A stretch of DNA of 63,515 nucleotides from Pseudobdellovibrionaceae bacterium (GTDB lineage Bacteria > Bdellovibrionota > Bdellovibrionia > Bdellovibrionales > Bdellovibrionaceae): positions 1 to 63,515 of the forward strand of contig JBDHWW010000019.1 of assembly GCA_039810425.1 (NCBI GenBank), given 5' to 3'. The position numbers were made by a program, and so were the translations under genes. A model generated the notes under the pieces. It ran no database searches, had not been told where the DNA came from, and saw nothing but the letters and a program-made list of their open reading frames with translations. The first letter of the stretch is position 1; each line of letters starts with the position of its first letter. Shown here piece by piece: positions 1 to 63,515 of this stretch.

Positions 1-359
1 TCAAAACCGCTCCCAGCACCTACGAAGTCGTCAAATCGCGAAAGTCATAACGCCAGGCATGTGGATATGGAGGTTATGTTAATATCAATAAGTAGCTGAA
101 ATCCGCACACTTTTTTGACTTAAATTATCCCGCCCACTGTGACGAACGAGCCCGGACAGCACACCGGCTACGTTTTAAACTTCGATTTTTATAAACTAAT
201 TCGATAATGGCAAATTGCTATAAGTAGTAGTATTCAAAAACAGACTTCCTTGAAGATGAAGGCTTTTTCGTTCGCGCAGTCGAAAGCGGCGATGAAGGCA
301 TTGCCCTTATTGGCATGCTGCTCGATATATCTCCATATATCTTTTCGTCAAAATACTTT

Positions 360-809
360 CTAGTAACGATAAGACAAAGCAGTTTGCTCAACGACAGCTG
401 TGCCTTTTTTGAGCTTAAATTGAATTTCCCAGGTGCCGGGTCTTGCAAAGTAAACGTCTGAAACATAGTATTGGCCCGGATTCATCTTCTCTACCTTCCC
501 TAGAGATGACTCGCCCGTGCTTGGCATCCACAATGAAACTTCAAGATCATTTTTCAAGTCAATGAACTGGCTACGATCGTCAGGATTATAAAACTCGAGA
601 TAGAAAGACCTCTTGGGGCCATTACTTGATTTCGTATCCCAAATCAAATCAATGCAAACATCGGATTGGGACAAGTAAGCGTCGCAAGTACCGTTTTCGT
701 CGACGGCGGGATTGCGCGAAGCCCCCTCCCCGTTCAGCTTTGCACAGGACGCGAGCAGGATCATTGAACTTGCCAACAGCAAATAAATTAGACTTCGGAA
801 CATCTTCAT
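360..809 (-). CDS. Lipoprotein with YtkA/FixH-like Ig domain
   Basis: Lipobox LLASC; C-terminal 'SLWMPS...PGQYYVSDVYFARPGTWEIQFKL' pattern typical of YtkA/FixH-like proteins. Confidence 0.65.
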   Translation of the reverse strand: MKMFRSLIYLLLASSMILLASCAKLNGEGASRNPAVDENGTCDAYLSQSDVCIDLIWDTKSSNGPKRSFYLEFYNPDDRSQFIDLKNDLEVSLWMPSTGESSLGKVEKMNPGQYYVSDVYFARPGTWEIQFKLKKGTAVVEQTALSYRY

Positions 810-992
810 AAGGCAGGTTTTTTAACAAAAAAAAGCTTTTTTTTCCAAGGAAATCTCCGCCAAGGAAAAATTTGCGGAAGCCTTTTTACCCTGTATTTCA
901 TGATGAGTCACACAAAGGGGGCCACAGAGGCCTTTGATCATGGGGGTCAAACAGCGCTTGAAAGATAAAACAACTAGAGTTAAAAATAGTGC

Positions 993-1823
993 ATGAAAAT
1001 AAACGTAATTATTATTTTATCGGCGGCCTTTTTGACATTGTCTTGTGCAAGCACCACAGAAGAAGGAGCGACGGGCGTGACCCGTAAGCAGTACCTCGCC
1101 GGCGTTTCTTCAGAACAGATTCTTGCCGAATCCGAAAAAGGCTATGATCAGACGAAAGCGGATGCCCAAAAAAAGGGCGCGCTGGACAAAGACTCATCAC
1201 AAGTGGCACGCGTGATGGCGATTGCAAAAAAGCTCATTCCTTTCACACCGATTTTCCGTAAAGACGCTCTTACCTGGAAATGGGAAGTCCACGTTATCAC
1301 AAGCCCTGAGCTGAACGCGTACTGCATGCCCGGCGGGAAAATGATTTTCTATTCTGGCATAATTGAAAAACTGCACCTCACCGACGGCGAAATCGCGGCG
1401 ATTATGGGTCACGAAATGTCGCACGCCCTCCGCGAGCATGGCCGCGAGCGCATGGCTGAAGCTATCGCCGGCCAAGTCGGCGGCCAGGCGATCGTGGCGG
1501 GCCTTGTAATGGGTGGGGTGATTGACGCAAAGTACGCCGGCGTGGCTTCCGCAGGGGCGGCGGCAATCACTCAGATCGTCATCTCACTTCCCCATAGCCG
1601 CACCCAGGAGTCTGAAGCCGATACAATGGGTGTCGAACTCATGGCCCGGGCTGGCTATGATCCACGAGGGGCCCTGAATCTATGGAAAAAGATGGGAGCT
1701 CAAAGTGGGTCAAAACCACCGGAGATTCTGAGTACACATCCTGCGGACAGCACCCGTCTTGATCATATCGCCTCGCTACTGCCTAAAGTAATGCCACTCT
1801 ATGAAGCCGCGAGTGGACACTAA
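993..1823 (+). CDS. M48 family zinc metallopeptidase lipoprotein (LoiP/Oma1-like)
   Basis: Lipobox [18 protein letters not shown] (HExxH), QESEAD and STHP motifs. Confidence 0.92.
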
Positions 1824-2003
1824 CTAAAAAGTTCGACACTGGCCCCACGGCCCACTGTCAAACTAGTGGGCTATTTCGAGGGCCTGCAAAAATCATCGAC
1901 AAGTTTTTTTCACTTCCCCTCTAGAATCTTGAATTTTAACCATGGTAAACTGTCCTTATCAAGTGGGACGTCCTGGCTGAAATAACGTGTAATGGGGGAT
2001 ACT

Positions 2004-2777
2004 ATGAAACGGACTTTCGCTGTTCTGCTTGCCAGCTTGCTTTTTACAAGTATCGCGAAGGCACAAAGCCTCGGAGCGCTGAAAGATCTCTACAAAGGCG
2101 ACTCGCCTCTTACTTACCAAGAGATGCCTGAAAAACAAGTCGTCGAGCCTGGCACGACCGATCTGACCCCGGCTGAAGAAGAGTTGGCTGAAATGAAGGC
2201 CAAAGAACTCGAAGAAAAGAAAGCCCAGGAAGAGCGTATCTATTTGGATACCGACTATCAGTTCTTCCAGGCCCTGAATATCACTCTCGACGAAGACGAG
2301 CTCGATCAGGCCTACAAAGCAAAGCTCGCTGCCGAGAACTTGGAAAAGCTTAAAAATACAGATACAACCGTCAAATCCGAGCTTAAAACAGCGCCGGGTC
2401 TTATGACGCGCAAAGAAGGCGCGGTGATGGACGAAAAGCGTGTTCTGATCTTAAAGAAAATCGCCGTCAACGGCCAGGACGTGCGCGCCTGCATCCTCCA
2501 GCATAAAAAGCCCGACGTGGCGTTCAAGGGCACCTCTATGACCTTGGCTTGGGAGGTCGATCTTACCGGCAAAGTGGTTCGTTCTCAGATGAAAGCAACG
2601 GATGTCGAGAACAAAGAAATTCAAAACTGTGTTTTGAAGGCCCTCGCCTCTTGGAACTTCGGCGATGCGATGAAGGCACAAACGAAGCACTCCCATATCG
2701 AGTACACATACCGCTTTGTCAACGCCGCCAAAGAAGCCGCGAATAAGGCAGCGACAACGGCGAGCGCGTCGAACTAA
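2004..2777 (+). CDS. Secreted protein with C-terminal AgmX/PglI (TonB-C-like) domain
   Basis: ATG 2004 after GGGGGA RBS; signal peptide (..SIAKA); C-terminal 'VRACI...GTSMTLAWEVDLTGKV...IQNCVLKALASWNF...EYTYRF' resembles the C-terminus of 44876..46327. Confidence 0.7.
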   Translation: MKRTFAVLLASLLFTSIAKAQSLGALKDLYKGDSPLTYQEMPEKQVVEPGTTDLTPAEEELAEMKAKELEEKKAQEERIYLDTDYQFFQALNITLDEDELDQAYKAKLAAENLEKLKNTDTTVKSELKTAPGLMTRKEGAVMDEKRVLILKKIAVNGQDVRACILQHKKPDVAFKGTSMTLAWEVDLTGKVVRSQMKATDVENKEIQNCVLKALASWNFGDAMKAQTKHSHIEYTYRFVNAAKEAANKAATTASASN

Positions 2778-2800
2778 GCCACAAAAGCTTTGAATCTTGT

Positions 2801-2837
2801 TGGGGGGAGCCTAAAGGCCCCCCCATTTTCTTTTTTT
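2801..2837 (+). terminator. Intrinsic terminator between convergent genes
   Basis: G-rich/C-rich hairpin TGGGGGGAGCC-TAAA-GGCCCCCCCA followed by a T tract. Confidence 0.7.
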
Positions 2838-2847
2838 GAACTGAATT

Positions 2848-4257
2848 CTAGTCTTCGTCTGACAATTCGTCGTCGCCGACAATACCGAGGTTAAACTTCT
2901 CGATACGGTAGCGCATAGAGCGAAAGGAAATGTGCAATAGCTTTGCTGCGCGTTTCTTCACGCCGCCGGCCGCATGGATCGCCTTGACAAGCAACTCCTT
3001 CTCGATTTGTCCCATGACCTTGTCGAGATCCACACCATCATCCCCGATTTCGATTTCATTTGAAGATGCCATCTTGCGACCCGAGTTCGTGTTCACCATC
3101 GGTGGCAAGCTCTCAGGCAAGATCATTGCGCCGCCTTCCAAGGCCACGGTGCGTTCAATTAAATTCTCAAGCTCACGGACGTTCCCCGGATAATCGTACT
3201 TTTTGAGAATCTCCATCGCCTCTGTAGAGATACCACCGATGTTTTTATTGAGGCGCTCGTTATATTTCTTCAAGAAGTGATTCGCCAAAAGAGGGATATC
3301 ATCACGGCGCTCCCTCAAACTCGGAGTTCTAATATTGATAACGTTCAAGCGATAGAACAAATCCTGACGGAAGGTACCCTTTTGCACCATTTCTTCGAGA
3401 TTCCGGTTCGTCGCGGCAATGATGCGAACTTCGACTTTCATATCATCGGTCGCGCCCACACGGCGAATGACACGCTCTTGGATCGCTCGGAGGAGTTTTA
3501 CCTGGATCGTTAGCGGCAACTCACCGACCTCATCCAGGAACAAAGTTCCGGTGTCCGCCACTTCAAAAAGACCCGCTTTGTCCGTCACTGCTCCCGTGAA
3601 GGAGCCTTTTTTGTGACCGAACATCTCGGACTCCATCAAATTCTCGGGAATCGCTCCGCAGTTGATTGTCACAAACGGCTTGTCCTTGAGGGGACCGTTG
3701 TAGTGAATCGCTTTCGCCACGACCTCTTTACCCGTACCAGATTCCCCAGTGACCAGAACGTTGGTTGGCGTTTGCGATACCCGCTTTACCATATCGAAGA
3801 TGGAGTGCATCGCCGGAGAGTTTCCGACCATGTTTTGAAAGCTGTATTCTTTAACAAGTTCTTTTTTAAGTGACCTATTTTCGACTTCGAGGTTTCGCGA
3901 GCGAAGCGCATTCTGAATGTTTAAACGAACTTCGTCGATTTTGAAAGGCTTTGTAATGTAGTCATACGCGCCCATCTTCATCGCTTCGACAGCGGTTTCT
4001 GTCGTACCAAAAGCCGTAATCATCATGAAGACAATTTCGGGTGCCGTTTCTTTTACGTGCTTCAGCAGTTCGATTCCCGTAACATGCGGCATTTGCAAGT
4101 CAGAGATGATCATGTCGAAGCTCTTCTTCGCGAGAAGGTCTTTCGCTTTCTGGCCATCTTCAGCGAGAGTTACTTCGTAACCTTCCTTTTTGAGCATGAT
4201 CTCAAGAAACTCGCGGATTGATTCTTCATCGTCTACTACCAAGATACGGGATTTCAT
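2848..4257 (-). CDS. pilR: Sigma54-dependent response regulator PilR (REC-AAA+-Fis HTH)
   Basis: Start moved to MKSRILVV (AGGAG RBS); receiver domain, GESGTGKE, GSFTGA, DEVGE, C-terminal HTH; downstream of pilS. Confidence 0.88.
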   Translation of the reverse strand: MKSRILVVDDEESIREFLEIMLKKEGYEVTLAEDGQKAKDLLAKKSFDMIISDLQMPHVTGIELLKHVKETAPEIVFMMITAFGTTETAVEAMKMGAYDYITKPFKIDEVRLNIQNALRSRNLEVENRSLKKELVKEYSFQNMVGNSPAMHSIFDMVKRVSQTPTNVLVTGESGTGKEVVAKAIHYNGPLKDKPFVTINCGAIPENLMESEMFGHKKGSFTGAVTDKAGLFEVADTGTLFLDEVGELPLTIQVKLLRAIQERVIRRVGATDDMKVEVRIIAATNRNLEEMVQKGTFRQDLFYRLNVINIRTPSLRERRDDIPLLANHFLKKYNERLNKNIGGISTEAMEILKKYDYPGNVRELENLIERTVALEGGAMILPESLPPMVNTNSGRKMASSNEIEIGDDGVDLDKVMGQIEKELLVKAIHAAGGVKKRAAKLLHISFRSMRYRIEKFNLGIVGDDELSDED

Positions 4258-4320
4258 GAATACTCCTAATAAAACTATTCTCACTTGTGATCGCAAGAAT
4301 TTCAAAATCTTTTATTCGAT

Positions 4321-5892
4321 CTAAACACTCACCGCAGGAAAAAGCAGAGTGAAGGTTGTCCCCACCCCCTGCTCGCTCTCGACGAAGATCTGTGCTCCAT
4401 GGCCCTCAAGAATCTTGTGAGTCACCGCCAGACCAAGGCCCGTGCCTTTACTCTTCGTCGTATGGAAAGGCTCAAACATGCGCCGGCGAGTGGAATCGCT
4501 CATGCCACAACCTGAGTCTTTCAAAATCACTTTCCAAAACTTGCCCTCGTATTTCACAGCCACTTCGAAACGCGCGACGGGAACGCTATCCATCGCTTGA
4601 TACGCGTTAATGATGATATTTAAAAATGCCTGCTTAAGCTTATCGCGGCGGCCCAAAACCACGGCCTTTTCCGGGATCTCAACCCTTGTCATGACATCCT
4701 GACGAATCATCTTGTTTGCCTGCATATTGTCCATGATTTCTTTTGTCAGACTCACCAAGTCCACCGGATCCGTCGGCGGCTCCTCCGGACGGGAGTAATC
4801 AAGGAATTCCGTTATCAGACTATTTAAGCGGTCGATCTCACGCAGGATAATCCTCATGAGCTTTTTGTCGTCATCATTCGATGTCGTCTGGGACAAGAGC
4901 TCTACGCTGCCGCTGATGCCCGCGAGCGGATTGCGGATCTCATGGGCGATACCCGCCGCCAAGCCACCGATCGCCGCCATTTTTTCATTCTGGCGAACGG
5001 AGTACTCAAGTTGCTTTACCCGTGTCAAATCCTCGATCTGCGCGATATACAGATCGCCTTCAATCACCGGGCTGAACACCGAGGACACGCTGACCTGAAG
5101 GACCTTGGTTTCTTCAGAGTTTTTCCAATAGATGTCTTTCTTATCAGCCACAGAGGTCGGGAATTCGGGTAGAAACTCAAAAATATTTGTATCTTTTAAC
5201 GTCCGGCCCGCGAAAATTTTCTGCACGGACAAATTGTCCTGTAAAACCACACCCTGACGATTGAACGTCAGCAGACCCGACGGCATGTGGCCAACAATGG
5301 CTTTGTTGAGTTCTTGGATCTCGCGTAGAGTGAGGCCCGTTTTTGTAAGCTCAATACCCATGAATTGCAGCTGTTCACTCAAATATCCAGAAAGGCCCGC
5401 CACCGAGAAGAAGGCGATATTGTTAAGCGCTAACAAGAACACATAGTTCATGGCCTTCATGTCCGGACCAAAAAGACTCGCGAGCGTAAAGAAGATGCTG
5501 CTAAAGAGCGCCATCGCCAAAGCCCCGCGAGATTGAAACACCAAGCCCGCAAGCAAAATATTCACCAGGTGTAAAAACAAAAAGAGTGATTGATTGAGGC
5601 CACTAAAAGTAATCAGTAAAGATAAAAATAACGAATCAAGAATAAAACCCGCAAAATACAGCCAACGGCGTTCAGCAAGCTTATCGAGGTAATGCACATA
5701 AAACACATGCAGACCAAGAGCCAAACAGATAGTGGCGTAAAACGGAGCGACTAGCGACCAGTTGATAAAGCTTTTTTGCAGAAGGAATGAAATCTGGCTG
5801 ACCGCGAGAATCAATAGATAAAGACTGACCCGCGAAAACGCGACGATCAGTCTTTGATTGTAGTTTCTTTGCGGGCCAACGGCAGCAATCAT
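4321..5892 (-). CDS. pilS: Sensor histidine kinase PilS
   Basis: ~6 TM N-terminus, PAS-like region, AHEIRNPL H-box, G-boxes; located between pilC and pilR. Confidence 0.85.
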   Translation of the reverse strand: MIAAVGPQRNYNQRLIVAFSRVSLYLLILAVSQISFLLQKSFINWSLVAPFYATICLALGLHVFYVHYLDKLAERRWLYFAGFILDSLFLSLLITFSGLNQSLFLFLHLVNILLAGLVFQSRGALAMALFSSIFFTLASLFGPDMKAMNYVFLLALNNIAFFSVAGLSGYLSEQLQFMGIELTKTGLTLREIQELNKAIVGHMPSGLLTFNRQGVVLQDNLSVQKIFAGRTLKDTNIFEFLPEFPTSVADKKDIYWKNSEETKVLQVSVSSVFSPVIEGDLYIAQIEDLTRVKQLEYSVRQNEKMAAIGGLAAGIAHEIRNPLAGISGSVELLSQTTSNDDDKKLMRIILREIDRLNSLITEFLDYSRPEEPPTDPVDLVSLTKEIMDNMQANKMIRQDVMTRVEIPEKAVVLGRRDKLKQAFLNIIINAYQAMDSVPVARFEVAVKYEGKFWKVILKDSGCGMSDSTRRRMFEPFHTTKSKGTGLGLAVTHKILEGHGAQIFVESEQGVGTTFTLLFPAVSV

Positions 5893-5898
5893 GAGTTC

Positions 5899-7131
5899 CT
5901 AGCCTCCGCCAACGATGTCGCCCATATTGAAAATCGGCAGATACATCGCGATAACGAGAACCGCGATAATTCCTCCGAGGAACACCATCATCAGGGGCTC
6001 AATCAATGACGTCATGGCTTTCACAGACGTCTCGACTTCGTCCTCATAGAAGTCCGCAATTTTACCGAGCATCACGTCCATCGTACCGGACTGCTCACCG
6101 ATCGCGATCATTTGCACAACCATTTCCGGGATAACTTTTTCTTTGGCCAGCGGCGCCGAGAAGCTGCGCCCCTGAACCACCGAGTCTTTACTCTTAATCA
6201 AGACCCCTTCGATCACGCTGTTGCCGGAAGTGCGGGCGGCGATTTCAATCGCCTCGATCAAACCAACGCCCGAAGACAAAAGCGTTGACAGCGTTCGGCT
6301 CAAACGCGCAATCGCAGATTTCAAAGCCACTTCACCCACAACCGGAACTTTCAAAATGAACTCGTCGAAGCTCTGTTTTCCCTCTGTAGTGTCAAGATAG
6401 TACATGATAGCGTAGGGAATCGCGATCACACTGCCAATGTACAAGTACCACTTCTGCACGAGTGAGTTACTCAGGCTCACAACCATCTGCGTGAGCGCCG
6501 GCGGTGCCTTACCTGCGGAGCTATAGAATTCATTGAACTTCGGGATAATGAAAACCAAGATCCCGGATATCACGACGCCGGCCACAACGAGAATCACAGC
6601 CGGATAAACCATCGCCCCCTTCACTTGACCTTTAATTTTTTCCGATTTCTCCATGTAAATCGCCAGACGATTTAAAATGGAGTCTAAGATACCGGCCTCT
6701 TCGCCCGCTTGAATCATGTTCACATAAAGCTTGTCAAACACACCTTGCGTTCCCGCCATGGCGTCGGCAAGGCGCTTTCCATTTTCAATCGAAGACTTTA
6801 CTTTGCTAGAAGCATCACGCAAAAGACCCGGACGCAAACCTTCCGAAAGAATTTTCAAAGCATCCACGACCGGAATACCGGCATTGATCAATGTTGAAAA
6901 CTGACGCGTGAATATCTGCAAGTCTTTGGTTTTTACTTTCGGCGCGAGCAAGCCCCTGCCACCGCTTTTCTTCGCCACCGCACGGGTGCCGCCGCCACCG
7001 CGAGTGATACGGAGTGGTGTCAACTGCTGCGCGCGCAGGCGCACCCGGGCTTCATTTTCGTTGGCGGCCTCAATGTCGCCATTGAAGGTCTGCCCGGCCA
7101 TATTTTTGGCAGTATAAGAATAACGAGCCAT
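5899..7131 (-). CDS. pilC: Type IV pilus platform protein PilC (T2SS F family)
   Basis: FTRQFSTLINAGIP, GEEAGILD, GEQSGTMD, SLIEP motifs. Confidence 0.95.
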   Translation of the reverse strand: MARYSYTAKNMAGQTFNGDIEAANENEARVRLRAQQLTPLRITRGGGGTRAVAKKSGGRGLLAPKVKTKDLQIFTRQFSTLINAGIPVVDALKILSEGLRPGLLRDASSKVKSSIENGKRLADAMAGTQGVFDKLYVNMIQAGEEAGILDSILNRLAIYMEKSEKIKGQVKGAMVYPAVILVVAGVVISGILVFIIPKFNEFYSSAGKAPPALTQMVVSLSNSLVQKWYLYIGSVIAIPYAIMYYLDTTEGKQSFDEFILKVPVVGEVALKSAIARLSRTLSTLLSSGVGLIEAIEIAARTSGNSVIEGVLIKSKDSVVQGRSFSAPLAKEKVIPEMVVQMIAIGEQSGTMDVMLGKIADFYEDEVETSVKAMTSLIEPLMMVFLGGIIAVLVIAMYLPIFNMGDIVGGG

Positions 7132-7132
7132 T

Positions 7133-8179
7133 CTAGATGCCTACCTTTTTTAAAAGTTGGTCAAGACCATCCGGATCGTGAGTCACAAGAAATGCCTGCT
7201 TTATGTCGATACGGCGGCGTATTAATAATTGCAAGATGGATTGATTGAGACTGAGAACTCCAGTGTTTTCCTGATGAGCGTGTAAAAGGTTTTCAATCGG
7301 CGAGAGCTTTCCTTGGCTCAACGCCGTCTTTACTTCAGGGGTGTTCAGCATCATCTCATAGCCAAGAATCGTTTCTTCAGCCAAAGAGGTCATTGGGTGC
7401 TGAGACATTGCGAGTTTCAAGTGATCGGCAAAACGCCAGAGAGAATGGGGATTTGGCGCCTGAGATAGCAGCTCAAGGCATTTATGATAAGCACCCAGGA
7501 GCGTGCTGGAAGCAATAGTCATCACAACCATCTTGCCTTCATCACAAAGGTCCATCGCTTGCGCAAGAATCTTCGCAGTCACTGTTTCATGCAACACGAC
7601 AACATCAGCGCCGGAGAAAAACCCCGTCTCGGCCGCGTCGCTCACCGACGAGCTTTGATAAGCGAAAGTCGCTTTCTCTTCTGGAATGCCTGGGAATGCC
7701 TGCCTCGAGAAGATCGCACCATGGAATGCGTGGTCTTTGTTCAAACGGAACAAGGTCTGCGCCAAAGTATTGGTTTTAAACGGATGCACGGGGCCCGCGA
7801 GCAAAATCAAGCCTTGGCGGCGGCTGATCGTTTCCAAAAAGACCGCTGGCAGACTGAGCTCCGTTTCAAAAACATTCATAGGCTCAAAACAAAAATACGC
7901 CTTAAAGCAATCGTGGCTCTGGAAAATACTGTACGAAGTGCGCACACCATCTGACATCTGAGCACAGCCTTCCAGCGCGCCTTCACGTTCCAAACGCGCC
8001 ATTTGTTCAGTTTTCAACAGGGCCTTTAAGACCTGATTCCACTCGCTCAACAAAACAGGGGAATCCCCGAGGCTGACCCAGCTTTGCTGCAGGCGACATC
8101 TGGCCTCACTCCCCAAAACCAATAGAAGCTCTTGAGATTTGCGCTTTCTTGCTTCCGTAAAGTAGTTCATAACGGCCAT
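7133..8179 (-). CDS. pilT: PilT-like protein with degenerate ATPase motifs
   Basis: Position between pilB and pilC, PilT length and outline (GLILLAGP.., SLNQSILQLL); Walker A, Walker B and His boxes are altered. Confidence 0.65.
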   Translation of the reverse strand: MAVMNYFTEARKRKSQELLLVLGSEARCRLQQSWVSLGDSPVLLSEWNQVLKALLKTEQMARLEREGALEGCAQMSDGVRTSYSIFQSHDCFKAYFCFEPMNVFETELSLPAVFLETISRRQGLILLAGPVHPFKTNTLAQTLFRLNKDHAFHGAIFSRQAFPGIPEEKATFAYQSSSVSDAAETGFFSGADVVVLHETVTAKILAQAMDLCDEGKMVVMTIASSTLLGAYHKCLELLSQAPNPHSLWRFADHLKLAMSQHPMTSLAEETILGYEMMLNTPEVKTALSQGKLSPIENLLHAHQENTGVLSLNQSILQLLIRRRIDIKQAFLVTHDPDGLDQLLKKVGI

Positions 8180-9879
8180 TAGATGTCCTTCACAGATGAA
8201 TTTAAGACTTCTTCAATCGTGGTCACACCACGTTTAAGTTTTAACAAAGCACTACGCCGCAAGGTGCGCATTCCTTGCTCTCGCGCCAAGAAACGCAATT
8301 GACCGGCAGAAGCCCCCTTCAAGATGGCCTCTTTCAATTTTTCAGTCATCGCCATCAGTTCGTATATCGCCGCACGGCCTTTGATTCCAGAGCCGTTGCA
8401 AGTCGCGCAACCGCGGCCTTTGAAGAGCTGATACTCGGGAACTTCATCTGGATGAATACCCAGGTTCACCAATGTTTGCGGTGGAACTTCGATCGGAGCT
8501 TTGCAGTTTTCGCAAATCTTGCCCACGAGACGCTGGGACACGATCAAATTCACGGTCGCCGTAATAATGTACGGCGCCACGCCCATCTCTGTCAGGCGAA
8601 CTATCGTTGCCGGGGCATCATTGGTATGCAGTGTACTGACGACCAAGTGACCTGTCGATGCGGCTTTAAAACCAATCTCTGCGGTCTCAAGATCACGCAT
8701 CTCTCCCACCATGACGATGTCCGGATCTTGGCGAAGAAAAGATTTCAGCGCGCTCGAGAAAGTCAGATCGATATCCGGATTCATCTGCACCTGATTGATC
8801 CCTTCAAAATTGAACTCGACAGGATCTTCAGCGGTGCTGATGTTGACGTCAGCTTTATTTAACTCATACAACGCGGAGTAGATGGTCGTCGTCTTACCGG
8901 ACCCCGTAGGGCCGGTGATCAAGACCATCCCTTGCGGGAGATTGATCATATGCTTAAACAGCTTCAAATCATCTTCTTCAAAACCCAGCTTCGTCATATC
9001 AAGCTGCAAATTCGACTTATCCAAAAGACGCAAAACCACTTTTTCACCAAAAAGAGTCGGCAGAACGCTCACCCGGAAATCCATCTCTTTACCTTTGGAA
9101 GTTCGAACTTTCAAACGGCCATCCTGAGGGCGGCGCTTCTCGGCAATATCCAGCTTTGACATGATCTTTACGCGCGAGGCGATCGCCGCTGCCGAGCCCG
9201 AAGGTGGCGCCGTTGCTTCAATCAAGCCGCCGTCGATACGGAAGCGCACGCGATAGCGTTTTTCATAAGGCTCAAAGTGAATATCCGATACACGCCGCTT
9301 GATCGCATCGGCCAAAATCGCATTTACGAATTTAATAATCGGAGCATCGGCATCACCACCACCGCTTTCGTCGATGATTTCCACATTCGCCGCACCAATA
9401 CCCAAGTCTTCTTCCTGGGTCATCGAGTTCAATGCTTTCGCACTGATCAAACCGCCGTAGTTTTTATCGATTGCGGAAGCAATAGCAACTTCAGTACCCA
9501 CGACCGCCTGGATGCGATGGCGGGAAATAAAGCGCAAGTCTTCTTTAACCACAATATTAGATGGATCAGCAAATGCGACGACCAAGGTGTTGCCGGCTTT
9601 TTGAATCGGGATCAAGGTATGTTTGTCACAGATCTCGCGCGGAACCAGACTCACGACGCTTGCATCGATTTCAAATGTATTCACCTCGACGCCCGGCACT
9701 TGATAGTACTTTTCCAGCGCGCGAAGTATCTGATTGTCCTTTAGAAAACCGAGACTGATAATGATCTGACTCAGACGGGCTCCGCCTGATTTCTTTTGTT
9801 CTTCGTGAGCCTGATTCAACTGATCTGGTCTTAAAAGGCCCTGCTTTACTAAAATCTCACCAATCTTAAGGGACGACAT
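8179..9879 (-). CDS. pilB: Type IV pilus assembly ATPase PilB
   Basis: N-terminal KIGEILVKQGLL (MshEN-like), GPTGSGKTT, EDPVE, LRQDPD, TLHTNDA, tetra-Cys motif. Confidence 0.96.
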   Translation of the reverse strand: MSSLKIGEILVKQGLLRPDQLNQAHEEQKKSGGARLSQIIISLGFLKDNQILRALEKYYQVPGVEVNTFEIDASVVSLVPREICDKHTLIPIQKAGNTLVVAFADPSNIVVKEDLRFISRHRIQAVVGTEVAIASAIDKNYGGLISAKALNSMTQEEDLGIGAANVEIIDESGGGDADAPIIKFVNAILADAIKRRVSDIHFEPYEKRYRVRFRIDGGLIEATAPPSGSAAAIASRVKIMSKLDIAEKRRPQDGRLKVRTSKGKEMDFRVSVLPTLFGEKVVLRLLDKSNLQLDMTKLGFEEDDLKLFKHMINLPQGMVLITGPTGSGKTTTIYSALYELNKADVNISTAEDPVEFNFEGINQVQMNPDIDLTFSSALKSFLRQDPDIVMVGEMRDLETAEIGFKAASTGHLVVSTLHTNDAPATIVRLTEMGVAPYIITATVNLIVSQRLVGKICENCKAPIEVPPQTLVNLGIHPDEVPEYQLFKGRGCATCNGSGIKGRAAIYELMAMTEKLKEAILKGASAGQLRFLAREQGMRTLRRSALLKLKRGVTTIEEVLNSSVKDI

Positions 9880-9885
9880 GGAAAC

Positions 9886-9914
9886 ATTCTAGCGTGGGGT
9901 GACATTTTTTGTAA
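9886..9914 (-). promoter_or_regulatory. Putative sigma70 promoter of pilB (leaderless geometry)
   Basis: Minus strand TTACAA-17 nt-TAGAAT, 6 nt before the pilB ATG, no SD. Confidence 0.55.
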
Positions 9915-10790
9915 CTAGACGGAAGAAGAGTTTTTCAACGCCTGCAAATTGTCACTGAAGCTCTCGAAATAGTCCTCGTGAGTGATATACTCTTTTGGGA
10001 ATAGCTTCACAAGAATTTCCGCGTCGATCCTAGCCTGGACTTGAAGGCCTGAAAGGATCTTAAGGTCGGCTCGCTCGGCCTCCTCCAGCAAACGATTGTG
10101 AGCCGTGCATTCTGAGATGTCGACCACGACTCCGCCGGTTTTCATAAAATTAAAATAGGAAAGGTCCCCGAGGACAGTACTATCGTCCTGCAGGACCATT
10201 GTGTTTAACATCAAAGAGCCCGGTTTTTCTTGCACCGTGAGCGTATGCGCCGGAACCGCGTCAATCTTCACACCAAATAAATAACGGCGTAAAAGTTCGA
10301 CCTCTTGCCGGAGTTTATCCGAATCCTCATCCACTAAACTAATATGAGAAAACCCCAAGTGGGCCATCACCGAAGCCGCCACCCGCCCCATATGGTTGGC
10401 ACCGATCACATAGGAGTTCAAACTGATATCAAGATCCCGAAAAGATGAGATGATAAAACCACGCAAAGATTCATACGTGTATAGCCGCGGCCACCACTGC
10501 CCGTTTTCAAGCATTAAAGAATCCGCGCTCTCCAGCCAGCGCACCGCCGCCGGCAACTGCGGAAAATGTTCCAATATCATCGGAGACTCCTCGGGAGCCA
10601 CGCGAAGCATGAGTGCGCCCTCTTGCACGTAGGGAAGCCAAGCCTTCACATCCTTCAGGGGGCGATCTTTTAAAGCTACACATTCCGCGTGCCAATTGCG
10701 GCTCTTGAAATACAGATTCATGTGCCGACCCGACAACGATAACTGGTCGGCGATCTCTAGAATCTTTCCCGTGGGCTTAACGTCGGCCAT
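9915..10790 (-). CDS. Shikimate dehydrogenase (AroE)-fold protein, catalytically degenerate
   Basis: Rossmann-like 'YVIGANHMGRVAASVMAHLGFSHISLVD', 'VVVDI', 'LLEEAERADLKILSGL' match AroE layout; sits at the usual aroE position upstream of pilB. Confidence 0.6.
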   Translation of the reverse strand: MADVKPTGKILEIADQLSLSGRHMNLYFKSRNWHAECVALKDRPLKDVKAWLPYVQEGALMLRVAPEESPMILEHFPQLPAAVRWLESADSLMLENGQWWPRLYTYESLRGFIISSFRDLDISLNSYVIGANHMGRVAASVMAHLGFSHISLVDEDSDKLRQEVELLRRYLFGVKIDAVPAHTLTVQEKPGSLMLNTMVLQDDSTVLGDLSYFNFMKTGGVVVDISECTAHNRLLEEAERADLKILSGLQVQARIDAEILVKLFPKEYITHEDYFESFSDNLQALKNSSSV

Positions 10791-11715
10791 TGAAAAAGTC
10801 CTTTGCCTCTTGGATGTCACTGCGGATTTGACCTAAGAGTTCTTGAACACCCGAAAATTTTCTTTCGTCGCGCAAGTACTGAAGCAAATCCACTTGAATC
10901 TCTTGTCCGTAAATATCCTCGTCAAAATCAAAAAGGTGAGTTTCCGTTTTAATCGGCGGGTTTTTTTCGCCATGAAAGGTCGGATTGAAGCCAATGTTAG
11001 TGACCGACTGATAAGTTTTATGCCGGTAATGAGTCTGCGTAATATAAACGCCCCGGCGAGGTACAAAGTCCACCGTCGGGGTCACATTTGCCGTCGGCAC
11101 CCCGATTGCGCGGCCGCGGGCATCGCCATGATGAACAATCCCACGTATATAGTAATTGCGTCCCAGAAATGCATACACCTTTTGCAAATCGCCAAGTTTA
11201 AGCTCATCGCGGATTTTTGATGAAGACACCACCAAGCCGCCTTCTTCGTGCGCACTGACAACGACGAGCTTAATGCCTTTTTCCTGACAGATCTTTTCGA
11301 GGAACGCAATATCACCGTGGCGGTTGGCGCCGAAAGAAAAATCATAGCCTACAACAAGTGCTTTTACTTTGAGTTTGTCGATCAGATAAAATTGCACAAA
11401 ATCAGAGGCGGACAACTTGGCGAAATTGCGGGTGAACTCCTGCTCAACCAAGTGGGTGATACCCAGATGATCGAGTTGCTCGCGCTGATCACGCTGGTCA
11501 AAAAGACGCTGGATCTTGCGCTCAGGATAAAGAATCGTCACCGGATGCGGGTAAAAAGTAAAGACCGTGATCGGAAGCCCCAGGGTCTTTCCTTCCTGGA
11601 CAGCTCGGCGCAATAGCTTCTGATGGCCAAGATGAACCCCATCAAAGTTCCCAATGCTCACAACCGAGGCACTCCAGTCCTGCGGAAGCTCCTCAACACC
11701 CTGAAAAATCTGCAT
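10777..11715 (-). CDS. ribF: Bifunctional riboflavin kinase/FAD synthetase
   Basis: GNFDGVHLGHQ, VSSSKIR, GRAIGVPTAN, NIGFNPT, ETHLFDF. Confidence 0.96.
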   Translation of the reverse strand: MQIFQGVEELPQDWSASVVSIGNFDGVHLGHQKLLRRAVQEGKTLGLPITVFTFYPHPVTILYPERKIQRLFDQRDQREQLDHLGITHLVEQEFTRNFAKLSASDFVQFYLIDKLKVKALVVGYDFSFGANRHGDIAFLEKICQEKGIKLVVVSAHEEGGLVVSSSKIRDELKLGDLQKVYAFLGRNYYIRGIVHHGDARGRAIGVPTANVTPTVDFVPRRGVYITQTHYRHKTYQSVTNIGFNPTFHGEKNPPIKTETHLFDFDEDIYGQEIQVDLLQYLRDERKFSGVQELLGQIRSDIQEAKDFFNGRR

Positions 11716-11839
11716 CTTCTGATCCTCTAACTGAACAAGGCTCTAGAGCCCACAAAGACCCGCTCCTTGTGATTGTGATAATACTCCATAAGCTCCTTTA
11801 ATTCTTGAATTTTTAGCGGAATTTGCTATGTTGCATCGC

Positions 11840-13696
11840 GTGAAACTAAGCCCTTATTTCAGTCGTATTCAAACGCTTTCGAAGCTCGTTCTGCGTCGCC
11901 GAGGTTTTTGGCTCCGCACCCTGTTGTGCTGGGTGATCGGCATCATGGCCCTTTCGAGTGATGAGGGGAATTCTTACGACCAACGTTTCAATTTGCGTGG
12001 TGATCAGCCAACGTCTTCACAAATCGTTCTCATCACAATCAGACAATCTGATTTTGCCTCGATCTACGAGAAGCGCACGAACTCCATTCAAAATGTCGCC
12101 GACCTCACCGATATCACCGACAGCTTCTTTTGGAATAAAGATATCTGGACGGGCTTGCTTAAAAAAATCCTTGAACAAAGCCCCCAAGCCGTCGGCGTAA
12201 CTTTGTACTTTGGTATCAACGTCGGCGACGTGAGTCTGACTCGTAGTGAAGAAAAACTCTTTAAAGACCCCCGCGTCGTTTGGTCGACGAGCACGAATAA
12301 CTTTGAGCGCCTCTATGAGCCGCTCTTTACCAACGACAAACATGACAACATCGCGACGAACGATCTTCGCCGCGACGAAGATGGCGTTATTCGCCATATC
12401 TTCACCCAAAGCGACGTGGTTCCACACCTGGTGGAAAAGATCACTCACAAGAAGTTCCCGGCGACCCGTACCGGGGTGACCATCAATTACCGTGGGTCCT
12501 CCCACGTGTTCACCCAGTACTCTCTGGCGGAAGTTCTCAATGAGGAAATCCCCGAGAACGCTTTCAAAAATAAGATCATCCTGATCGGCGCTGAAACCAA
12601 CTCGGGACCTCAGTACATCACGCCAGTGGGTTCTCTTTCACGCGCCGAGACACTCGCGCACATTACGGACGATCTCCTGGGCAATAAGTGGATCATCCAG
12701 TGGCACTTCGGGCTTTATGCGCTTTTGATGGCGGCTCTGACCCTGATCGCGGTGTTTCTCATCACACAGTATCCACAATCAGTGGCGCTGGTGTTCATGC
12801 TGTGGTTCGGCCTTTCGATTGCGGCCCTGTCAGCGTGGGTGTTTGACACTTTCTATATCTGGCTTCCGGCCTACTCGCCGTCCATTCTTTTACTGGCAAC
12901 GTGGGTGATCTTCATCGGCTATCAAGCCAATCGCATTGAGCGTTTAAACTTCCACCTGCAACAAGAGCAAAAGTACCTGCAAGAGCTTGAGCAGTTGAAA
13001 AACAACTTCGTAAGCCTCATCAGCCATGACTTGAAAACACCGATTGCTAAAATCCAAGCCATCGTTGATCGCCTGCTGACCCAGCATGAAAGCCCCGAAC
13101 TGCAAGAGGACTTACGCTCTCTCCGTGCGAGCGGCGATGAACTCAACCGCTACGTGCAATCAGTTTTGAAAGTCCTCCGGGTTGAATCACGCGACTTTAA
13201 AGTGCACAAAGAAGTGGCTGATATCAACGAAGTCATCGAAGAAGCCATCCATCAGCTTCGCCCGCTGGCGGCGGAAAAGAACATTCGCATTCAGACCGAA
13301 CTTGAACCGATGTTCTCTGCCGAATTCGATACGACGCTGATTAAAGAAGTCTGCGTGAACCTGATCGACAACGCGATCAAGTACACCCCGCGCAACGGTC
13401 AGATCGAGATCTTCTCGAATGAAACCGATGATTCCATTTTTGTTAAAGTAAAAGACAATGGCGAAGGAATCCGGCCTGAGGATCTCGATAACGTGTGGGG
13501 CAAGTTCACCCGTGGTAAAGACCAAGATATGAAATCAAAAGGTTCCGGCCTGGGGCTCTATCTCGTGAAGTACTTTATCGAGTTGCACGGCGGTAAAGTG
13601 ACCCTGGAATCGAAAATGGGCTCAGGCAGCACAGTGTCATTTACCCTGCCCTTAAGTGATGATACAAACGATAGCCCGCAGGAGGTGATCCTATGA
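11840..13696 (+). CDS. CHASE2-domain sensor histidine kinase
   Basis: N-terminal TM, DEDGVIRH and FKNKIILIG (CHASE2), 3 TM, SHDLKTP, NLIDNAIKY, GSGLGL; start GTG 11840 or ATG 11828. Confidence 0.88.
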   Translation: MKLSPYFSRIQTLSKLVLRRRGFWLRTLLCWVIGIMALSSDEGNSYDQRFNLRGDQPTSSQIVLITIRQSDFASIYEKRTNSIQNVADLTDITDSFFWNKDIWTGLLKKILEQSPQAVGVTLYFGINVGDVSLTRSEEKLFKDPRVVWSTSTNNFERLYEPLFTNDKHDNIATNDLRRDEDGVIRHIFTQSDVVPHLVEKITHKKFPATRTGVTINYRGSSHVFTQYSLAEVLNEEIPENAFKNKIILIGAETNSGPQYITPVGSLSRAETLAHITDDLLGNKWIIQWHFGLYALLMAALTLIAVFLITQYPQSVALVFMLWFGLSIAALSAWVFDTFYIWLPAYSPSILLLATWVIFIGYQANRIERLNFHLQQEQKYLQELEQLKNNFVSLISHDLKTPIAKIQAIVDRLLTQHESPELQEDLRSLRASGDELNRYVQSVLKVLRVESRDFKVHKEVADINEVIEEAIHQLRPLAAEKNIRIQTELEPMFSAEFDTTLIKEVCVNLIDNAIKYTPRNGQIEIFSNETDDSIFVKVKDNGEGIRPEDLDNVWGKFTRGKDQDMKSKGSGLGLYLVKYFIELHGGKVTLESKMGSGSTVSFTLPLSDDTNDSPQEVIL

Positions 13697-15105
13697 CAAA
13701 TATTTTAAACACCCTGATCGTGGATGATGAAGCGGAACTGCGCCGTTCGGTGATCTCGATTCTCAAAACCGCGATTCCCGATGTCGAGTTCGTCATTGAT
13801 GAAGCCAGCACCGGCCGCGAAGCCTTAGACAAAGTCCGTGGTCACAATTTCGACCTTGTTTTGATGGACGTGAAAATGCCGGAAATGAACGGCCTTGAAG
13901 CGCTGGCGGCGATCAAAGAACACGATCCACGCACCTTCGTGGTGTTGATGACCGCTCACAGCAATTTGCAGGACGCGGTCACCGCGATCAAAGACGGTGC
14001 TTACGACTACGTTGAAAAACCAGTGAACCCGCAGCGCCTGACCGAAATCGTCCGCACCTGCCTTGAAGCCCGTGATCTCGTTTCAAGCCTGGCACTTTCA
14101 AATCCCATCTTTGATGATGATATCGAGAGTGAGTTCGTTGGCAGCTCACAAAAAATGAAAGAGGTCTTTAACCTCATCTATCGCCTTTGCAAAGTCGACA
14201 CGACCGTTTTGATCCGCGGTGAAAACGGAACCGGCAAAGAGCTCGTCGCCCGCGCAATTCACTTTAACTCCCCCCGCAAGAGCGGCCCGTTCACCGCAAT
14301 TAACTGCGGTGCGATTCCTGAAAACTTGATGGAGAGCGAGCTCTTCGGCCATGAAAAAGGCGCTTTCACAGGCGCGGTAGAGCGTAAAATCGGTAAATTT
14401 CAGATCGCCAACAACGGCACTTTGTTTTTGGATGAGATCGGCGAACTTCGCCCGGACATGCAGGTGAAATTGCTTCGCGTCCTTCAAGAGAAGAAATTCA
14501 CCCCGGTGGGCTCTAACCGCGAAGTAAAAACCAACACGCGCATTATCGCTGCGACAAATAGAAACCTCGAAAAGATGATGGACGACGGCTCTTTCCGTGA
14601 AGACTTGTTCTATCGTTTGAACGTGATGCCGATCTTCTTGCCGCCCCTTCGCGACCGCACGGATGACATCCCGGCGTTGGTCCCGCATTTTATTAAGAAA
14701 TTTGCAAAACAGCACTCAAGCCCAATCACGGCGATCAGCCCCGAGGCCTTGGAGATTTTAAAATCTTATCGCTGGCCGGGCAATATTCGTGAGCTTGAAA
14801 ACGTGATTGAACGCTCTTTCATCGTTGAGAACTCGAACCAAATCACGGCAACGAGCTTACCGGAAAACATTCGCGAAAGCGGCAAAGACCACGCCTTGCG
14901 GGTGGCACCGCTTGGTTACTCGGGCCCCCTGGATTTTGACGCGTTCAAAGACCAGATGGAAAAGGACTTTATCATCAGTGCGCTGAAAGCGAATAACGGA
15001 CGCATCAACCAAACGGTGGCCCAAGCAAATATTCCTAAGAACACGCTCCTCAGAAAAATACGTAAGTACGGTATCAACGTTAAAGAATACACGGCTGAGG
15101 ATTAA
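13693..15105 (+). CDS. Sigma54-dependent response regulator (NtrC family)
   Basis: Receiver domain, GENGTGKE, GAFTGA, C-terminal HTH; ATGA overlap with the kinase. Confidence 0.92.
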   Translation: MTNILNTLIVDDEAELRRSVISILKTAIPDVEFVIDEASTGREALDKVRGHNFDLVLMDVKMPEMNGLEALAAIKEHDPRTFVVLMTAHSNLQDAVTAIKDGAYDYVEKPVNPQRLTEIVRTCLEARDLVSSLALSNPIFDDDIESEFVGSSQKMKEVFNLIYRLCKVDTTVLIRGENGTGKELVARAIHFNSPRKSGPFTAINCGAIPENLMESELFGHEKGAFTGAVERKIGKFQIANNGTLFLDEIGELRPDMQVKLLRVLQEKKFTPVGSNREVKTNTRIIAATNRNLEKMMDDGSFREDLFYRLNVMPIFLPPLRDRTDDIPALVPHFIKKFAKQHSSPITAISPEALEILKSYRWPGNIRELENVIERSFIVENSNQITATSLPENIRESGKDHALRVAPLGYSGPLDFDAFKDQMEKDFIISALKANNGRINQTVAQANIPKNTLLRKIRKYGINVKEYTAED

Positions 15106-15206
15106 CGACTTTTCTACCCCTTGTCTTTAAGATGGGATAACCTGACGGCCTGGCGGGCCGCCGGGGCAGCTCCCCCCCCCTCAACATTTATAGGGGTCTG
15201 TTTTGA

Positions 15207-15659
15207 CTACTTAAAGCCGCAGTTTTCAAAGTTCGCCGTTAGGCCCATGCCTCCTGTCATACCGGCGAACTTGCGCACGCCATCGCAACCTTTAGTAGAC
15301 ACTTCGATCATGTAAGAGCCATTGGGGGCCACCGGAATCACCGTGCGTTCACCTTTAAAGGTGGTCTCGGCCGTTGACTGTGACATTTCATTTGTGAGCT
15401 TCACCATCGTTGAGCCGCACTGAAAAGCCTTGCCCATTTTATCAATACGGCATTTCACGACCAAGTGACCCGGGATTGAGTCCTTTTTGGATTTGAGGGC
15501 CGCCGCTGTCGCATGAGAACTCGACTGCTCGGCAGAAGCTGGTGATGGCACCGTCGCAACGTAAGGCTTCGCTTCGTCCGCGCTGAGTGGTTTTGTTTCC
15601 GACACACACGCCACCAAAGCCAAAACTGAAAAAGCAGAAATGACATAGTTAAGCTTCAT
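15207..15659 (-). CDS. Hypothetical lipoprotein
   Basis: Lipobox LVAC after MKLNYV; four further Cys; coupled to upstream GT9 gene. Confidence 0.65.
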   Translation of the reverse strand: MKLNYVISAFSVLALVACVSETKPLSADEAKPYVATVPSPASAEQSSSHATAAALKSKKDSIPGHLVVKCRIDKMGKAFQCGSTMVKLTNEMSQSTAETTFKGERTVIPVAPNGSYMIEVSTKGCDGVRKFAGMTGGMGLTANFENCGFK

Positions 15660-16770
15660 GAAGAACTCCCCGAAGTTTCTCAAGCACTTCGTCTTTTGAA
15701 ATCTGTTTCATGCAAATATGCGTACCAATAGGGCATTTGTTGTGCCCATGCTTTCCGCACGGACGGCACGCCAGTCCCTGGGTTTCAACCACGGCCACAT
15801 GGTCCTGCCACGGGCGGAAGCCGAACTCGAGGATTGTCGGGCCAAAAATCACCACCGACGGCGCGCCGCTCGTTGCCGCCAAATGCATCGAAGCACTGTC
15901 ATTGCCAATCACGGCCGCAAGCTGCGACAAGATCAAAGCCGACTCGTAGATTGATGTCTTCGCGCAAAGATCCCGCGCTCCAGGAATCTGCTTTGCGACG
16001 CGGGCACAAAGCTCCTCTTCGCCAGGGCCGCCCATCACAAGTACCGGCACGCCTTGAGCGGAAAGTTTTTGACCAGCCTGTACGTAGCCTTCTTCTTTCC
16101 AACGCTTGGTGGCCCATACACTGCCCGGAAACAAAGCCACAGATTTATTAGCGACGGCTTTTTCCAAATGCGCCTTCGCCAGCGCCACCTCAATGTCCGC
16201 GCGTTGATTGTCATAAAAACCGCAGAGGTTCATAGAAGCCCACCCAGGCGTCTTGGCCAGCAGCCCATCCGCCGCCACGGCGTAAGGCTTTCCTTCCGCC
16301 GCGAAGGTATCGACTTTAGATTTTAAATCCGCATCGTGATTTTGCAAAATGCTGAGCTGGCGGATCGCGTCCGGCAATTGATAATTTTTTTTCACGCGCA
16401 CACCATAAAACAGACCATTCCATGGTTTTGCGAAAGAGATCTTTTCTTTGGCCGTGATTTTCCATGCAAAAAACGCGGTTCGCAGGGATTCATGCGGAGA
16501 AATGATTTTTTCAATTTGCATATGCTGGAGTTTTTTTAAAGCACCCCGATAGGATTCGCCGTCGCCTTTTTGGATCTCGAGAACTTCGTTAACCAGGCCG
16601 GTCTTTGCAAAGAACTCACCCACGCCGCGGCGGCAGACGAGAACAAGTTCTTGTTCCGGCCACAGCTCTTTGATTTTTTTCATCAATGGAATACTTAGGA
16701 GCAAATCTCCGAGAAAGGCGGTTTGGATGAGAACATTGGCAGATCGTTGACCTGCACCTGGTAATGACAC
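15649..16770 (-). CDS. Glycosyltransferase family 9 (heptosyltransferase WaaF-like)
   Basis: IQTAFLGDLLL, PGSVWATKRW, GNDSASMHLA, FGPT, CRPCGKHGHNKCP. Confidence 0.9.
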   Translation of the reverse strand: MSLPGAGQRSANVLIQTAFLGDLLLSIPLMKKIKELWPEQELVLVCRRGVGEFFAKTGLVNEVLEIQKGDGESYRGALKKLQHMQIEKIISPHESLRTAFFAWKITAKEKISFAKPWNGLFYGVRVKKNYQLPDAIRQLSILQNHDADLKSKVDTFAAEGKPYAVAADGLLAKTPGWASMNLCGFYDNQRADIEVALAKAHLEKAVANKSVALFPGSVWATKRWKEEGYVQAGQKLSAQGVPVLVMGGPGEEELCARVAKQIPGARDLCAKTSIYESALILSQLAAVIGNDSASMHLAATSGAPSVVIFGPTILEFGFRPWQDHVAVVETQGLACRPCGKHGHNKCPIGTHICMKQISKDEVLEKLRGVLHEA

Positions 16771-17867
16771 TGAACAAATCCTCTTTTAAGCGCTCCGATA
16801 ATCTCTCTTAATGACACCTGATCGTAGCATAGAGTCGGTTTATCGCAAAGTCTCTTCCAGCACGGAGCGCAAGTCGCCGCCGACAGGATTTTTTCGCCTC
16901 TTTCATATAAATCAATTTCTTGCGCGCATGTAGGGCCAAACCAAGCCACCACATGTTTTTTCAGCGCAATAGCCATATGCATGCCAAGACTGTCCCCGGT
17001 CAGCACCATATCACAGGCGGCAACACTGACAAGGCCATCTCGAAGGCCCGCAGCGGTGGAGCTTGAAATGACCGACAAACCGGTCGCTATTTGGGCATTC
17101 CTTTCGGTATCTTCAGGGCCGCCCAACAAAACCAGGCTGACATTCAATTCTTTTTGAATTGTTTGAATTAGTTCGCGTTGGAACTCCACCGTGAGTTTCT
17201 TGTAGGGGATCACCGAACTGCAGCCGGTATTCAGGCCAAGTACGAACTCCTTATCCTCACGCCACTCATTGTGACGGCGACGCGCTTCGGCCTCTTCCGT
17301 AAGAGTCATCGCAAGGCTGTACTCATCGCGCGCAAAAGGCCCAAGCTCCAAAGCTTCAACCATCAGTTGCGTTTCAGGCTTTTGATTCACATGGAATTTA
17401 CGATGATTATCAAGCCCCAATTGCCAGAGCTCTTCCGCCGCGGCCGTTGCGGGCAAAATTGCACCACCTCGAGAATCGGCCCTAAAACCAAAAACTTGAT
17501 CCACCGTCGTGTGCTTTAAAATACCGGCGGCTTTTAACGATTTATCAATCACGAACGCCACATCGAACTCCAATGCCGCCAGACTCAGAATATCGTCGGT
17601 CTTTGTCGTGAGCACTCGATCAACCAAAGGATGATGCTTTAAAAGCTGATCACTTGGCGCGTCCGTCACCCAAGTGATATGACTTCCCGGAAATTTACGC
17701 TTGATGGGTTTCAGCAAACTTGTTGCCCGAACCACCGCGCCGATCGCGCCCAAATGAACCACTAACAGGTGGGAGGTTGGAATGGATTTTTGCGGGCAAG
17801 ATTCATTGCAAAAAGAGTTTTTGCCACAAGGCTTATAACCGGAGAAATGACGACAGGCACTTACCAT
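16695..17867 (-). CDS. Glycosyltransferase family 9 with Cys-rich N-terminus
   Basis: HLGAIGAVVR, TGDSLGMHMAIA, WFGPT, CAPCW; N-terminal CRHFSGYKPC. Confidence 0.88.
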   Translation of the reverse strand: MVSACRHFSGYKPCGKNSFCNESCPQKSIPTSHLLVVHLGAIGAVVRATSLLKPIKRKFPGSHITWVTDAPSDQLLKHHPLVDRVLTTKTDDILSLAALEFDVAFVIDKSLKAAGILKHTTVDQVFGFRADSRGGAILPATAAAEELWQLGLDNHRKFHVNQKPETQLMVEALELGPFARDEYSLAMTLTEEAEARRRHNEWREDKEFVLGLNTGCSSVIPYKKLTVEFQRELIQTIQKELNVSLVLLGGPEDTERNAQIATGLSVISSSTAAGLRDGLVSVAACDMVLTGDSLGMHMAIALKKHVVAWFGPTCAQEIDLYERGEKILSAATCAPCWKRLCDKPTLCYDQVSLREIIGALKRGFVQCHYQVQVNDLPMFSSKPPFSEICS

Positions 17868-17915
17868 AAACCCATTGTAGACGGATTCAGGCGGACTGGG
17901 ACCTCGACCTAGAGC

Positions 17916-19019
17916 TTAATTATGTCCAGGAATGATCGAAGTGACCTCGGAAACGAGGGTTCCGATCTTAATTTTGGCCTCAATACGAAGCGGATACTTG
18001 GACTCATCGTCCGAGAGCCAGATATAGATGTCCCCGACGGGCTTGAATTTTCCTTTGAGGATAATCTCAGGCTTGATCACCAGAGCTTCCTTTTCACCGA
18101 TCTCAGTGTCGATTTTTTCCCGGCGGAGGCACTTGCCTTTAAAGATCAAGTTCTGCTCATCATCCGCCACACGGAAGGCGATTTCTTTACCTGGTTCCCA
18201 TTGAAAGTTACGCATGTAAAATATGGCGCTAAAAACGTTTTGTGAATAGGGAAGAATATCCCAGGCTTGCTTCTTTTCTTCTTCGCCGCTTTTCTCGGTC
18301 ACTTTCTTTTCCCAGAAAGTCGCACGGCTGGTTTTGTCATCAAAGAGCATCCGTGCTTCCCGAAGCTGACCGGATTCTTTGACATGCAAGGCATAAGTGC
18401 GTGGCACAAGAGTTTCATAGTCAACGTATGTTTCCACACGGTCATTCACGCTGTAAATACGGGAATATACCGGATACGTCGTAATCTCAGTCACAAAATT
18501 ATAAGCTTTGCGGCCGTTCACATTCACCATCGGCTCCACCTTGAGTTTCAATGAGCCCGCGGTGAAAGTCAGATAGCTCACGTCGTGCGTGATCACTTCG
18601 CCGACGCGGAAAGGCTCTTTGAGCGGACGGCGGCCTTGAAAACCAATGTCGTCTTCGATGTCTGGCTGCCGATGAGTTGGTGCTGCGGGCTCCTCCACTT
18701 TTTTGCCTTTTTTGGATTTCGCTGGCGGAGCTTTCTTTGCCGGCTTTGCCACGACCTTCGGCGCTTCTTCTTTCTTTTCCGGAATCATCGTGCGCTCGGT
18801 CTCGGACGGCGTCGCCCGAGGCACCGCAACCGGGGCCTCTTCGTGCTTCGCGGGTTTTGCAGCCCCCCCCGCAGTGGCAACGGACGCGACTTCTTCAACT
18901 TTCACAGCCTTATCGAACTCCGCATTGACTTCAAGTTCTTTGGCTTTTTCGTACTTCAATGGTGCCGAAGAGCAAGAAACGAGCAGAAAACATGCTACGA
19001 AATATCCAAAACGTTTCAC
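17916..19019 (-). CDS. DUF3108-family lipoprotein
   Basis: GTG start overlapping the lpxL stop, lipobox LVSC; PFRVGEVITHDV and IWLSDDESKYPLRIEAKIKIG. Confidence 0.75.
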   Translation of the reverse strand: MKRFGYFVACFLLVSCSSAPLKYEKAKELEVNAEFDKAVKVEEVASVATAGGAAKPAKHEEAPVAVPRATPSETERTMIPEKKEEAPKVVAKPAKKAPPAKSKKGKKVEEPAAPTHRQPDIEDDIGFQGRRPLKEPFRVGEVITHDVSYLTFTAGSLKLKVEPMVNVNGRKAYNFVTEITTYPVYSRIYSVNDRVETYVDYETLVPRTYALHVKESGQLREARMLFDDKTSRATFWEKKVTEKSGEEEKKQAWDILPYSQNVFSAIFYMRNFQWEPGKEIAFRVADDEQNLIFKGKCLRREKIDTEIGEKEALVIKPEIILKGKFKPVGDIYIWLSDDESKYPLRIEAKIKIGTLVSEVTSIIPGHN

Positions 19020-19900
19020 TCGAAGTCCTTCCAACGGCGGTGCACCCACATCCACTGCTCAGGGTGATTTTTGACGATTTCCTCAATCTTATCATTAAAT
19101 CGCTGGGTCATGGCAAGAGTGCTTGCGTCTTTGTCGTCCGTCACCAGATCTTGGACAGGAATTTCAGGCTCAAAGACCACGTGCATCTTCTTGTCTTCCC
19201 CCTCGTAGGTATAAATCGGGACCACCGGTGCCTTTGTTCGCATTGCAAACAGCGAAAGGCCATAGGCCGTTCCTGTTTTTTTGCCAAAGAATTTTGTCGC
19301 GATCCCGTAGGGCTTCCCCATAAACTGATCGAGAACGAAAATGACGATTTCCTTTCGCTTCAGCGTTTTCAAAATATCAAAACTGGTTTTATCGCCATGG
19401 GCATCGATATAATGCACCCCCTGGGCTCCGCGGAACGAAAACCACAGATCGTTAAAGAAGCGATTTTTAAAAACCTTGGTAATGATCGTGACTGGCTGAC
19501 CCTTCATCACAATCGCGGAAGAGCCCAAATCACCGTTTCCCAGGTGAAGGCTTAGGCCTAAAATACCCTTCCCTTTTTCGAGGGCTTTGTGCAGATTTTC
19601 CTCGCCCTCAAAAACGACAAACTCTTGCAGCCATTTTTGATTCAAATGCGGCACCGTAAAGAACTCAAAAAAACCACGGCCCATATTGTAGACGCTCTCA
19701 CGCCCCACCCGGTTTTTCTTCTCGATGGTCCAATCGGGAAAGGCAATATCAAGGTTGCCGGAAATCACGTCACGACGAACACGAAAGAAATCCACCCAAA
19801 GAAAACCGATGCCCCCGCCGATCCAACGGACGAAAGGCCGCGGCAACAAAAACAGCAAATAGCTTAGGAACTTAATGAAGGACTTGATCAAGAATCTCAT
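19016..19900 (-). CDS. lpxL: Lipid A late acyltransferase (LpxL/HtrB family)
   Basis: H-x4-D (HLGNGD), LDQ, FFG, PEQWMWVHRRWK. Confidence 0.88.
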   Translation of the reverse strand: MRFLIKSFIKFLSYLLFLLPRPFVRWIGGGIGFLWVDFFRVRRDVISGNLDIAFPDWTIEKKNRVGRESVYNMGRGFFEFFTVPHLNQKWLQEFVVFEGEENLHKALEKGKGILGLSLHLGNGDLGSSAIVMKGQPVTIITKVFKNRFFNDLWFSFRGAQGVHYIDAHGDKTSFDILKTLKRKEIVIFVLDQFMGKPYGIATKFFGKKTGTAYGLSLFAMRTKAPVVPIYTYEGEDKKMHVVFEPEIPVQDLVTDDKDASTLAMTQRFNDKIEEIVKNHPEQWMWVHRRWKDFE

Positions 19901-20891
19901 AAAATTCTTCCTCTTGGGACTGAACTTGAACCTCTAAAGGGCTGTACCAGAGCGGCACTTCCTTCGGCCAAAGGGATTTCAATTTCACAAAATCCTTTTC
20001 GGTCGTAATCAAATCCGGCGAATTCAACTCGCGCCAGCGCTTCACAATCATGTCAACGTCTTCGGATTTATACGGATAATGATCGCGGTACTTAAGATGG
20101 CCGGTAAATTGCAGAGAGAACCTCTCAAGACTTTTCTCAAACGATGCCGGCTGGGCAATCCCTGAAACCAGCATGACTTTTCGTCCCTGCAGATCTTTTA
20201 ACTGCTTTTCCTGAGCCCCATGAACGGCTCTGAGACTCCTGAGCTCATAGGTCATCGGCACAATCAGCTTGCCGAAAGGTCGAAGCTTTTCAAGCAACGC
20301 TTCGACTTGCGCTTCCGGCACGAGATTCACTTTCGTCACAACAAAAGCGGTGGCGCGGGCCAAAGCCCCCCAAGGCTCGCGAGCTCGCCCTTCCGGAACG
20401 CAGGAGTAGTTTTCAAGGTTTTCCGTTGCATCTAAAATCACGATATCGACATTACGATGAAGTTTGCGGTGCTGAAATCCATCATCGACCACGATCAAAG
20501 AAGGGTTTAACCTCTCCATCGCAAACAGCGCCGTTTCATACTTCAATGGGCCAACAAAAAAATGAACCTGCGGGTTTCTTTCAGCCAGCAACACCGGTTC
20601 GTCACCGAAATACGCGGCGGCCTGTTCGCGTTTCAAATCCACTTCGGCAGCATCTTTGACTTGCGCCTTGTAGTTGCGGCTGATGACCGCGGTTTTGATC
20701 CGGCGGCTTTGGTAGTATTTCAAACAAAAATCCGTCAGCGGGGTTTTTCCGGTTCCGCCCATAGTCAGATTGCCAAGGCTTAAAACCGGCACCGGCAGCT
20801 TCAACGACTGGAAGTAGTCTTTGTCGTAGAGATAATTCTTAAAACCGACAATTCTCTTATATAAATTGCCTAATGGTTTTAGGCTGCTCAT
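19872..20891 (-). CDS. lpxK: Tetraacyldisaccharide 4'-kinase
   Basis: GNLTMGGTGKTP, GDEP, DDGFQH, TTEKD. Confidence 0.94.
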   Translation of the reverse strand: MSSLKPLGNLYKRIVGFKNYLYDKDYFQSLKLPVPVLSLGNLTMGGTGKTPLTDFCLKYYQSRRIKTAVISRNYKAQVKDAAEVDLKREQAAAYFGDEPVLLAERNPQVHFFVGPLKYETALFAMERLNPSLIVVDDGFQHRKLHRNVDIVILDATENLENYSCVPEGRAREPWGALARATAFVVTKVNLVPEAQVEALLEKLRPFGKLIVPMTYELRSLRAVHGAQEKQLKDLQGRKVMLVSGIAQPASFEKSLERFSLQFTGHLKYRDHYPYKSEDVDMIVKRWRELNSPDLITTEKDFVKLKSLWPKEVPLWYSPLEVQVQSQEEEFYEILDQVLH

Positions 20892-22036
20892 GACTGAAAG
20901 AACTCCTCGAGAGAAGCCGCCACACGCTGGGTCGCGCCCTTATCACCCAGATATTGCCGAAGCTCACCCAACTCGTTACGAATTCTCTGCGTGTAGGCGG
21001 GATCTTGAAGGTACTGATCCATCAATTCAAATAAAGTATCGGGATTTGCGCCGCTCTGCCACCGCTCAGGACAAACTTCACGGCCTAGTATCAAATTCAC
21101 GAGACCAAAAAACTTCACGCCACGGATGAAAAGTTTTGCAAAAATCCCGGTCATGGCCTTCATTTTATACATGATCACCATCGGCTTTTGCAGCAGGCCC
21201 ACCATCAAAGTCGCGGTTCCTGAGGCCACGAGCATGTAATCCACAAGGTGAATCATGCGGGCCGGGTCGTCCTTCATTACAATGTACGGCAGGCGAAAAT
21301 TTTCAAGATATGGCTCAAGCTTTTCCTTATCAAAAGTCGGCGCGACCAGAATCAAAACTTTGACGTTTTGATATTTCTTGGATAGGCGGCGGGCGACTTC
21401 AAGCTGGATTTCAAAATGCTGCTTGAGTTCCAGATTGCGGCTGCCGGGCATCAGGCCCACGACAATTTCGTCGTCACGGATCCCGCACTGGTTGCGATGG
21501 GTTTTTCGGTAGTGCGGATCATAGAGACGCTCATCAAGCTCGTCCAGAATGGGATGTCCGACGAATTCACATGGAACATCGTGCTCTTTATAAAACGCCA
21601 CTTCAAATGGAAAGAGCACGAATACTTTTTTGCAATACTTTTTAATGGTTTTAACCCGGCCTTTACGCCAAGCCCACACCTGCGGGGAAATATAATAAAC
21701 CACCGGGATGCCCAACGCATGCATTTTTTTAGACAGCATAAGATTGAATTCCGGATAATCCATTACGATAACGACCTTGGGCCTGCGAGCCGCAGCCGCC
21801 GCAACAAGGTCATCAAAAACTTTTTTAAGACGGCTGTAGGCACTAATGATTTCCGCCGCACCAACGACGGCCATTTCTTCGGCCTTACCGATGCGCTCAA
21901 AACCAAGGGCCTCCATCTCGCGGCTGCCTACGCCAAAAGCTTTGATTTCTTTTCCTTGTTTTTGCCAATACTCGAGCAAACGCTGAGCATAGGTCACGCT
22001 CGACGCTTCGGCGGCGACGATCATGACCTCATTCAT
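20888..22036 (-). CDS. lpxB: Lipid-A-disaccharide synthase
   Basis: DYPEFN, YYISPQVWAWR, FPFE, FVGHP, PGSR, SGTATL. Confidence 0.95.
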   Translation of the reverse strand: MNEVMIVAAEASSVTYAQRLLEYWQKQGKEIKAFGVGSREMEALGFERIGKAEEMAVVGAAEIISAYSRLKKVFDDLVAAAAARRPKVVIVMDYPEFNLMLSKKMHALGIPVVYYISPQVWAWRKGRVKTIKKYCKKVFVLFPFEVAFYKEHDVPCEFVGHPILDELDERLYDPHYRKTHRNQCGIRDDEIVVGLMPGSRNLELKQHFEIQLEVARRLSKKYQNVKVLILVAPTFDKEKLEPYLENFRLPYIVMKDDPARMIHLVDYMLVASGTATLMVGLLQKPMVIMYKMKAMTGIFAKLFIRGVKFFGLVNLILGREVCPERWQSGANPDTLFELMDQYLQDPAYTQRIRNELGELRQYLGDKGATQRVAASLEEFFQS

Positions 22037-22959
22037 AATTTGGCCTCAATCGCGGTTTTAATATTTTCAATTGCCTGCAGCGATTTCAAACCGTCGAGAC
22101 CTGTGACTGCCGTGGATTTGTTGTTCATCACCGCATCAATGAAGGCGTCCGTCTCTTTTTGAAGAGCGTCTTCTTTCGTCACCGTCCATTGGGTGATCTT
22201 CACGGGAGTGTCACCACCGCCCGCCTCGCACTTTTCCATCTCCATGCTGCCGGTGTTGGCCAAAAGAATACTGTTCTTCTGAGTGACACGGATCCAGCGC
22301 TGCATGCTCGCGGAAACTCGGCTCACATTGATATCAACGAGAATGCCGTTTTTCATTTTCACCGCCACTTGCGCCGTGTCCAATTCTTTTGAAATCAATT
22401 TAGAACCCGAGGCGATGTAAGATTCAATTTCGCTTCCCGTAAGCCAGAACAAAAGATCCATGTCGTGGATCATGAGATCATGCAAAACACTCACATCCGC
22501 GCCGCGCGCTTTATACGTCGCCAACCGCGTGAGTTCGACGGTTTTCGTCTCTTGCAGATGTTTTTTAAGCTCAAGAATTGCCGGGTTGAATCTTTCGATA
22601 TGACCCACAGCGAGTTTGAGATTTTTTTGTTGAGCCAAATTCACAAGCTCTTCCGCCTGGGGAATGGTTGCCGTGATCGGCTTTTCAACATTCACATGAA
22701 TGCCATTTTGCAAGAAGAGCTTCGCGAGCTCATAGTGCGACTGTGTACTGGCCGCAATCGTTACCAAGTCTACTTGCCCAATCAGGTCTTGAGCCTTGTG
22801 GATCGCCGCGACGCCTAATTCAGCTGCGACTTTATCAGCTTGCGCCGGGGAAAAATCACAAACCCCCACCAATTGAGCGTTAGAGTTTTTAGTATATTTT
22901 TGGGCGTGAAATGTCCCGAGGTACCCAACCCCAACGACGGCCGCGCGAAGCTTACTCAT
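22033..22959 (-). CDS. gnnA: Gfo/Idh/MocA oxidoreductase, probable UDP-GlcNAc 3-dehydrogenase GnnA
   Basis: GVGYLG, VEKP, GHIERFNP, DLMIHD; translationally coupled between lpxA and lpxB. Confidence 0.72.
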   Translation of the reverse strand: MSKLRAAVVGVGYLGTFHAQKYTKNSNAQLVGVCDFSPAQADKVAAELGVAAIHKAQDLIGQVDLVTIAASTQSHYELAKLFLQNGIHVNVEKPITATIPQAEELVNLAQQKNLKLAVGHIERFNPAILELKKHLQETKTVELTRLATYKARGADVSVLHDLMIHDMDLLFWLTGSEIESYIASGSKLISKELDTAQVAVKMKNGILVDINVSRVSASMQRWIRVTQKNSILLANTGSMEMEKCEAGGGDTPVKITQWTVTKEDALQKETDAFIDAVMNNKSTAVTGLDGLKSLQAIENIKTAIEAKL

Positions 22960-23776
22960 CTGAAACCTCTTTAGGGCCTTGGCCGCGAGAAATCGCGATG
23001 CCTTTTTTCGAGCTCTTGATAAAGTGAATAAAGTGCTCGAGGTTTTCGCTCATTTGGCACTCCGTACGGATGCGCTCGATGTTTTCATCAATCGTGCCCG
23101 TGCCCATCACCATAATGCGAACCGCTTTATGGATGTTATTGACTTCTTCACGGCCTGAACCGCGACGAATGAGACCGATTTTATTTGTCGCGCGCACCAC
23201 CGCCCAATGGCCTTCGGCCCGAACAAAAGGAGGAATGTCTTTATTGATCACAGAACCGCCGCCGATGAACGCACCACGCCCAACCCGCGTAAACTGACTC
23301 AGACCACACATGGCACTAATCACAACATTGTCTTCAATTTCGCAGTGACCGGCAAGGCCCGTGTTGTTAGCCATGATCACGTTATTACCGAGCTTGCAGT
23401 CATGACCGACGTGAGCATAAGCCATGATGTAACAGTTATTGCCAATGATGGTTTTCTTTTCACCCTTGGATGTCGGTAAATTGACCGTCGAGAACTCCCG
23501 GAAGGTATTGTTGTTGCCCACCACCAATGTGGTTTGCTCACCTTTGTATGAAATATCTTGAGGGGGGCCGCCGATCACGGCTCCCGGAGAAAAATGATTA
23601 TTTTCTCCAATAAGAATCTCTCCATGTTTGTAACCCAAGGTGACATGGCCTTCCACGAAAGTTCCTTTTCCGATTTTCCCCTTACCCTGGATCAGGCAAT
23701 AGGGACCAATTTCAACATCTGGACCAATTTCAATATCGGGTGAAACCACGCTCGTAGGATGGATTTTCACGGTCAC
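22952..23776 (-). CDS. lpxA: UDP-GlcNAc(3N) acyltransferase LpxA
   Basis: Hexapeptide repeats, PQDISY, MAYAHVGHDC catalytic His, KDIPP. Confidence 0.93.
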   Translation of the reverse strand: MTVKIHPTSVVSPDIEIGPDVEIGPYCLIQGKGKIGKGTFVEGHVTLGYKHGEILIGENNHFSPGAVIGGPPQDISYKGEQTTLVVGNNNTFREFSTVNLPTSKGEKKTIIGNNCYIMAYAHVGHDCKLGNNVIMANNTGLAGHCEIEDNVVISAMCGLSQFTRVGRGAFIGGGSVINKDIPPFVRAEGHWAVVRATNKIGLIRRGSGREEVNNIHKAVRIMVMGTGTIDENIERIRTECQMSENLEHFIHFIKSSKKGIAISRGQGPKEVSDE

Positions 23777-23844
23777 TCCTCTGTTTTTTCAGTTCTTCAG
23801 TTTCTTTCAGATTTTGTTAGATTCTTGCAAATCTAGTTTGTTCA

Positions 23845-23875
23845 TAAAAGTGAGCCGGCGCCTTGTGAGCGCCGG
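23845..23875 (-). terminator. Hairpin downstream of skp (possible terminator or attenuator)
   Basis: CCGGCGC-7 nt-GCGCCGG stem followed on the minus strand by CTCACTTTT. Confidence 0.45.
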
Positions 23876-23883
23876 TATTCAAA

Positions 23884-24390
23884 CTATTTTTCTTTTTCGT
23901 AAGCTTTGACCACTTCATCAGTCAAATCTGAGTCCGCGGTTGCGAACAACACCATTTGACTGTTCTCAAGGATCATTGAATAGCCTTTTTCTTTAGCTAA
24001 TTTCTCGATTGTTTTCTTCATTTTTTCCAAGATAGGAGCGGTCAAATCACGCTCTTTCTTTTGGATTTCAAGCTGGCTCTTACCGACAACATCACGGTAC
24101 TTCATCATTTCTTCTTGAAATTCGGCTTGTTTCTTGCTCAAAACCTCTTCAGACAAAACTGATTTTTTTCTTTCAAGGTCTTCACCCATTTTTTTCAAAT
24201 CAGCTTCTTTTTTCTCAAGTTCCTTTTTCTTTTTATTAAATTCACCTTCAAGTTCAGTCTTCGCCTTTTTGCCGGCGGCTGTACTTTGAATAGCTTTTTG
24301 CATATCTACAACACCGATTTTCGCTTCCGCTGCATGCACGAGGCTTGCTGCCATCACCAAACTTGCGATCAATCCGACTTGTTTCTTCAT
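23884..24390 (-). CDS. skp: Periplasmic chaperone Skp/OmpH
   Basis: Signal peptide, KIGVVDMQKA, coiled coil, DLTDEVVK; downstream of bamA. Confidence 0.92.
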   Translation of the reverse strand: MKKQVGLIASLVMAASLVHAAEAKIGVVDMQKAIQSTAAGKKAKTELEGEFNKKKKELEKKEADLKKMGEDLERKKSVLSEEVLSKKQAEFQEEMMKYRDVVGKSQLEIQKKERDLTAPILEKMKKTIEKLAKEKGYSMILENSQMVLFATADSDLTDEVVKAYEKEK

Positions 24391-24477
24391 TATTCCTCCA
24401 AAATCCTTGTTGTTAAAAAACTTTTCCCTAAGCTTGTAAAATTTAAACCAACGCCCTCAGGCCCCTGCTCCTCGGCC

Positions 24478-26949
24478 CTAGAATGGCGTACCGATCGAGA
24501 AGTCGAAAATCATCGTGTCCTTATGATATACAGGGTCACGGTTCAATGGGAAGCCCCATTCAAAGCGAAGTGGCCCGATGGGCGAGAACCAACGAATCCC
24601 GAAGCCCACATCAGCAAAGAAGCGATCGCTGGATAGCGTATTCTCGGCTTGACCGATATCGTAAAACACCACACCCATAATCTTAGCTTCGTTGATCAAT
24701 GGGAACTGCAACTCTGTTTGGTACATCAATTGTTGTTGGCCGCCGTAGAAAACCATGGCTTGTTCCGCGGCTTGCTCCGGAGTCATGCCCTTGGCAATAT
24801 TATCGTTGTATGCTTTGTTTGAATAGACCTGCTTACCCACCGTGTACGGGCGATAGCCGCGCAAAGAGTAAGGACCACCTAAAAGATACAATTGATTGAA
24901 CGGTGGATTCTTCGAAGTATCCAAGCTCTCGATTTTCCCGTAACTGAGGGAGTTCCTCCAAACCACATCCCAAAAGATGTTCTGGAAGTAACGGAAAATA
25001 CCCGTGCCTTTTTGGTATTTCAAATCGCCACCAATGCCCGCGTACTCATAAGAGACGCTTGTCAAGATTCCCTTACTCGTCATGAAGCGGTCATTCCGAG
25101 TATCATACTGCAATGTTGTCGTCAGAGAGCTGGTGTAACCATTTGCCGTTTCCAATGGGAAGACATCCGGATCGGTTTGAGAAACACCGTTGATATCCAC
25201 TTCGCGAAGCTTGGTCTTATCCAACTTATAACGAAGGATCCCCCGCCACCACTCACCGAGTGGATGCCCCATGCTGACAGCGCCACCCGTTCTGAATTCA
25301 TCGTACGTGGTACGGCCCGTATCAGAACTTTGATAGAGCTCGCCCCCTAGGGACCACAAGCTGTCGCGGAAATAAGGTTCCGTGAACGTGAAGTTGTAGT
25401 AGCTGCCGGTATTAGAAATATTCAACGACGCCCCAAGATTTTGACCTTTGCCGAGAAAATTCGTCTGGTTTACCGAACCCTGCAAAGTAAAGCCCGTCAC
25501 CGTTCCATAACCCGCACCCAACTGGATCTGACCGGTGTTACGCTCTTTCACCATGATATCCATGTTGAGGATGTCCGGTTTATCCGGAGAGGTTGAAGTC
25601 TTGAAATTCACTTCATCAAAGAAGCCCAAACGCTGCACGTTCTCAAGAGACTGGCGACGGCGGGTTTCATTGTAGAGTTCGCCCTCACGAATTTTCAATT
25701 CACGGCGAACGACTTTATCACGCGTTTTCGTATTCCCGATCACATTGATTTGGCCGAGATAAACTTTATTGCCCTTGTCAAATTCAAAGAGCAAATCCAC
25801 TTTGAGATCTTTGTCATTGATCCGAGTGCGCGGAATAACGTTGGCAAACGCATAGCCCAAATCACCGTATTTCGCCTGAAGATCGCTCAAGTCTTTGTAC
25901 AAAACATCGTAGGCAAATATCTTACCCGGAGTGAGTTTGATCACTTCAAAAAGTTCATCTTTCGCAAAAAGAACGTCGCCGCCGAAGTCGATTTCACCAA
26001 CCGTGTACTGCTCGCCCTCTTCCACGCGCATGGTGATGTAGATGCTCTTCTTGTCCGGAGTCACATACACTTGCGGACGGTCGATCTTTGCCTGGATATA
26101 ACCTTGATTGTAGTAGACGTAGCGCAGCGCTTGGGTATCGCGATCAAAAGCTTCTTGCTTGTACGAGCCGGAACCACTGATGAAAGAGAAATAGCCGCCC
26201 TCTTTGGTAATCATATTCCCCTTGAGCGTGCTTTCCGAAAGCTTCTTTGCACCGAGGATTGTGATCTTCTTAACTTTTACTTTGTCGTTCTCTTTGATTT
26301 TGAAAATAACGCGGACAGTTTCGTCCTTTTTCACATCTTCAACCACGGGGTCAATCTTTGCCAGAAAGAAGCCCTTGTCTTCGTAAAGCTTCTGGATTTT
26401 CTCCGTTGCTTCTTTGATCTTACTCATGTTGAGAATTTCGTAGGCCTTAATCCCGGCGCTTTCAGCAAGGTCGTCGCTCTTTACTTCGGAGTTGCCTTCG
26501 TACACGATCTCGACAATCGAAGGCTTCTCGGTCACCCGATAAGTCAAATTCACATCGCTGCCGGTGATTTGGCGGTCGACTTCGACATTCACGAAGTAGC
26601 CGCTCTTGAACAAGGCTTTAACGTCTTCGCGGAGCTTGTCGTCTGAATAGGTTTCACCAGACTTACTGACAATACGGTTCAGAATTGCATCTTTCTCAAG
26701 CTTTCTCATGCCCGCAACGTCGATGTTTTTGATCATCAACTCGCGCGTAAGAGGGGCGGGGGTTTTCGCAATGTCATTGGTCTTTTTCGTAGATTTTGTC
26801 GCCGCGACCTTGGCCCGCGTTTTCTTAACCACAGCCGGCTTTGCCTGCGCCCAAGCAAGCTGTGAGCTCAATAGAATCAACGGCAGAACGCGGAGTGTTT
26901 GTTGAAGCTGAAATCGACGCTGACCTCTATGCTGGGATTGTGATCGCAA
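24478..26949 (-). CDS. bamA: Outer membrane protein assembly factor BamA
   Basis: POTRA repeats (GNTKTRDKVVRRE), LRGY, SPIGPLRFEWG, terminal Phe. Confidence 0.96.
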   Translation of the reverse strand: MRSQSQHRGQRRFQLQQTLRVLPLILLSSQLAWAQAKPAVVKKTRAKVAATKSTKKTNDIAKTPAPLTRELMIKNIDVAGMRKLEKDAILNRIVSKSGETYSDDKLREDVKALFKSGYFVNVEVDRQITGSDVNLTYRVTEKPSIVEIVYEGNSEVKSDDLAESAGIKAYEILNMSKIKEATEKIQKLYEDKGFFLAKIDPVVEDVKKDETVRVIFKIKENDKVKVKKITILGAKKLSESTLKGNMITKEGGYFSFISGSGSYKQEAFDRDTQALRYVYYNQGYIQAKIDRPQVYVTPDKKSIYITMRVEEGEQYTVGEIDFGGDVLFAKDELFEVIKLTPGKIFAYDVLYKDLSDLQAKYGDLGYAFANVIPRTRINDKDLKVDLLFEFDKGNKVYLGQINVIGNTKTRDKVVRRELKIREGELYNETRRRQSLENVQRLGFFDEVNFKTSTSPDKPDILNMDIMVKERNTGQIQLGAGYGTVTGFTLQGSVNQTNFLGKGQNLGASLNISNTGSYYNFTFTEPYFRDSLWSLGGELYQSSDTGRTTYDEFRTGGAVSMGHPLGEWWRGILRYKLDKTKLREVDINGVSQTDPDVFPLETANGYTSSLTTTLQYDTRNDRFMTSKGILTSVSYEYAGIGGDLKYQKGTGIFRYFQNIFWDVVWRNSLSYGKIESLDTSKNPPFNQLYLLGGPYSLRGYRPYTVGKQVYSNKAYNDNIAKGMTPEQAAEQAMVFYGGQQQLMYQTELQFPLINEAKIMGVVFYDIGQAENTLSSDRFFADVGFGIRWFSPIGPLRFEWGFPLNRDPVYHKDTMIFDFSIGTPF

Positions 26950-27019
26950 AGTTCTTTTCCTTCACCTTGAGGCTTCAAAATTCTTTAGAAATTTTGAATA
27001 CTTACAAAAATAATGAGAA

Positions 27020-27048
27020 AGCGTAGCCCAAGACCTAGGTCTTGTCAA
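27020..27048 (-). promoter_or_regulatory. Putative sigma70 promoter for bamA containing a perfect 16-bp palindrome
   Basis: Minus strand TTGACA-17 nt-TACGCT; CAAGACCTAGGTCTTG at 27029-27044. Confidence 0.6.
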
Positions 27049-27051
27049 ACA

Positions 27052-27753
27052 TTAGAGCCATTGCCCATCTTTCATGCGCAGGATTTTGGGGAATTTTTGT
27101 GCAAAAGTAAGATCATGGGTGACCACAACAAGGGCCAACCCCAGACGCTCCTTGAGTTCAAAAAATAGATCTTGAATTCGCTGACTGTTCTGCATGTCCA
27201 AATTCCCTGTCGGCTCATCGGCGAACAAAACTTTTGGCCGACGAACCAACGCACGTGCAATAGCGACACGCTGCAATTCCCCACCGGAGAGCTGTGACGG
27301 ATAGTGCTCAATCCTTGGACCAAGACCCATTTGATAAAGTAATTCAGTAGCTTTGCCTTTAGCGTCACGGACGGACTCACCGGCGATACGGCACGGGATC
27401 ATGACATTCTCAAGGGCTGTGAACTCTGCAAGCAGATGATGGAACTGAAATACAAAACCCATCTTTTCATTGCGAAAAAGTGCCAGTTCCTCATCACCCA
27501 TCTCAAGAAGATTGTGATCATGGAAATAAAGTTGCCCGCTTTGTGGGCGGTCGAGCGTTCCTAAAATTTGCAAAAACGTGCTCTTCCCCGCCCCCGAAGA
27601 ACCTAAAATGCAAATGGCTTCTCCGTCTTGAATGTCTAAAGACAGACCTCGAAGGATTTGCAACTCTCCGCCATCCCCTTGCGGGTAAGACTTCACAATG
27701 GAATCTGCGCGAATCAGCGCGGGAGTGGTTGTCAGAGAGCCAGGGTTAACCAT
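27052..27753 (-). CDS. lolD: Lipoprotein-releasing ABC ATPase LolD
   Basis: [34 protein letters not shown]. Confidence 0.92.
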
Positions 27754-28975
27754 ATTTTAATCCTTCCACGGGATTGAGTTTCGAACCCCTCAATGCCGGG
27801 GCCAATGTTGCAACAAAACAAATCACCATCGTCGCAACCGCGATGAAAAGCCAATCGATGAAGCGCACTTCCACTTGAATTGAATCAATGCGATAGACCG
27901 AGCCGGAAAGCAGGCCCAGCGAGTTTTGAATCACGGTAAAACCAAGACACAAAATCAAACCGAACAAGGTGCCCAGCCCCAACCCCACACCACCCATGAG
28001 AAGCCCCTGCACGCTGAATATTTTTAAAATGCTCTTCTGCGGAAGCCCCAGCGCTTTCAAAATCGCGATGTCGGCATAGCGCTGAACCACGTTCACCAAA
28101 AGCGTGCTTGAAACGTTAAAGGCCGCCACCACGACAATGATCAGCACGACGAAGAAAATCACCACGCGCTCAATTTTCACGGCTTCAAAGAGATTCTCAT
28201 TTAAATCGCGCCAATCACTGACCCAATAGTTCGGACCCAGAGTTTGGCTGATGTTAAAGGCCGCCGTGCGCGCATAGTTGATATCTTGAAACTTTAAAAG
28301 CAAACCACTGTAACGATCGCCAACCTGCACAAGCTGCTGAGCCGCGGCCAGGGGCGAAATAATCATGCGCTCATTCCACTCAGTTTTTCCCATATCCAAA
28401 ATGCCGCGCACTTGAAACTCGGCAATGCGACGCTGAAAACGCCCTGGATCAATCGGATCCGGAATCGGCATCACCACGCGGAAAACATCTCCGATTTTCA
28501 GCCCCACCCGCTGAGCAATCCGCTTACCGATGAGCACCGGGGTTTTACCTGAGCCATCCGTTTTTAAATCGAGCTGCCCATCCATAAGACGTGAAGAAAA
28601 ATTCAGTACACTCGACGCTCGCTCTTCATCGATCCCCTGGATCATCACCCCCTGGATCACTCCCTGATGCGCCAGCACCGCTTCCGTTCTTAGAAAACGC
28701 ACTGAAGAAACAAGTGTCGGTTCTAATTTGCGAATTTTAGCTTCGAGTTCTTGCCATGGTTCTTGGAAGGTGGTGCGTTTAACCAGTTGCACGTGCCCCG
28801 TGACGTCGGCCATCGCCGAGCGCAAAGTGGACTCAAAGCCGCTCATCACCGCCATCGAAGCTACCAACGCACCGACGCCGAGAATAAGCCCCACCAACGA
28901 CAGCACCGCTGAGCCTCCGAACAGAGTGCGTTTTGAAAACAGCAGGCGGTAAGCAATCCACGCAAGTTGCTTCAC
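27746..28975 (-). CDS. lolC: Lipoprotein-releasing ABC permease LolC/E
   Basis: [37 protein letters not shown]. Confidence 0.9.
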   Translation of the reverse strand: MKQLAWIAYRLLFSKRTLFGGSAVLSLVGLILGVGALVASMAVMSGFESTLRSAMADVTGHVQLVKRTTFQEPWQELEAKIRKLEPTLVSSVRFLRTEAVLAHQGVIQGVMIQGIDEERASSVLNFSSRLMDGQLDLKTDGSGKTPVLIGKRIAQRVGLKIGDVFRVVMPIPDPIDPGRFQRRIAEFQVRGILDMGKTEWNERMIISPLAAAQQLVQVGDRYSGLLLKFQDINYARTAAFNISQTLGPNYWVSDWRDLNENLFEAVKIERVVIFFVVLIIVVVAAFNVSSTLLVNVVQRYADIAILKALGLPQKSILKIFSVQGLLMGGVGLGLGTLFGLILCLGFTVIQNSLGLLSGSVYRIDSIQVEVRFIDWLFIAVATMVICFVATLAPALRGSKLNPVEGLKYG

Positions 28976-30115
28976 TAAGGCACCGCCGGCGCCGGAGCGG
29001 CATTGGCAAAATTTGATTTGAGATAAGACATTATGAATTCATCCAACTCACCATCCATGATGTCATCCACCTGGTTGGTTTCAAAATCAGTGCGGTGATC
29101 TTTGACGAGCTGATAAGGATGCATCACATACGACCGGATTTGCGAGCCCCATTCATTGGCTTTCTTCGTCGCATTCATCGCGTCTTTTTCAGCATTGCGT
29201 TTTTCAAGCTCTTTTTCATAAAGAGCCGCTTTGAGCATTTTCAAAGCCTTGTCACGGTTCTGAATCTGACTGCGCTGAGTTTGGCAACTGACGATAATCC
29301 CCGTCGGCAGATGGTACATGCGCACCGCCGAATCGGTTTTATTGACGTGCTGGCCGCCGGCGCCGCTGGACCTGAAAGTTTCGACCTTCAAATCCTCAGG
29401 ACGGATTTCGATATTGATGTCATCGTCCACTTCCGGCCACACGAAGACCGACGCAAACGAGGTGTGCCTGCGGGCATTGGAATCAAACGGGGAAATACGC
29501 ACCAGACGATGCACGCCGGATTCGGCCTTCAGGTAACCGTAAGCGTAAGGGCCTTCGATCAGCATCGTGCAGGATTTAATCCCGGCGCCTTCGCCTTCGG
29601 TCATATCAAGAATTTCCACGCGGTAACCGTGATGATCCGCATAGCGCGTATACATCCGCATCAGCATCTCGGCCCAATCACAGGACTCCGTCCCGCCGGC
29701 ACCGGAGTTGATCGACAAGTAAGTGCTGTTGGAATCCGTTTCGCCGCTGAGCAAACGACTGAGTTCGAGTTCTTGCCCGATTTTTTCAATTGCGAGGATC
29801 TCAGTTTTTACCTCCTGAAAAGAGGCTTCGTCTTGGCCCTCAACCGCCATTTCAAGCAAGACCTTGGCGTCATCAAGACGGCCACTATAAGACTTCCACT
29901 CGCCGACGGCTTTTTCTAAGATGGTTTTTTCTTTGTTGATCTTCTGCATTTCCGCAGGCTTTTCCCAGATAGCAGGATTTTCTGCGGCCATGGCGAGTTC
30001 CGCCAAACGCTTCTGCTTTTTCCCTAGGTCAAAGATACCCCCGAAGCTCGTCGCCAAACTTCTCAAGGTCCGCGAGTTTTCTTTTAATATCCGATAGTTC
30101 CGTAACAATTGACAT
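28975..30115 (-). CDS. prfB: Peptide chain release factor 2 (programmed +1 frameshift)
   Basis: True ATG at 30115 (MSIVTELSD...LRGYL), then CTT TGA C at 30034-30028; SPF and GGQ motifs in the +1 frame. Confidence 0.97.
30028..30043 (-). promoter_or_regulatory. RF2 +1 frameshift site
   Basis: CGGGGG TAT CTT TGA C: internal SD-like run, slippery Leu codon and UGA. Confidence 0.95.
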
Positions 30116-30137
30116 GGACGTTCCTTGCAAGACCCCC

Positions 30138-30165
30138 AGTGTATCGAGAGCCGCCCCGGAGTCAA
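30138..30165 (-). promoter_or_regulatory. Putative sigma70 promoter of prfB
   Basis: TTGACT-16 nt-TACACT on the minus strand upstream of the AAGGA RBS. Confidence 0.55.
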
Positions 30166-30278
30166 TATTTTGACCCTGTTACACGGGTTTGGGCCACAAG
30201 ATGACGGTTTGCGAAATCTCCTTTCTTTTGTATTTCGTTTTCAATTTTGCATAAATATATTTCCATAAAGGAAACCTT

Positions 30279-31283
30279 ATGAAACCTGTGATTTTAACCG
30301 GCGACCGCCCAACAGGCGCTTTGCACCTCGGCCACTATGTGGGCTCCCTCGCCAATCGCGTAAAACTTCAGCACGACTACCAACAATACCTCGTCATCGC
30401 CGACACCCAGGCCCTGACGGACAACTTCGATAACCCGCAAAAAGTCCGCGACAACATCCTTGAAGTCGCTTTGGATTATTTGGCCGTGGGCTTGGATCCC
30501 GACAAGAATACGATCTTTATCCAATCGCAGATTCCGGAGTTGTTTGAGCTCAGCATGCACTTCATGAATCTGGTCACCGTGTCGCGGCTGATGCGCAATC
30601 CAACGGTAAAAGAGGAAATTAAACAAAAGAACATGGAAGAAAGCCTCCCGGCGGGGTTCTTCGTTTACCCGGTTAGCCAGGCTGCCGATATTTTGGCCTT
30701 CCAAGCCGACCTCGTCCCGGTTGGCGAAGATCAAAACCCGATGATCGAGCAAACCAACGAGATCGCCCGCCGATTCAATCACCTCTACAAAACTTCGTGC
30801 CTCAAAGAAGTTAAAAGCATGGTCGGCACCACCGGCCGCTTGATGGGGATCGACGGCAAAGCCAAGATGAGTAAATCCGGCGGTAACGCGATTTTACTTT
30901 CTGACGCCGCCGATCTGATCAAATCCAAAGTGCAGAAAATGTACACCGATTCGAACCACTTGAAAGTCTCGGACCCTGGCCAAGTTGAGGGCAATGTGGT
31001 CTTCAGTTTTCTGGATGTGTTTGACACCAATAAAGCAGAACTTGAAGAGTTGAAAGCCCACTACCGCCGCGGTGGTCTCGGGGATGGGGCTCTCAAACAA
31101 CGCCTGACCGGAATCCTCGAGGAATTTATTGGACCGATTCGCCGCCGTCGCGAAGAATATGCCAAAGACCCAAAACACGTGATGGAAATTTGCATGAAAG
31201 GAAGCCTCAAAGCCCGCGAACGGGCCTCTCAAACACTGAAAGAAGTGCGCGAAGTGATGGCGCTAATTCCCTATAGGCATTAA
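30279..31283 (+). CDS. trpS: Tryptophan--tRNA ligase
   Basis: TGDRPTG, HLGH (HIGH), [21 protein letters not shown]. Confidence 0.96.
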
Positions 31284-31963
31284 ATCATGCGAGCCGTGGC
31301 GGCCTCCAATTGTGCCGCCGCCCCGCCTTGAATGATATCCCCGTGCGCGACAACCAGATTGTCAGGCTTCCAGGCAAGGATCTGGCGGATGGCGGACTTC
31401 AGTGAATCTTTATTATTGAAATACATTTTTCCAATGCGGGTCATGGCCAAGCGATTGTAACCGCCATTCATTTTTGCAATCAGCTTCATCAGCCAGTTGT
31501 CAAAGTGATGGAAGTTAAACATCATATCCGTCACGACGAGCGTTTTTGTTTTTGGGTGAAAAAACAAGAACTCCTCAAACATCGGCGCGCGGGCTTTGAG
31601 CGAATGCATTTCGACGAAGTGATCCCAAGGCATCACTTCGCCGGTGTCGAGAACTCCGCCGAACTGAATGTCATTGCGTTTCGCGTGCAGATCCGCAGGG
31701 CCCCAGATTTCAGCCTCTGGGAAGTTGGCGGCAAACTTATTCACATAGAGGTGATGCATTCCATTCGGCGCGACAATGTACTTCACCATGCCGATGTCAT
31801 TGATGGCTTGAACAAGTTTGGGTGTCGGCTCAACCGGAGAAATCACCATCAGGTTGTTTGCATCCAGCGCAATAATGGTAGAACGAATCGCCATCTTCAT
31901 TCCGGCAGGAGCTTTTAAAAAGTCCTCCGCCACCCACAGTCCCTCGGCCACGGCTTTGAGCAT
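31280..31963 (-). CDS. DUF4336 family (metallo-beta-lactamase-like) protein
   Basis: [31 protein letters not shown]. Confidence 0.8.
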
Positions 31964-31978
31964 TTACAGATCCCCTTG

Positions 31979-32425
31979 CTAGATATTCTTAGCAAGAAGT
32001 TTAACAAAGACTGCGTCCTGGATGCCAAACATTTTTTCAGCATCTTTAGAAGATGTCTCATGATCGTACCCCAAAAGATGTAAAACCCCATGAAGCAGCA
32101 GGTACCCGAGTTCTTCTCGGTTTTTGAGGCCGTGCTCTTTGGCTTGTTTCATCAAAACCTGGGGGCAGAGCACAAGTTCCCCCAAAGAATCTGGCGCCAG
32201 GCTCTCAAAACTGAGCACGTCCGTCGCATAATCTTTGTGGCGGAATTGCTTATTCATCGCCTTGGCTTCTTTAGGATCCAGGAAAACCACCGTCAGTTCT
32301 TTTTTTGCAGTGGCTTTATTGAAGATTTTTTTCTTGAGAAACTCTTTTTCGACCTGATCGCACCAAACTTGAATGAACTTGCGCGGAACTTTCAGGGCGC
32401 TTTGGTTGACGACAAGAACCTTCAC
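31979..32425 (-). CDS. ybeY: rRNA maturation endoribonuclease YbeY
   Basis: ATDVLSF, LGELVLC, HGVLHLLGYDH. Confidence 0.95.
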   Translation of the reverse strand: MKVLVVNQSALKVPRKFIQVWCDQVEKEFLKKKIFNKATAKKELTVVFLDPKEAKAMNKQFRHKDYATDVLSFESLAPDSLGELVLCPQVLMKQAKEHGLKNREELGYLLLHGVLHLLGYDHETSSKDAEKMFGIQDAVFVKLLAKNI

Positions 32426-34830
32426 GTCTTATCACCCAATCCACCACCGGCGGCGCGTGGATAATCGATACGTTGGTGATAGATGCCCAGCAAAATACGC
32501 GCGAACGCGTTTTCGACCTTCGAAATGTCTCTTAAGGTCAAATTACACTCATCGAGCTGACCGTCCTGAAACTTTCTTTGAATCACGTTCCGAACGATAT
32601 TCTGCAAACGCGTTGGCGTCGGTTCATCCAAAGACCTCGCCGCCGCTTCGATGCTGTCCGCAAGCATGCAAAGGGCCGCTTCACGGAACTGCGGTTTTGG
32701 CCCCGGGTAACGGAAGTCCTCTTCAGAGATTTCGCAGTTATCCGGCTTCTTCAGATCCAATGCTTTGTTGTAGAAAAACGAAATCAGCGTCGTTCCGTGA
32801 TGCTGGATGATCCCATCTATGATCGGCTTCCCGAGCTTAAACTTCATGCCGAGCTCAACCCCGTCTTTCACGTGCGCCACGAGCAAAGTCTTACTCATGA
32901 ACGGCGAAATATGATCATGCGGATTGTGGCCGGGCTTTTGATTTTCGATGAAGTAATTCGCGTGCTCGGTTTTTCCGATATCGTGGTAGTAGCACATCAC
33001 CTTACCCAATAGCGGATTGGCGTCGATTTCTTCAGCTGCGGCTTCCACCATCGAGCCCACCATCATCGAGTGGTGATAAGTCCCTGGAGCTTTCACGATC
33101 ATTTCCTTGAGGAGAGGATGATTCAAGTTACTGAGTTCGAGAAGTTTGACATCCGTGGTGTAGTTAAACACGGATTCCAAGAGCGGAATAATCATCATTG
33201 TCACTAGCGCACTAAAGATCCCGCCGACGAAAGCCGCTGGAACCGTCACGTAAACTTCGTTCAAGGCACCTTCTTGCTCGATCTTACTCACGGTCATCAA
33301 AAAGGCGACAAGAAGCGCATTCACAAGGCCGGCACGAATTCCCGCCCAATAAATATCATTCCGGGTCTTACACATGAAGACACCGCGAGCGCCGGCGATA
33401 CCGCCGACCATTGTCACAAGCATAAAGTTGAAGCTGAAATCCGTCATGATCCCGGCACAAAACGCCGTGAACGCGGTGAAAAGCCATACGATCTCTCCCG
33501 AAGTCACAAGCAGGCCCATCATCATCGGCGCTGCCGCCATCGGCGCGGCGTAGAGAAACACCTTCGGTGTCAGGATGTGACCAAGCTTCGCCGCAAACGC
33601 CGCATCGGTCACAAACAAGTATATCTTCGTAATCAAAATCACCGACAGAATGATCAGCATCATCACCATCGAGTCCTTCGGGAAGACACGGACCTTATTC
33701 AACGTGAAACGACGCATGTAAGAGGCAAATACGATAATCAGCAACGTCAGGAAAAGCGCCAAGGAGAACGTCATCAAGTTCCCGCGGCGGTCTGCCTGGA
33801 TCGCCTGGATCTGGCGAATCATCGCCATCTGGAAAGGCTGCACGACGCTTCCTTGGGGCACGATCACCTGGTTTTTCTTGATGGTGATATTCACGGGAAT
33901 AATCGCTTCACGCGCGATTTGTTTGCGCGAGGCCGCTTCTTGCTTATTCAGGGTTAAGTTCGGCACAACCAACGACCGTGAGAAATACAAGATGTTCGCA
34001 CGGTCGCTTTCCGTCATCTTCTCAGCACCGCGCGAGAAATCCCCATCGAAGTGATCGGGATTCTGCAAATCTAAGATTTCTCTTTTTGGCAGGTTGAACT
34101 CCCGTCCGAGATTGCTCTTGTGAATGATGCGCGCAACAACGGTGTTCTGATTGCTCGGAATAAACCGATCCGGGGCTTCTGCAATTTTCTTTTCGTACCA
34201 GTTTTCAAGATTGCGAACGACCGCGCTTTCAATGCGTGGATGAAAGCGGTTTTCCACCAACCACTCGAACATGAAATCAGAAACACCGATTCCGAGTTCT
34301 TTTTCAAACTGCGATTTGTGCTGGAAAAAATCGCGCATGACCTCTTCGCGAGCCTTCAGGCTCTTTGGCCACTGCACTTCGCGCAAGAAAGCCCTTTGCA
34401 TGCGGAAGGACCGGTACACGCCACTGGAAACACGTTCAAACACCGAGGTGTCATAGTCATAAACCACCGGCACCGTGAGCTCCGCACGCAGGCGTTTCTC
34501 TTCAGTGGTGACTTCATCGGTCATTTCAAAGCTGAACGGCGAAACAACGTCGTACTTCGCGACATCACCGACGCGGAAGTCATAGGGAAGTTCCAGTTGG
34601 AAAAAGATCAGATAAGACAGGACCAAACAGAACAAAAAAATCGTCGCAACGCGCTTGATATAAAAACGGCGCTCGAGTTCCAAATAAACAGCGGAAAGAG
34701 TTCGACCGAAGATCGTCTTTTCGATGCCAAGGTGGCTCGCCCACTCAAGAAACTTCAAGCTATGGTCTTCGTAGTTGACGCGTTTATGAGGTGCGTCTGT
34801 TTTTTTTGGTCCGAATTTATGCAACGGCAT
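32422..34830 (-). CDS. 7TM-HD phosphohydrolase (PgpH-like)
   Basis: N-terminal TM, large extracytoplasmic domain, 7 TM, APGTYHHS, YHDIGK, HHGT, FRYPGPKP, LADSIEAA; start set at ATG 34830 from promoter and SD. Confidence 0.88.
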   Translation of the reverse strand: MPLHKFGPKKTDAPHKRVNYEDHSLKFLEWASHLGIEKTIFGRTLSAVYLELERRFYIKRVATIFLFCLVLSYLIFFQLELPYDFRVGDVAKYDVVSPFSFEMTDEVTTEEKRLRAELTVPVVYDYDTSVFERVSSGVYRSFRMQRAFLREVQWPKSLKAREEVMRDFFQHKSQFEKELGIGVSDFMFEWLVENRFHPRIESAVVRNLENWYEKKIAEAPDRFIPSNQNTVVARIIHKSNLGREFNLPKREILDLQNPDHFDGDFSRGAEKMTESDRANILYFSRSLVVPNLTLNKQEAASRKQIAREAIIPVNITIKKNQVIVPQGSVVQPFQMAMIRQIQAIQADRRGNLMTFSLALFLTLLIIVFASYMRRFTLNKVRVFPKDSMVMMLIILSVILITKIYLFVTDAAFAAKLGHILTPKVFLYAAPMAAAPMMMGLLVTSGEIVWLFTAFTAFCAGIMTDFSFNFMLVTMVGGIAGARGVFMCKTRNDIYWAGIRAGLVNALLVAFLMTVSKIEQEGALNEVYVTVPAAFVGGIFSALVTMMIIPLLESVFNYTTDVKLLELSNLNHPLLKEMIVKAPGTYHHSMMVGSMVEAAAEEIDANPLLGKVMCYYHDIGKTEHANYFIENQKPGHNPHDHISPFMSKTLLVAHVKDGVELGMKFKLGKPIIDGIIQHHGTTLISFFYNKALDLKKPDNCEISEEDFRYPGPKPQFREAALCMLADSIEAAARSLDEPTPTRLQNIVRNVIQRKFQDGQLDECNLTLRDISKVENAFARILLGIYHQRIDYPRAAGGGLGDKT

Positions 34831-34851
34831 CAGCTTTTTGGCCCCCGATTT

Positions 34852-34880
34852 ATCATACTGCTTTTCGGATTTTTTGTCGA
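34852..34880 (-). promoter_or_regulatory. Putative sigma70 promoter of the HD-ybeY operon
   Basis: TCGACA-17 nt-TATGAT on the minus strand. Confidence 0.6.
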
Positions 34881-34942
34881 AATCCGCAGGCTTATGTGCT
34901 ACTTCTTGGGGTAATCTCTTTCTTTGTCGAGGTGTTCTCAAT

Positions 34943-35824
34943 ATGCCAAAAGGTCCAGGAAATCTCAAAGATAATCGTGAGTCTATTCAAGCTTTGGTCG
35001 ATATCGTGGCAGACCTTCGTGGGCCCGGGGGATGCCCTTGGGATAAGGAGCAAAATCACCGCACTTTAGCGCGTTACGCCATCGAAGAAACCTATGAAAT
35101 GGTCGAGGCCCTAGAGGAAAGGGAAGTGTCCCGAGAGAAATCTGGCACCAACTCTGATTCGTTTATTTCCTCCAGCCACAAATTCAAAGACGAACTCGGC
35201 GATGTTCTTTTCCAAGTGGTCTTGCATGCACAACTGGCCGCCGAAGAAGGCTCTTTCAATTTCAACGACGTGGTCGTGACTATCTCTGAAAAACTCGTGC
35301 GCCGCCATCCCCACGTTTTCAGTGGCGTGAGTGTCAGCGGCATTGATGAGGTTTGGAAAAACTGGGAAGCGATCAAGAAGGCTGAAAAAGCCGCGCGCGG
35401 GGAAAAGGCGGCATTGATCAATGTTCCGTCCGCACTCCCTGCACTTCAACGGGCCATGACCATTGGTGAGAAAACGAAGAAGTTAAAGTTTGATTGGGAA
35501 GGCCCCCAGGATGTGTGGCTGAAAGTCGAAGAAGAGGTCGCAGAATTACAAGAAGCGATGGATAACGACGTGATGAGCGAGATTGAGCATGAACTGGGTG
35601 ATGTGTTGTTTTCTCTTGCGCAGCTGGCACGTCACTACGAGCTTGATCCAGAGCAAGTATTGCGCACGGCAAATGCCCGCTTCTTGGGTCGATTCGAAAA
35701 GATGATTCAACAATATCGCACGAATAAAGCGCCGACGGCGGAAGTCGACGAGGTATTGAAAAAATTCGGCGCGCTTTCGAATGAAGATAAAGAAAAATTC
35801 TGGCAGATCGCGAAGCAGTCCTAG
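34943..35824 (+). CDS. mazG: Nucleoside triphosphate pyrophosphohydrolase MazG
   Basis: GCPWDKEQ, EETYE, ELGDVL twice, RRHPHVF; GAGGTG RBS before ATG 34943. Confidence 0.94.
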   Translation: MPKGPGNLKDNRESIQALVDIVADLRGPGGCPWDKEQNHRTLARYAIEETYEMVEALEEREVSREKSGTNSDSFISSSHKFKDELGDVLFQVVLHAQLAAEEGSFNFNDVVVTISEKLVRRHPHVFSGVSVSGIDEVWKNWEAIKKAEKAARGEKAALINVPSALPALQRAMTIGEKTKKLKFDWEGPQDVWLKVEEEVAELQEAMDNDVMSEIEHELGDVLFSLAQLARHYELDPEQVLRTANARFLGRFEKMIQQYRTNKAPTAEVDEVLKKFGALSNEDKEKFWQIAKQS

Positions 35825-35888
35825 TTCGCAGGACCGGTTTCGCTGCAGATTTCACCATCGCCGCTTCACCCACCCCTGAATTTTGGAC

Positions 35889-35920
35889 AAAAAAAGAGCG
35901 GCTTGTCAGCCGCTCTTTTC
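35889..35920. terminator. Bidirectional intrinsic terminator (mazG/infA)
   Basis: AAAAAAAGAGCGGCT-TGTC-AGCCGCTCTTTT. Confidence 0.85.
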
Positions 35921-35922
35921 AT

Positions 35923-36144
35923 TTAGAACTTGTGTCTGTGGGTAATGAGTCCGTGGGTGGGATCGTAAGGAGAAACTCCAACGGTCACGCGGTCTCCGAC
36001 AACGACCTTGATATTGAAGCGTTTCATCTTGCCGCAAAGGCGGGCTTTGATAGGAACGCCATTCTCCAATTCGATGAAGTAGACACCACCCGCAGAGAGG
36101 TCCGTAATTTTCCCCTCTACTTGGACCAAATCGTCCTTAGCCAC
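35923..36144 (-). CDS. infA: Translation initiation factor IF-1
   Basis: MAKDDL..GKM...IKVVVGDRVTVGVSPYD. Confidence 0.93.
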   Translation of the reverse strand: MAKDDLVQVEGKITDLSAGGVYFIELENGVPIKARLCGKMKRFNIKVVVGDRVTVGVSPYDPTHGLITHRHKF

Positions 36145-36455
36145 TAGTAACGACCACCGCGTCCGCCGCCGCCGAAACCACCACGACCACCGCCACCCGG
36201 GCGCTTTTCTTGTGGTTTAGCTTCAGAAACATTCATCGCGCGACCACCAAGGTCCGAACCGTGCAATTTTGTGATTGCCGCTTGAGCTTCTTCGTCAGCA
36301 GCCATTTCAACAAAGGCGAAACCTTTGCTGCGGCCTGTTTCACGGTCTGTGATGACGTTAGCAGATTCCACAGTGCCGAATTCTGCGAAAACATCAGCTA
36401 ACTGATCTGAATCGATTGAAAATGAAAGGTTACCTACGTAAAGTTTTTTTCCCAT
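36144..36455 (-). CDS. RRM (RNP-1) RNA-binding protein with Gly-rich tail
   Basis: KLYVGNL (RNP2), KGFAFVEM (RNP1), GGGGRGG tail; GGAGG RBS. Confidence 0.93.
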   Translation of the reverse strand: MGKKLYVGNLSFSIDSDQLADVFAEFGTVESANVITDRETGRSKGFAFVEMAADEEAQAAITKLHGSDLGGRAMNVSEAKPQEKRPGGGGRGGFGGGGRGGRY

Positions 36456-37210
36456 ATTTGCCTCCTTAAAAAGCTTTGGGGCCATTCTCGAAGGACAAAA
36501 GGAAATCTAATGAGCGATCTGAACGGACTATTGAGAAGCCAGTAAACCATAGAATGGTGCTGATGGGTACTGCCAAATTTATCGGTGTGTATTACGGTTA
36601 ATTTTACCTCTAAAAACGTCTAAAATCGACTTGGCAACCGAAACAAACGCATCTCACCATCAGAAGCCCCCCATCTATGACCGGAAGACCGGCACCAAAG
36701 GCTGTCATCTCAGGCCGGAGCCCGGCGGCAAACTCTATCGTGGCCCTCTGAAAGTGCCTGAAACTCAGAGGACTATCATGCAAATTCAAGATCCTTTAAG
36801 AAATATCAATGTTCGAACCCAGACCAAAACGAACAACTTCTAACTTTCTCAATCCGTTTCGCCAAAAAGTGGACACTAGTAACTCATTGCTACGACATGA
36901 GAAAAGTCCACAACGAGACTCCGCTGTCAGAAGTTTTTGCACTTTATTAAACTTTCGTTTCACGCTCCTGTGGATCGACTTTGGAAGATCCAAAATACTG
37001 TCAAACAGTTCGCCACCAGAAAAATTTTTTGGAAATTGTATTTTTAGAGATTCACTAATAAACTCAATATCTTAACAAATCCCGAAGTGAGATTTCCAGA
37101 CCAAACTCCAAGTCGTTTCAAGCACTTCCCGACCTTTTCGATTTTGTCCTCAGAGCCTATTAAACTGTCCAAAGATCTAGACGATAGATCTTTTGAACTG
37201 GAGGTTCATT

Positions 37211-38299
37211 ATGAAATCTCGCTTAACTAAAATCTCAATCGCCGCTGCAGCTTTGACTTTCACTGCTTGTAGCAAATCTGCAGACTCTTTCTCTTTGTTG
37301 GCGGACTCATCCAGCTATAAGCAAAACGCGGTCTATACTCCACGCAAAGTTGATATTCTATGGGTGGTGGACAACTCCGGTTCTATGGAAACTTCGCAAA
37401 CAAACCTGGCGAACAATTTCCCGTCATTCATCAGTAAGTTTGTTGCGACCGGCTCAGACTTCCGTATGGCCGTAACGACAACAGACGCTTACTTGGCCCC
37501 ATACCACAAAGCCAACCAGCCAGCGGTGTTTGATTATAAAAACTATTCTTTGATCCGTGATGGCGCCGGTTCAACTCACTCTGGTGTGTATGTTATCGAC
37601 CCAAGCACTCCGGACATTTCAAGTGTTTTCTTGAAAAATATTAAACAAGGTATCGGTGGTTCAGGAGACGAGCGGGCTTTCTCCAGCTTCGAAGCGGCTT
37701 TGAATGATACACGCAACTCTGCATTCCGCCGTCCAGATGCTTTTCTGGCCATTATTATCGTTTCTGACGAAGATGACTTCTCCCACAAAGACAATACTGA
37801 TGGAATGAATTCATACATTTTCATGGACACGAACTACAATGATCCAACAATGTATTCAATCCAATACTATATGGATTACCTCACAAACTTCACGGCAGCG
37901 GCTGGTGCCAGCAAAAACTTCTCTGTGAACTCTATCAGCATCGTAGACAACGCTTGCTTGAATACGTTGCAAAACGGCGCACAGAAATTGGGCCAACGCT
38001 ATATGCAATTGGCTACGGCAAGCGGTGGTAAAGCGACCAGCCTTTGCAATGACTTCTCAGACAGCTTGAAATTGTTGGCGGACGCCATCGTGGACCTTTC
38101 AAGTGAATTTAAGCTCACTCGCGAACCTATCGAGTCCACCATCGTCGTCACAGTGAACGGCGTAAACGTTCCTAGCGATGCTGCAAACGGTTGGACCTAC
38201 AATGCTTCTGCGATCTCTATTTCCTTCCACGGAAGTGCGGTTCCAGTCGCAGGCGCAGACGTTCGCATTAACTTTGATCCAAAAGGTGTTAAAAACTAA
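37211..38299 (+). CDS. vWA-domain lipoprotein, CglB-like gliding adhesin
   Basis: Lipobox FTAC; DILWVVDNSGSM (MIDAS DxSxS), IIVSDEDD; first gene of the agl/glt cluster. Confidence 0.75.
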   Translation: MKSRLTKISIAAAALTFTACSKSADSFSLLADSSSYKQNAVYTPRKVDILWVVDNSGSMETSQTNLANNFPSFISKFVATGSDFRMAVTTTDAYLAPYHKANQPAVFDYKNYSLIRDGAGSTHSGVYVIDPSTPDISSVFLKNIKQGIGGSGDERAFSSFEAALNDTRNSAFRRPDAFLAIIIVSDEDDFSHKDNTDGMNSYIFMDTNYNDPTMYSIQYYMDYLTNFTAAAGASKNFSVNSISIVDNACLNTLQNGAQKLGQRYMQLATASGGKATSLCNDFSDSLKLLADAIVDLSSEFKLTREPIESTIVVTVNGVNVPSDAANGWTYNASAISISFHGSAVPVAGADVRINFDPKGVKN

Positions 38300-38309
38300 G
38301 GGGAATTAA

Positions 38310-38891
38310 ATGAGCACGCAGCAGGCAGCAAATTTTAGTCATCATGAATGGTACATCCTTCGCGGTGAAATGAAGTACGGTCCATACGAGTACAGTGCGC
38401 TCATTCACATGATTCAAACAGGTGAGCTCTACGATTATAACTACGTATGGGCGCCTCACATGGAAAGTTGGATGTTACTGGGCGATATCCAGGAGTTTTC
38501 TAAAGACAGGCTGGCACGTCTCATCCAGACACAGGACCATTTGTCGGGTGCGTTCATCAAACGTGGCTCTCCACGGATTGATGTTGATATCGACATCTAC
38601 GCTCATAACAATGCCAATTTCTTCGACGGAAAATGCACATCAATCAGCGACAACGGCGCGTTGTTGCTTTTAAACGATCCCCTGCTGTTACCAGGCCAAG
38701 AGGTCGTGATTCATTTCCGCGGGAATGGGACTAATAACCCTTCAGGTTTTAACGTAAAAGCCGAAGTTATTAGAAAGAACTTCACTAAGCAAAGAATTAA
38801 CGTCAAGTCCGGGTTGCACTATGCTGTTCGTTTCCTCCAGGTGCAAAAGACGGGACAAGACCAGATTAAGAATATGTTATTAAAAAAGTAA
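38310..38891 (+). CDS. GYF_2 (DUF4339) + PilZ domain protein
   Basis: WYIL...KYGPY...VWAPHMESW (GYF_2); RGSPR and SISDNG (PilZ), YAVRF. Confidence 0.8.
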   Translation: MSTQQAANFSHHEWYILRGEMKYGPYEYSALIHMIQTGELYDYNYVWAPHMESWMLLGDIQEFSKDRLARLIQTQDHLSGAFIKRGSPRIDVDIDIYAHNNANFFDGKCTSISDNGALLLLNDPLLLPGQEVVIHFRGNGTNNPSGFNVKAEVIRKNFTKQRINVKSGLHYAVRFLQVQKTGQDQIKNMLLKK

Positions 38892-38906
38892 TCGGAGGAA
38901 ACGTAT

Positions 38907-39623
38907 ATGCAGGGCTTTTTAAACTTTATCAATGATGCAGGTGTGGTAGGTTGGATCATCCTTCTTACTGGCGTGGGTTCTATGGTGCTCGTGTTCGAGC
39001 GCGCTAAGACGCTTTACTTCTCTTACGGCATGAACGTTGATGACTTCATGGCGAAGACACAAAATCTTGTTTTGGCCAAGAAACTCGATGAAGCCCTTTT
39101 GATGTGCGCGCAAATGGAATCAAAGCCATTGGCTCGCGCTTTCAAAACAATTCTCGAGAAAGCCGACCGTGATGACGAAACCATCTTCCAAGCTCATGAC
39201 ATCGCGATGTCTGAGAACGTACCCCTCTATACTAAGCGTTTGCACTACCTCTCAATGTTAGCCAACGTGGCAACATTGCTCGGTCTCTTGGGTACGATCC
39301 ACGGTCTGATCTTGTCGTTCCAAGCGGTTGCGCAAGCGGATCCGGCAATGAAACAACAATTGTTGGCCCATGGTATCTCGGTATCCATGTATACAACAGC
39401 TTTGGGTCTTGCCGTTGCAATCCCGGCGATGGTGTTCTTCTCTTTCTTGACTGCCCGCCAAAACCAATTGATCGAGCAGATCTCTGAGAAGTGCTCTAAG
39501 TTGACGGAGTTGCTGACGAGTTCACACATCCCTACATTAAACCGTCAAACTGTATTCCCTGACCAAGTTGCGGCCCCTAAAACGACTGTAACGCCACCTT
39601 CTTCAGGGGTGAAAGCTTCTTAA
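38907..39623 (+). CDS. aglR: MotA/TolQ/ExbB-family motor subunit (AglR-like)
   Basis: ANVATLLGLLGTIHGLI, GISVSMYTTALGLAVAIP. Confidence 0.85.
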   Translation: MQGFLNFINDAGVVGWIILLTGVGSMVLVFERAKTLYFSYGMNVDDFMAKTQNLVLAKKLDEALLMCAQMESKPLARAFKTILEKADRDDETIFQAHDIAMSENVPLYTKRLHYLSMLANVATLLGLLGTIHGLILSFQAVAQADPAMKQQLLAHGISVSMYTTALGLAVAIPAMVFFSFLTARQNQLIEQISEKCSKLTELLTSSHIPTLNRQTVFPDQVAAPKTTVTPPSSGVKAS

Positions 39624-39709
39624 CTAGAGCTTTGGTAAATCTCGACAGGAGGGACTCCTTGGGCTGGAGTCCCGGCCCCTGAGTCGGCTCTCGAACGTGG
39701 AGAATATTT

Positions 39710-40261
39710 ATGAGACGCGGTAAGAAAATTAAAATTAATCATGAGTACGAATTCGAATTGGATTTGGCGCCATTGCTTGCCGTAATGGTAAAACTCGTTC
39801 CGGTTCTGCTCGTTTCTTCGGCTTTCGTTCAGATGATGACAATTGAAACTCAATTGCCCCAAGTGGTGCAACAGGCGATTGAAAAGAACGAAAAAGACGA
39901 AAAAGCCACTCATATCTCGATTGAAGTGAAAGAGAAAGAGGGCGTAAAAATCGTCGTTAAACGCAACGACGGTAAAGAGAGCAGCGAAGTGGTACCTAAA
40001 AAAGCGGATGGCACTTATGACTTTGCTTTACTTCATACCCGACTGGTGGCTGTAAAACAGCAAAACCCGGAAGTTTTCAAAGTGGACCTCTCTCCAGATG
40101 GCAGCGTTCCTTATAACGACATCGTTCGCGTCATGGACGAAGCCCGCCGCAGCCGTGACAACAATATTCGCTTCCCAATCACGGACAAGCAAACCAACAA
40201 GGAAACCCAGACAGACTATATGTTTCCTGAAGTTACTTTCGCAAATACGATGGAGGGCTAA
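39710..40261 (+). CDS. ExbD/TolR-family subunit (AglQ-like), lacking the conserved TM Asp
   Basis: ELDLAPLLAVMVKLVPVLL TM; VPYNDIVRVMDEAR, MFPEV. Confidence 0.78.
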   Translation: MRRGKKIKINHEYEFELDLAPLLAVMVKLVPVLLVSSAFVQMMTIETQLPQVVQQAIEKNEKDEKATHISIEVKEKEGVKIVVKRNDGKESSEVVPKKADGTYDFALLHTRLVAVKQQNPEVFKVDLSPDGSVPYNDIVRVMDEARRSRDNNIRFPITDKQTNKETQTDYMFPEVTFANTMEG

Positions 40262-40264
40262 GCC

Positions 40265-40762
40265 ATGGCAAGACGTAAATACGAACTGCCGAAACAAAAG
40301 AACTCGTTTGGTCTGAACATCACGTCTATGACGGATATGTTCACGATCCTCCTCGTGTTCCTTCTGCAAACTTACTCAACTTCGAATGTAGAACTCATTC
40401 CCGAGGCGGGCCTAAGATTGCCGCAGTCAACAACTTCCACCAACCCTGTGGAGTCAATTAAACTTGTCGTTTCAAAAGATCTGGTGAAGTTGGATAAAAC
40501 CAAGATTGCAGATATGAAGGATGCCAATTTCGAGGCGAAAGACATCGACCCGAATGACAGCAACTTCGTTATGCCTATTTTCAACGAACTCGATAAAATC
40601 GCTAAAGACGAAAAACTGAAAGATGACCCAGCCGTTAAAGAAGGACGTATTTTGTTGCAAGCGGATGCTGCTCTTCCTTACTCAGTATTGAGAAAGGTGA
40701 TGTACACCGCTTCAATGGCCGGTTTTCCGCAGATGAAATTAGTGACTGTTGTCGGAAACTAG
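40265..40762 (+). CDS. aglS: ExbD/TolR-family subunit (AglS-like)
   Basis: LNITSMTDMFTILLVFLL; LQADAALPYSVLRKVMYTASMAGF. Confidence 0.82.
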   Translation: MARRKYELPKQKNSFGLNITSMTDMFTILLVFLLQTYSTSNVELIPEAGLRLPQSTTSTNPVESIKLVVSKDLVKLDKTKIADMKDANFEAKDIDPNDSNFVMPIFNELDKIAKDEKLKDDPAVKEGRILLQADAALPYSVLRKVMYTASMAGFPQMKLVTVVGN

Positions 40763-40775
40763 TCGGAGAATTTTT

Positions 40776-43700
40776 ATGAGCTCACGTATGTTCTGGATCC
40801 TTCTTACTTCAATGGTCGTTGCGCAGCCAGCATTCGCGAAAAAGGATGAAGGCAAAGGTCTTCTTCCTGAGGTTCGCATTGGCAGTGGCGGCAGCGAAAC
40901 TGAAAATGACAAAAAAGCTTTGACCTCAGAGATTCTCATCACTCGTTCAGAAAACAAAGCGATCGATTCCCTGCAAAAGCTTATTAAAAGTAAAAAGCCA
41001 GGCAGCCCGGAGAATGCGGACCTCTTGTACCGCCTTGCCGAGCTTTACATGCGTAGATCCAAATCCGGCCGCTTCTTTGACATGAACGCGAACAACCCTG
41101 TTCTGCAGAAAAGTTCATTCCCAATTCCGAACGAACATGGCGCAGACGCGGTGAAACGCGCTATCTCCATTTATACTCGCTTGGAAAAAGACCATCCCAA
41201 CTTCCGCGATATGGATGCGGTACTCTTCAATAATGCGTTTGCGCACCAACAAATTGGCAAGGGCACAGAGGCTTCTGTGCTCTTTAACCGCTTGGTGGAT
41301 AAGTTTCCTAAATCTCCGCTGATTGCCGACGGTACTTTGGCGCTCGGAGAGCTCTTGTATGATCAAGGTAAATTCCAGCCGGCGCTGGAACAGTTTCTTA
41401 AAATTGAAAGAATGCCGAAATCCCGCGTTTATTCTTACGGTTTGTATAAGGCCGCTTGGGCCTACTACAATTTGAAAGACTCAGATAACGGCATTAAGCG
41501 TCTTTTGATGGTGGTCAAAACAAACCCACCACTCCAAGACGGCGAAGTTCCAACGAACCGTCATAACCTGCGCAAAGAGGCTTTGCGTGACTTGACGATC
41601 TTCGTCGGTGACGCCTACCCTGCTGACAAACTTTATGCTTTCTTCGAAAAAATCACTCAGAATAACGAGCTCGGTCCCTCGATGATTGACCTGGCAAAAC
41701 TCTATGAATCTCATAGCCGTCAAAAGGAAATGGGAATCTTTCTGGGTGAGTTTATCGATAAGAATCCTTCAAACCCTTACTTGGTAAAAGCAAACCTTTA
41801 CCTTGTCGACGCCTATGAAGATCTCAAACAACGCGATAAAGTGATCGGCCATCTTCAAGCGGCAAGTGGCCTCTGCAAGCCAAACTCCGCGTGGAGATCA
41901 ACTCAGAAGCCAGAGGATGCCGCTGAGTACTGCGACAAGGATTTCCGCCACAACTCATTAGAGATAGCTAAAAAATGGTGGGAAATTTGGATGAAGAACA
42001 AGCAAAACATTGCGTTCTCAGACTTGACCCAAAAATCTTTCCGTTTGATCCTCGAGAACGAAGACCTGGCAAAACCGGATGTGAAAACCCACTTTGCCCT
42101 GGCGGAACTCCTCTTCCAATTGGGCAAGTACGATGAGGCCAGCCAAGAATACAAATTCGTCGGCGACCGCGCCCAAGAGCCCACTCTTCAGCACGATGCC
42201 AACTACGGCGCGCTTTATGCGATCGAAAAATCTATGGAGAAATCCAAAGGAAAAGATCCTGCCAAGGATACTTTACGCAAAGAACTTGCGACAAACTATT
42301 TAATGAAGCATCCAAACGGCAAATACGCTTTGAATGTCCGCTTTAAGATGGGCCACATCGCGTATGAGGAAAACAACTTTCCAGAGGCTGAAAAATGGTT
42401 GAGCCAAATCGCCGGCTCCAACAAAGATCTGGAATTGAAGAAAAAAGCCGAAGACTTGATGCTTGATATGCTCAACATGAAGAAAGACTATGCGGGCTTG
42501 CAAAAGCTTTCTAAGAAAATCATTGCTTCCGGTGCCAACGATGACCGTAAGAAATCGATGAACAAAATCATGGAAGAATCTAGCTTTGCGGAAATTCAAG
42601 AAGTTGCTAAAGGAGCTGACCCCATTGTGGCGGCTCGTAAATTGATTGACTTCGCCAAAGAACATGAGACCTCTCCAATGGCTAAAGATGCTTTGTGGCA
42701 AGCTCTAAGCTTGCTCTATGCCAATGGCCGCCAGTTTGAAGCGGCGGAATTGAGCCTTCAGTACGCGAAAAAATATCCTACAGATAAAAAGACTTTGGAT
42801 GGCTTGAAGGATGCGGCACGCTCTTATGCTGAAATTGGCCAGCTCACCAAAGCGGCTGAGACTTTGAGAATGATCGCTGATATGGACAAGAAGACGGCTA
42901 AAGCCAATATCGAATTGGCGGCGGACTTTCTCCGTCTTGAGGGCCGCATCAAAGAATCCCGCGACATCTATGTGACATTGATGAAGGACGCGGACAAAAA
43001 GAACCAAGCGCGCTTGATTTTAAAAATCATGGCGACTTACGGTGGCAAAACGAACCATCCGGAATACCAGAATCTCCAAGAAAAGATCTTGGCTATCAAT
43101 ATGGAGCCTTATGCGACGCAAATCCTTTTGGAGCGCGCGGAGAAACTCTATAGCACCGGCAAGAAAACAGCGGCTTTCGACGCCGCTAAAAAGATCATGG
43201 CACGCGGTATCTCTGGCGAGGAAAAAGCACCCGCACGCCTGATCCAAGCCCAGGTTTTGGAATCTGAATTGGTTCAGCAAAGCGTGAAAGCTAAAATGGA
43301 TAAGTTTGCCATGGTTCTTGGCCTTAAAACCGAAAAACTCGATAAAGCCCAACAAGCTTATTTGAATGTGCTTTCCCTTTCTAAAGACGAAAAAGTCGTT
43401 CGGAAGGCTTTGGCGGGCCTGGACCGCTGCTACGCAAACTACATCGATGCTTTGCAAAACATCCCACTCCCTGGTGGCTTGACCCCTGCTGAAAAAGACA
43501 CTTTGAAGGGCGAGCTCGCTAAGATCGTCACTCCTATTCAAGGCAAAAAAACCGAAAATGAAACACGCCTGAAAACATTGGTTGTTGTTCGCGCTACCAC
43601 TGACAGCAAGGACCGCGACTATTCAGAGATGAGCCCGGAAGGTACGATCACCCCTTCGGTTTCCTACCCTCCAGCAAATCAGTTTGAAGCGTACTTGACC

Positions 43701-44492
43701 GCGAAGACTGATTTGAGTCCCGCACGTGTTCAAAAAAGCCAGGCGAAAGTTTGCTCTCGTACTTTCACGACGAAAGATGCGAAGATCCAATCTATCCTGG
43801 ATATGGCAAACAACTGCTATGTCTCAAAACAATACGACATAACCGAGAAGCTCGCTCTGGAACTAGCTAAATTCAAAGATACGCGGTCATTAGGGCTTTA
43901 TTATTTAAGCTTGGCTTCGGATGCCCGTGAACAACGTGAAAAGGCCGCGTGGCTCATTGATGAACTCCTGAAGACTCAAAGTGAGAACGCCTTGGTCTTG
44001 TATCAGAAGGGCCGTCTCATGTATGAGCTCGAAGATATCAATGCGGCGATTCCGTTTTTTGCCAAAGTTGTAGACATGAACATAGGTTCGTCAGAAATCT
44101 CAACTTTCGCTGCCGTAAAAGCATACACTGAAAAAGATTACATCACTTCTACAGAGAATTTCTCGCGGCTGACTCAGGACCAGGTGTATACTTACAATAT
44201 AGGACCTTTGTTCAGTGAGGCGTGGGCCCAACGAGGAGAGGCGGAGAAAGGTATTCAGTTAATTACTGAATTGTCCGTTAAGAAAAAAGACAATATAGAC
44301 ATCATGTTGCAACAGGCCCACTTGATTGAAGTTTATAAGTCATCTGATATTGGTACGGCTAAGCAAGTGTACGAAAGAGTTGCTAAAGTCACATCGAAAC
44401 CAGATTTAAAAGAATGGGTTGGTAAAAAATTAACAATCCTGAAGGGACAGATTCCAAACCAAGGTAAGGTAACGTCCCTCGAAAAAGAGTAA
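40776..44492 (+). CDS. Large periplasmic TPR protein (AgmU/GltD-like)
   Basis: Signal peptide (..PAFA), LYRLAELY, YGLYKAAWAYYNL, LRKEALRDL, many TPRs; GGAG RBS before ATG 40776. Confidence 0.8.
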   Translation: MSSRMFWILLTSMVVAQPAFAKKDEGKGLLPEVRIGSGGSETENDKKALTSEILITRSENKAIDSLQKLIKSKKPGSPENADLLYRLAELYMRRSKSGRFFDMNANNPVLQKSSFPIPNEHGADAVKRAISIYTRLEKDHPNFRDMDAVLFNNAFAHQQIGKGTEASVLFNRLVDKFPKSPLIADGTLALGELLYDQGKFQPALEQFLKIERMPKSRVYSYGLYKAAWAYYNLKDSDNGIKRLLMVVKTNPPLQDGEVPTNRHNLRKEALRDLTIFVGDAYPADKLYAFFEKITQNNELGPSMIDLAKLYESHSRQKEMGIFLGEFIDKNPSNPYLVKANLYLVDAYEDLKQRDKVIGHLQAASGLCKPNSAWRSTQKPEDAAEYCDKDFRHNSLEIAKKWWEIWMKNKQNIAFSDLTQKSFRLILENEDLAKPDVKTHFALAELLFQLGKYDEASQEYKFVGDRAQEPTLQHDANYGALYAIEKSMEKSKGKDPAKDTLRKELATNYLMKHPNGKYALNVRFKMGHIAYEENNFPEAEKWLSQIAGSNKDLELKKKAEDLMLDMLNMKKDYAGLQKLSKKIIASGANDDRKKSMNKIMEESSFAEIQEVAKGADPIVAARKLIDFAKEHETSPMAKDALWQALSLLYANGRQFEAAELSLQYAKKYPTDKKTLDGLKDAARSYAEIGQLTKAAETLRMIADMDKKTAKANIELAADFLRLEGRIKESRDIYVTLMKDADKKNQARLILKIMATYGGKTNHPEYQNLQEKILAINMEPYATQILLERAEKLYSTGKKTAAFDAAKKIMARGISGEEKAPARLIQAQVLESELVQQSVKAKMDKFAMVLGLKTEKLDKAQQAYLNVLSLSKDEKVVRKALAGLDRCYANYIDALQNIPLPGGLTPAEKDTLKGELAKIVTPIQGKKTENETRLKTLVVVRATTDSKDRDYSEMSPEGTITPSVSYPPANQFEAYLTAKTDLSPARVQKSQAKVCSRTFTTKDAKIQSILDMANNCYVSKQYDITEKLALELAKFKDTRSLGLYYLSLASDAREQREKAAWLIDELLKTQSENALVLYQKGRLMYELEDINAAIPFFAKVVDMNIGSSEISTFAAVKAYTEKDYITSTENFSRLTQDQVYTYNIGPLFSEAWAQRGEAEKGIQLITELSVKKKDNIDIMLQQAHLIEVYKSSDIGTAKQVYERVAKVTSKPDLKEWVGKKLTILKGQIPNQGKVTSLEKE

Positions 44493-44583
44493 GTGGCCTG
44501 CGGGCCAAAAATTTAAATAGTACGTTGATCTAATAATTGAGTCGCTCTGCTAGTAATTCCGAAGACTTGTTATGGAGGAACAG

Positions 44584-44826
44584 TTGAAAACATTAATCGT
44601 AGGATTAATTGTTGGTTTAGGAATGGTTACGACGGCAGAGGCGAAGCAAAAGGTTACTCGTAAAGTCCAAGAGGTTAATTTCGGTGAAATGAACCTCAAA
44701 GGCACGATTCGTAATCCTGATGGCGCCTACCTAGTACAGAAGAAAGGGATTAAATTCCTTCCGCTGTACGATATCCAAAAAGATATGGATAGCCGCATCC
44801 GCGAATCGAGCCTTTACCTGAGATAG
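44584..44826 (+). CDS. Small secreted protein, CglF/GltF-like
   Basis: TTG after GGAGG; signal peptide; EVNFGEMNLKGTIRNPDGAYL motif; located before the gltG-like gene. Confidence 0.7.
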   Translation: MKTLIVGLIVGLGMVTTAEAKQKVTRKVQEVNFGEMNLKGTIRNPDGAYLVQKKGIKFLPLYDIQKDMDSRIRESSLYLR

Positions 44827-44875
44827 CTTAGTCAACCACGCATTGACTAGAGATTTAAGACTTTACGGGGTACGT

Positions 44876-46327
44876 ATGAACAACACTTTAATCGTCAAAC
44901 AACGTCTTAAGAACGGAACGACCAAGACTTGGAAGCTTCGTTCGTCACAGCCAGTCTACACTTTTGGTGGATCAAGACTCGCTGATGTGATCTCCATCTC
45001 CCCTACTTCACAGGGCATGCAAGGGACTTTCGAGTGCCGGGACGGCAAATGGTGGTATATCGACATGAACATCGATGCCGTGGCATCCTTGGACTCATGT
45101 GAAATCGCGATTGATGGGGAAAAGACTCTCGAGATCGCCGACTCTACTCTGCACTTAACCCCCGTGTTGAGAGAGGCAAACCTGTATCAACGCCTTGAAA
45201 GAGCTTCCCACGAAAATGACGGCACTAAAAAACCTTATCAGCTCTTTCTCGTAAAGTTGCAAGATAAGGTCATTGAGACCCGCGTAGTTCCAATGGGTCA
45301 GAGCTTTATTCCCGAAATGGCCGTCACCAAAAAAGTTATTCCTTCAAAAGACTCATCTTCTTGGATTCAATACACTTTGGATCAATACATTGTCCGCCAA
45401 AAAACCGTTTACTTGACAGCAGAAGAGGCGATGAATCGCATCACCGCGTCCCAAATGGTTGATGGCGATAGTAAAAAAGGCCTCTTGATCGTCGGCCTTG
45501 CGGCTTTGATGATCGGTGGCCTGACTTTGATGTCTCCGAAAAAGGAAGAGGTTACCCAGGTCGTCATTCCTCCTCCTGCACAAAAAGTCATTGTTAAAAC
45601 AGATAAAATGAAAAAAGTTGCCCAGGCAAAACCGGTACAACCTCAGCAAGCTCCCGCAGCTCCTAAAGAGCAAAAGGTTGCCAGCGCAGCTGCTGGTAAC
45701 GGCAAAATCGCGAACATGTTGAAAGCAGTTTCTGACCCGCGCCTTTCCCGTTTAATCGGCAAAGTCTCCGCTCAAGCAGCGAAAAGTGGAAACGTGATTG
45801 TTTCTAACGGCGTGAAAGCAGGTGCCGGCGTTGGTGGCCGTGCCCTGGCGGCTGTTGGCAACATCGACCGTTCCGGCCGTGACTACGGCACGGATTCTAC
45901 CGCCCAAGGTGTGATGATTTCTACTGCGGGCCGTGGCGGTGGTAAGAACACGGCCGGTATCGGCGGCCTCGGTGCCGGTAACACGGGTAACGGTGGCGTT
46001 GGTTTGATTGAAGAGGAAAGTGAAATTGTCGGCGGTTTGGACCGTGAAGTGATCGCTCAGTACATCAAGTCCCAATTGGGCCAAATTTTGTACTGCTATG
46101 AACGCCAACTCAGCGCTCACCCTGACCTGTTTGGTAAAGTTGCTGTTAAATTTACTATTGCTGGAACTGGATCGGTAGAAACACAGGCCATTGGTGATAC
46201 CACACTTAAAAATGCGACCGTCGAAGGATGTATCTTGAATAAGGTCGCTAAATGGAAGTTCCCTGCCCCTGCCGGAGGGACGAAAGTGCTCGTCACTTAT
46301 CCATTCTTATTCAAGAGTACTAACTAA
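44876..46327 (+). CDS. GltG/PglI-like TonB-box energy transducer
   Basis: Degenerate FHA-like N-terminus, single TM, Gly-rich linker, GGLDREVI...LYCYERQL...GKVAVKF...WKFPAPAGG..VTYPFLF. Confidence 0.85.
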   Translation: MNNTLIVKQRLKNGTTKTWKLRSSQPVYTFGGSRLADVISISPTSQGMQGTFECRDGKWWYIDMNIDAVASLDSCEIAIDGEKTLEIADSTLHLTPVLREANLYQRLERASHENDGTKKPYQLFLVKLQDKVIETRVVPMGQSFIPEMAVTKKVIPSKDSSSWIQYTLDQYIVRQKTVYLTAEEAMNRITASQMVDGDSKKGLLIVGLAALMIGGLTLMSPKKEEVTQVVIPPPAQKVIVKTDKMKKVAQAKPVQPQQAPAAPKEQKVASAAAGNGKIANMLKAVSDPRLSRLIGKVSAQAAKSGNVIVSNGVKAGAGVGGRALAAVGNIDRSGRDYGTDSTAQGVMISTAGRGGGKNTAGIGGLGAGNTGNGGVGLIEEESEIVGGLDREVIAQYIKSQLGQILYCYERQLSAHPDLFGKVAVKFTIAGTGSVETQAIGDTTLKNATVEGCILNKVAKWKFPAPAGGTKVLVTYPFLFKSTN

Positions 46328-46345
46328 GACGGAGGAACTAAAATC

Positions 46346-47119
46346 ATGAAAACTCTCACGCTCACGTTGATGCTATTAGGGAGTTCCTTAGCATACGCCC
46401 AAACGACCGCCCCTGCTGCGCCTAAGGCAGCCGCGCCAACTAACTCTGGCAGTGACAAGCTTGATATTAAAAAGCTTGAGCAAAAATATTGGTCCGCAAA
46501 AGACGACGACTTCGCCGTCGTGCAAAACCGTCGTTATACCAAAGCCGGCCGCTTTTTCTTGAGCGCTAACGGCGGTGTTCCATTCAATGACCCATTCTCT
46601 TCAGGCAATATCTATGGTGCTACCTTCGGTTATTTTTTCAACGAGCGCTGGGGTATCGATGTCGACTACAAATCCGGCAGCCTGCACGACAATGATGCGA
46701 CTTCACAGTTCCAAAACCAATACGGAACTTATCCCGACCACAACGTGTTTAAATCTTCGATGATCGCTTCCGTGACGCTTGTTCCGTTCTACGCGAAAAT
46801 GAGCTTCATGGATACTTCAATCATTTACTTCGACATGGGCTTCTCGCTCGGTGCCGGTACTTTGGCTTACGTTATTAATCAAAAAGAGGGCGAGTTGAGC
46901 GAGAACTCAGCTGTGGCGAAGATCTCGGTATTTCAACAGATCTTCTTCTCTGAGCACTTTGCCTTGAGAGCCGACCTCTCAAACACATGGGCGAATGAAA
47001 AACGTATGAAGTACTACACTCCAAGTGACCCATTGCATGGTTACTCTGGAGCCCGTGATCTTGGCACTAAGATGACAAACGATACTTCACTTTTGTTAGG
47101 CATAACTTACTGGTTCTAA
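46346..47119 (+). CDS. Outer membrane beta-barrel (GltA/B/H-like)
   Basis: Signal peptide; VVQNRRYTKAGRF, NDPF, PFYAKMS, terminal GITYWF. Confidence 0.8.
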   Translation: MKTLTLTLMLLGSSLAYAQTTAPAAPKAAAPTNSGSDKLDIKKLEQKYWSAKDDDFAVVQNRRYTKAGRFFLSANGGVPFNDPFSSGNIYGATFGYFFNERWGIDVDYKSGSLHDNDATSQFQNQYGTYPDHNVFKSSMIASVTLVPFYAKMSFMDTSIIYFDMGFSLGAGTLAYVINQKEGELSENSAVAKISVFQQIFFSEHFALRADLSNTWANEKRMKYYTPSDPLHGYSGARDLGTKMTNDTSLLLGITYWF

Positions 47120-47176
47120 AGATTCTAGGTAGCTGTAAACGTTATTTCAAATTGCTGAGCTGCTTTAGGGGGACTT

Positions 47177-49252
47177 ATGAAGACAAATAAATTGGTACTG
47201 GCTTTAGTGGCCGCGAGCGTGTCTGCAGGGACTACCGCTCACGCGCAAAAAGCAAAAACGTACATGAAGAGTAGCAATGTCCCTGCTTACAACCTCGTTA
47301 AAGCAAAAAAGACGAACGAAGTTCCTCGTTTGAGCATTGGCGCTGAAAAAGAAGTCACTGCCAATATCAAGACCTTGAATCTTCCAGAAGCAGCACAGGT
47401 GAATCTCGCCCCTGTTTCCAGAAAAACCGCGGCCCCGGTGATGCAGTTTCCAATAGACTACGGCAAAATCATTCCCGCCCAAGGAGCTAAGTCCGTCACT
47501 GGAAAAAATGCTATCGCGAACGTTCCAGAACTCAATGTTTTGAACGAAGTTGGCGAGCCTAATCTTGAAACAGTGGAAGCAAAACCTGCATTGCAACCAA
47601 TGATCGAGATGAAACCTAATGACTACAAAATGCTTCAAGCTTTGATCTTCCTTGAATACCAAAAAAACTACGAATTGGCTTTGGGCCTCTTCTCTGAGTT
47701 GATGGAAGACCCTGAGTATCGTACAGAAGCGTGGTATAACTATGCCTTGACCGCGAAGGGTCTAGGCATCAACTCCGAATTCCGTATGGGTATGATCAAA
47801 GTTGCGACCGATGCGAAGAGCAAAGAATGGCAGGAAAAGGCTGTTCACGACCTCGTGGACAATATCAGCATCCTCAAAGTATCTGACATCAAGTACATCG
47901 ACCCTTTGATCACAAAGTACGATATCGATACGACGCAGAATGAAACTTACCAAATGTATCGTGCCAAGTACTATCTTGAAGCGGGTCAATTGGGCCAGGT
48001 TGAAGATGCATTAATATTCATTGCTGATAAATCTACATACTATCCTGAAGCCACCATGATTAACGCCCTGTCACTCTACCGCCAAGGCAAAGTGGATGAT
48101 GCGATCATGACCTTAAACCGCTTGATGGAAATCACTGATGGCGACAGAAAGAGCACCATCCGCAACGTTGGCGCTTTAACTCTCGGCCGTATGTATTTCC
48201 AAAAAGGGGCCTATAAAGACTCGTTCCAGGCTTACTTGAAAGTCGACAAAACAAACCCGATGTGGTTGCAAGCGATGACTGAACAAGCGTGGACACAAAT
48301 CATGGCTGAAGACTATGAAGGTGCTTCCGGCAACATGTTCTCGTTGCACACAGACTTCTTCAAAAACGCGTTTGCCCCGGAATCTTACACCGTTCGCACT
48401 GTGGGTTACTTGAATCTTTGCCAATATGGCGACGGCATCCAGGTATTGACTGAAATGAAGAAAAAGTTTGGCACATTGAAGACCAAACTATCCGCCTACC
48501 AAGCGGCTAACGACAAGGCTCCGCTCCATTACTATGACACGATCAAAACGTGGATGAAGAACAGTGATCGTAAAGACGTCGATGGTATTCCTCGTGCCTT
48601 CATCGTGGAAATGGCCCGCCATCCGTCGTTCACAGTTCCACAAACTGAGATCAATACGACAGAAGATGAAATTGCCCGCTTTAACAAAGTGACTTTGACC
48701 TTGCTTAGCCGCGAAAAATCAACAATGAAAAAAGCGGGCGAAGCGGGCAAAGAAATCAGCGACATCCGCAAAAAGCTGATTGATAACAAGAAATCAGCTT
48801 CTTTAACAGAGGCTTTGGCTAGCGCGGAAAAGCGCCAAATGAGCTTCAAGATTCAGCAGTTCATTGCGCAAAAGGCTCGTACTTCGATTAAAAAGCTCCG
48901 TGAAATGGGTATCGCCCGCATGGAGAAAGAAAAAGCGGATCTTCGCATGGAAGCCGGCAACGCTTTAAAAACACGTATGACTCAATTGGCGGGTGGCTTG
49001 AACCGTGTGCTTGAGCAAAACGAAGTCCTTGCTTATGAACTCTACTCTGGTGCCGGTGAACACATCCGCTATCAAATGGCGGGTGGTGACATCACAGAGA
49101 AAGAACGTCCGGAATTGAAAGTGGAAGCTAATAAGAGCCTCAACTGGAAGTTCCAAGGCGAAATCTGGGAGGACGAAGTGGGTCACTACCGCTCTTCGCT
49201 CAAGAATGTATGCCCTCAGGACGACAAAGTAACTAGTTTGGATCAAAATTAA
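47177..49252 (+). CDS. TPR protein (GltC-like)
   Basis: Signal peptide; EQAWT, FFKNAFAPESY..YLNLCQY, WKFQGEIWEDEVGHYRSSLKNVC. Confidence 0.78.
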   Translation: MKTNKLVLALVAASVSAGTTAHAQKAKTYMKSSNVPAYNLVKAKKTNEVPRLSIGAEKEVTANIKTLNLPEAAQVNLAPVSRKTAAPVMQFPIDYGKIIPAQGAKSVTGKNAIANVPELNVLNEVGEPNLETVEAKPALQPMIEMKPNDYKMLQALIFLEYQKNYELALGLFSELMEDPEYRTEAWYNYALTAKGLGINSEFRMGMIKVATDAKSKEWQEKAVHDLVDNISILKVSDIKYIDPLITKYDIDTTQNETYQMYRAKYYLEAGQLGQVEDALIFIADKSTYYPEATMINALSLYRQGKVDDAIMTLNRLMEITDGDRKSTIRNVGALTLGRMYFQKGAYKDSFQAYLKVDKTNPMWLQAMTEQAWTQIMAEDYEGASGNMFSLHTDFFKNAFAPESYTVRTVGYLNLCQYGDGIQVLTEMKKKFGTLKTKLSAYQAANDKAPLHYYDTIKTWMKNSDRKDVDGIPRAFIVEMARHPSFTVPQTEINTTEDEIARFNKVTLTLLSREKSTMKKAGEAGKEISDIRKKLIDNKKSASLTEALASAEKRQMSFKIQQFIAQKARTSIKKLREMGIARMEKEKADLRMEAGNALKTRMTQLAGGLNRVLEQNEVLAYELYSGAGEHIRYQMAGGDITEKERPELKVEANKSLNWKFQGEIWEDEVGHYRSSLKNVCPQDDKVTSLDQN

Positions 49253-49264
49253 AAGGAGACGACC

Positions 49265-49933
49265 ATGAAGAACGTTATGAAATCCAACAAATTAATCGCG
49301 AGCTTCCTGCTGGGCGGCTCTTTAGTAGCGGCCCTTACTGCTTCTGCTGAAACGACAGCAAAAGACGGTTTGGCTAAAATCAAATCCAACGTGGATAATT
49401 CAAAAGCCAATTTGGGCGAATATAAACGCAATTTGGGCACGGTGGAGAAAAACATCAGTGAAATCCAAAAAGCGAAATCCCAAGTCGATGAACAACGTAA
49501 AACTGTTCAGACCTCTTATGAAGAAAATAAGAAGTCTATGATCAAAGTTGACAGTCAAGAGAAAGAAATCCAAGGCTTGATCGCAGATGAGAAAAACAAA
49601 AAAGCTCAAGAAGAAAAGAAACTTCAAGACCTTCAAGCTATGGCTCAGAAACTTCAAGAGAACATCGCTAAACGTGATGCGAATATCACGGATTACGAAA
49701 CTCAATTGAACTCCGTGCATGAAGAAAAGAAGATCTGGGCTTCCCGTGGCGACCAAATCAAACAACAAGGCACTCTGGTAGACCAGCGCACTCGTTCCCT
49801 AGCCACGTCCGAAAACGACTGGAGAAACAAGAAAAAAGGCTACGAGGCTGAAGTAAACCGCTGGACCAAAGAAGTTGACCGCCAGCAGAAACTCCAAGAT
49901 AATTACACTTCATTAAAAGAAGTGAGAGACTAA
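49265..49933 (+). CDS. Secreted coiled-coil protein
   Basis: AGGAG RBS, signal peptide (..LTASA), ~190 aa heptad-rich with no Pro or Cys. Confidence 0.75.
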   Translation: MKNVMKSNKLIASFLLGGSLVAALTASAETTAKDGLAKIKSNVDNSKANLGEYKRNLGTVEKNISEIQKAKSQVDEQRKTVQTSYEENKKSMIKVDSQEKEIQGLIADEKNKKAQEEKKLQDLQAMAQKLQENIAKRDANITDYETQLNSVHEEKKIWASRGDQIKQQGTLVDQRTRSLATSENDWRNKKKGYEAEVNRWTKEVDRQQKLQDNYTSLKEVRD

Positions 49934-49962
49934 TTCTTGGTTTCGTTGTCCTTTCTAAGAAA

Positions 49963-49987
49963 GCTCTCCTTCGGGAGGGCTTTTTTT
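49963..49987 (+). terminator. Intrinsic terminator ending the gliding operon
   Basis: GCTCTCC-TTCG-GGAGGGC followed by T7. Confidence 0.85.
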
Positions 49988-50488
49988 ATGTCCGAAACGC
50001 GCGCGCCTATCAGCAGCCTCAAAGCAAATCTGTTCTTAAAAGCCTATGGCCTGTTTAAAATCCCTCTGCTGGCCTATGTCGGCCCGAAATGCCTGGAGCT
50101 TTCCCCGACCCGCAGCGTGATTAAAATCAAACTCCGCCGCCGCACCAAGAACCACCTTAACGTCATGTACTTTGGCGCCCTTGGGATCGGTGCCGAGCTT
50201 TCCATTGCGATCACGGCGGTGGCGTCCATCTACGAAAGCGGTCAGCGCATTGATTTTATCTTTAAAGACTTTAAAGCGAACTTTCTCAAACGCTGTGATG
50301 GTGACGTCCACTTTATTTGCGATGAAGCCGACAAAGTCCGTGCGTTGATTGAAAAGGCCACAAAGACCGGCGAGCGCCTCGAAGGAACTTTCAAAGCCCA
50401 CTCAACGGTTCCTTCGACGAGTGAAACTGAGAAAGTGGCGACCTATGAGCTAACTCTGTCCGTGAAGAACCGCTCCATCAAATCCTAG
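49988..50488 (+). CDS. DUF4442 / PaaI-like hotdog-fold protein
   Basis: KIPLL, RRTKNHLNVMYFGAL, FKANFLKR..GDVHF. Confidence 0.8.
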   Translation: MSETRAPISSLKANLFLKAYGLFKIPLLAYVGPKCLELSPTRSVIKIKLRRRTKNHLNVMYFGALGIGAELSIAITAVASIYESGQRIDFIFKDFKANFLKRCDGDVHFICDEADKVRALIEKATKTGERLEGTFKAHSTVPSTSETEKVATYELTLSVKNRSIKS

Positions 50489-51139
50489 CAAATCACGGCG
50501 AACTTGTTCTAAAGGTTCTTTAAGCCTTTCTAATACGGGCACAGCCATCAGATTTTTCGACCGCTCTCCGAGGTGGAATGCTTCGGTGATCGTGCGCATA
50601 ATAGAGGTCGCCTTCTCCGGATGATTTTCAATAAAGTGGGTCAATGCTCCGGCAATGATAACCACACTCAGTGGCATGCAGTTCTGCCCTGTCATAAACG
50701 CCTGAATCGCGATTTCCCCTTCTAAAGAGGTGTCGTAACCCGTCAGTACATGCCAAAAATCATGTGCCTGATAAACACGCGAAGTAAAATAACTCTCAGC
50801 ACTTGAAAAATCCGGCTCTGGATAGAAATCGATATCCAGTCCACCTTGATTAAAGAAGTCTGCGGCCGCTTTACCGAAACTTCCCGCAGGATACTGATTC
50901 AGTTCCTCGAGCGCAGGGACTTGATACCAGTAGCGCGTCTCGTAAGCTTTTCGCAGCTCAGGAATACTCAGCAACGGTTTTAAAAGCGCTTCCACCCTTT
51001 CCGGCTCAGACGACTTTTGATAGGCCTTCGTCATATGGAAAATATCTTCCGTCTTGGTCGGGTCCTGCATGAATCTCAGGAAGTGATATTTGGCTTTTAC
51101 AGAATAAAATTTACGCGACGTCATCTCTAACGCGGTCAT
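50450..51139 (-). CDS. Coq4-family protein
   Basis: LNQYPAGSFG, HDFWHVLTGY...GE (HDxxH-x11-E). Confidence 0.8.
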   Translation of the reverse strand: MTALEMTSRKFYSVKAKYHFLRFMQDPTKTEDIFHMTKAYQKSSEPERVEALLKPLLSIPELRKAYETRYWYQVPALEELNQYPAGSFGKAAADFFNQGGLDIDFYPEPDFSSAESYFTSRVYQAHDFWHVLTGYDTSLEGEIAIQAFMTGQNCMPLSVVIIAGALTHFIENHPEKATSIMRTITEAFHLGERSKNLMAVPVLERLKEPLEQVRRDLLGFDGAVLHGQS

Positions 51140-51161
51140 AGCTACATCCCCACAGTATTTG

Positions 51162-51177
51162 ATTGGCAAGTGCCAAT
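51162..51177. promoter_or_regulatory. Candidate TetR operator
   Basis: Perfect inverted repeat ATTGGCA-AG-TGCCAAT between the divergent coq4-like and tetR genes. Confidence 0.45.
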
Positions 51178-51258
51178 GACCAAGATAATACCAATCTAGG
51201 ATCCCCTTCGAAACTCGGCGAAAAAGACGGACTTCGGGATTGAAAAAAGGCGGCGAAA

Positions 51259-51861
51259 ATGGAATCTAAACCATTGAAAAAACAGCCAAAACAAAAACGT
51301 TCACAGGATGTTGTCGATGCCATTCTTGAGGCTGCGACTCGGATTCTTTCGGAAAAAACCCTGCAATCCACCACGACCAATCGAATCGCAGACACTGCCG
51401 GCGTTGGCATTGGTTCAGTCTATGATTATTTTCCAGATAAAAAATCAATCGCGATTGCACTGATTGACCGTCGCTTAGAAAAAACTCTGAATGCCCTCGA
51501 AGAGCTTTTGAACCAACCGCAACTGACATTGCCAGAGCTGATTGATCAGAGTTTTGAGTTTATTGATGACCACTTTTGGAGTAAACGCGCATTTTTACGT
51601 CAGATTTTTATACTCGCTCCGGAAAGTGGGCGCATGGACAGTCTTTTTCAACATCGCTTTCAAGCCACTCTGCTTTTGCAAAAAACATTGGTAGAGAAAT
51701 ATCAGAAAGATCCAGTGTGGGCTGAACAGAAGGCCTTTATTTTGATGAACTCCGTGATGGGAGTCCTCGATGGATCCATTATCACTGAGCACTTCCCTTT
51801 TGAGTCTGAATCACTCAAAAAGGACCTCAAGCAGATGGTCCGAGCGATTTTAGAAAGCTAA
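51259..51861 (+). CDS. TetR/AcrR family regulator
   Basis: PKQKRS, TTNRIADTAGVGIGSVYDYFPDK HTH. Confidence 0.92.
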   Translation: MESKPLKKQPKQKRSQDVVDAILEAATRILSEKTLQSTTTNRIADTAGVGIGSVYDYFPDKKSIAIALIDRRLEKTLNALEELLNQPQLTLPELIDQSFEFIDDHFWSKRAFLRQIFILAPESGRMDSLFQHRFQATLLLQKTLVEKYQKDPVWAEQKAFILMNSVMGVLDGSIITEHFPFESESLKKDLKQMVRAILES

Positions 51862-52847
51862 GGCAGGCTTGCCTTAGCTGCTTGGTATTCACTGATCAGC
51901 TTTTGATAGATCTCAGCCGTCGTCAGAATGTCATCAACAAGCCCCACGGATTGCCCTGCACTCCAAACCGTTTTCCAAGATGGTTTGTTCGCAGACTCTT
52001 CGAGTGATTTCATGCCCATAAGATGAATCAAAGGAACGACGTATTTCTTCGTCGCAGGATTGTCTTTCAATGTCTTCAAAATCCACGGCAAGTCCGTGCC
52101 AAGTTTTTTCACGTAGTCCGTGTTAATCACCGCCGCCGGAGTCCCCGACACACGTGTTGTCATCACGATATCTTCAGGTGTCGAACTCACAACTGCGTTT
52201 TTGTAGGAAGCATCAACAGTCGCCTCTTTAGAAGCGATAAAGCGCGTTCCGATACTCACACCCGCCGCACCCAACGCAAGACAAGCTGCGATTTGCGAGC
52301 CGTGTGAAATACCACCCGCCGCAATGATCGGAATCTGCAACTGGGTTTTCAACCATGGCACTAACACCAAGGGCGAAATCGGTCCCGCATGGCCACCGGC
52401 TCCGGCCCCCACCGCGATCACACCATCCGCGCCGAGATCTTGAACTTTCTTAGCAAACTCTAAGTTCGTCACGTCACAAAGAACCTTCGCGCCGTTTTTG
52501 TGCGCTTCTTCGATCACATGTTTGGGGCTTCCGAGTGACGTAATGAAAAGATCCACGCCTGCATCAAGGGCAATCTTCAAATCGCCTTCAGCACGGTTAT
52601 TACTTTTATTAACGATGATATTGATACCGACAGGTTTCTTCGTGCGTTTTTTAATACTCTCGATGGCTTCTTTGAATTTTTCTGGCGGACGATAATTGAG
52701 AGACGGGACTGTTCCGACACCACCGGCTTCGCTGGCTGCGACAACGAGGTCTTCATTACTCACCAAAAACATAGGTGCGGCAATGATCGGATTCTGAATC
52801 CCCATCAAACGAGTAAAAGATGTTTCAATGGATTTTCCGTCCGCCAT
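51858..52847 (-). CDS. Nitronate monooxygenase / FabK-like flavoenzyme
   Basis: PIIAAPMFLVS, GAGAGGHAG, IAAGGI, GTRFIAS, WSAGQSV. Confidence 0.88.
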   Translation of the reverse strand: MADGKSIETSFTRLMGIQNPIIAAPMFLVSNEDLVVAASEAGGVGTVPSLNYRPPEKFKEAIESIKKRTKKPVGINIIVNKSNNRAEGDLKIALDAGVDLFITSLGSPKHVIEEAHKNGAKVLCDVTNLEFAKKVQDLGADGVIAVGAGAGGHAGPISPLVLVPWLKTQLQIPIIAAGGISHGSQIAACLALGAAGVSIGTRFIASKEATVDASYKNAVVSSTPEDIVMTTRVSGTPAAVINTDYVKKLGTDLPWILKTLKDNPATKKYVVPLIHLMGMKSLEESANKPSWKTVWSAGQSVGLVDDILTTAEIYQKLISEYQAAKASLP

Positions 52848-52889
52848 AAACCCTCCCGATGTTCTATGACTCTAGAGGATTTTCTAGGC

Positions 52890-53792
52890 TTATTGAAGCT
52901 TTTTGCACTGACGCGCATAACTGCGGTCACATTCAAGAGTGTCATCGCTTTGGCAGGACTCTGCTTGGTCGGTCTTCCACAGAATCGCATTTTGGCACTC
53001 GCCGGCGATTTTTCCCGCCTCGGCACTTTGCACATAAGAACTGAATCTTTGATTTTCAAAAGAATCCGGGATCGGAGTCGGCGTTGGCGCAATCACCTCA
53101 GCCGGAGTCGAAACTGGAATCGCAGCCACTGCAACTTTTGGTGCCGGAGTTGGTGAAGGAGTGGGCGTCACAACCTCCGTCGTCGCAGCGGGGTCTGTCG
53201 TCACCATTTCAACCCCCGAGGCCGACTCATCCCCCGAAAGCACCTGCTGAGCATCGACTCTTTGCTCTACGGGAGCAATCACTGGCGAATTGAGCAGCTT
53301 TTGAGTTTCAGTAAAGGTCTCAACAAGGTCCGCTGTAAACTTCGCAATGTCGGTCACGCCCAAAGACTTCCACTCATCCAAAAGAACTTGAGGATCTTCA
53401 CCGTACTGAAAGCGATCCATTTCATCTTTGGTCGCCTGAAGAACGCGCATCACGATTTCTTTTTTGTTCTGATAATCAAGCGGAGCTCTTTGCACTTGTT
53501 CAAAGTAACGGGCGCCATCCAAAAGCAAAACCATGCGCTCCACAGAGCCCTTCACAGAGATCCCGAGTTGCTTGTTCACTTGCGTTTCTGGAAGAGTGCT
53601 TTGATAGAGATTGTAAACTTCCGCTTGGCTCATCTGCTGGGCCTCAGTGATTTTACCGAACCAACGCAGACTGCGCGGGAGATCTTTCTGCAACACCTGT
53701 GAGGCATACTGGTCCGGCGTGTAAGCTAAAGCCACCGCCATAGTCCCCATAGAAATCACCCAAGCTGCAAGGAAAAGTACCACCCATTTCAT
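52890..53792 (-). CDS. Hypothetical secreted protein with Pro/Thr linker and Cys-rich C-terminus
   Basis: Signal peptide, TPTPSPTP linker, 4 Cys at the C-terminus; start uncertain (53792 or 53801). Confidence 0.65.
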   Translation of the reverse strand: MKWVVLFLAAWVISMGTMAVALAYTPDQYASQVLQKDLPRSLRWFGKITEAQQMSQAEVYNLYQSTLPETQVNKQLGISVKGSVERMVLLLDGARYFEQVQRAPLDYQNKKEIVMRVLQATKDEMDRFQYGEDPQVLLDEWKSLGVTDIAKFTADLVETFTETQKLLNSPVIAPVEQRVDAQQVLSGDESASGVEMVTTDPAATTEVVTPTPSPTPAPKVAVAAIPVSTPAEVIAPTPTPIPDSFENQRFSSYVQSAEAGKIAGECQNAILWKTDQAESCQSDDTLECDRSYARQCKKLQ

Positions 53793-53945
53793 AGCGCTCA
53801 TGTATAACACAAAACCACAGCAATCTCTGTCACTCGAGAGCGCGAATGAAACCTCTTCCCGACTGTCAAAACTATTGACGCCATACAGGCCGCTTCAAAC
53901 GCCTAACTATTGTTTTCAGAGCTAAAAACATGCTATCTAGAGGCT

Positions 53946-54599
53946 ATGAAAGTGCTCCGCTGGGTCCTTATTAACTTTGGCGTTCTAATTCTATTCCAGG
54001 CAACCAAGTATTTCTTGGGCCTGCAATGGGCAATAGGGGTCTCTATGGCTTACGCCATTGGCGAGATCCTTTGGCTGAAAATTCGCAGAAGAACCATCTC
54101 ACCGTTTATGCTCTTTTCCCTTGCCGTAGTTTTACTATTTGGAGTTCTCGATCTGTGGCTCACCAATGACTTCTTTATGAAGCTCGAATCTGCAGTGATG
54201 AATCTCATGATGGCTGGATTATTTGGTTTATCGTTATTCCGCGAGAAAACCATCGTCGAAGAGCTTGCAGAAAATCAGGGCCGTATTACGAAAGAAAAGA
54301 CGCCTGACAAAACTTTCTTTTTCCACTTCGTCACCGCTATCTGGTTTTTGTATTACATTCTTCGCGCCTTTGCCTTTACCTGGATGAACTTCGCAATGGC
54401 AGATGGCGAGTCCTTTATTCTCAAGACCTTCCTTGGCACAGCCAGTTTTTATATCTTACTAGCTGCTTCCATAGGACTGAACCAACAGCTTTGGAACTTG
54501 CTTCTTAAGCTCCGCCTTATGCCATCTACGCGCAAAAATCCAATGACGGAAACTTCCATGCAACGGCCTTGCATCGGAACCCGGAATTTGGAATCCTAA
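53946..54599 (+). CDS. Inner membrane protein, YciB/IspZ-like
   Basis: ~6 TM; VVLLFGVLDL..NDFFMKL; GAGG RBS. Confidence 0.65.
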   Translation: MKVLRWVLINFGVLILFQATKYFLGLQWAIGVSMAYAIGEILWLKIRRRTISPFMLFSLAVVLLFGVLDLWLTNDFFMKLESAVMNLMMAGLFGLSLFREKTIVEELAENQGRITKEKTPDKTFFFHFVTAIWFLYYILRAFAFTWMNFAMADGESFILKTFLGTASFYILLAASIGLNQQLWNLLLKLRLMPSTRKNPMTETSMQRPCIGTRNLES

Positions 54600-54717
54600 G
54601 TAGGAGCAGACGGGTTCATACGGATACTTTTGAACCTACGGAGGGGGGAAGGCCGCGCTTGGTTGCTATAAGCACCAGGAGCGAGCGCCCCGCTGCTATA
54701 AATCAGTTTCGCCAAAT

Positions 54718-54747
54718 AAAAAAAGCCAAGGTTTCCCTTGGCTTTTC
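54718..54747. terminator. Bidirectional intrinsic terminator
   Basis: AAAAAAAGCCAAGG-TTTC-CCTTGGCTTTT between convergent genes. Confidence 0.85.
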
Positions 54748-54769
54748 ATCTTTATTGTCAAAATTTATC

Positions 54770-55045
54770 TTAGTGCGTGTTGTTTTCGATCACAGAAGCT
54801 GGAGCGCGTGAATTTGGGTTTTCCATTGAACCACTGCGCACAGAATTTGGTGCTGCCACTGTCGTAGAAACGTTGGCTTTCACTTTAGCACCATTCACAC
54901 CGCACTTGCCGTCTTTACCTTTTTTGTAACCATCAGCGCATTCTTTTGTCGCTGCTGCGGCCTTAGCCTTCTTTGAGTAGCCAGCCATCGCAGATCCAGA
55001 GATTGCACAAACAAACGTGAGTAATGCTGCTGCCAATAGTTTCAC
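54770..55045 (-). CDS. Small basic secreted protein
   Basis: GGAGG RBS, GTG start, signal peptide (..SAMA), Cys pair, C-terminal RAPAS. Confidence 0.7.
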   Translation of the reverse strand: MKLLAAALLTFVCAISGSAMAGYSKKAKAAAATKECADGYKKGKDGKCGVNGAKVKANVSTTVAAPNSVRSGSMENPNSRAPASVIENNTH

Positions 55046-55141
55046 AAATGCCTCCTGAGGTCACATGTCAGTGATTTCAGAATAACATCGAGTTTTTGAA
55101 GGACCTAGGGAAAATCCCAAAATGGGATACTGACAACCGAC

Positions 55142-55753
55142 CTAAGGTCTAGCCAAGCGCTTGGCAAAGGCCTTAAGAGCCTCTCCATATTCGCCGAGGT
55201 CCTTGATAATCGTCTGAGCATGCCATTTAGAAGGCTCGACGAACTGGTTATGCATCGGACGCACCTGAAGCTCAAACTGCCTCTTAACCCCGTCAGCAGT
55301 GCGTCCACGCTCATGCACGTCGCGCTCGAGGCGGCGGCTAAAGCGGAGTGCCTCGGGGGTGTCAAAAAAGACCGCCTCATCCAATACCGCGCGCACATCG
55401 GTGGAGTGAAGGATCAAGATGCCGTCCACCAGAATCACCGGCTTCGGAGGGCTCACGAGAACTTCTTTTCTGCGGGAATGGGTCACAAAATCATAGATAG
55501 GAACATTGATGGTTGCGCCTGTTTTTAGTTGGCGCAAGCCCTTTGCCATCAGGGGAAAATCCAAGGAATCCGGGTGGTCGAAATTCACCGAACCACCATC
55601 ACCATCGAACTTTGCCGATTGATCGATATAGTAGTTGTCTTGATAAAGAATCATACAATGCTCATCGCCAAGAGTCCTTTGCAGCTCTTTTGCGAAATGG
55701 GTCTTACCTGACCCACTTCCTCCCGCGACACCGATAATATGAGGTCTCATCAT
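55142..55753 (-). CDS. udk: Uridine kinase
   Basis: IGVAGGSGSGKT, QDNYY, NFDHPDS, RRLERDVHERGR, VRPMHNQFVEPSK. Confidence 0.93.
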   Translation of the reverse strand: MMRPHIIGVAGGSGSGKTHFAKELQRTLGDEHCMILYQDNYYIDQSAKFDGDGGSVNFDHPDSLDFPLMAKGLRQLKTGATINVPIYDFVTHSRRKEVLVSPPKPVILVDGILILHSTDVRAVLDEAVFFDTPEALRFSRRLERDVHERGRTADGVKRQFELQVRPMHNQFVEPSKWHAQTIIKDLGEYGEALKAFAKRLARP

Positions 55754-55761
55754 GCAGTCAC

Positions 55762-56394
55762 CTACTTGGTTTGAAATAAACGATCCCCGGCATCACCGAG
55801 GCCGGGCACCAGATAACCACTTTCGTTTATCTCATTTTCAATGTTGACCGTATAGACTTCGACGTCAGGATGAAAGTATTGAACCTTTTCCAGACCGATT
55901 TTACTCGCCAAAATGCTGATTACTTTTACTTTGCCCGCGCCGTAGTTTTTAAGGCGGTCAATCGCGGCAATAATCGTATCGGCCGTCGCGATCAAAGGAT
56001 CACACAACAGGACCTCGCGGCCAGCGATGTCCTTCGGCATTTTGAAATAGTACTCCACGGTGTTGTGGATGAACTTATCACGGTAAATACCTATAAAGCC
56101 CGTGCTGGCAAAGGGAATCATCGACAAAGCGGCGTCGAGCATCCCATTCCCCGCACGCATGATTGACACCACCACCGGCGGCTGGGTAATTCTTTCCACC
56201 GTCGTTTTTGCGATCGGCGTTTCAACCGCGATTTGCTCAAGTTGGGTCCAATCTTTCATCGCTTCATAGACGAGGATTTTGGAAATCTCTTTCACGATCT
56301 CGCGGAAGTCCTGAGAGTACGTATTTTTATCACGGAGGTATCCGAGTTTATGCTTTAAAAGCGGGTTTGTAATCACCTTGATATTTTTATTCAT
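55762..56394 (-). CDS. upp: Uracil phosphoribosyltransferase (URC6-like)
   Basis: HKLGYLRD, SIMRAG, DPLIATA, YLVPGLGDAGDR; start reset to MNKNIK. Confidence 0.9.
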   Translation of the reverse strand: MNKNIKVITNPLLKHKLGYLRDKNTYSQDFREIVKEISKILVYEAMKDWTQLEQIAVETPIAKTTVERITQPPVVVSIMRAGNGMLDAALSMIPFASTGFIGIYRDKFIHNTVEYYFKMPKDIAGREVLLCDPLIATADTIIAAIDRLKNYGAGKVKVISILASKIGLEKVQYFHPDVEVYTVNIENEINESGYLVPGLGDAGDRLFQTK

Positions 56395-56461
56395 AGTCGT
56401 TTCTCTTTTTCTAATTGCGTTGCGGGTCTTGGGCCCGTCGCCCTGTCGGCTTCCACAAACT

Positions 56462-57673
56462 TTAAAAAACAGTTCCATCGCTTTCAATTTTAAGCGGTGG
56501 CGAAGAGTCCGCGCGCAAAGCTTTCGCCGCTTTACGGCCGGCCCACCAAGTACCACCCTCCAAAACTTTCGCAAGAGGAAATTCCGAAGGCGATTTGCCC
56601 AATTTTCTCTGCACTTCAGCGCCAATACGGTCCAGCAGCGAAATCGTCAGCCCCCGCCATTCAATAATCAGCTCCGAATCAGGACGGTGGTTCAAAACGG
56701 CCATTCCGGGATCACGCAACGTGATCAAGCCACGATCAATCAGCAATCCACCGTTGCGGTACTCCGCAAGTCCTGTCAGTTTTTCGACATCCGTGACTTC
56801 AAAACCAGCTTCAGCGATGGGCTCCATAAGTGAATACGTCATCCACTGCGAAAGCTTATGAAAGGCCGCCAAGCCCCCTGGCACTTTCGAGTAATTCCAA
56901 ATATCACCCAAGTTCACACCCGCCACGCGCACGCGTCCCGGCCAGATTTCGCCCAAGCCATCGAGCACGGCCCGCAAAACCTGCGGGCCAGTCAGCTTTT
57001 TGCCATGACGTTTTTGCAAGTAATCAAGCATGCTGCCTGGACGCCCCCCAGGGAAAATCTCTTTCTTCGCCTCGATAGTCTTTCCCAAATTGCGCAGCAA
57101 AGACAGACGCCCTTCGACACCGATCAACGGGTTTTCCGCCGTGGCTTGGAATGCACTCGAAAGCTTTTCAACCGTCAAATTTTGCAAGCCCCTCTCCGTC
57201 GCCCTCAACGGATGAGCACCGTCGCCAGAGAGTGCGCCTTCCATAAAAAGGTAAAAACTCGCGACGCCCAAACCTTCAGAGCGGCCGAAGGTTTTACCCG
57301 TGCTTTTTTCCCGATAAGCCCAGACATTGCCGGCCCCGGCATCGAGCAAAGCCGAAGTGATAACCAAATCCAGCTTCGTGCGGGCTTTTTCCACCGCATC
57401 CAGGCCAGACATTTTAGCTTCCAAGGCCTGAACGCGGTCCACTCCTCCCACGCGGAAGTGTCCCCAGCGGGAATGAAAGGGAATATTCAAAGCCGGATAG
57501 TTTTCACGGATCACTTCAACAACGTAGTCCACCACGGGCATCAGTTTCTCGGGATGATAACTAAAATGCGTCTCGCCTTTTTGCGTAAGCTCTAAAATCT
57601 TCTCAGCGCTTTGACGGATCGCCACAGGTGACAAAAGAAAATCCAAATCTTTTTCAGTATAAGAATTACTCAT
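56462..57673 (-). CDS. URC4/Urg3 family protein (DUF1688)
   Basis: IPFHSRWGHF, LLDAGAG, RSEGLGVAS, FHKLSQWMTYS, LTGLAEYRNGGL, EGGTW, IESDGTVF. Confidence 0.9.
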   Translation of the reverse strand: MSNSYTEKDLDFLLSPVAIRQSAEKILELTQKGETHFSYHPEKLMPVVDYVVEVIRENYPALNIPFHSRWGHFRVGGVDRVQALEAKMSGLDAVEKARTKLDLVITSALLDAGAGNVWAYREKSTGKTFGRSEGLGVASFYLFMEGALSGDGAHPLRATERGLQNLTVEKLSSAFQATAENPLIGVEGRLSLLRNLGKTIEAKKEIFPGGRPGSMLDYLQKRHGKKLTGPQVLRAVLDGLGEIWPGRVRVAGVNLGDIWNYSKVPGGLAAFHKLSQWMTYSLMEPIAEAGFEVTDVEKLTGLAEYRNGGLLIDRGLITLRDPGMAVLNHRPDSELIIEWRGLTISLLDRIGAEVQRKLGKSPSEFPLAKVLEGGTWWAGRKAAKALRADSSPPLKIESDGTVF

Positions 57674-58922
57674 CAATCGGCCTTCCTTTAACTTTATCGA
57701 GCTGCTCGGCATTTTTCTTTTCGCCAGGGTTGAAATAGCCCGCCGCCTTCTTGGCTTCGATTTCTACTTGGGCATCGGCTGGAATCAGCTCGGACGGAAT
57801 GGAAATGCGGTTCACGACTTCAATTCCGCTCTTCACGATGGCGTCGTATTTCATATTCGACATTGAGTGCAGGTTATGAATCTTCGTAATACCAAAAAAG
57901 TGGAGGATATCCGGCATCAACTCTTGGAAACGAGCATCTTCAACTCCCGCCACACATTCGGTACGGTGAAAGTAGGTCGCAGCCGAGTCCCCGCCTTTTT
58001 GACGTTTGCGGGCGTTGTAAACCAAGAACTTCGTCACCTCACCCAGCGCACGGCCCTCCTTACGATAGTAAGCGATGAATCCCACACCTCCGCGCTGAGC
58101 CGTTCTTGCCGCATCTTCAATACCGTAAATCAAATAAGGGCGGCACGTGCAGATATCCGAACCAAACACGTCAGAACCATTGCACTCATCATGCACCCGG
58201 CACGTGAGTTCCACTTCTGGTTTTGAAAGATCTTGGAGGTCACCGAAAATATAAACGGTCGTGCTGCCAATTGGCGGAAGCATGACTTTGATATCCGGAC
58301 GAGTCACCAGCTCAGGAAACATCCCGCCGGTTTCTTGGAACAGGATCTTACGAAGCTCCCCTTCATCGACGCCAAGGCGTTTTGCAATCCCCGGCAAATA
58401 CCACACGGGCTCCAGCGCCACCTTCGTGACGCGGATGTCGCGATTTTCTTTAATAATTTTCCCGTCCACCTTCAAACGTCCGGCATCAATGGCTTCGTGA
58501 ATCTCAGGAATTTGCAAATGCGCCTGAGTCACCGCAATCGTCGGGCGAACATCATAGCCCTCGTCATAGAATTTTTTAAAATGAATTGGCACATCCAAGC
58601 CCCATGGATCGATCGAAACCATTTTATCCGGGTCAGACCATGAAGGGAAGGGACCGACTTTGACCGGGCTCTCGGTGTTATTCAAGTCCGGCTTATGACG
58701 AGTTGAGTACTTCCCTTGAGCAATCGAAAGAGCGCGATAGACCGCATAGCTTCCACTGTGCGTACCGATGGCGTTGCGTTTTTTCGTGTCCGTCAAAGAG
58801 CCGATAATCGGTCCGCGCTCCGTGGGATTTTTCGCCCCCCAATGGATTGGCAAGCTGTCTTTGAAAACATGTTGCGAATGTGACGTCAGAATAACGTGTG
58901 CTGATCTTTTCATCTCGCTCAT
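57666..58922 (-). CDS. URC1/Urg1-type GTP cyclohydrolase II-like protein
   Basis: N-terminal extension (WGA..RGPII, RNAIGTHSGSYAVYRAL); RVHDECNGSDVFGSDICTC zinc motif; RKEGRALGEVTK. Confidence 0.9.
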   Translation of the reverse strand: MSEMKRSAHVILTSHSQHVFKDSLPIHWGAKNPTERGPIIGSLTDTKKRNAIGTHSGSYAVYRALSIAQGKYSTRHKPDLNNTESPVKVGPFPSWSDPDKMVSIDPWGLDVPIHFKKFYDEGYDVRPTIAVTQAHLQIPEIHEAIDAGRLKVDGKIIKENRDIRVTKVALEPVWYLPGIAKRLGVDEGELRKILFQETGGMFPELVTRPDIKVMLPPIGSTTVYIFGDLQDLSKPEVELTCRVHDECNGSDVFGSDICTCRPYLIYGIEDAARTAQRGGVGFIAYYRKEGRALGEVTKFLVYNARKRQKGGDSAATYFHRTECVAGVEDARFQELMPDILHFFGITKIHNLHSMSNMKYDAIVKSGIEVVNRISIPSELIPADAQVEIEAKKAAGYFNPGEKKNAEQLDKVKGRPIDE

Positions 58923-58933
58923 AAATGAACCTC

Positions 58934-60409
58934 TTACGACATCCAGTTGTTGTCGTCTTGTTTTTCCCATTTAACAGTGACTTTTTTAATATTGCTCCAG
59001 AAATCCAACGAGTGGTGGCCGGTGATATCCCCGTGACCAAACTTGGAGGCATTCACCCCACCGAACGAGAATGGCTCGCGCGGCACTGGAACGCCGACAT
59101 TGACCCCCACCATTCCCGTGGAGGCCTGACGAATGACTTTCTCAGCCAGATTTCCGCTGGAAGTAAACACCGAACAGGCATTACCGTACTCGACACTGTT
59201 TTCGATTTCCATGGCGTGGGAAATATCTTTGCAACGAACAATGCTCAGAACCGGACCGAAAAGTTCCAGCGTCGCGGCCTCGCTCCCCGGAGTGACATTG
59301 TCGATGACGGTGGGACCGATCCAGTTCCCACCCTCGAGCCCCGCAGGTGGTTTCGCCTTCCTGCCGTCCAAAAGGATTTTTGCGCCCTTCTTCTCGGCAT
59401 TGCCAATGGCCTGACTCAAGAACTCCACTTGAGATTTGGTGATGATGGCTCCCATGTCTTCGCCTAAAACCAAAGACTGCGCGCGCTCAACGATTTTAGC
59501 GATGTGCTTATCGACGTCCCCGACGGCCAGCAAGACGGCTGCCGCCATACAACGCTGACCCGCGCATCCCGTGAAGGAATCGCTAATCCCCATGCCGGAA
59601 AGTTCCGGATTTGCATCCGGCAAAAGAACAATATGATTTTTTGCGCCACCTAAAGCCAGCACACGCTTGCCTTGACGAGTGCCACGCTCATAAACGGCTT
59701 TTGCGACGGCCGTCGATCCGACAAAGCCAATAGCCTTGACATCTTTGTGATCAATGATGGCTTCCACGGTTTCGCGACCGCCTTGCAGAACTTGGAACAA
59801 ACCGTCCGGCAGTCCCGCTTCTTTTAGAGCGGCCGCAATTCGCAGAGAGGTGAGAGGCGTTTTTTCAGAGGGTTTCCAGATGTAGGCATTTCCCAAAGTC
59901 AATGCAATAGGAATCGTCCACATCGGCACCATCGCCGGAAAGTTGAACGGAGTGATATTCGCAACCACCCCCAAAGGTTCACGGCGGTATTCGCACGAAA
60001 CCCCACGAGACACCTCCGCCTTGCCACCAAGATCCATATTCTGAAGCGCAATCGCAAACTCCAGAACTTCGATCCCTTTCATCAGCCCGGCTTTGCCTTC
60101 AGCAAAACTTTTTCCTGACTCAGAGCTTTTCACGTGAGAGATTTCATCAAGATCGCGCATCAAGACCTGGCGGAAGTTGAACATCACTTTCGTGCGTTCT
60201 TTGAGTGGCACATTCGCCCACTCGGCTTGCGCTTTTTTGGCGGCTTTCGCGGCCGTATCAACTTCGGCCGCCGTGGTGGCCTTCATCTCTCCGATGACTT
60301 TGCCGTTGTAAGGGCTCAGAACCGTCATCGCGGCGCCCGATGCGTTTTGAAATTTCCCATTCACGAAGTTTTCAACTTGAATGGGGGCCCCTGGAATCTT
60401 CACGCTCAT
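58934..60409 (-). CDS. mmsA: CoA-acylating (methyl)malonate-semialdehyde dehydrogenase
   Basis: ITPFNFPAMVPMW, KPSE, GFVGST, GGAKNH, GCAGQRCMA, GMVGVNVGVPVP. Confidence 0.92.
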   Translation of the reverse strand: MSVKIPGAPIQVENFVNGKFQNASGAAMTVLSPYNGKVIGEMKATTAAEVDTAAKAAKKAQAEWANVPLKERTKVMFNFRQVLMRDLDEISHVKSSESGKSFAEGKAGLMKGIEVLEFAIALQNMDLGGKAEVSRGVSCEYRREPLGVVANITPFNFPAMVPMWTIPIALTLGNAYIWKPSEKTPLTSLRIAAALKEAGLPDGLFQVLQGGRETVEAIIDHKDVKAIGFVGSTAVAKAVYERGTRQGKRVLALGGAKNHIVLLPDANPELSGMGISDSFTGCAGQRCMAAAVLLAVGDVDKHIAKIVERAQSLVLGEDMGAIITKSQVEFLSQAIGNAEKKGAKILLDGRKAKPPAGLEGGNWIGPTVIDNVTPGSEAATLELFGPVLSIVRCKDISHAMEIENSVEYGNACSVFTSSGNLAEKVIRQASTGMVGVNVGVPVPREPFSFGGVNASKFGHGDITGHHSLDFWSNIKKVTVKWEKQDDNNWMS

Positions 60410-60449
60410 ACGAACCTCTTTATTTTCACTGTGGGAAAACAAAAAGTGT

Positions 60450-60455
60450 ATTATA
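60450..60455 (-). promoter_or_regulatory. Consensus -10 box upstream of the mmsA-URC operon
   Basis: TATAAT on the minus strand ~40 nt before the ATG, with an AGAGG RBS. Confidence 0.5.
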
Positions 60456-60530
60456 CCGCCTTATATTTGCCAGCGAAAAAGAGCATTTATACTATTACGT
60501 AACACTCCCTGACGTGACGCCACAAAATAA

Positions 60531-61346
60531 CTAAATGTTCGTTACCTCTCCCATCGTTTTTTCAAGCAGTTCCAGGCCCTTATAGTCGTTCTCAACGATG
60601 GTATTGGCCTGAATGATGACCGCAGTCATGAGCTCGCCCTCATCCTTGGTTTTCTCTTCAAAACTTGCGAGCTTCTCTAAGTTACGCATGGCCTTCTCTT
60701 GTTCTTCGATCCAGGCTTTATAGGACGCGCGGCTGATTTTGCACGACTGAACGCCAAACTTGGCCGACACTTTTTCTTTCGCCCCATCATCCCCCTTCTT
60801 ACGAAATCCTTCGCGTACAAGTTCGAGAAAAAACTCACCAGAGTTCCTGATAGCGTTCTCGTAATAAATATCTCCTAGAACGCCGCTACCGAGAGTTGGA
60901 ATGCCTTTAAAATTCGGCTTCACTTTTTGTTTGCCCGTGACGCGAATCAGCCCCTGCTTCTCAAGCCCGATGAGGTACTTGTCAGTGGATCGCTGGGTCA
61001 GTCCGAACTTTTCGGCAATTTGCTTTGGCGTCCCGCCGCTAAAGAGCTGCATGAGGTAAGCAAAAAAGCTACGGTTCTTTGCCAGAAAGGTCTCTTGCTC
61101 CGGAGTAAAATGCACTTCGCGGACCTCACCAGCGCCTATCATAGCTTCGAGTTCTGCAAGGTCGATATCGACAATCTCACAAAGTTGCAGCAAGCGGTTT
61201 AACGTCAACTCCTCGGGGCCGAGGATTCGCTTGATCGTCGGGACGGAGCACTCCAGTTGCTCTGCAAGATCTTCGTAGGTGATGCTTTTCTTTTTCAGAA
61301 GCTCTTTGATAACGGTTTTGATTTTTTGCGACTTGAAGCCTTTCAC
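60531..61346 (-). CDS. XRE-family HTH transcriptional regulator
   Basis: ITYEDLAEQLECSVPTIKRIL; second HTH-like segment (PKQIAEKFGL..LEKQGLI). Confidence 0.85.
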   Translation of the reverse strand: MKGFKSQKIKTVIKELLKKKSITYEDLAEQLECSVPTIKRILGPEELTLNRLLQLCEIVDIDLAELEAMIGAGEVREVHFTPEQETFLAKNRSFFAYLMQLFSGGTPKQIAEKFGLTQRSTDKYLIGLEKQGLIRVTGKQKVKPNFKGIPTLGSGVLGDIYYENAIRNSGEFFLELVREGFRKKGDDGAKEKVSAKFGVQSCKISRASYKAWIEEQEKAMRNLEKLASFEEKTKDEGELMTAVIIQANTIVENDYKGLELLEKTMGEVTNI

Positions 61347-61356
61347 AGCGGGCGCC

Positions 61357-61509
61357 CTAATATCTTAGCAAAGACGAAAGGTGATTGCCATTGTAGCCCT
61401 CGCGCGACCGGCGCACCGTAGGCACCGAAAATTCTCGTTCAAGCACGGCGATATCCGTCGCTGCATTCAAACTAAAGAATCTTTGAAGCAGGTTTGTGAA
61501 GTGTCTCAT
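61357..61509 (-). CDS. Unannotated 50-aa small protein
   Basis: AAGGAG RBS; MRHFTNLLQRFFSLNAATDIAVLEREFSVPTVRRSREGYNGNHLSSLLRY*; ends 10 nt before the regulator start. Confidence 0.6.
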   Translation of the reverse strand: MRHFTNLLQRFFSLNAATDIAVLEREFSVPTVRRSREGYNGNHLSSLLRY

Positions 61510-61590
61510 GGTCTTTTCTCCTTCAGAGCCAACAGCTCTTGAAATAGAAAATGCACCAAAAGGCGCCCCCCCACAAGGAGGTTCTTAAAG

Positions 61591-61658
61591 GCATCGAAAT
61601 ACGATACCAAATGACATATTTTAGCTAATTTTTTGGATAAAATATCAAATTTTGATGC
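61591..61658. promoter_or_regulatory. Paired palindromic operator candidates (ATC-N7-GAT)
   Basis: gcATCGAAATACGATac (61591-61607) and atATCAAATTTTGATgc (61642-61658). Confidence 0.5.
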
Positions 61659-61710
61659 CGCTCAAAAGGTTAAAGAATGGGTCCGCTTTGAGTTTACAAA
61701 CTCCGCAAAC

Positions 61711-63147
61711 CTATTTCTGAGTGGTATCAACCCGGCCTTCATTAAAGACAAATTGCCCGAAGTTGTTGTCCCGGCTCATAATCGTGCGGATATCCTTCAC
61801 GTATTTAGAAGGATTTTCGTTGTAGGTGCGAGCCAGTGCCACTACCAAGACTTCGCTATCCAACGCCTTGCCTTCGGCGCGCATTTTTGCACGCACATCA
61901 CGGAACTGCTGGTAAGGGCCCCGGTTTAGCAATTGGATATAGGCCGCCACCCCCTCACTGAGGGAGGCAAATTTTCTTACGCATACACCGCCGTTTACGG
62001 ACTCACACGGCTGAGTCTTAGCGTTGCCATGCATGCCAAAAAGATTATTTAATTTTCTTGCCATCTTGCTAGTGCCCCAGCCGCTTTCAAGGGCGGCCAT
62101 CGTCAGCAACAAAGGCAAGGGAATGATATCCACACGAGCTAAGAGGTCCGCGTAGCTTGCTTTTTCTGTCAGGTTGTATTCCTTCTTAATGTCGATGAGC
62201 CATTTTTCATCGTCTGAAGTCAACTCGACATGATCCTTCTGTTTTTTCTCAAGACGCAGAATCGCCCTGCGCTGTTTATAAACGACTTCCTCCATGCGAA
62301 TGGCAATCGGTAGCAAGGCGCAGACAAAGCGATTTTTCTTGTCCTCTGAACGTAAATTCTCAAGTTCAGCCGTTGGCATCGACTTCGCCAATTGGGAATC
62401 ATCGTTGTAAAGCTCCTTCAAGTCCACTTCACCTTTGCCGCCAACAACTTTGATTCGCCCGCAGAAATCACCCGTTTTGGAAGATGCCGGCGTCACCGCG
62501 CTCTCCGGCTTTTGCGAGGTCGCTGGCTTTGCCGGAGTTGCTGGCTTTGCCGGTGTCTCCGATTTTTGCGCAACCTCCGGTTTCAACTCGGGTGATTTCT
62601 CCACCTCCGGCTTGTTCATTTCCGGAGCCGGCTGCTGTGGCTCCAGCGCTGGAGCTACAGGCTGAGACGGTTTCTCAGGCTGGTCACCAGGGTCATGAGC
62701 ATTTTGATCAGGCCTTGCAGGTTCAGGCCGCTCACCGGGCTCTTGCTGGTCGCTCGGCTGACTGCCCGACTTCTGGTGCTCATGCTTTTTCTTTTCTTCG
62801 CGTTGGTCTTCGAGCTGTTTTTGATATTGATCTTCGGCATCTTGGGCAATCTCCTCGTCACTGTAAATTGGGTTTTGTTCTGTTAAGTCATTTATGAAAC
62901 TGTCACGCTCCATCGGAGTTTCGAACCGGGAAGACGGCAACGGTTGCGGGTTTTTCAGCTTTTGCAAATCGTTCGCAACCTTGGGGTTTGAAGACGTCGG
63001 CGGACGAAGCGCCTCGTCCGTGTTCATATTATAGCCGCCCCCTTGGCAGGCGGAAAGCACAAGGCTTCCCACGACAAGGGCCGTTGTCATTTGATTTGTT
63101 GCCCAGAAATTGAAAAATATGTTGTCACGTCCCGCTCGTCTTTTCAT
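61711..63147 (-). CDS. GH73 glucosaminidase-domain (Bax-like) lipoprotein
   Basis: Lipobox VLSAC, long P/E/Q/K-rich linker, KKNRFVCALLP, RVDIIP, AALESGWGTS, NNLFG. Confidence 0.85.
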   Translation of the reverse strand: MKRRAGRDNIFFNFWATNQMTTALVVGSLVLSACQGGGYNMNTDEALRPPTSSNPKVANDLQKLKNPQPLPSSRFETPMERDSFINDLTEQNPIYSDEEIAQDAEDQYQKQLEDQREEKKKHEHQKSGSQPSDQQEPGERPEPARPDQNAHDPGDQPEKPSQPVAPALEPQQPAPEMNKPEVEKSPELKPEVAQKSETPAKPATPAKPATSQKPESAVTPASSKTGDFCGRIKVVGGKGEVDLKELYNDDSQLAKSMPTAELENLRSEDKKNRFVCALLPIAIRMEEVVYKQRRAILRLEKKQKDHVELTSDDEKWLIDIKKEYNLTEKASYADLLARVDIIPLPLLLTMAALESGWGTSKMARKLNNLFGMHGNAKTQPCESVNGGVCVRKFASLSEGVAAYIQLLNRGPYQQFRDVRAKMRAEGKALDSEVLVVALARTYNENPSKYVKDIRTIMSRDNNFGQFVFNEGRVDTTQK

Positions 63148-63515
63148 AGTGGCTTCGACAGTTGCAACGCTTATGCCGCAATCAGCGCTGTCAAACTATC
63201 AGACAGCCCTGCGAAAATGCCCCCGTTAACAACCCGAAAACCTTATCTCTTTCGCCTTGTGAAAACTCTTTCCAGTGTATGATCCATTCTAAAAACACCA
63301 CCCCCCCACCTATTCACGGCACTGAGGTTACATTTTTGGGCGCGGGGGTCTTCGCGGAACCTGTTCTTCGGGCGATCTATCTTGTACTCGTTTCTGCGAG
63401 TGCTTGGTGATAGTGTGTCGACGTGAAATCAAGGCTTTGGTGGAGAATGCGGAGTTTTTTATTGCCGCAGAGTCACTGCAAACAGACATCCTGTCTGTTG
63501 AGGGCTCTCCCCTCA

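Follow-up and report, generated by a model that had tools for sequence, protein, structure and literature searches.

A URC-type operon of Bdellovibrionota that probably carries uracil and uridine to acetyl-CoA, with urea as waste

Among the closest known systems to the locus described here are the URC pathway of yeast (URC1-6 and URC8 of Lachancea kluyveri; urg1-urg3 of S. pombe) and the bacterial URC1-URC4-upp clusters. In yeast the route ends with URC8, a reductase yielding 3-hydroxypropionate. Relative to both the yeast and the bacterial versions, the operon under study adds mmsA and udk; it has no urea amidolyase (URC3,5), no linked transporter and no linked reductase, and nitrogen is apparently not recovered. 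Another system, the reductive Pyd pathway of Bacillus megaterium, is similar in that uracil carbon reaches acetyl-CoA through malonate semialdehyde dehydrogenase, the gene for which is clustered there, as indicated by a figure legend and a reference title (Zhu et al. 2020) in PMC7332683. The Pyd enzymes (PydABC), however, reduce the ring and open it at the level of the base, whereas here it would be hydrolyzed at the level of UTP, and this genome has no PreA orthologue.

The URC pathway, the bacterial URC1-URC4-upp cluster and UTP cyclohydrolase are already known, as is an acetyl-CoA ending for the reductive pathway, and the five-gene operon is a form of the established URC route particular to its lineage. 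Surprise is limited, because the pathway, the bacterial core cluster and the key enzyme were previously described. A search confined to the open-access literature returned no paper on the operon and no main-text mention of Bd1530-Bd1534, its counterparts in Bdellovibrio bacteriovorus HD100.

The window, i.e., the whole stretch of DNA analyzed, comprises 63,515 nt (positions 1-63,515 of contig JBDHWW010000019.1, assembly GCA_039810425.1) from a Pseudobdellovibrionaceae bacterium whose genome is 99.88% complete. Five open, co-directional genes lie on the (-) strand in the order mmsA-URC1-URC4-upp-udk, with these accompanying features:

60455-60450, (-) strand: TATAAT hexamer seen in the sequence, a candidate -10 element
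60409-58934, (-) strand: mmsA, 491 aa, CoA-acylating (methyl)malonate-semialdehyde dehydrogenase (MMSDH) of an operon-specific clade; TIGR01722
58922-57666, (-) strand: URC1/UrcA, 418 aa, UTP cyclohydrolase, GTP cyclohydrolase II-like with an N-terminal GTP_CH_N domain; PF12471 + PF00925, NF005536
57673-56462, (-) strand: URC4 (DUF1688), 403 aa, predicted Qng1-like HhH-fold N-glycosidase; PF07958
56394-55762, (-) strand: upp, 210 aa, uracil phosphoribosyltransferase, the URC6 equivalent; TIGR01091
55753-55142, (-) strand: udk, 203 aa, uridine kinase; NF004018
55045-54770, between udk and the hairpin: small, non-conserved ORF, 91 aa
54720-54747, no strand assigned: strong two-way terminator-like hairpin, a 12-pair stem with a T tail, downstream of the operon

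Spacing is tight (11 nt between mmsA and URC1, an 8-nt overlap of URC1 and URC4, 67 nt between URC4 and upp, 8 nt between upp and udk), and this layout, together with concordant family matches, bears out the original prediction of five closely spaced genes and their identities. Upp scores 232 bits against TIGR01091, above the cut-off, and Udk 224.7 bits against NF004018, also above it, with 186 bits against TIGR00235, below that model's own cut-off. By tblastn each is the sole copy in the genome, and both must serve salvage too.

The gene order recurs far beyond chance. From the 96 Bdellovibrionota genomes with URC4, 40 loci were chosen by hand to span the families: all 40 have URC1-URC4-upp, 38 have udk (one of the two misses is a contig edge) and 29 have mmsA directly upstream, the other 11 having no adjacent MMSDH. 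The operon is real and conserved across the Bdellovibrionota. The phylum-wide survey took in 251 genomes of 90% or higher completeness, of which 96 have URC4, 128 MMSDH, 93 both and 120 neither; the two genes are adjacent in 76 of the 93. By comparison, URC4 was found in 21 of 391 Pseudomonadota genomes, a sample unfiltered for completeness. None of 20 Pseudomonadota URC loci has an adjacent MMSDH, and neither mmsA nor udk lies within 7 kb of any of them. A second, distant MMSDH clade adjoins URC1, in divergent orientation, in three Cellvibrionaceae loci and in Micavibrio; this suggests independent recruitment, as read from a URC1 tree built on a quick, unfinished search and an MMSDH tree lacking unlinked outgroups. 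No recurring reductase, urease or transporter was seen around the mmsA-less clusters among the 79 of 200 flanking ORFs scanned.

Taken together, the locus is quite probably a URC operon typical of Bdellovibrionota, by which uracil and uridine would be broken down to acetyl-CoA and ribose phosphate with urea as waste, keeping carbon and energy and discarding nitrogen. By family assignment, Upp (from uracil and PRPP) and Udk (from uridine and an NTP) would both supply UMP, which unlinked PyrH and Ndk could raise to UTP; pyrH (48%) and ndk (55%) are present elsewhere in the genome. URC1, an adjoining URC4, upp, udk, pyrH and ndk are all in place, and the proposed URC-type catabolism is supported. 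URC1 would then act on UTP, opening its uracil ring in two hydrolytic steps, as reported for the 63%-identical UrcA, and the predicted products are malonate semialdehyde and ribosylurea phosphate. URC4 would cut the N-glycosidic bond of ribosylurea-5'-phosphate to give urea and ribose-5-phosphate, and MmsA, judged by family and co-occurrence, would convert malonate semialdehyde to acetyl-CoA, CO2 and NADH.

MmsA reaches 447.8 bits with TIGR01722, where the cut-off is 448.5; the next family is 170 bits lower, and many orthologues pass. The ten best PDB matches are all MMSDH, and the Cys287 and Asn156 columns are at least 97% conserved over 69 aligned rows. Because the score falls just under the cut-off and the clade forms a long branch in the MMSDH tree, the substrate is stated here as predicted. 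Within the operon, as had been claimed, a dehydrogenase does replace the yeast reductase; the genome as a whole still has an unlinked YdfG orthologue (46% identity), through which a reductive exit is open, so the replacement does not extend beyond the operon.

URC4 is the only enzyme of the operon without a solved structure, and the DUF1688 family, which includes fungal Urc4/Urg3, is the least understood of the URC enzymes. Its match to PF07958 is strong (E 2.5e-142) and that to PF10343 weak, below the gathering score (19.7 vs 25 bits); URC4 is a sister family of Qng1/DUF2419 and not a member. Neither single-sequence nor profile searches of the PDB gave a significant match, and Qng1 surfaced by fold search only: the URC4 model (pLDDT 94.5) matches it with a Foldseek E of 3.7e-8 and a VIA Z of 28.3 (rmsd 2.9 Å, 321 residues aligned), at 14-16% identity. 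Like Qng1/QNG1, the queuosine-5'-monophosphate N-glycosidase, URC4 has the HhH-glycosylase fold along the whole chain, a Lys and an acidic nucleophile at corresponding positions (K273 and E304, the latter equivalent to Qng1 Asp231) and a conserved C-terminal aromatic residue, all 109 of 109 homologues ending in Phe-stop. The C-terminal correspondence and that of Glu372/Trp376 are read from aligned range and spacing, the hhalign alignment ending at residue 356. The proteins differ in that Qng1 has Asp where URC4 has Glu304, and the predicted URC4 substrate is a ring-opened ureido-ribotide and not queuosine. It is because of the shared fold, the matching Lys and acidic residues and the fixed C-terminal Phe that URC4 is read as an N-glycosidase, one that probably frees urea from ribosylurea-5'-phosphate; catalysis would involve Glu304, Lys273 and the carboxylate of the C-terminal Phe403, judging by fold and conservation. 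This reading makes the step testable, with a concrete assay and mutants now proposed; a C-terminal tag on URC4, for example, should inactivate it if the analogy to Qng1 holds.

The urea would be excreted, as far as can be judged from the enzymes missing. This genome has no urease and no urea carboxylase or amidolyase, and among the 251 phylum genomes (two candidates per genome scored in part of the scan) urea carboxylase occurs in none and urease in none, with only three weak 40-residue matches. The original prediction had noted no urea-splitting enzyme in the operon; the observation extends to the whole genome and the phylum. Nor does this genome have an orthologue of RutA.

Evidence on when the operon is used comes from B. 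bacteriovorus HD100 (Bd1530-34) and not from this genome. Thirty minutes after prey entry the five genes show a non-significant fold change of 0.85-1.01. RNA-seq calls all five silent both in attack phase and after 3 h in prey, where each gene has one read among about 988,000 coding reads. They are jointly down 2.3- to 5-fold in host-independent growth relative to attack phase, but this bias is weak, since the five are silent in RNA-seq and 37% of the whole gene set is likewise lower in host-independent cells. The attack-phase-only listing of UPPRT and URIK2 in the iCH457 model was also considered and given little weight, as the underlying RNA-seq puts both below its authors' expressed threshold. 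The operon is probably conditional, serving non-growing or starving cells or pyrimidine excess and not the main sink for prey RNA, though these data point that way only weakly. Tentatively, and well short of probable as a whole, predatory Bdellovibrionota between prey might burn uridine nucleotides from their own RNA to acetyl-CoA, NADH and ribose-5-phosphate, discarding the nitrogen, with URC4 forming, beside Qng1, a second branch of the HhH glycosylase fold with a metabolic role, one that cleaves urea from ring-opened ribosylurea-5'-phosphate by means of Glu304 and its own C-terminal carboxylate. The operon is a possible source of energy while the cells survive without prey.

The same chemistry, differing in purpose alone, might serve overflow control or detoxification, with excess UTP or uracil trimmed, toxic malonate semialdehyde cleared by MmsA, and energy incidental. 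Near-silent expression of the HD100 genes under standard conditions would fit, as would RutR-like regulators found next to URC clusters in some Proteobacteria and an entry price that, from the reactions of Upp, PyrH and Ndk, would reach as many as four high-energy phosphates for each uracil. Yet acetyl-CoA, NADH and ribose phosphate should outweigh that price, and MMSDH tracks URC4 almost perfectly although the unlinked YdfG could detoxify; we regard this purpose as rather doubtful.

That the operon is switched on in the bdelloplast to oxidize the pyrimidines of prey RNA, as first proposed, we consider unlikely. It is encouraged by the frequency of URC4 in Bdellovibrionota given above, by an ABC transporter of the BMP type, a potential nucleoside importer (G000:C59:1951-6519 of this genome), and by the fact that 45-150 min of the predatory cycle falls outside both HD100 data sets. 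The claim fares poorly against the HD100 genes themselves, unchanged 30 min after prey entry and silent by 3 h, and a search for an NCS1 or NCS2 uracil permease found none.

UrcA is reportedly the UTP cyclohydrolase described by Zhang et al. (2021, ACS Catal 11:8895). PDB entries 7EEV and 7EJ3, both titled UTP cyclohydrolase, match URC1 with a phmmer E of 1e-175, 63% identity and a Foldseek TM of 0.89 over about 395 columns, and a review, in the passage concerned, gives UrcA a two-step hydrolysis of UTP. On account of this identity and the review's UTP hydrolysis, the substrate is taken to be UTP and not UMP, and the earlier view that the Urc1 reaction was biochemically unsettled has to be dropped. 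Activity of the present protein is predicted. Its Cys247/258/260 are invariant in 114 of 114 homologues and align with the zinc-binding cysteines of E. coli RibA, but UrcA shares them too, and they do not discriminate.

NCBIfam and RefSeq nevertheless name URC1 "GTP cyclohydrolase II", the mislabeling that had been foreseen. The name would be apt if URC1 also, or mainly, supplied riboflavin synthesis: it is the sole PF00925 match in a nearly complete genome that retains ribD, ribE, ribB and ribH and has no creatininase/ArfB, and its zinc cysteines are intact. The riboflavin gap, however, runs through the whole lineage and does not depend on URC. In six URC4-less genomes the sole candidate is a RibBA with a cyclohydrolase domain devoid of the zinc cysteines, six more have ribH and no PF00925 match at all, and four (G045, G048, G056 and G057) carry an intact RibBA alongside URC1. 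URC1 falls below the RibA family cut-offs (TIGR00505, 45.6 vs 205.85 bits; NF001591, 54.2 vs 148), shares 27% identity with E. coli RibA across 134 aa and 17-18% with RibA structures, and is silent during growth in HD100. A riboflavin role is very improbable, and URC1 is not RibA.

Least credible of all is that mmsA belongs to valine (methylmalonate semialdehyde) metabolism and that its place beside a URC/salvage cluster is incidental: it is the sole MMSDH gene here, and iCH457 files Bd1534 under valine metabolism, but HIBADH is missing from this genome and, above cut-off, from all 84 of the 251 genomes with operon-type MMSDH (scoring <500 bits). HIBADH exceeds the cut-off in 12 of the 251 and accompanies another, high-scoring type of MMSDH, chiefly in family f16, whose URC loci lack mmsA. 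URC4 is present in 81 of those 84 genomes with the operon-type enzyme, and the predicted tie of MmsA to the pyrimidine route stands; genomics gives good support to its service to the URC pathway instead of valine, and with it to the wiring to acetyl-CoA. For a group of predators that has been much studied, this corrects two annotations, URC1 (not RibA) and the Bd1534-type MmsA (probably not a valine gene), and iCH457 is a metabolic model without the URC route.

As to transcription, the single TATAAT promoter of the original prediction is plausible. The hexamer is there, but the promoter scan does not report it, it has no good -35 element at canonical spacing, it turns up in 10% of shuffles of the same intergenic stretch (probability 0.10), and, of the 46 upstream regions compared (those of 45 homologues and that of the window), only 5 contain it. 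TATAAT alone is weak evidence for a promoter. Across the 46 regions no promoter or operator motif ahead of mmsA was clearly shared, an Rfam search of 54300-61500 matched nothing, and the 91-aa ORF found no match across 124 related loci. The hairpin at 54720-54747 is possibly the end of the transcript, and a TTTTCATTGG-like word lies upstream of mmsA in fewer than ten close relatives.

The operon mmsA-URC1-URC4-upp-udk is a real, conserved and lineage-typical variant of the known uracil catabolic (URC) pathway. Minus-strand reading frames and Pfam and NCBIfam support for each name bear out the five genes, coordinates and names of the original prediction:

60409-58934, minus strand, mmsA, CoA-acylating (methyl)malonate-semialdehyde dehydrogenase (MMSDH or MSDH)
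58922-57666, minus strand, URC1, putative UTP cyclohydrolase
57673-56462, minus strand, URC4 (DUF1688)
56394-55762, minus strand, upp
55753-55142, minus strand, udk

The successive intergenic gaps are 11, -8, 67 and 8 nt, and the source genome is 99.88% complete. URC1 has its nearest relatives in Bdellovibrio and Bacteriovorax (84-88%), which marks the host as Bdellovibrio-like. The TATAAT promoter proposed for the operon stands in part: the hexamer is present at 60455-60450, but it has no good -35, is unlisted by the promoter scan, has a shuffle probability of 0.10 and is found in 5 of 46 upstream regions. Upstream lies a co-directional gene (60531-61346, minus strand) with two helix-turn-helix domains (Cro/C1-type and winged); because it has no tblastn match across 124 related loci, it is probably not the conserved regulator of the operon. 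Between udk and a strong terminator is a 91-residue ORF (54770-55045, minus strand) with a signal-peptide-like start, no Pfam match and no conservation in related loci. At 50450-51861, a Coq4-like gene is divergent from a TetR regulator, the two being flanked by a DUF4442 gene and a nitronate monooxygenase-family gene.

The association with MMSDH was surveyed in 251 Bdellovibrionota genomes, each at least 90% complete, which include kin, so that the following counts are non-independent and not a statistical test. URC4 occurs in 96 and MMSDH (E 1e-110 or better) in 128; both are present in 93 (adjacent in 76), URC4 only in 3, MMSDH only in 35 and neither in 120. With bit score as a rough stand-in for clade, MMSDHs of the operon type (<500 bits) occur in 84 genomes, 81 of which have URC4. 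The valine-pathway enzyme HIBADH makes methylmalonate semialdehyde from valine; it scored above cut-off in 12 of the 251 genomes and in none of these 84, and a search of the source genome did not find it. A survey of mmsA-URC1-URC4 synteny, proposed earlier as a check, showed that the order recurs: of 40 loci picked by hand from 12 families, 29 have mmsA upstream of URC1 and 38 have udk downstream of upp.

The other URC4-positive Pseudomonadota genomes (20 in a sample of 391) have upp at 18 of their URC4 loci, and MMSDH or udk within 7 kb at none. At four loci, three from Cellvibrionaceae and one from Micavibrio, a different MMSDH divergently adjoins URC1; it is 39-41% identical, scores 680-704 bits (three scanned) and forms a long separate tree branch, which suggests that the MMSDH-URC link arose twice. 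The Cellvibrionaceae loci (L048-L050) combine a URC cluster and divergent ordinary MMSDH with a second, convergent upp, and in a quick tree their URC1 falls among Bdellovibrionota sequences, a possible transfer. In Micavibrio aeruginosavorus (L081:6338-9915), URC1-upp stands beside the divergent MMSDH, and URC4 was not found within the 17-kb locus. That MSDH can end uracil breakdown in acetyl-CoA is already known from the reductive pathway (PMC7332683), reportedly described by Zhu et al. 2020.

By sequence, URC1 is a known enzyme type. PDB 7EJ3 and 7EEV, both titled UTP cyclohydrolase, match it at E 1e-175, and its model compares with them at 63% identity and TM 0.89. The primary paper on this enzyme, UrcA, is Zhang et al. 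2021, as cited in PMC12507026. A review describes two-step hydrolysis of UTP by UrcA during uracil breakdown (PMC9499338), so the earlier statement that the Urc1 reaction is not resolved is out of date; by analogy with this homologue, the substrate of URC1 would be UTP. The source genome has pyrH and ndk, giving a path to UTP.

That URC1 moonlights as the riboflavin-pathway RibA is highly improbable, even though it is the only PF00925 match in a genome that keeps ribD, ribE, ribB and ribH and in which creatininase-type formamidase (ArfB) was not found. Among 61 relatives the RibA gap is independent of URC; all 14 low-scoring RibBA domains among the matches listed are without zinc cysteines, six of them from genomes without URC4; six further genomes carry ribH but gave no match to PF00925; and URC1 coexists with intact RibBA in four. 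The pathway has a hole at RibA, and family-wide the RibBA cyclohydrolase domain is absent or without zinc cysteines; suggested sources of the pyrimidine precursor are prey or an unknown enzyme. The riboflavin genes in the source genome (relatives, L129-L143) are:

G000:C4:54519-56333 (L005-L007), riboflavin genes
G000:C60:7922-9076 (L112), riboflavin genes

URC4 has a sub-threshold Pfam match to the queuosine salvage family. Its AlphaFold2 model (98 sequences, pLDDT 94.5) resembles the queuosine-5'-phosphate N-glycosidase Qng1/DUF2419 by Foldseek (E 3.7e-8, TM 0.63/0.73) and by VIA-align, where the match spans residues 9-403 with 321 aligned at Z 28.3 and rmsd 2.9; HhH DNA glycosylases come next in VIA-align, with Z no higher than 11. 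A profile comparison against six proteins of the Qng1 family (probability 92%, E 5e-7) placed Lys273 and Glu304 of URC4 opposite Lys198 and Asp230, which by near-identical numbering map to Lys199 and Asp231, the proposed nucleophile, of a solved family member (PMC9881137). Both URC4 residues are invariant in 98/98 aligned sequences. All 109 URC4 sequences end in Phe-stop, a fixed terminus resembling the Qng1 C-terminal carboxylate, which is reported to bind ribose and to be blocked by a C-terminal tag (PMC9881137). URC4 is, however, only 14-16% identical to Qng1, and a common fold is no proof of common function; the modeled fold agrees with the role already proposed. URC4 is predicted to hydrolyse ribosylurea-5'-phosphate to urea and ribose-5-phosphate.

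Neither urease nor urea carboxylase was found in the source genome, and the 251 Bdellovibrionota genomes gave only three weak 40-residue urease matches and no urea carboxylase, so urea is probably a waste product, as originally predicted. Urease is present in one of five URC-bearing genomes reached via named loci, and de novo pyrF in the source genome. A YdfG orthologue (46%) elsewhere in the genome speaks against a strict form of the claim that the dehydrogenase replaces the reductase. Acetyl-CoA, ribose phosphate and waste urea are the most likely end products of the chemistry; these products, the URC4 reaction, the MmsA substrate and the physiological timing are predictions, and the physiology is less certain than the chemistry.

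For B. bacteriovorus HD100, Bd1534 is given as MMSDH, Bd1531 as UPRTase and Bd1530 as uridine kinase (PMC7529429), and Bd1533 carries the label GTP cyclohydrolase (PMC2797640). Bd1534 and Bd1531 (1476 and 633 nt) equal mmsA and upp in length, and from order, names and length we infer that Bd1530-Bd1534 are orthologues of the operon. The metabolic model puts Bd1534 under valine, and the nine supplements searched have no entry for Bd1532 or Bd1533 (PMC7529429). The original prediction had the operon burning prey RNA; no induction at the two sampled times supports this: the genes are unchanged on microarrays 30 min after prey entry (0.85-1.01; PMC2797640) and silent by RNA-seq at 3 h in prey (RPKM 0.7-1.6; PMC3627812). 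In attack phase, too, RNA-seq scores none of the five as expressed (RPKM 0-14; PMC3627812). On microarrays they are jointly 2.3- to 5-fold lower in host-independent growth than in attack phase, a comparison in which 37% of all genes fall (PMC2797640), and a bias to the non-growing phase is faintly hinted at. About half of the prey RNA uracil label is reported to end in predator RNA (PMC12907353), which fits salvage.

A search for NCS1/NCS2 uracil permeases found none. A BMP-family ABC transporter (G000:C59:1951-6519) and a cluster of deoC, pyrimidine nucleoside phosphorylase and purine nucleoside phosphorylase-like genes (G000:C1:22842-25632) could feed uracil or uridine to the operon. In some proteobacterial URC clusters (L073, L175, L250), upp is followed by a RutR-like (TetR_C_3) regulator, BMP-type ABC transporter or deaminase-like genes, none of which is in the Bdellovibrionota operon; this arrangement suggests uracil-sensing control in those clusters.
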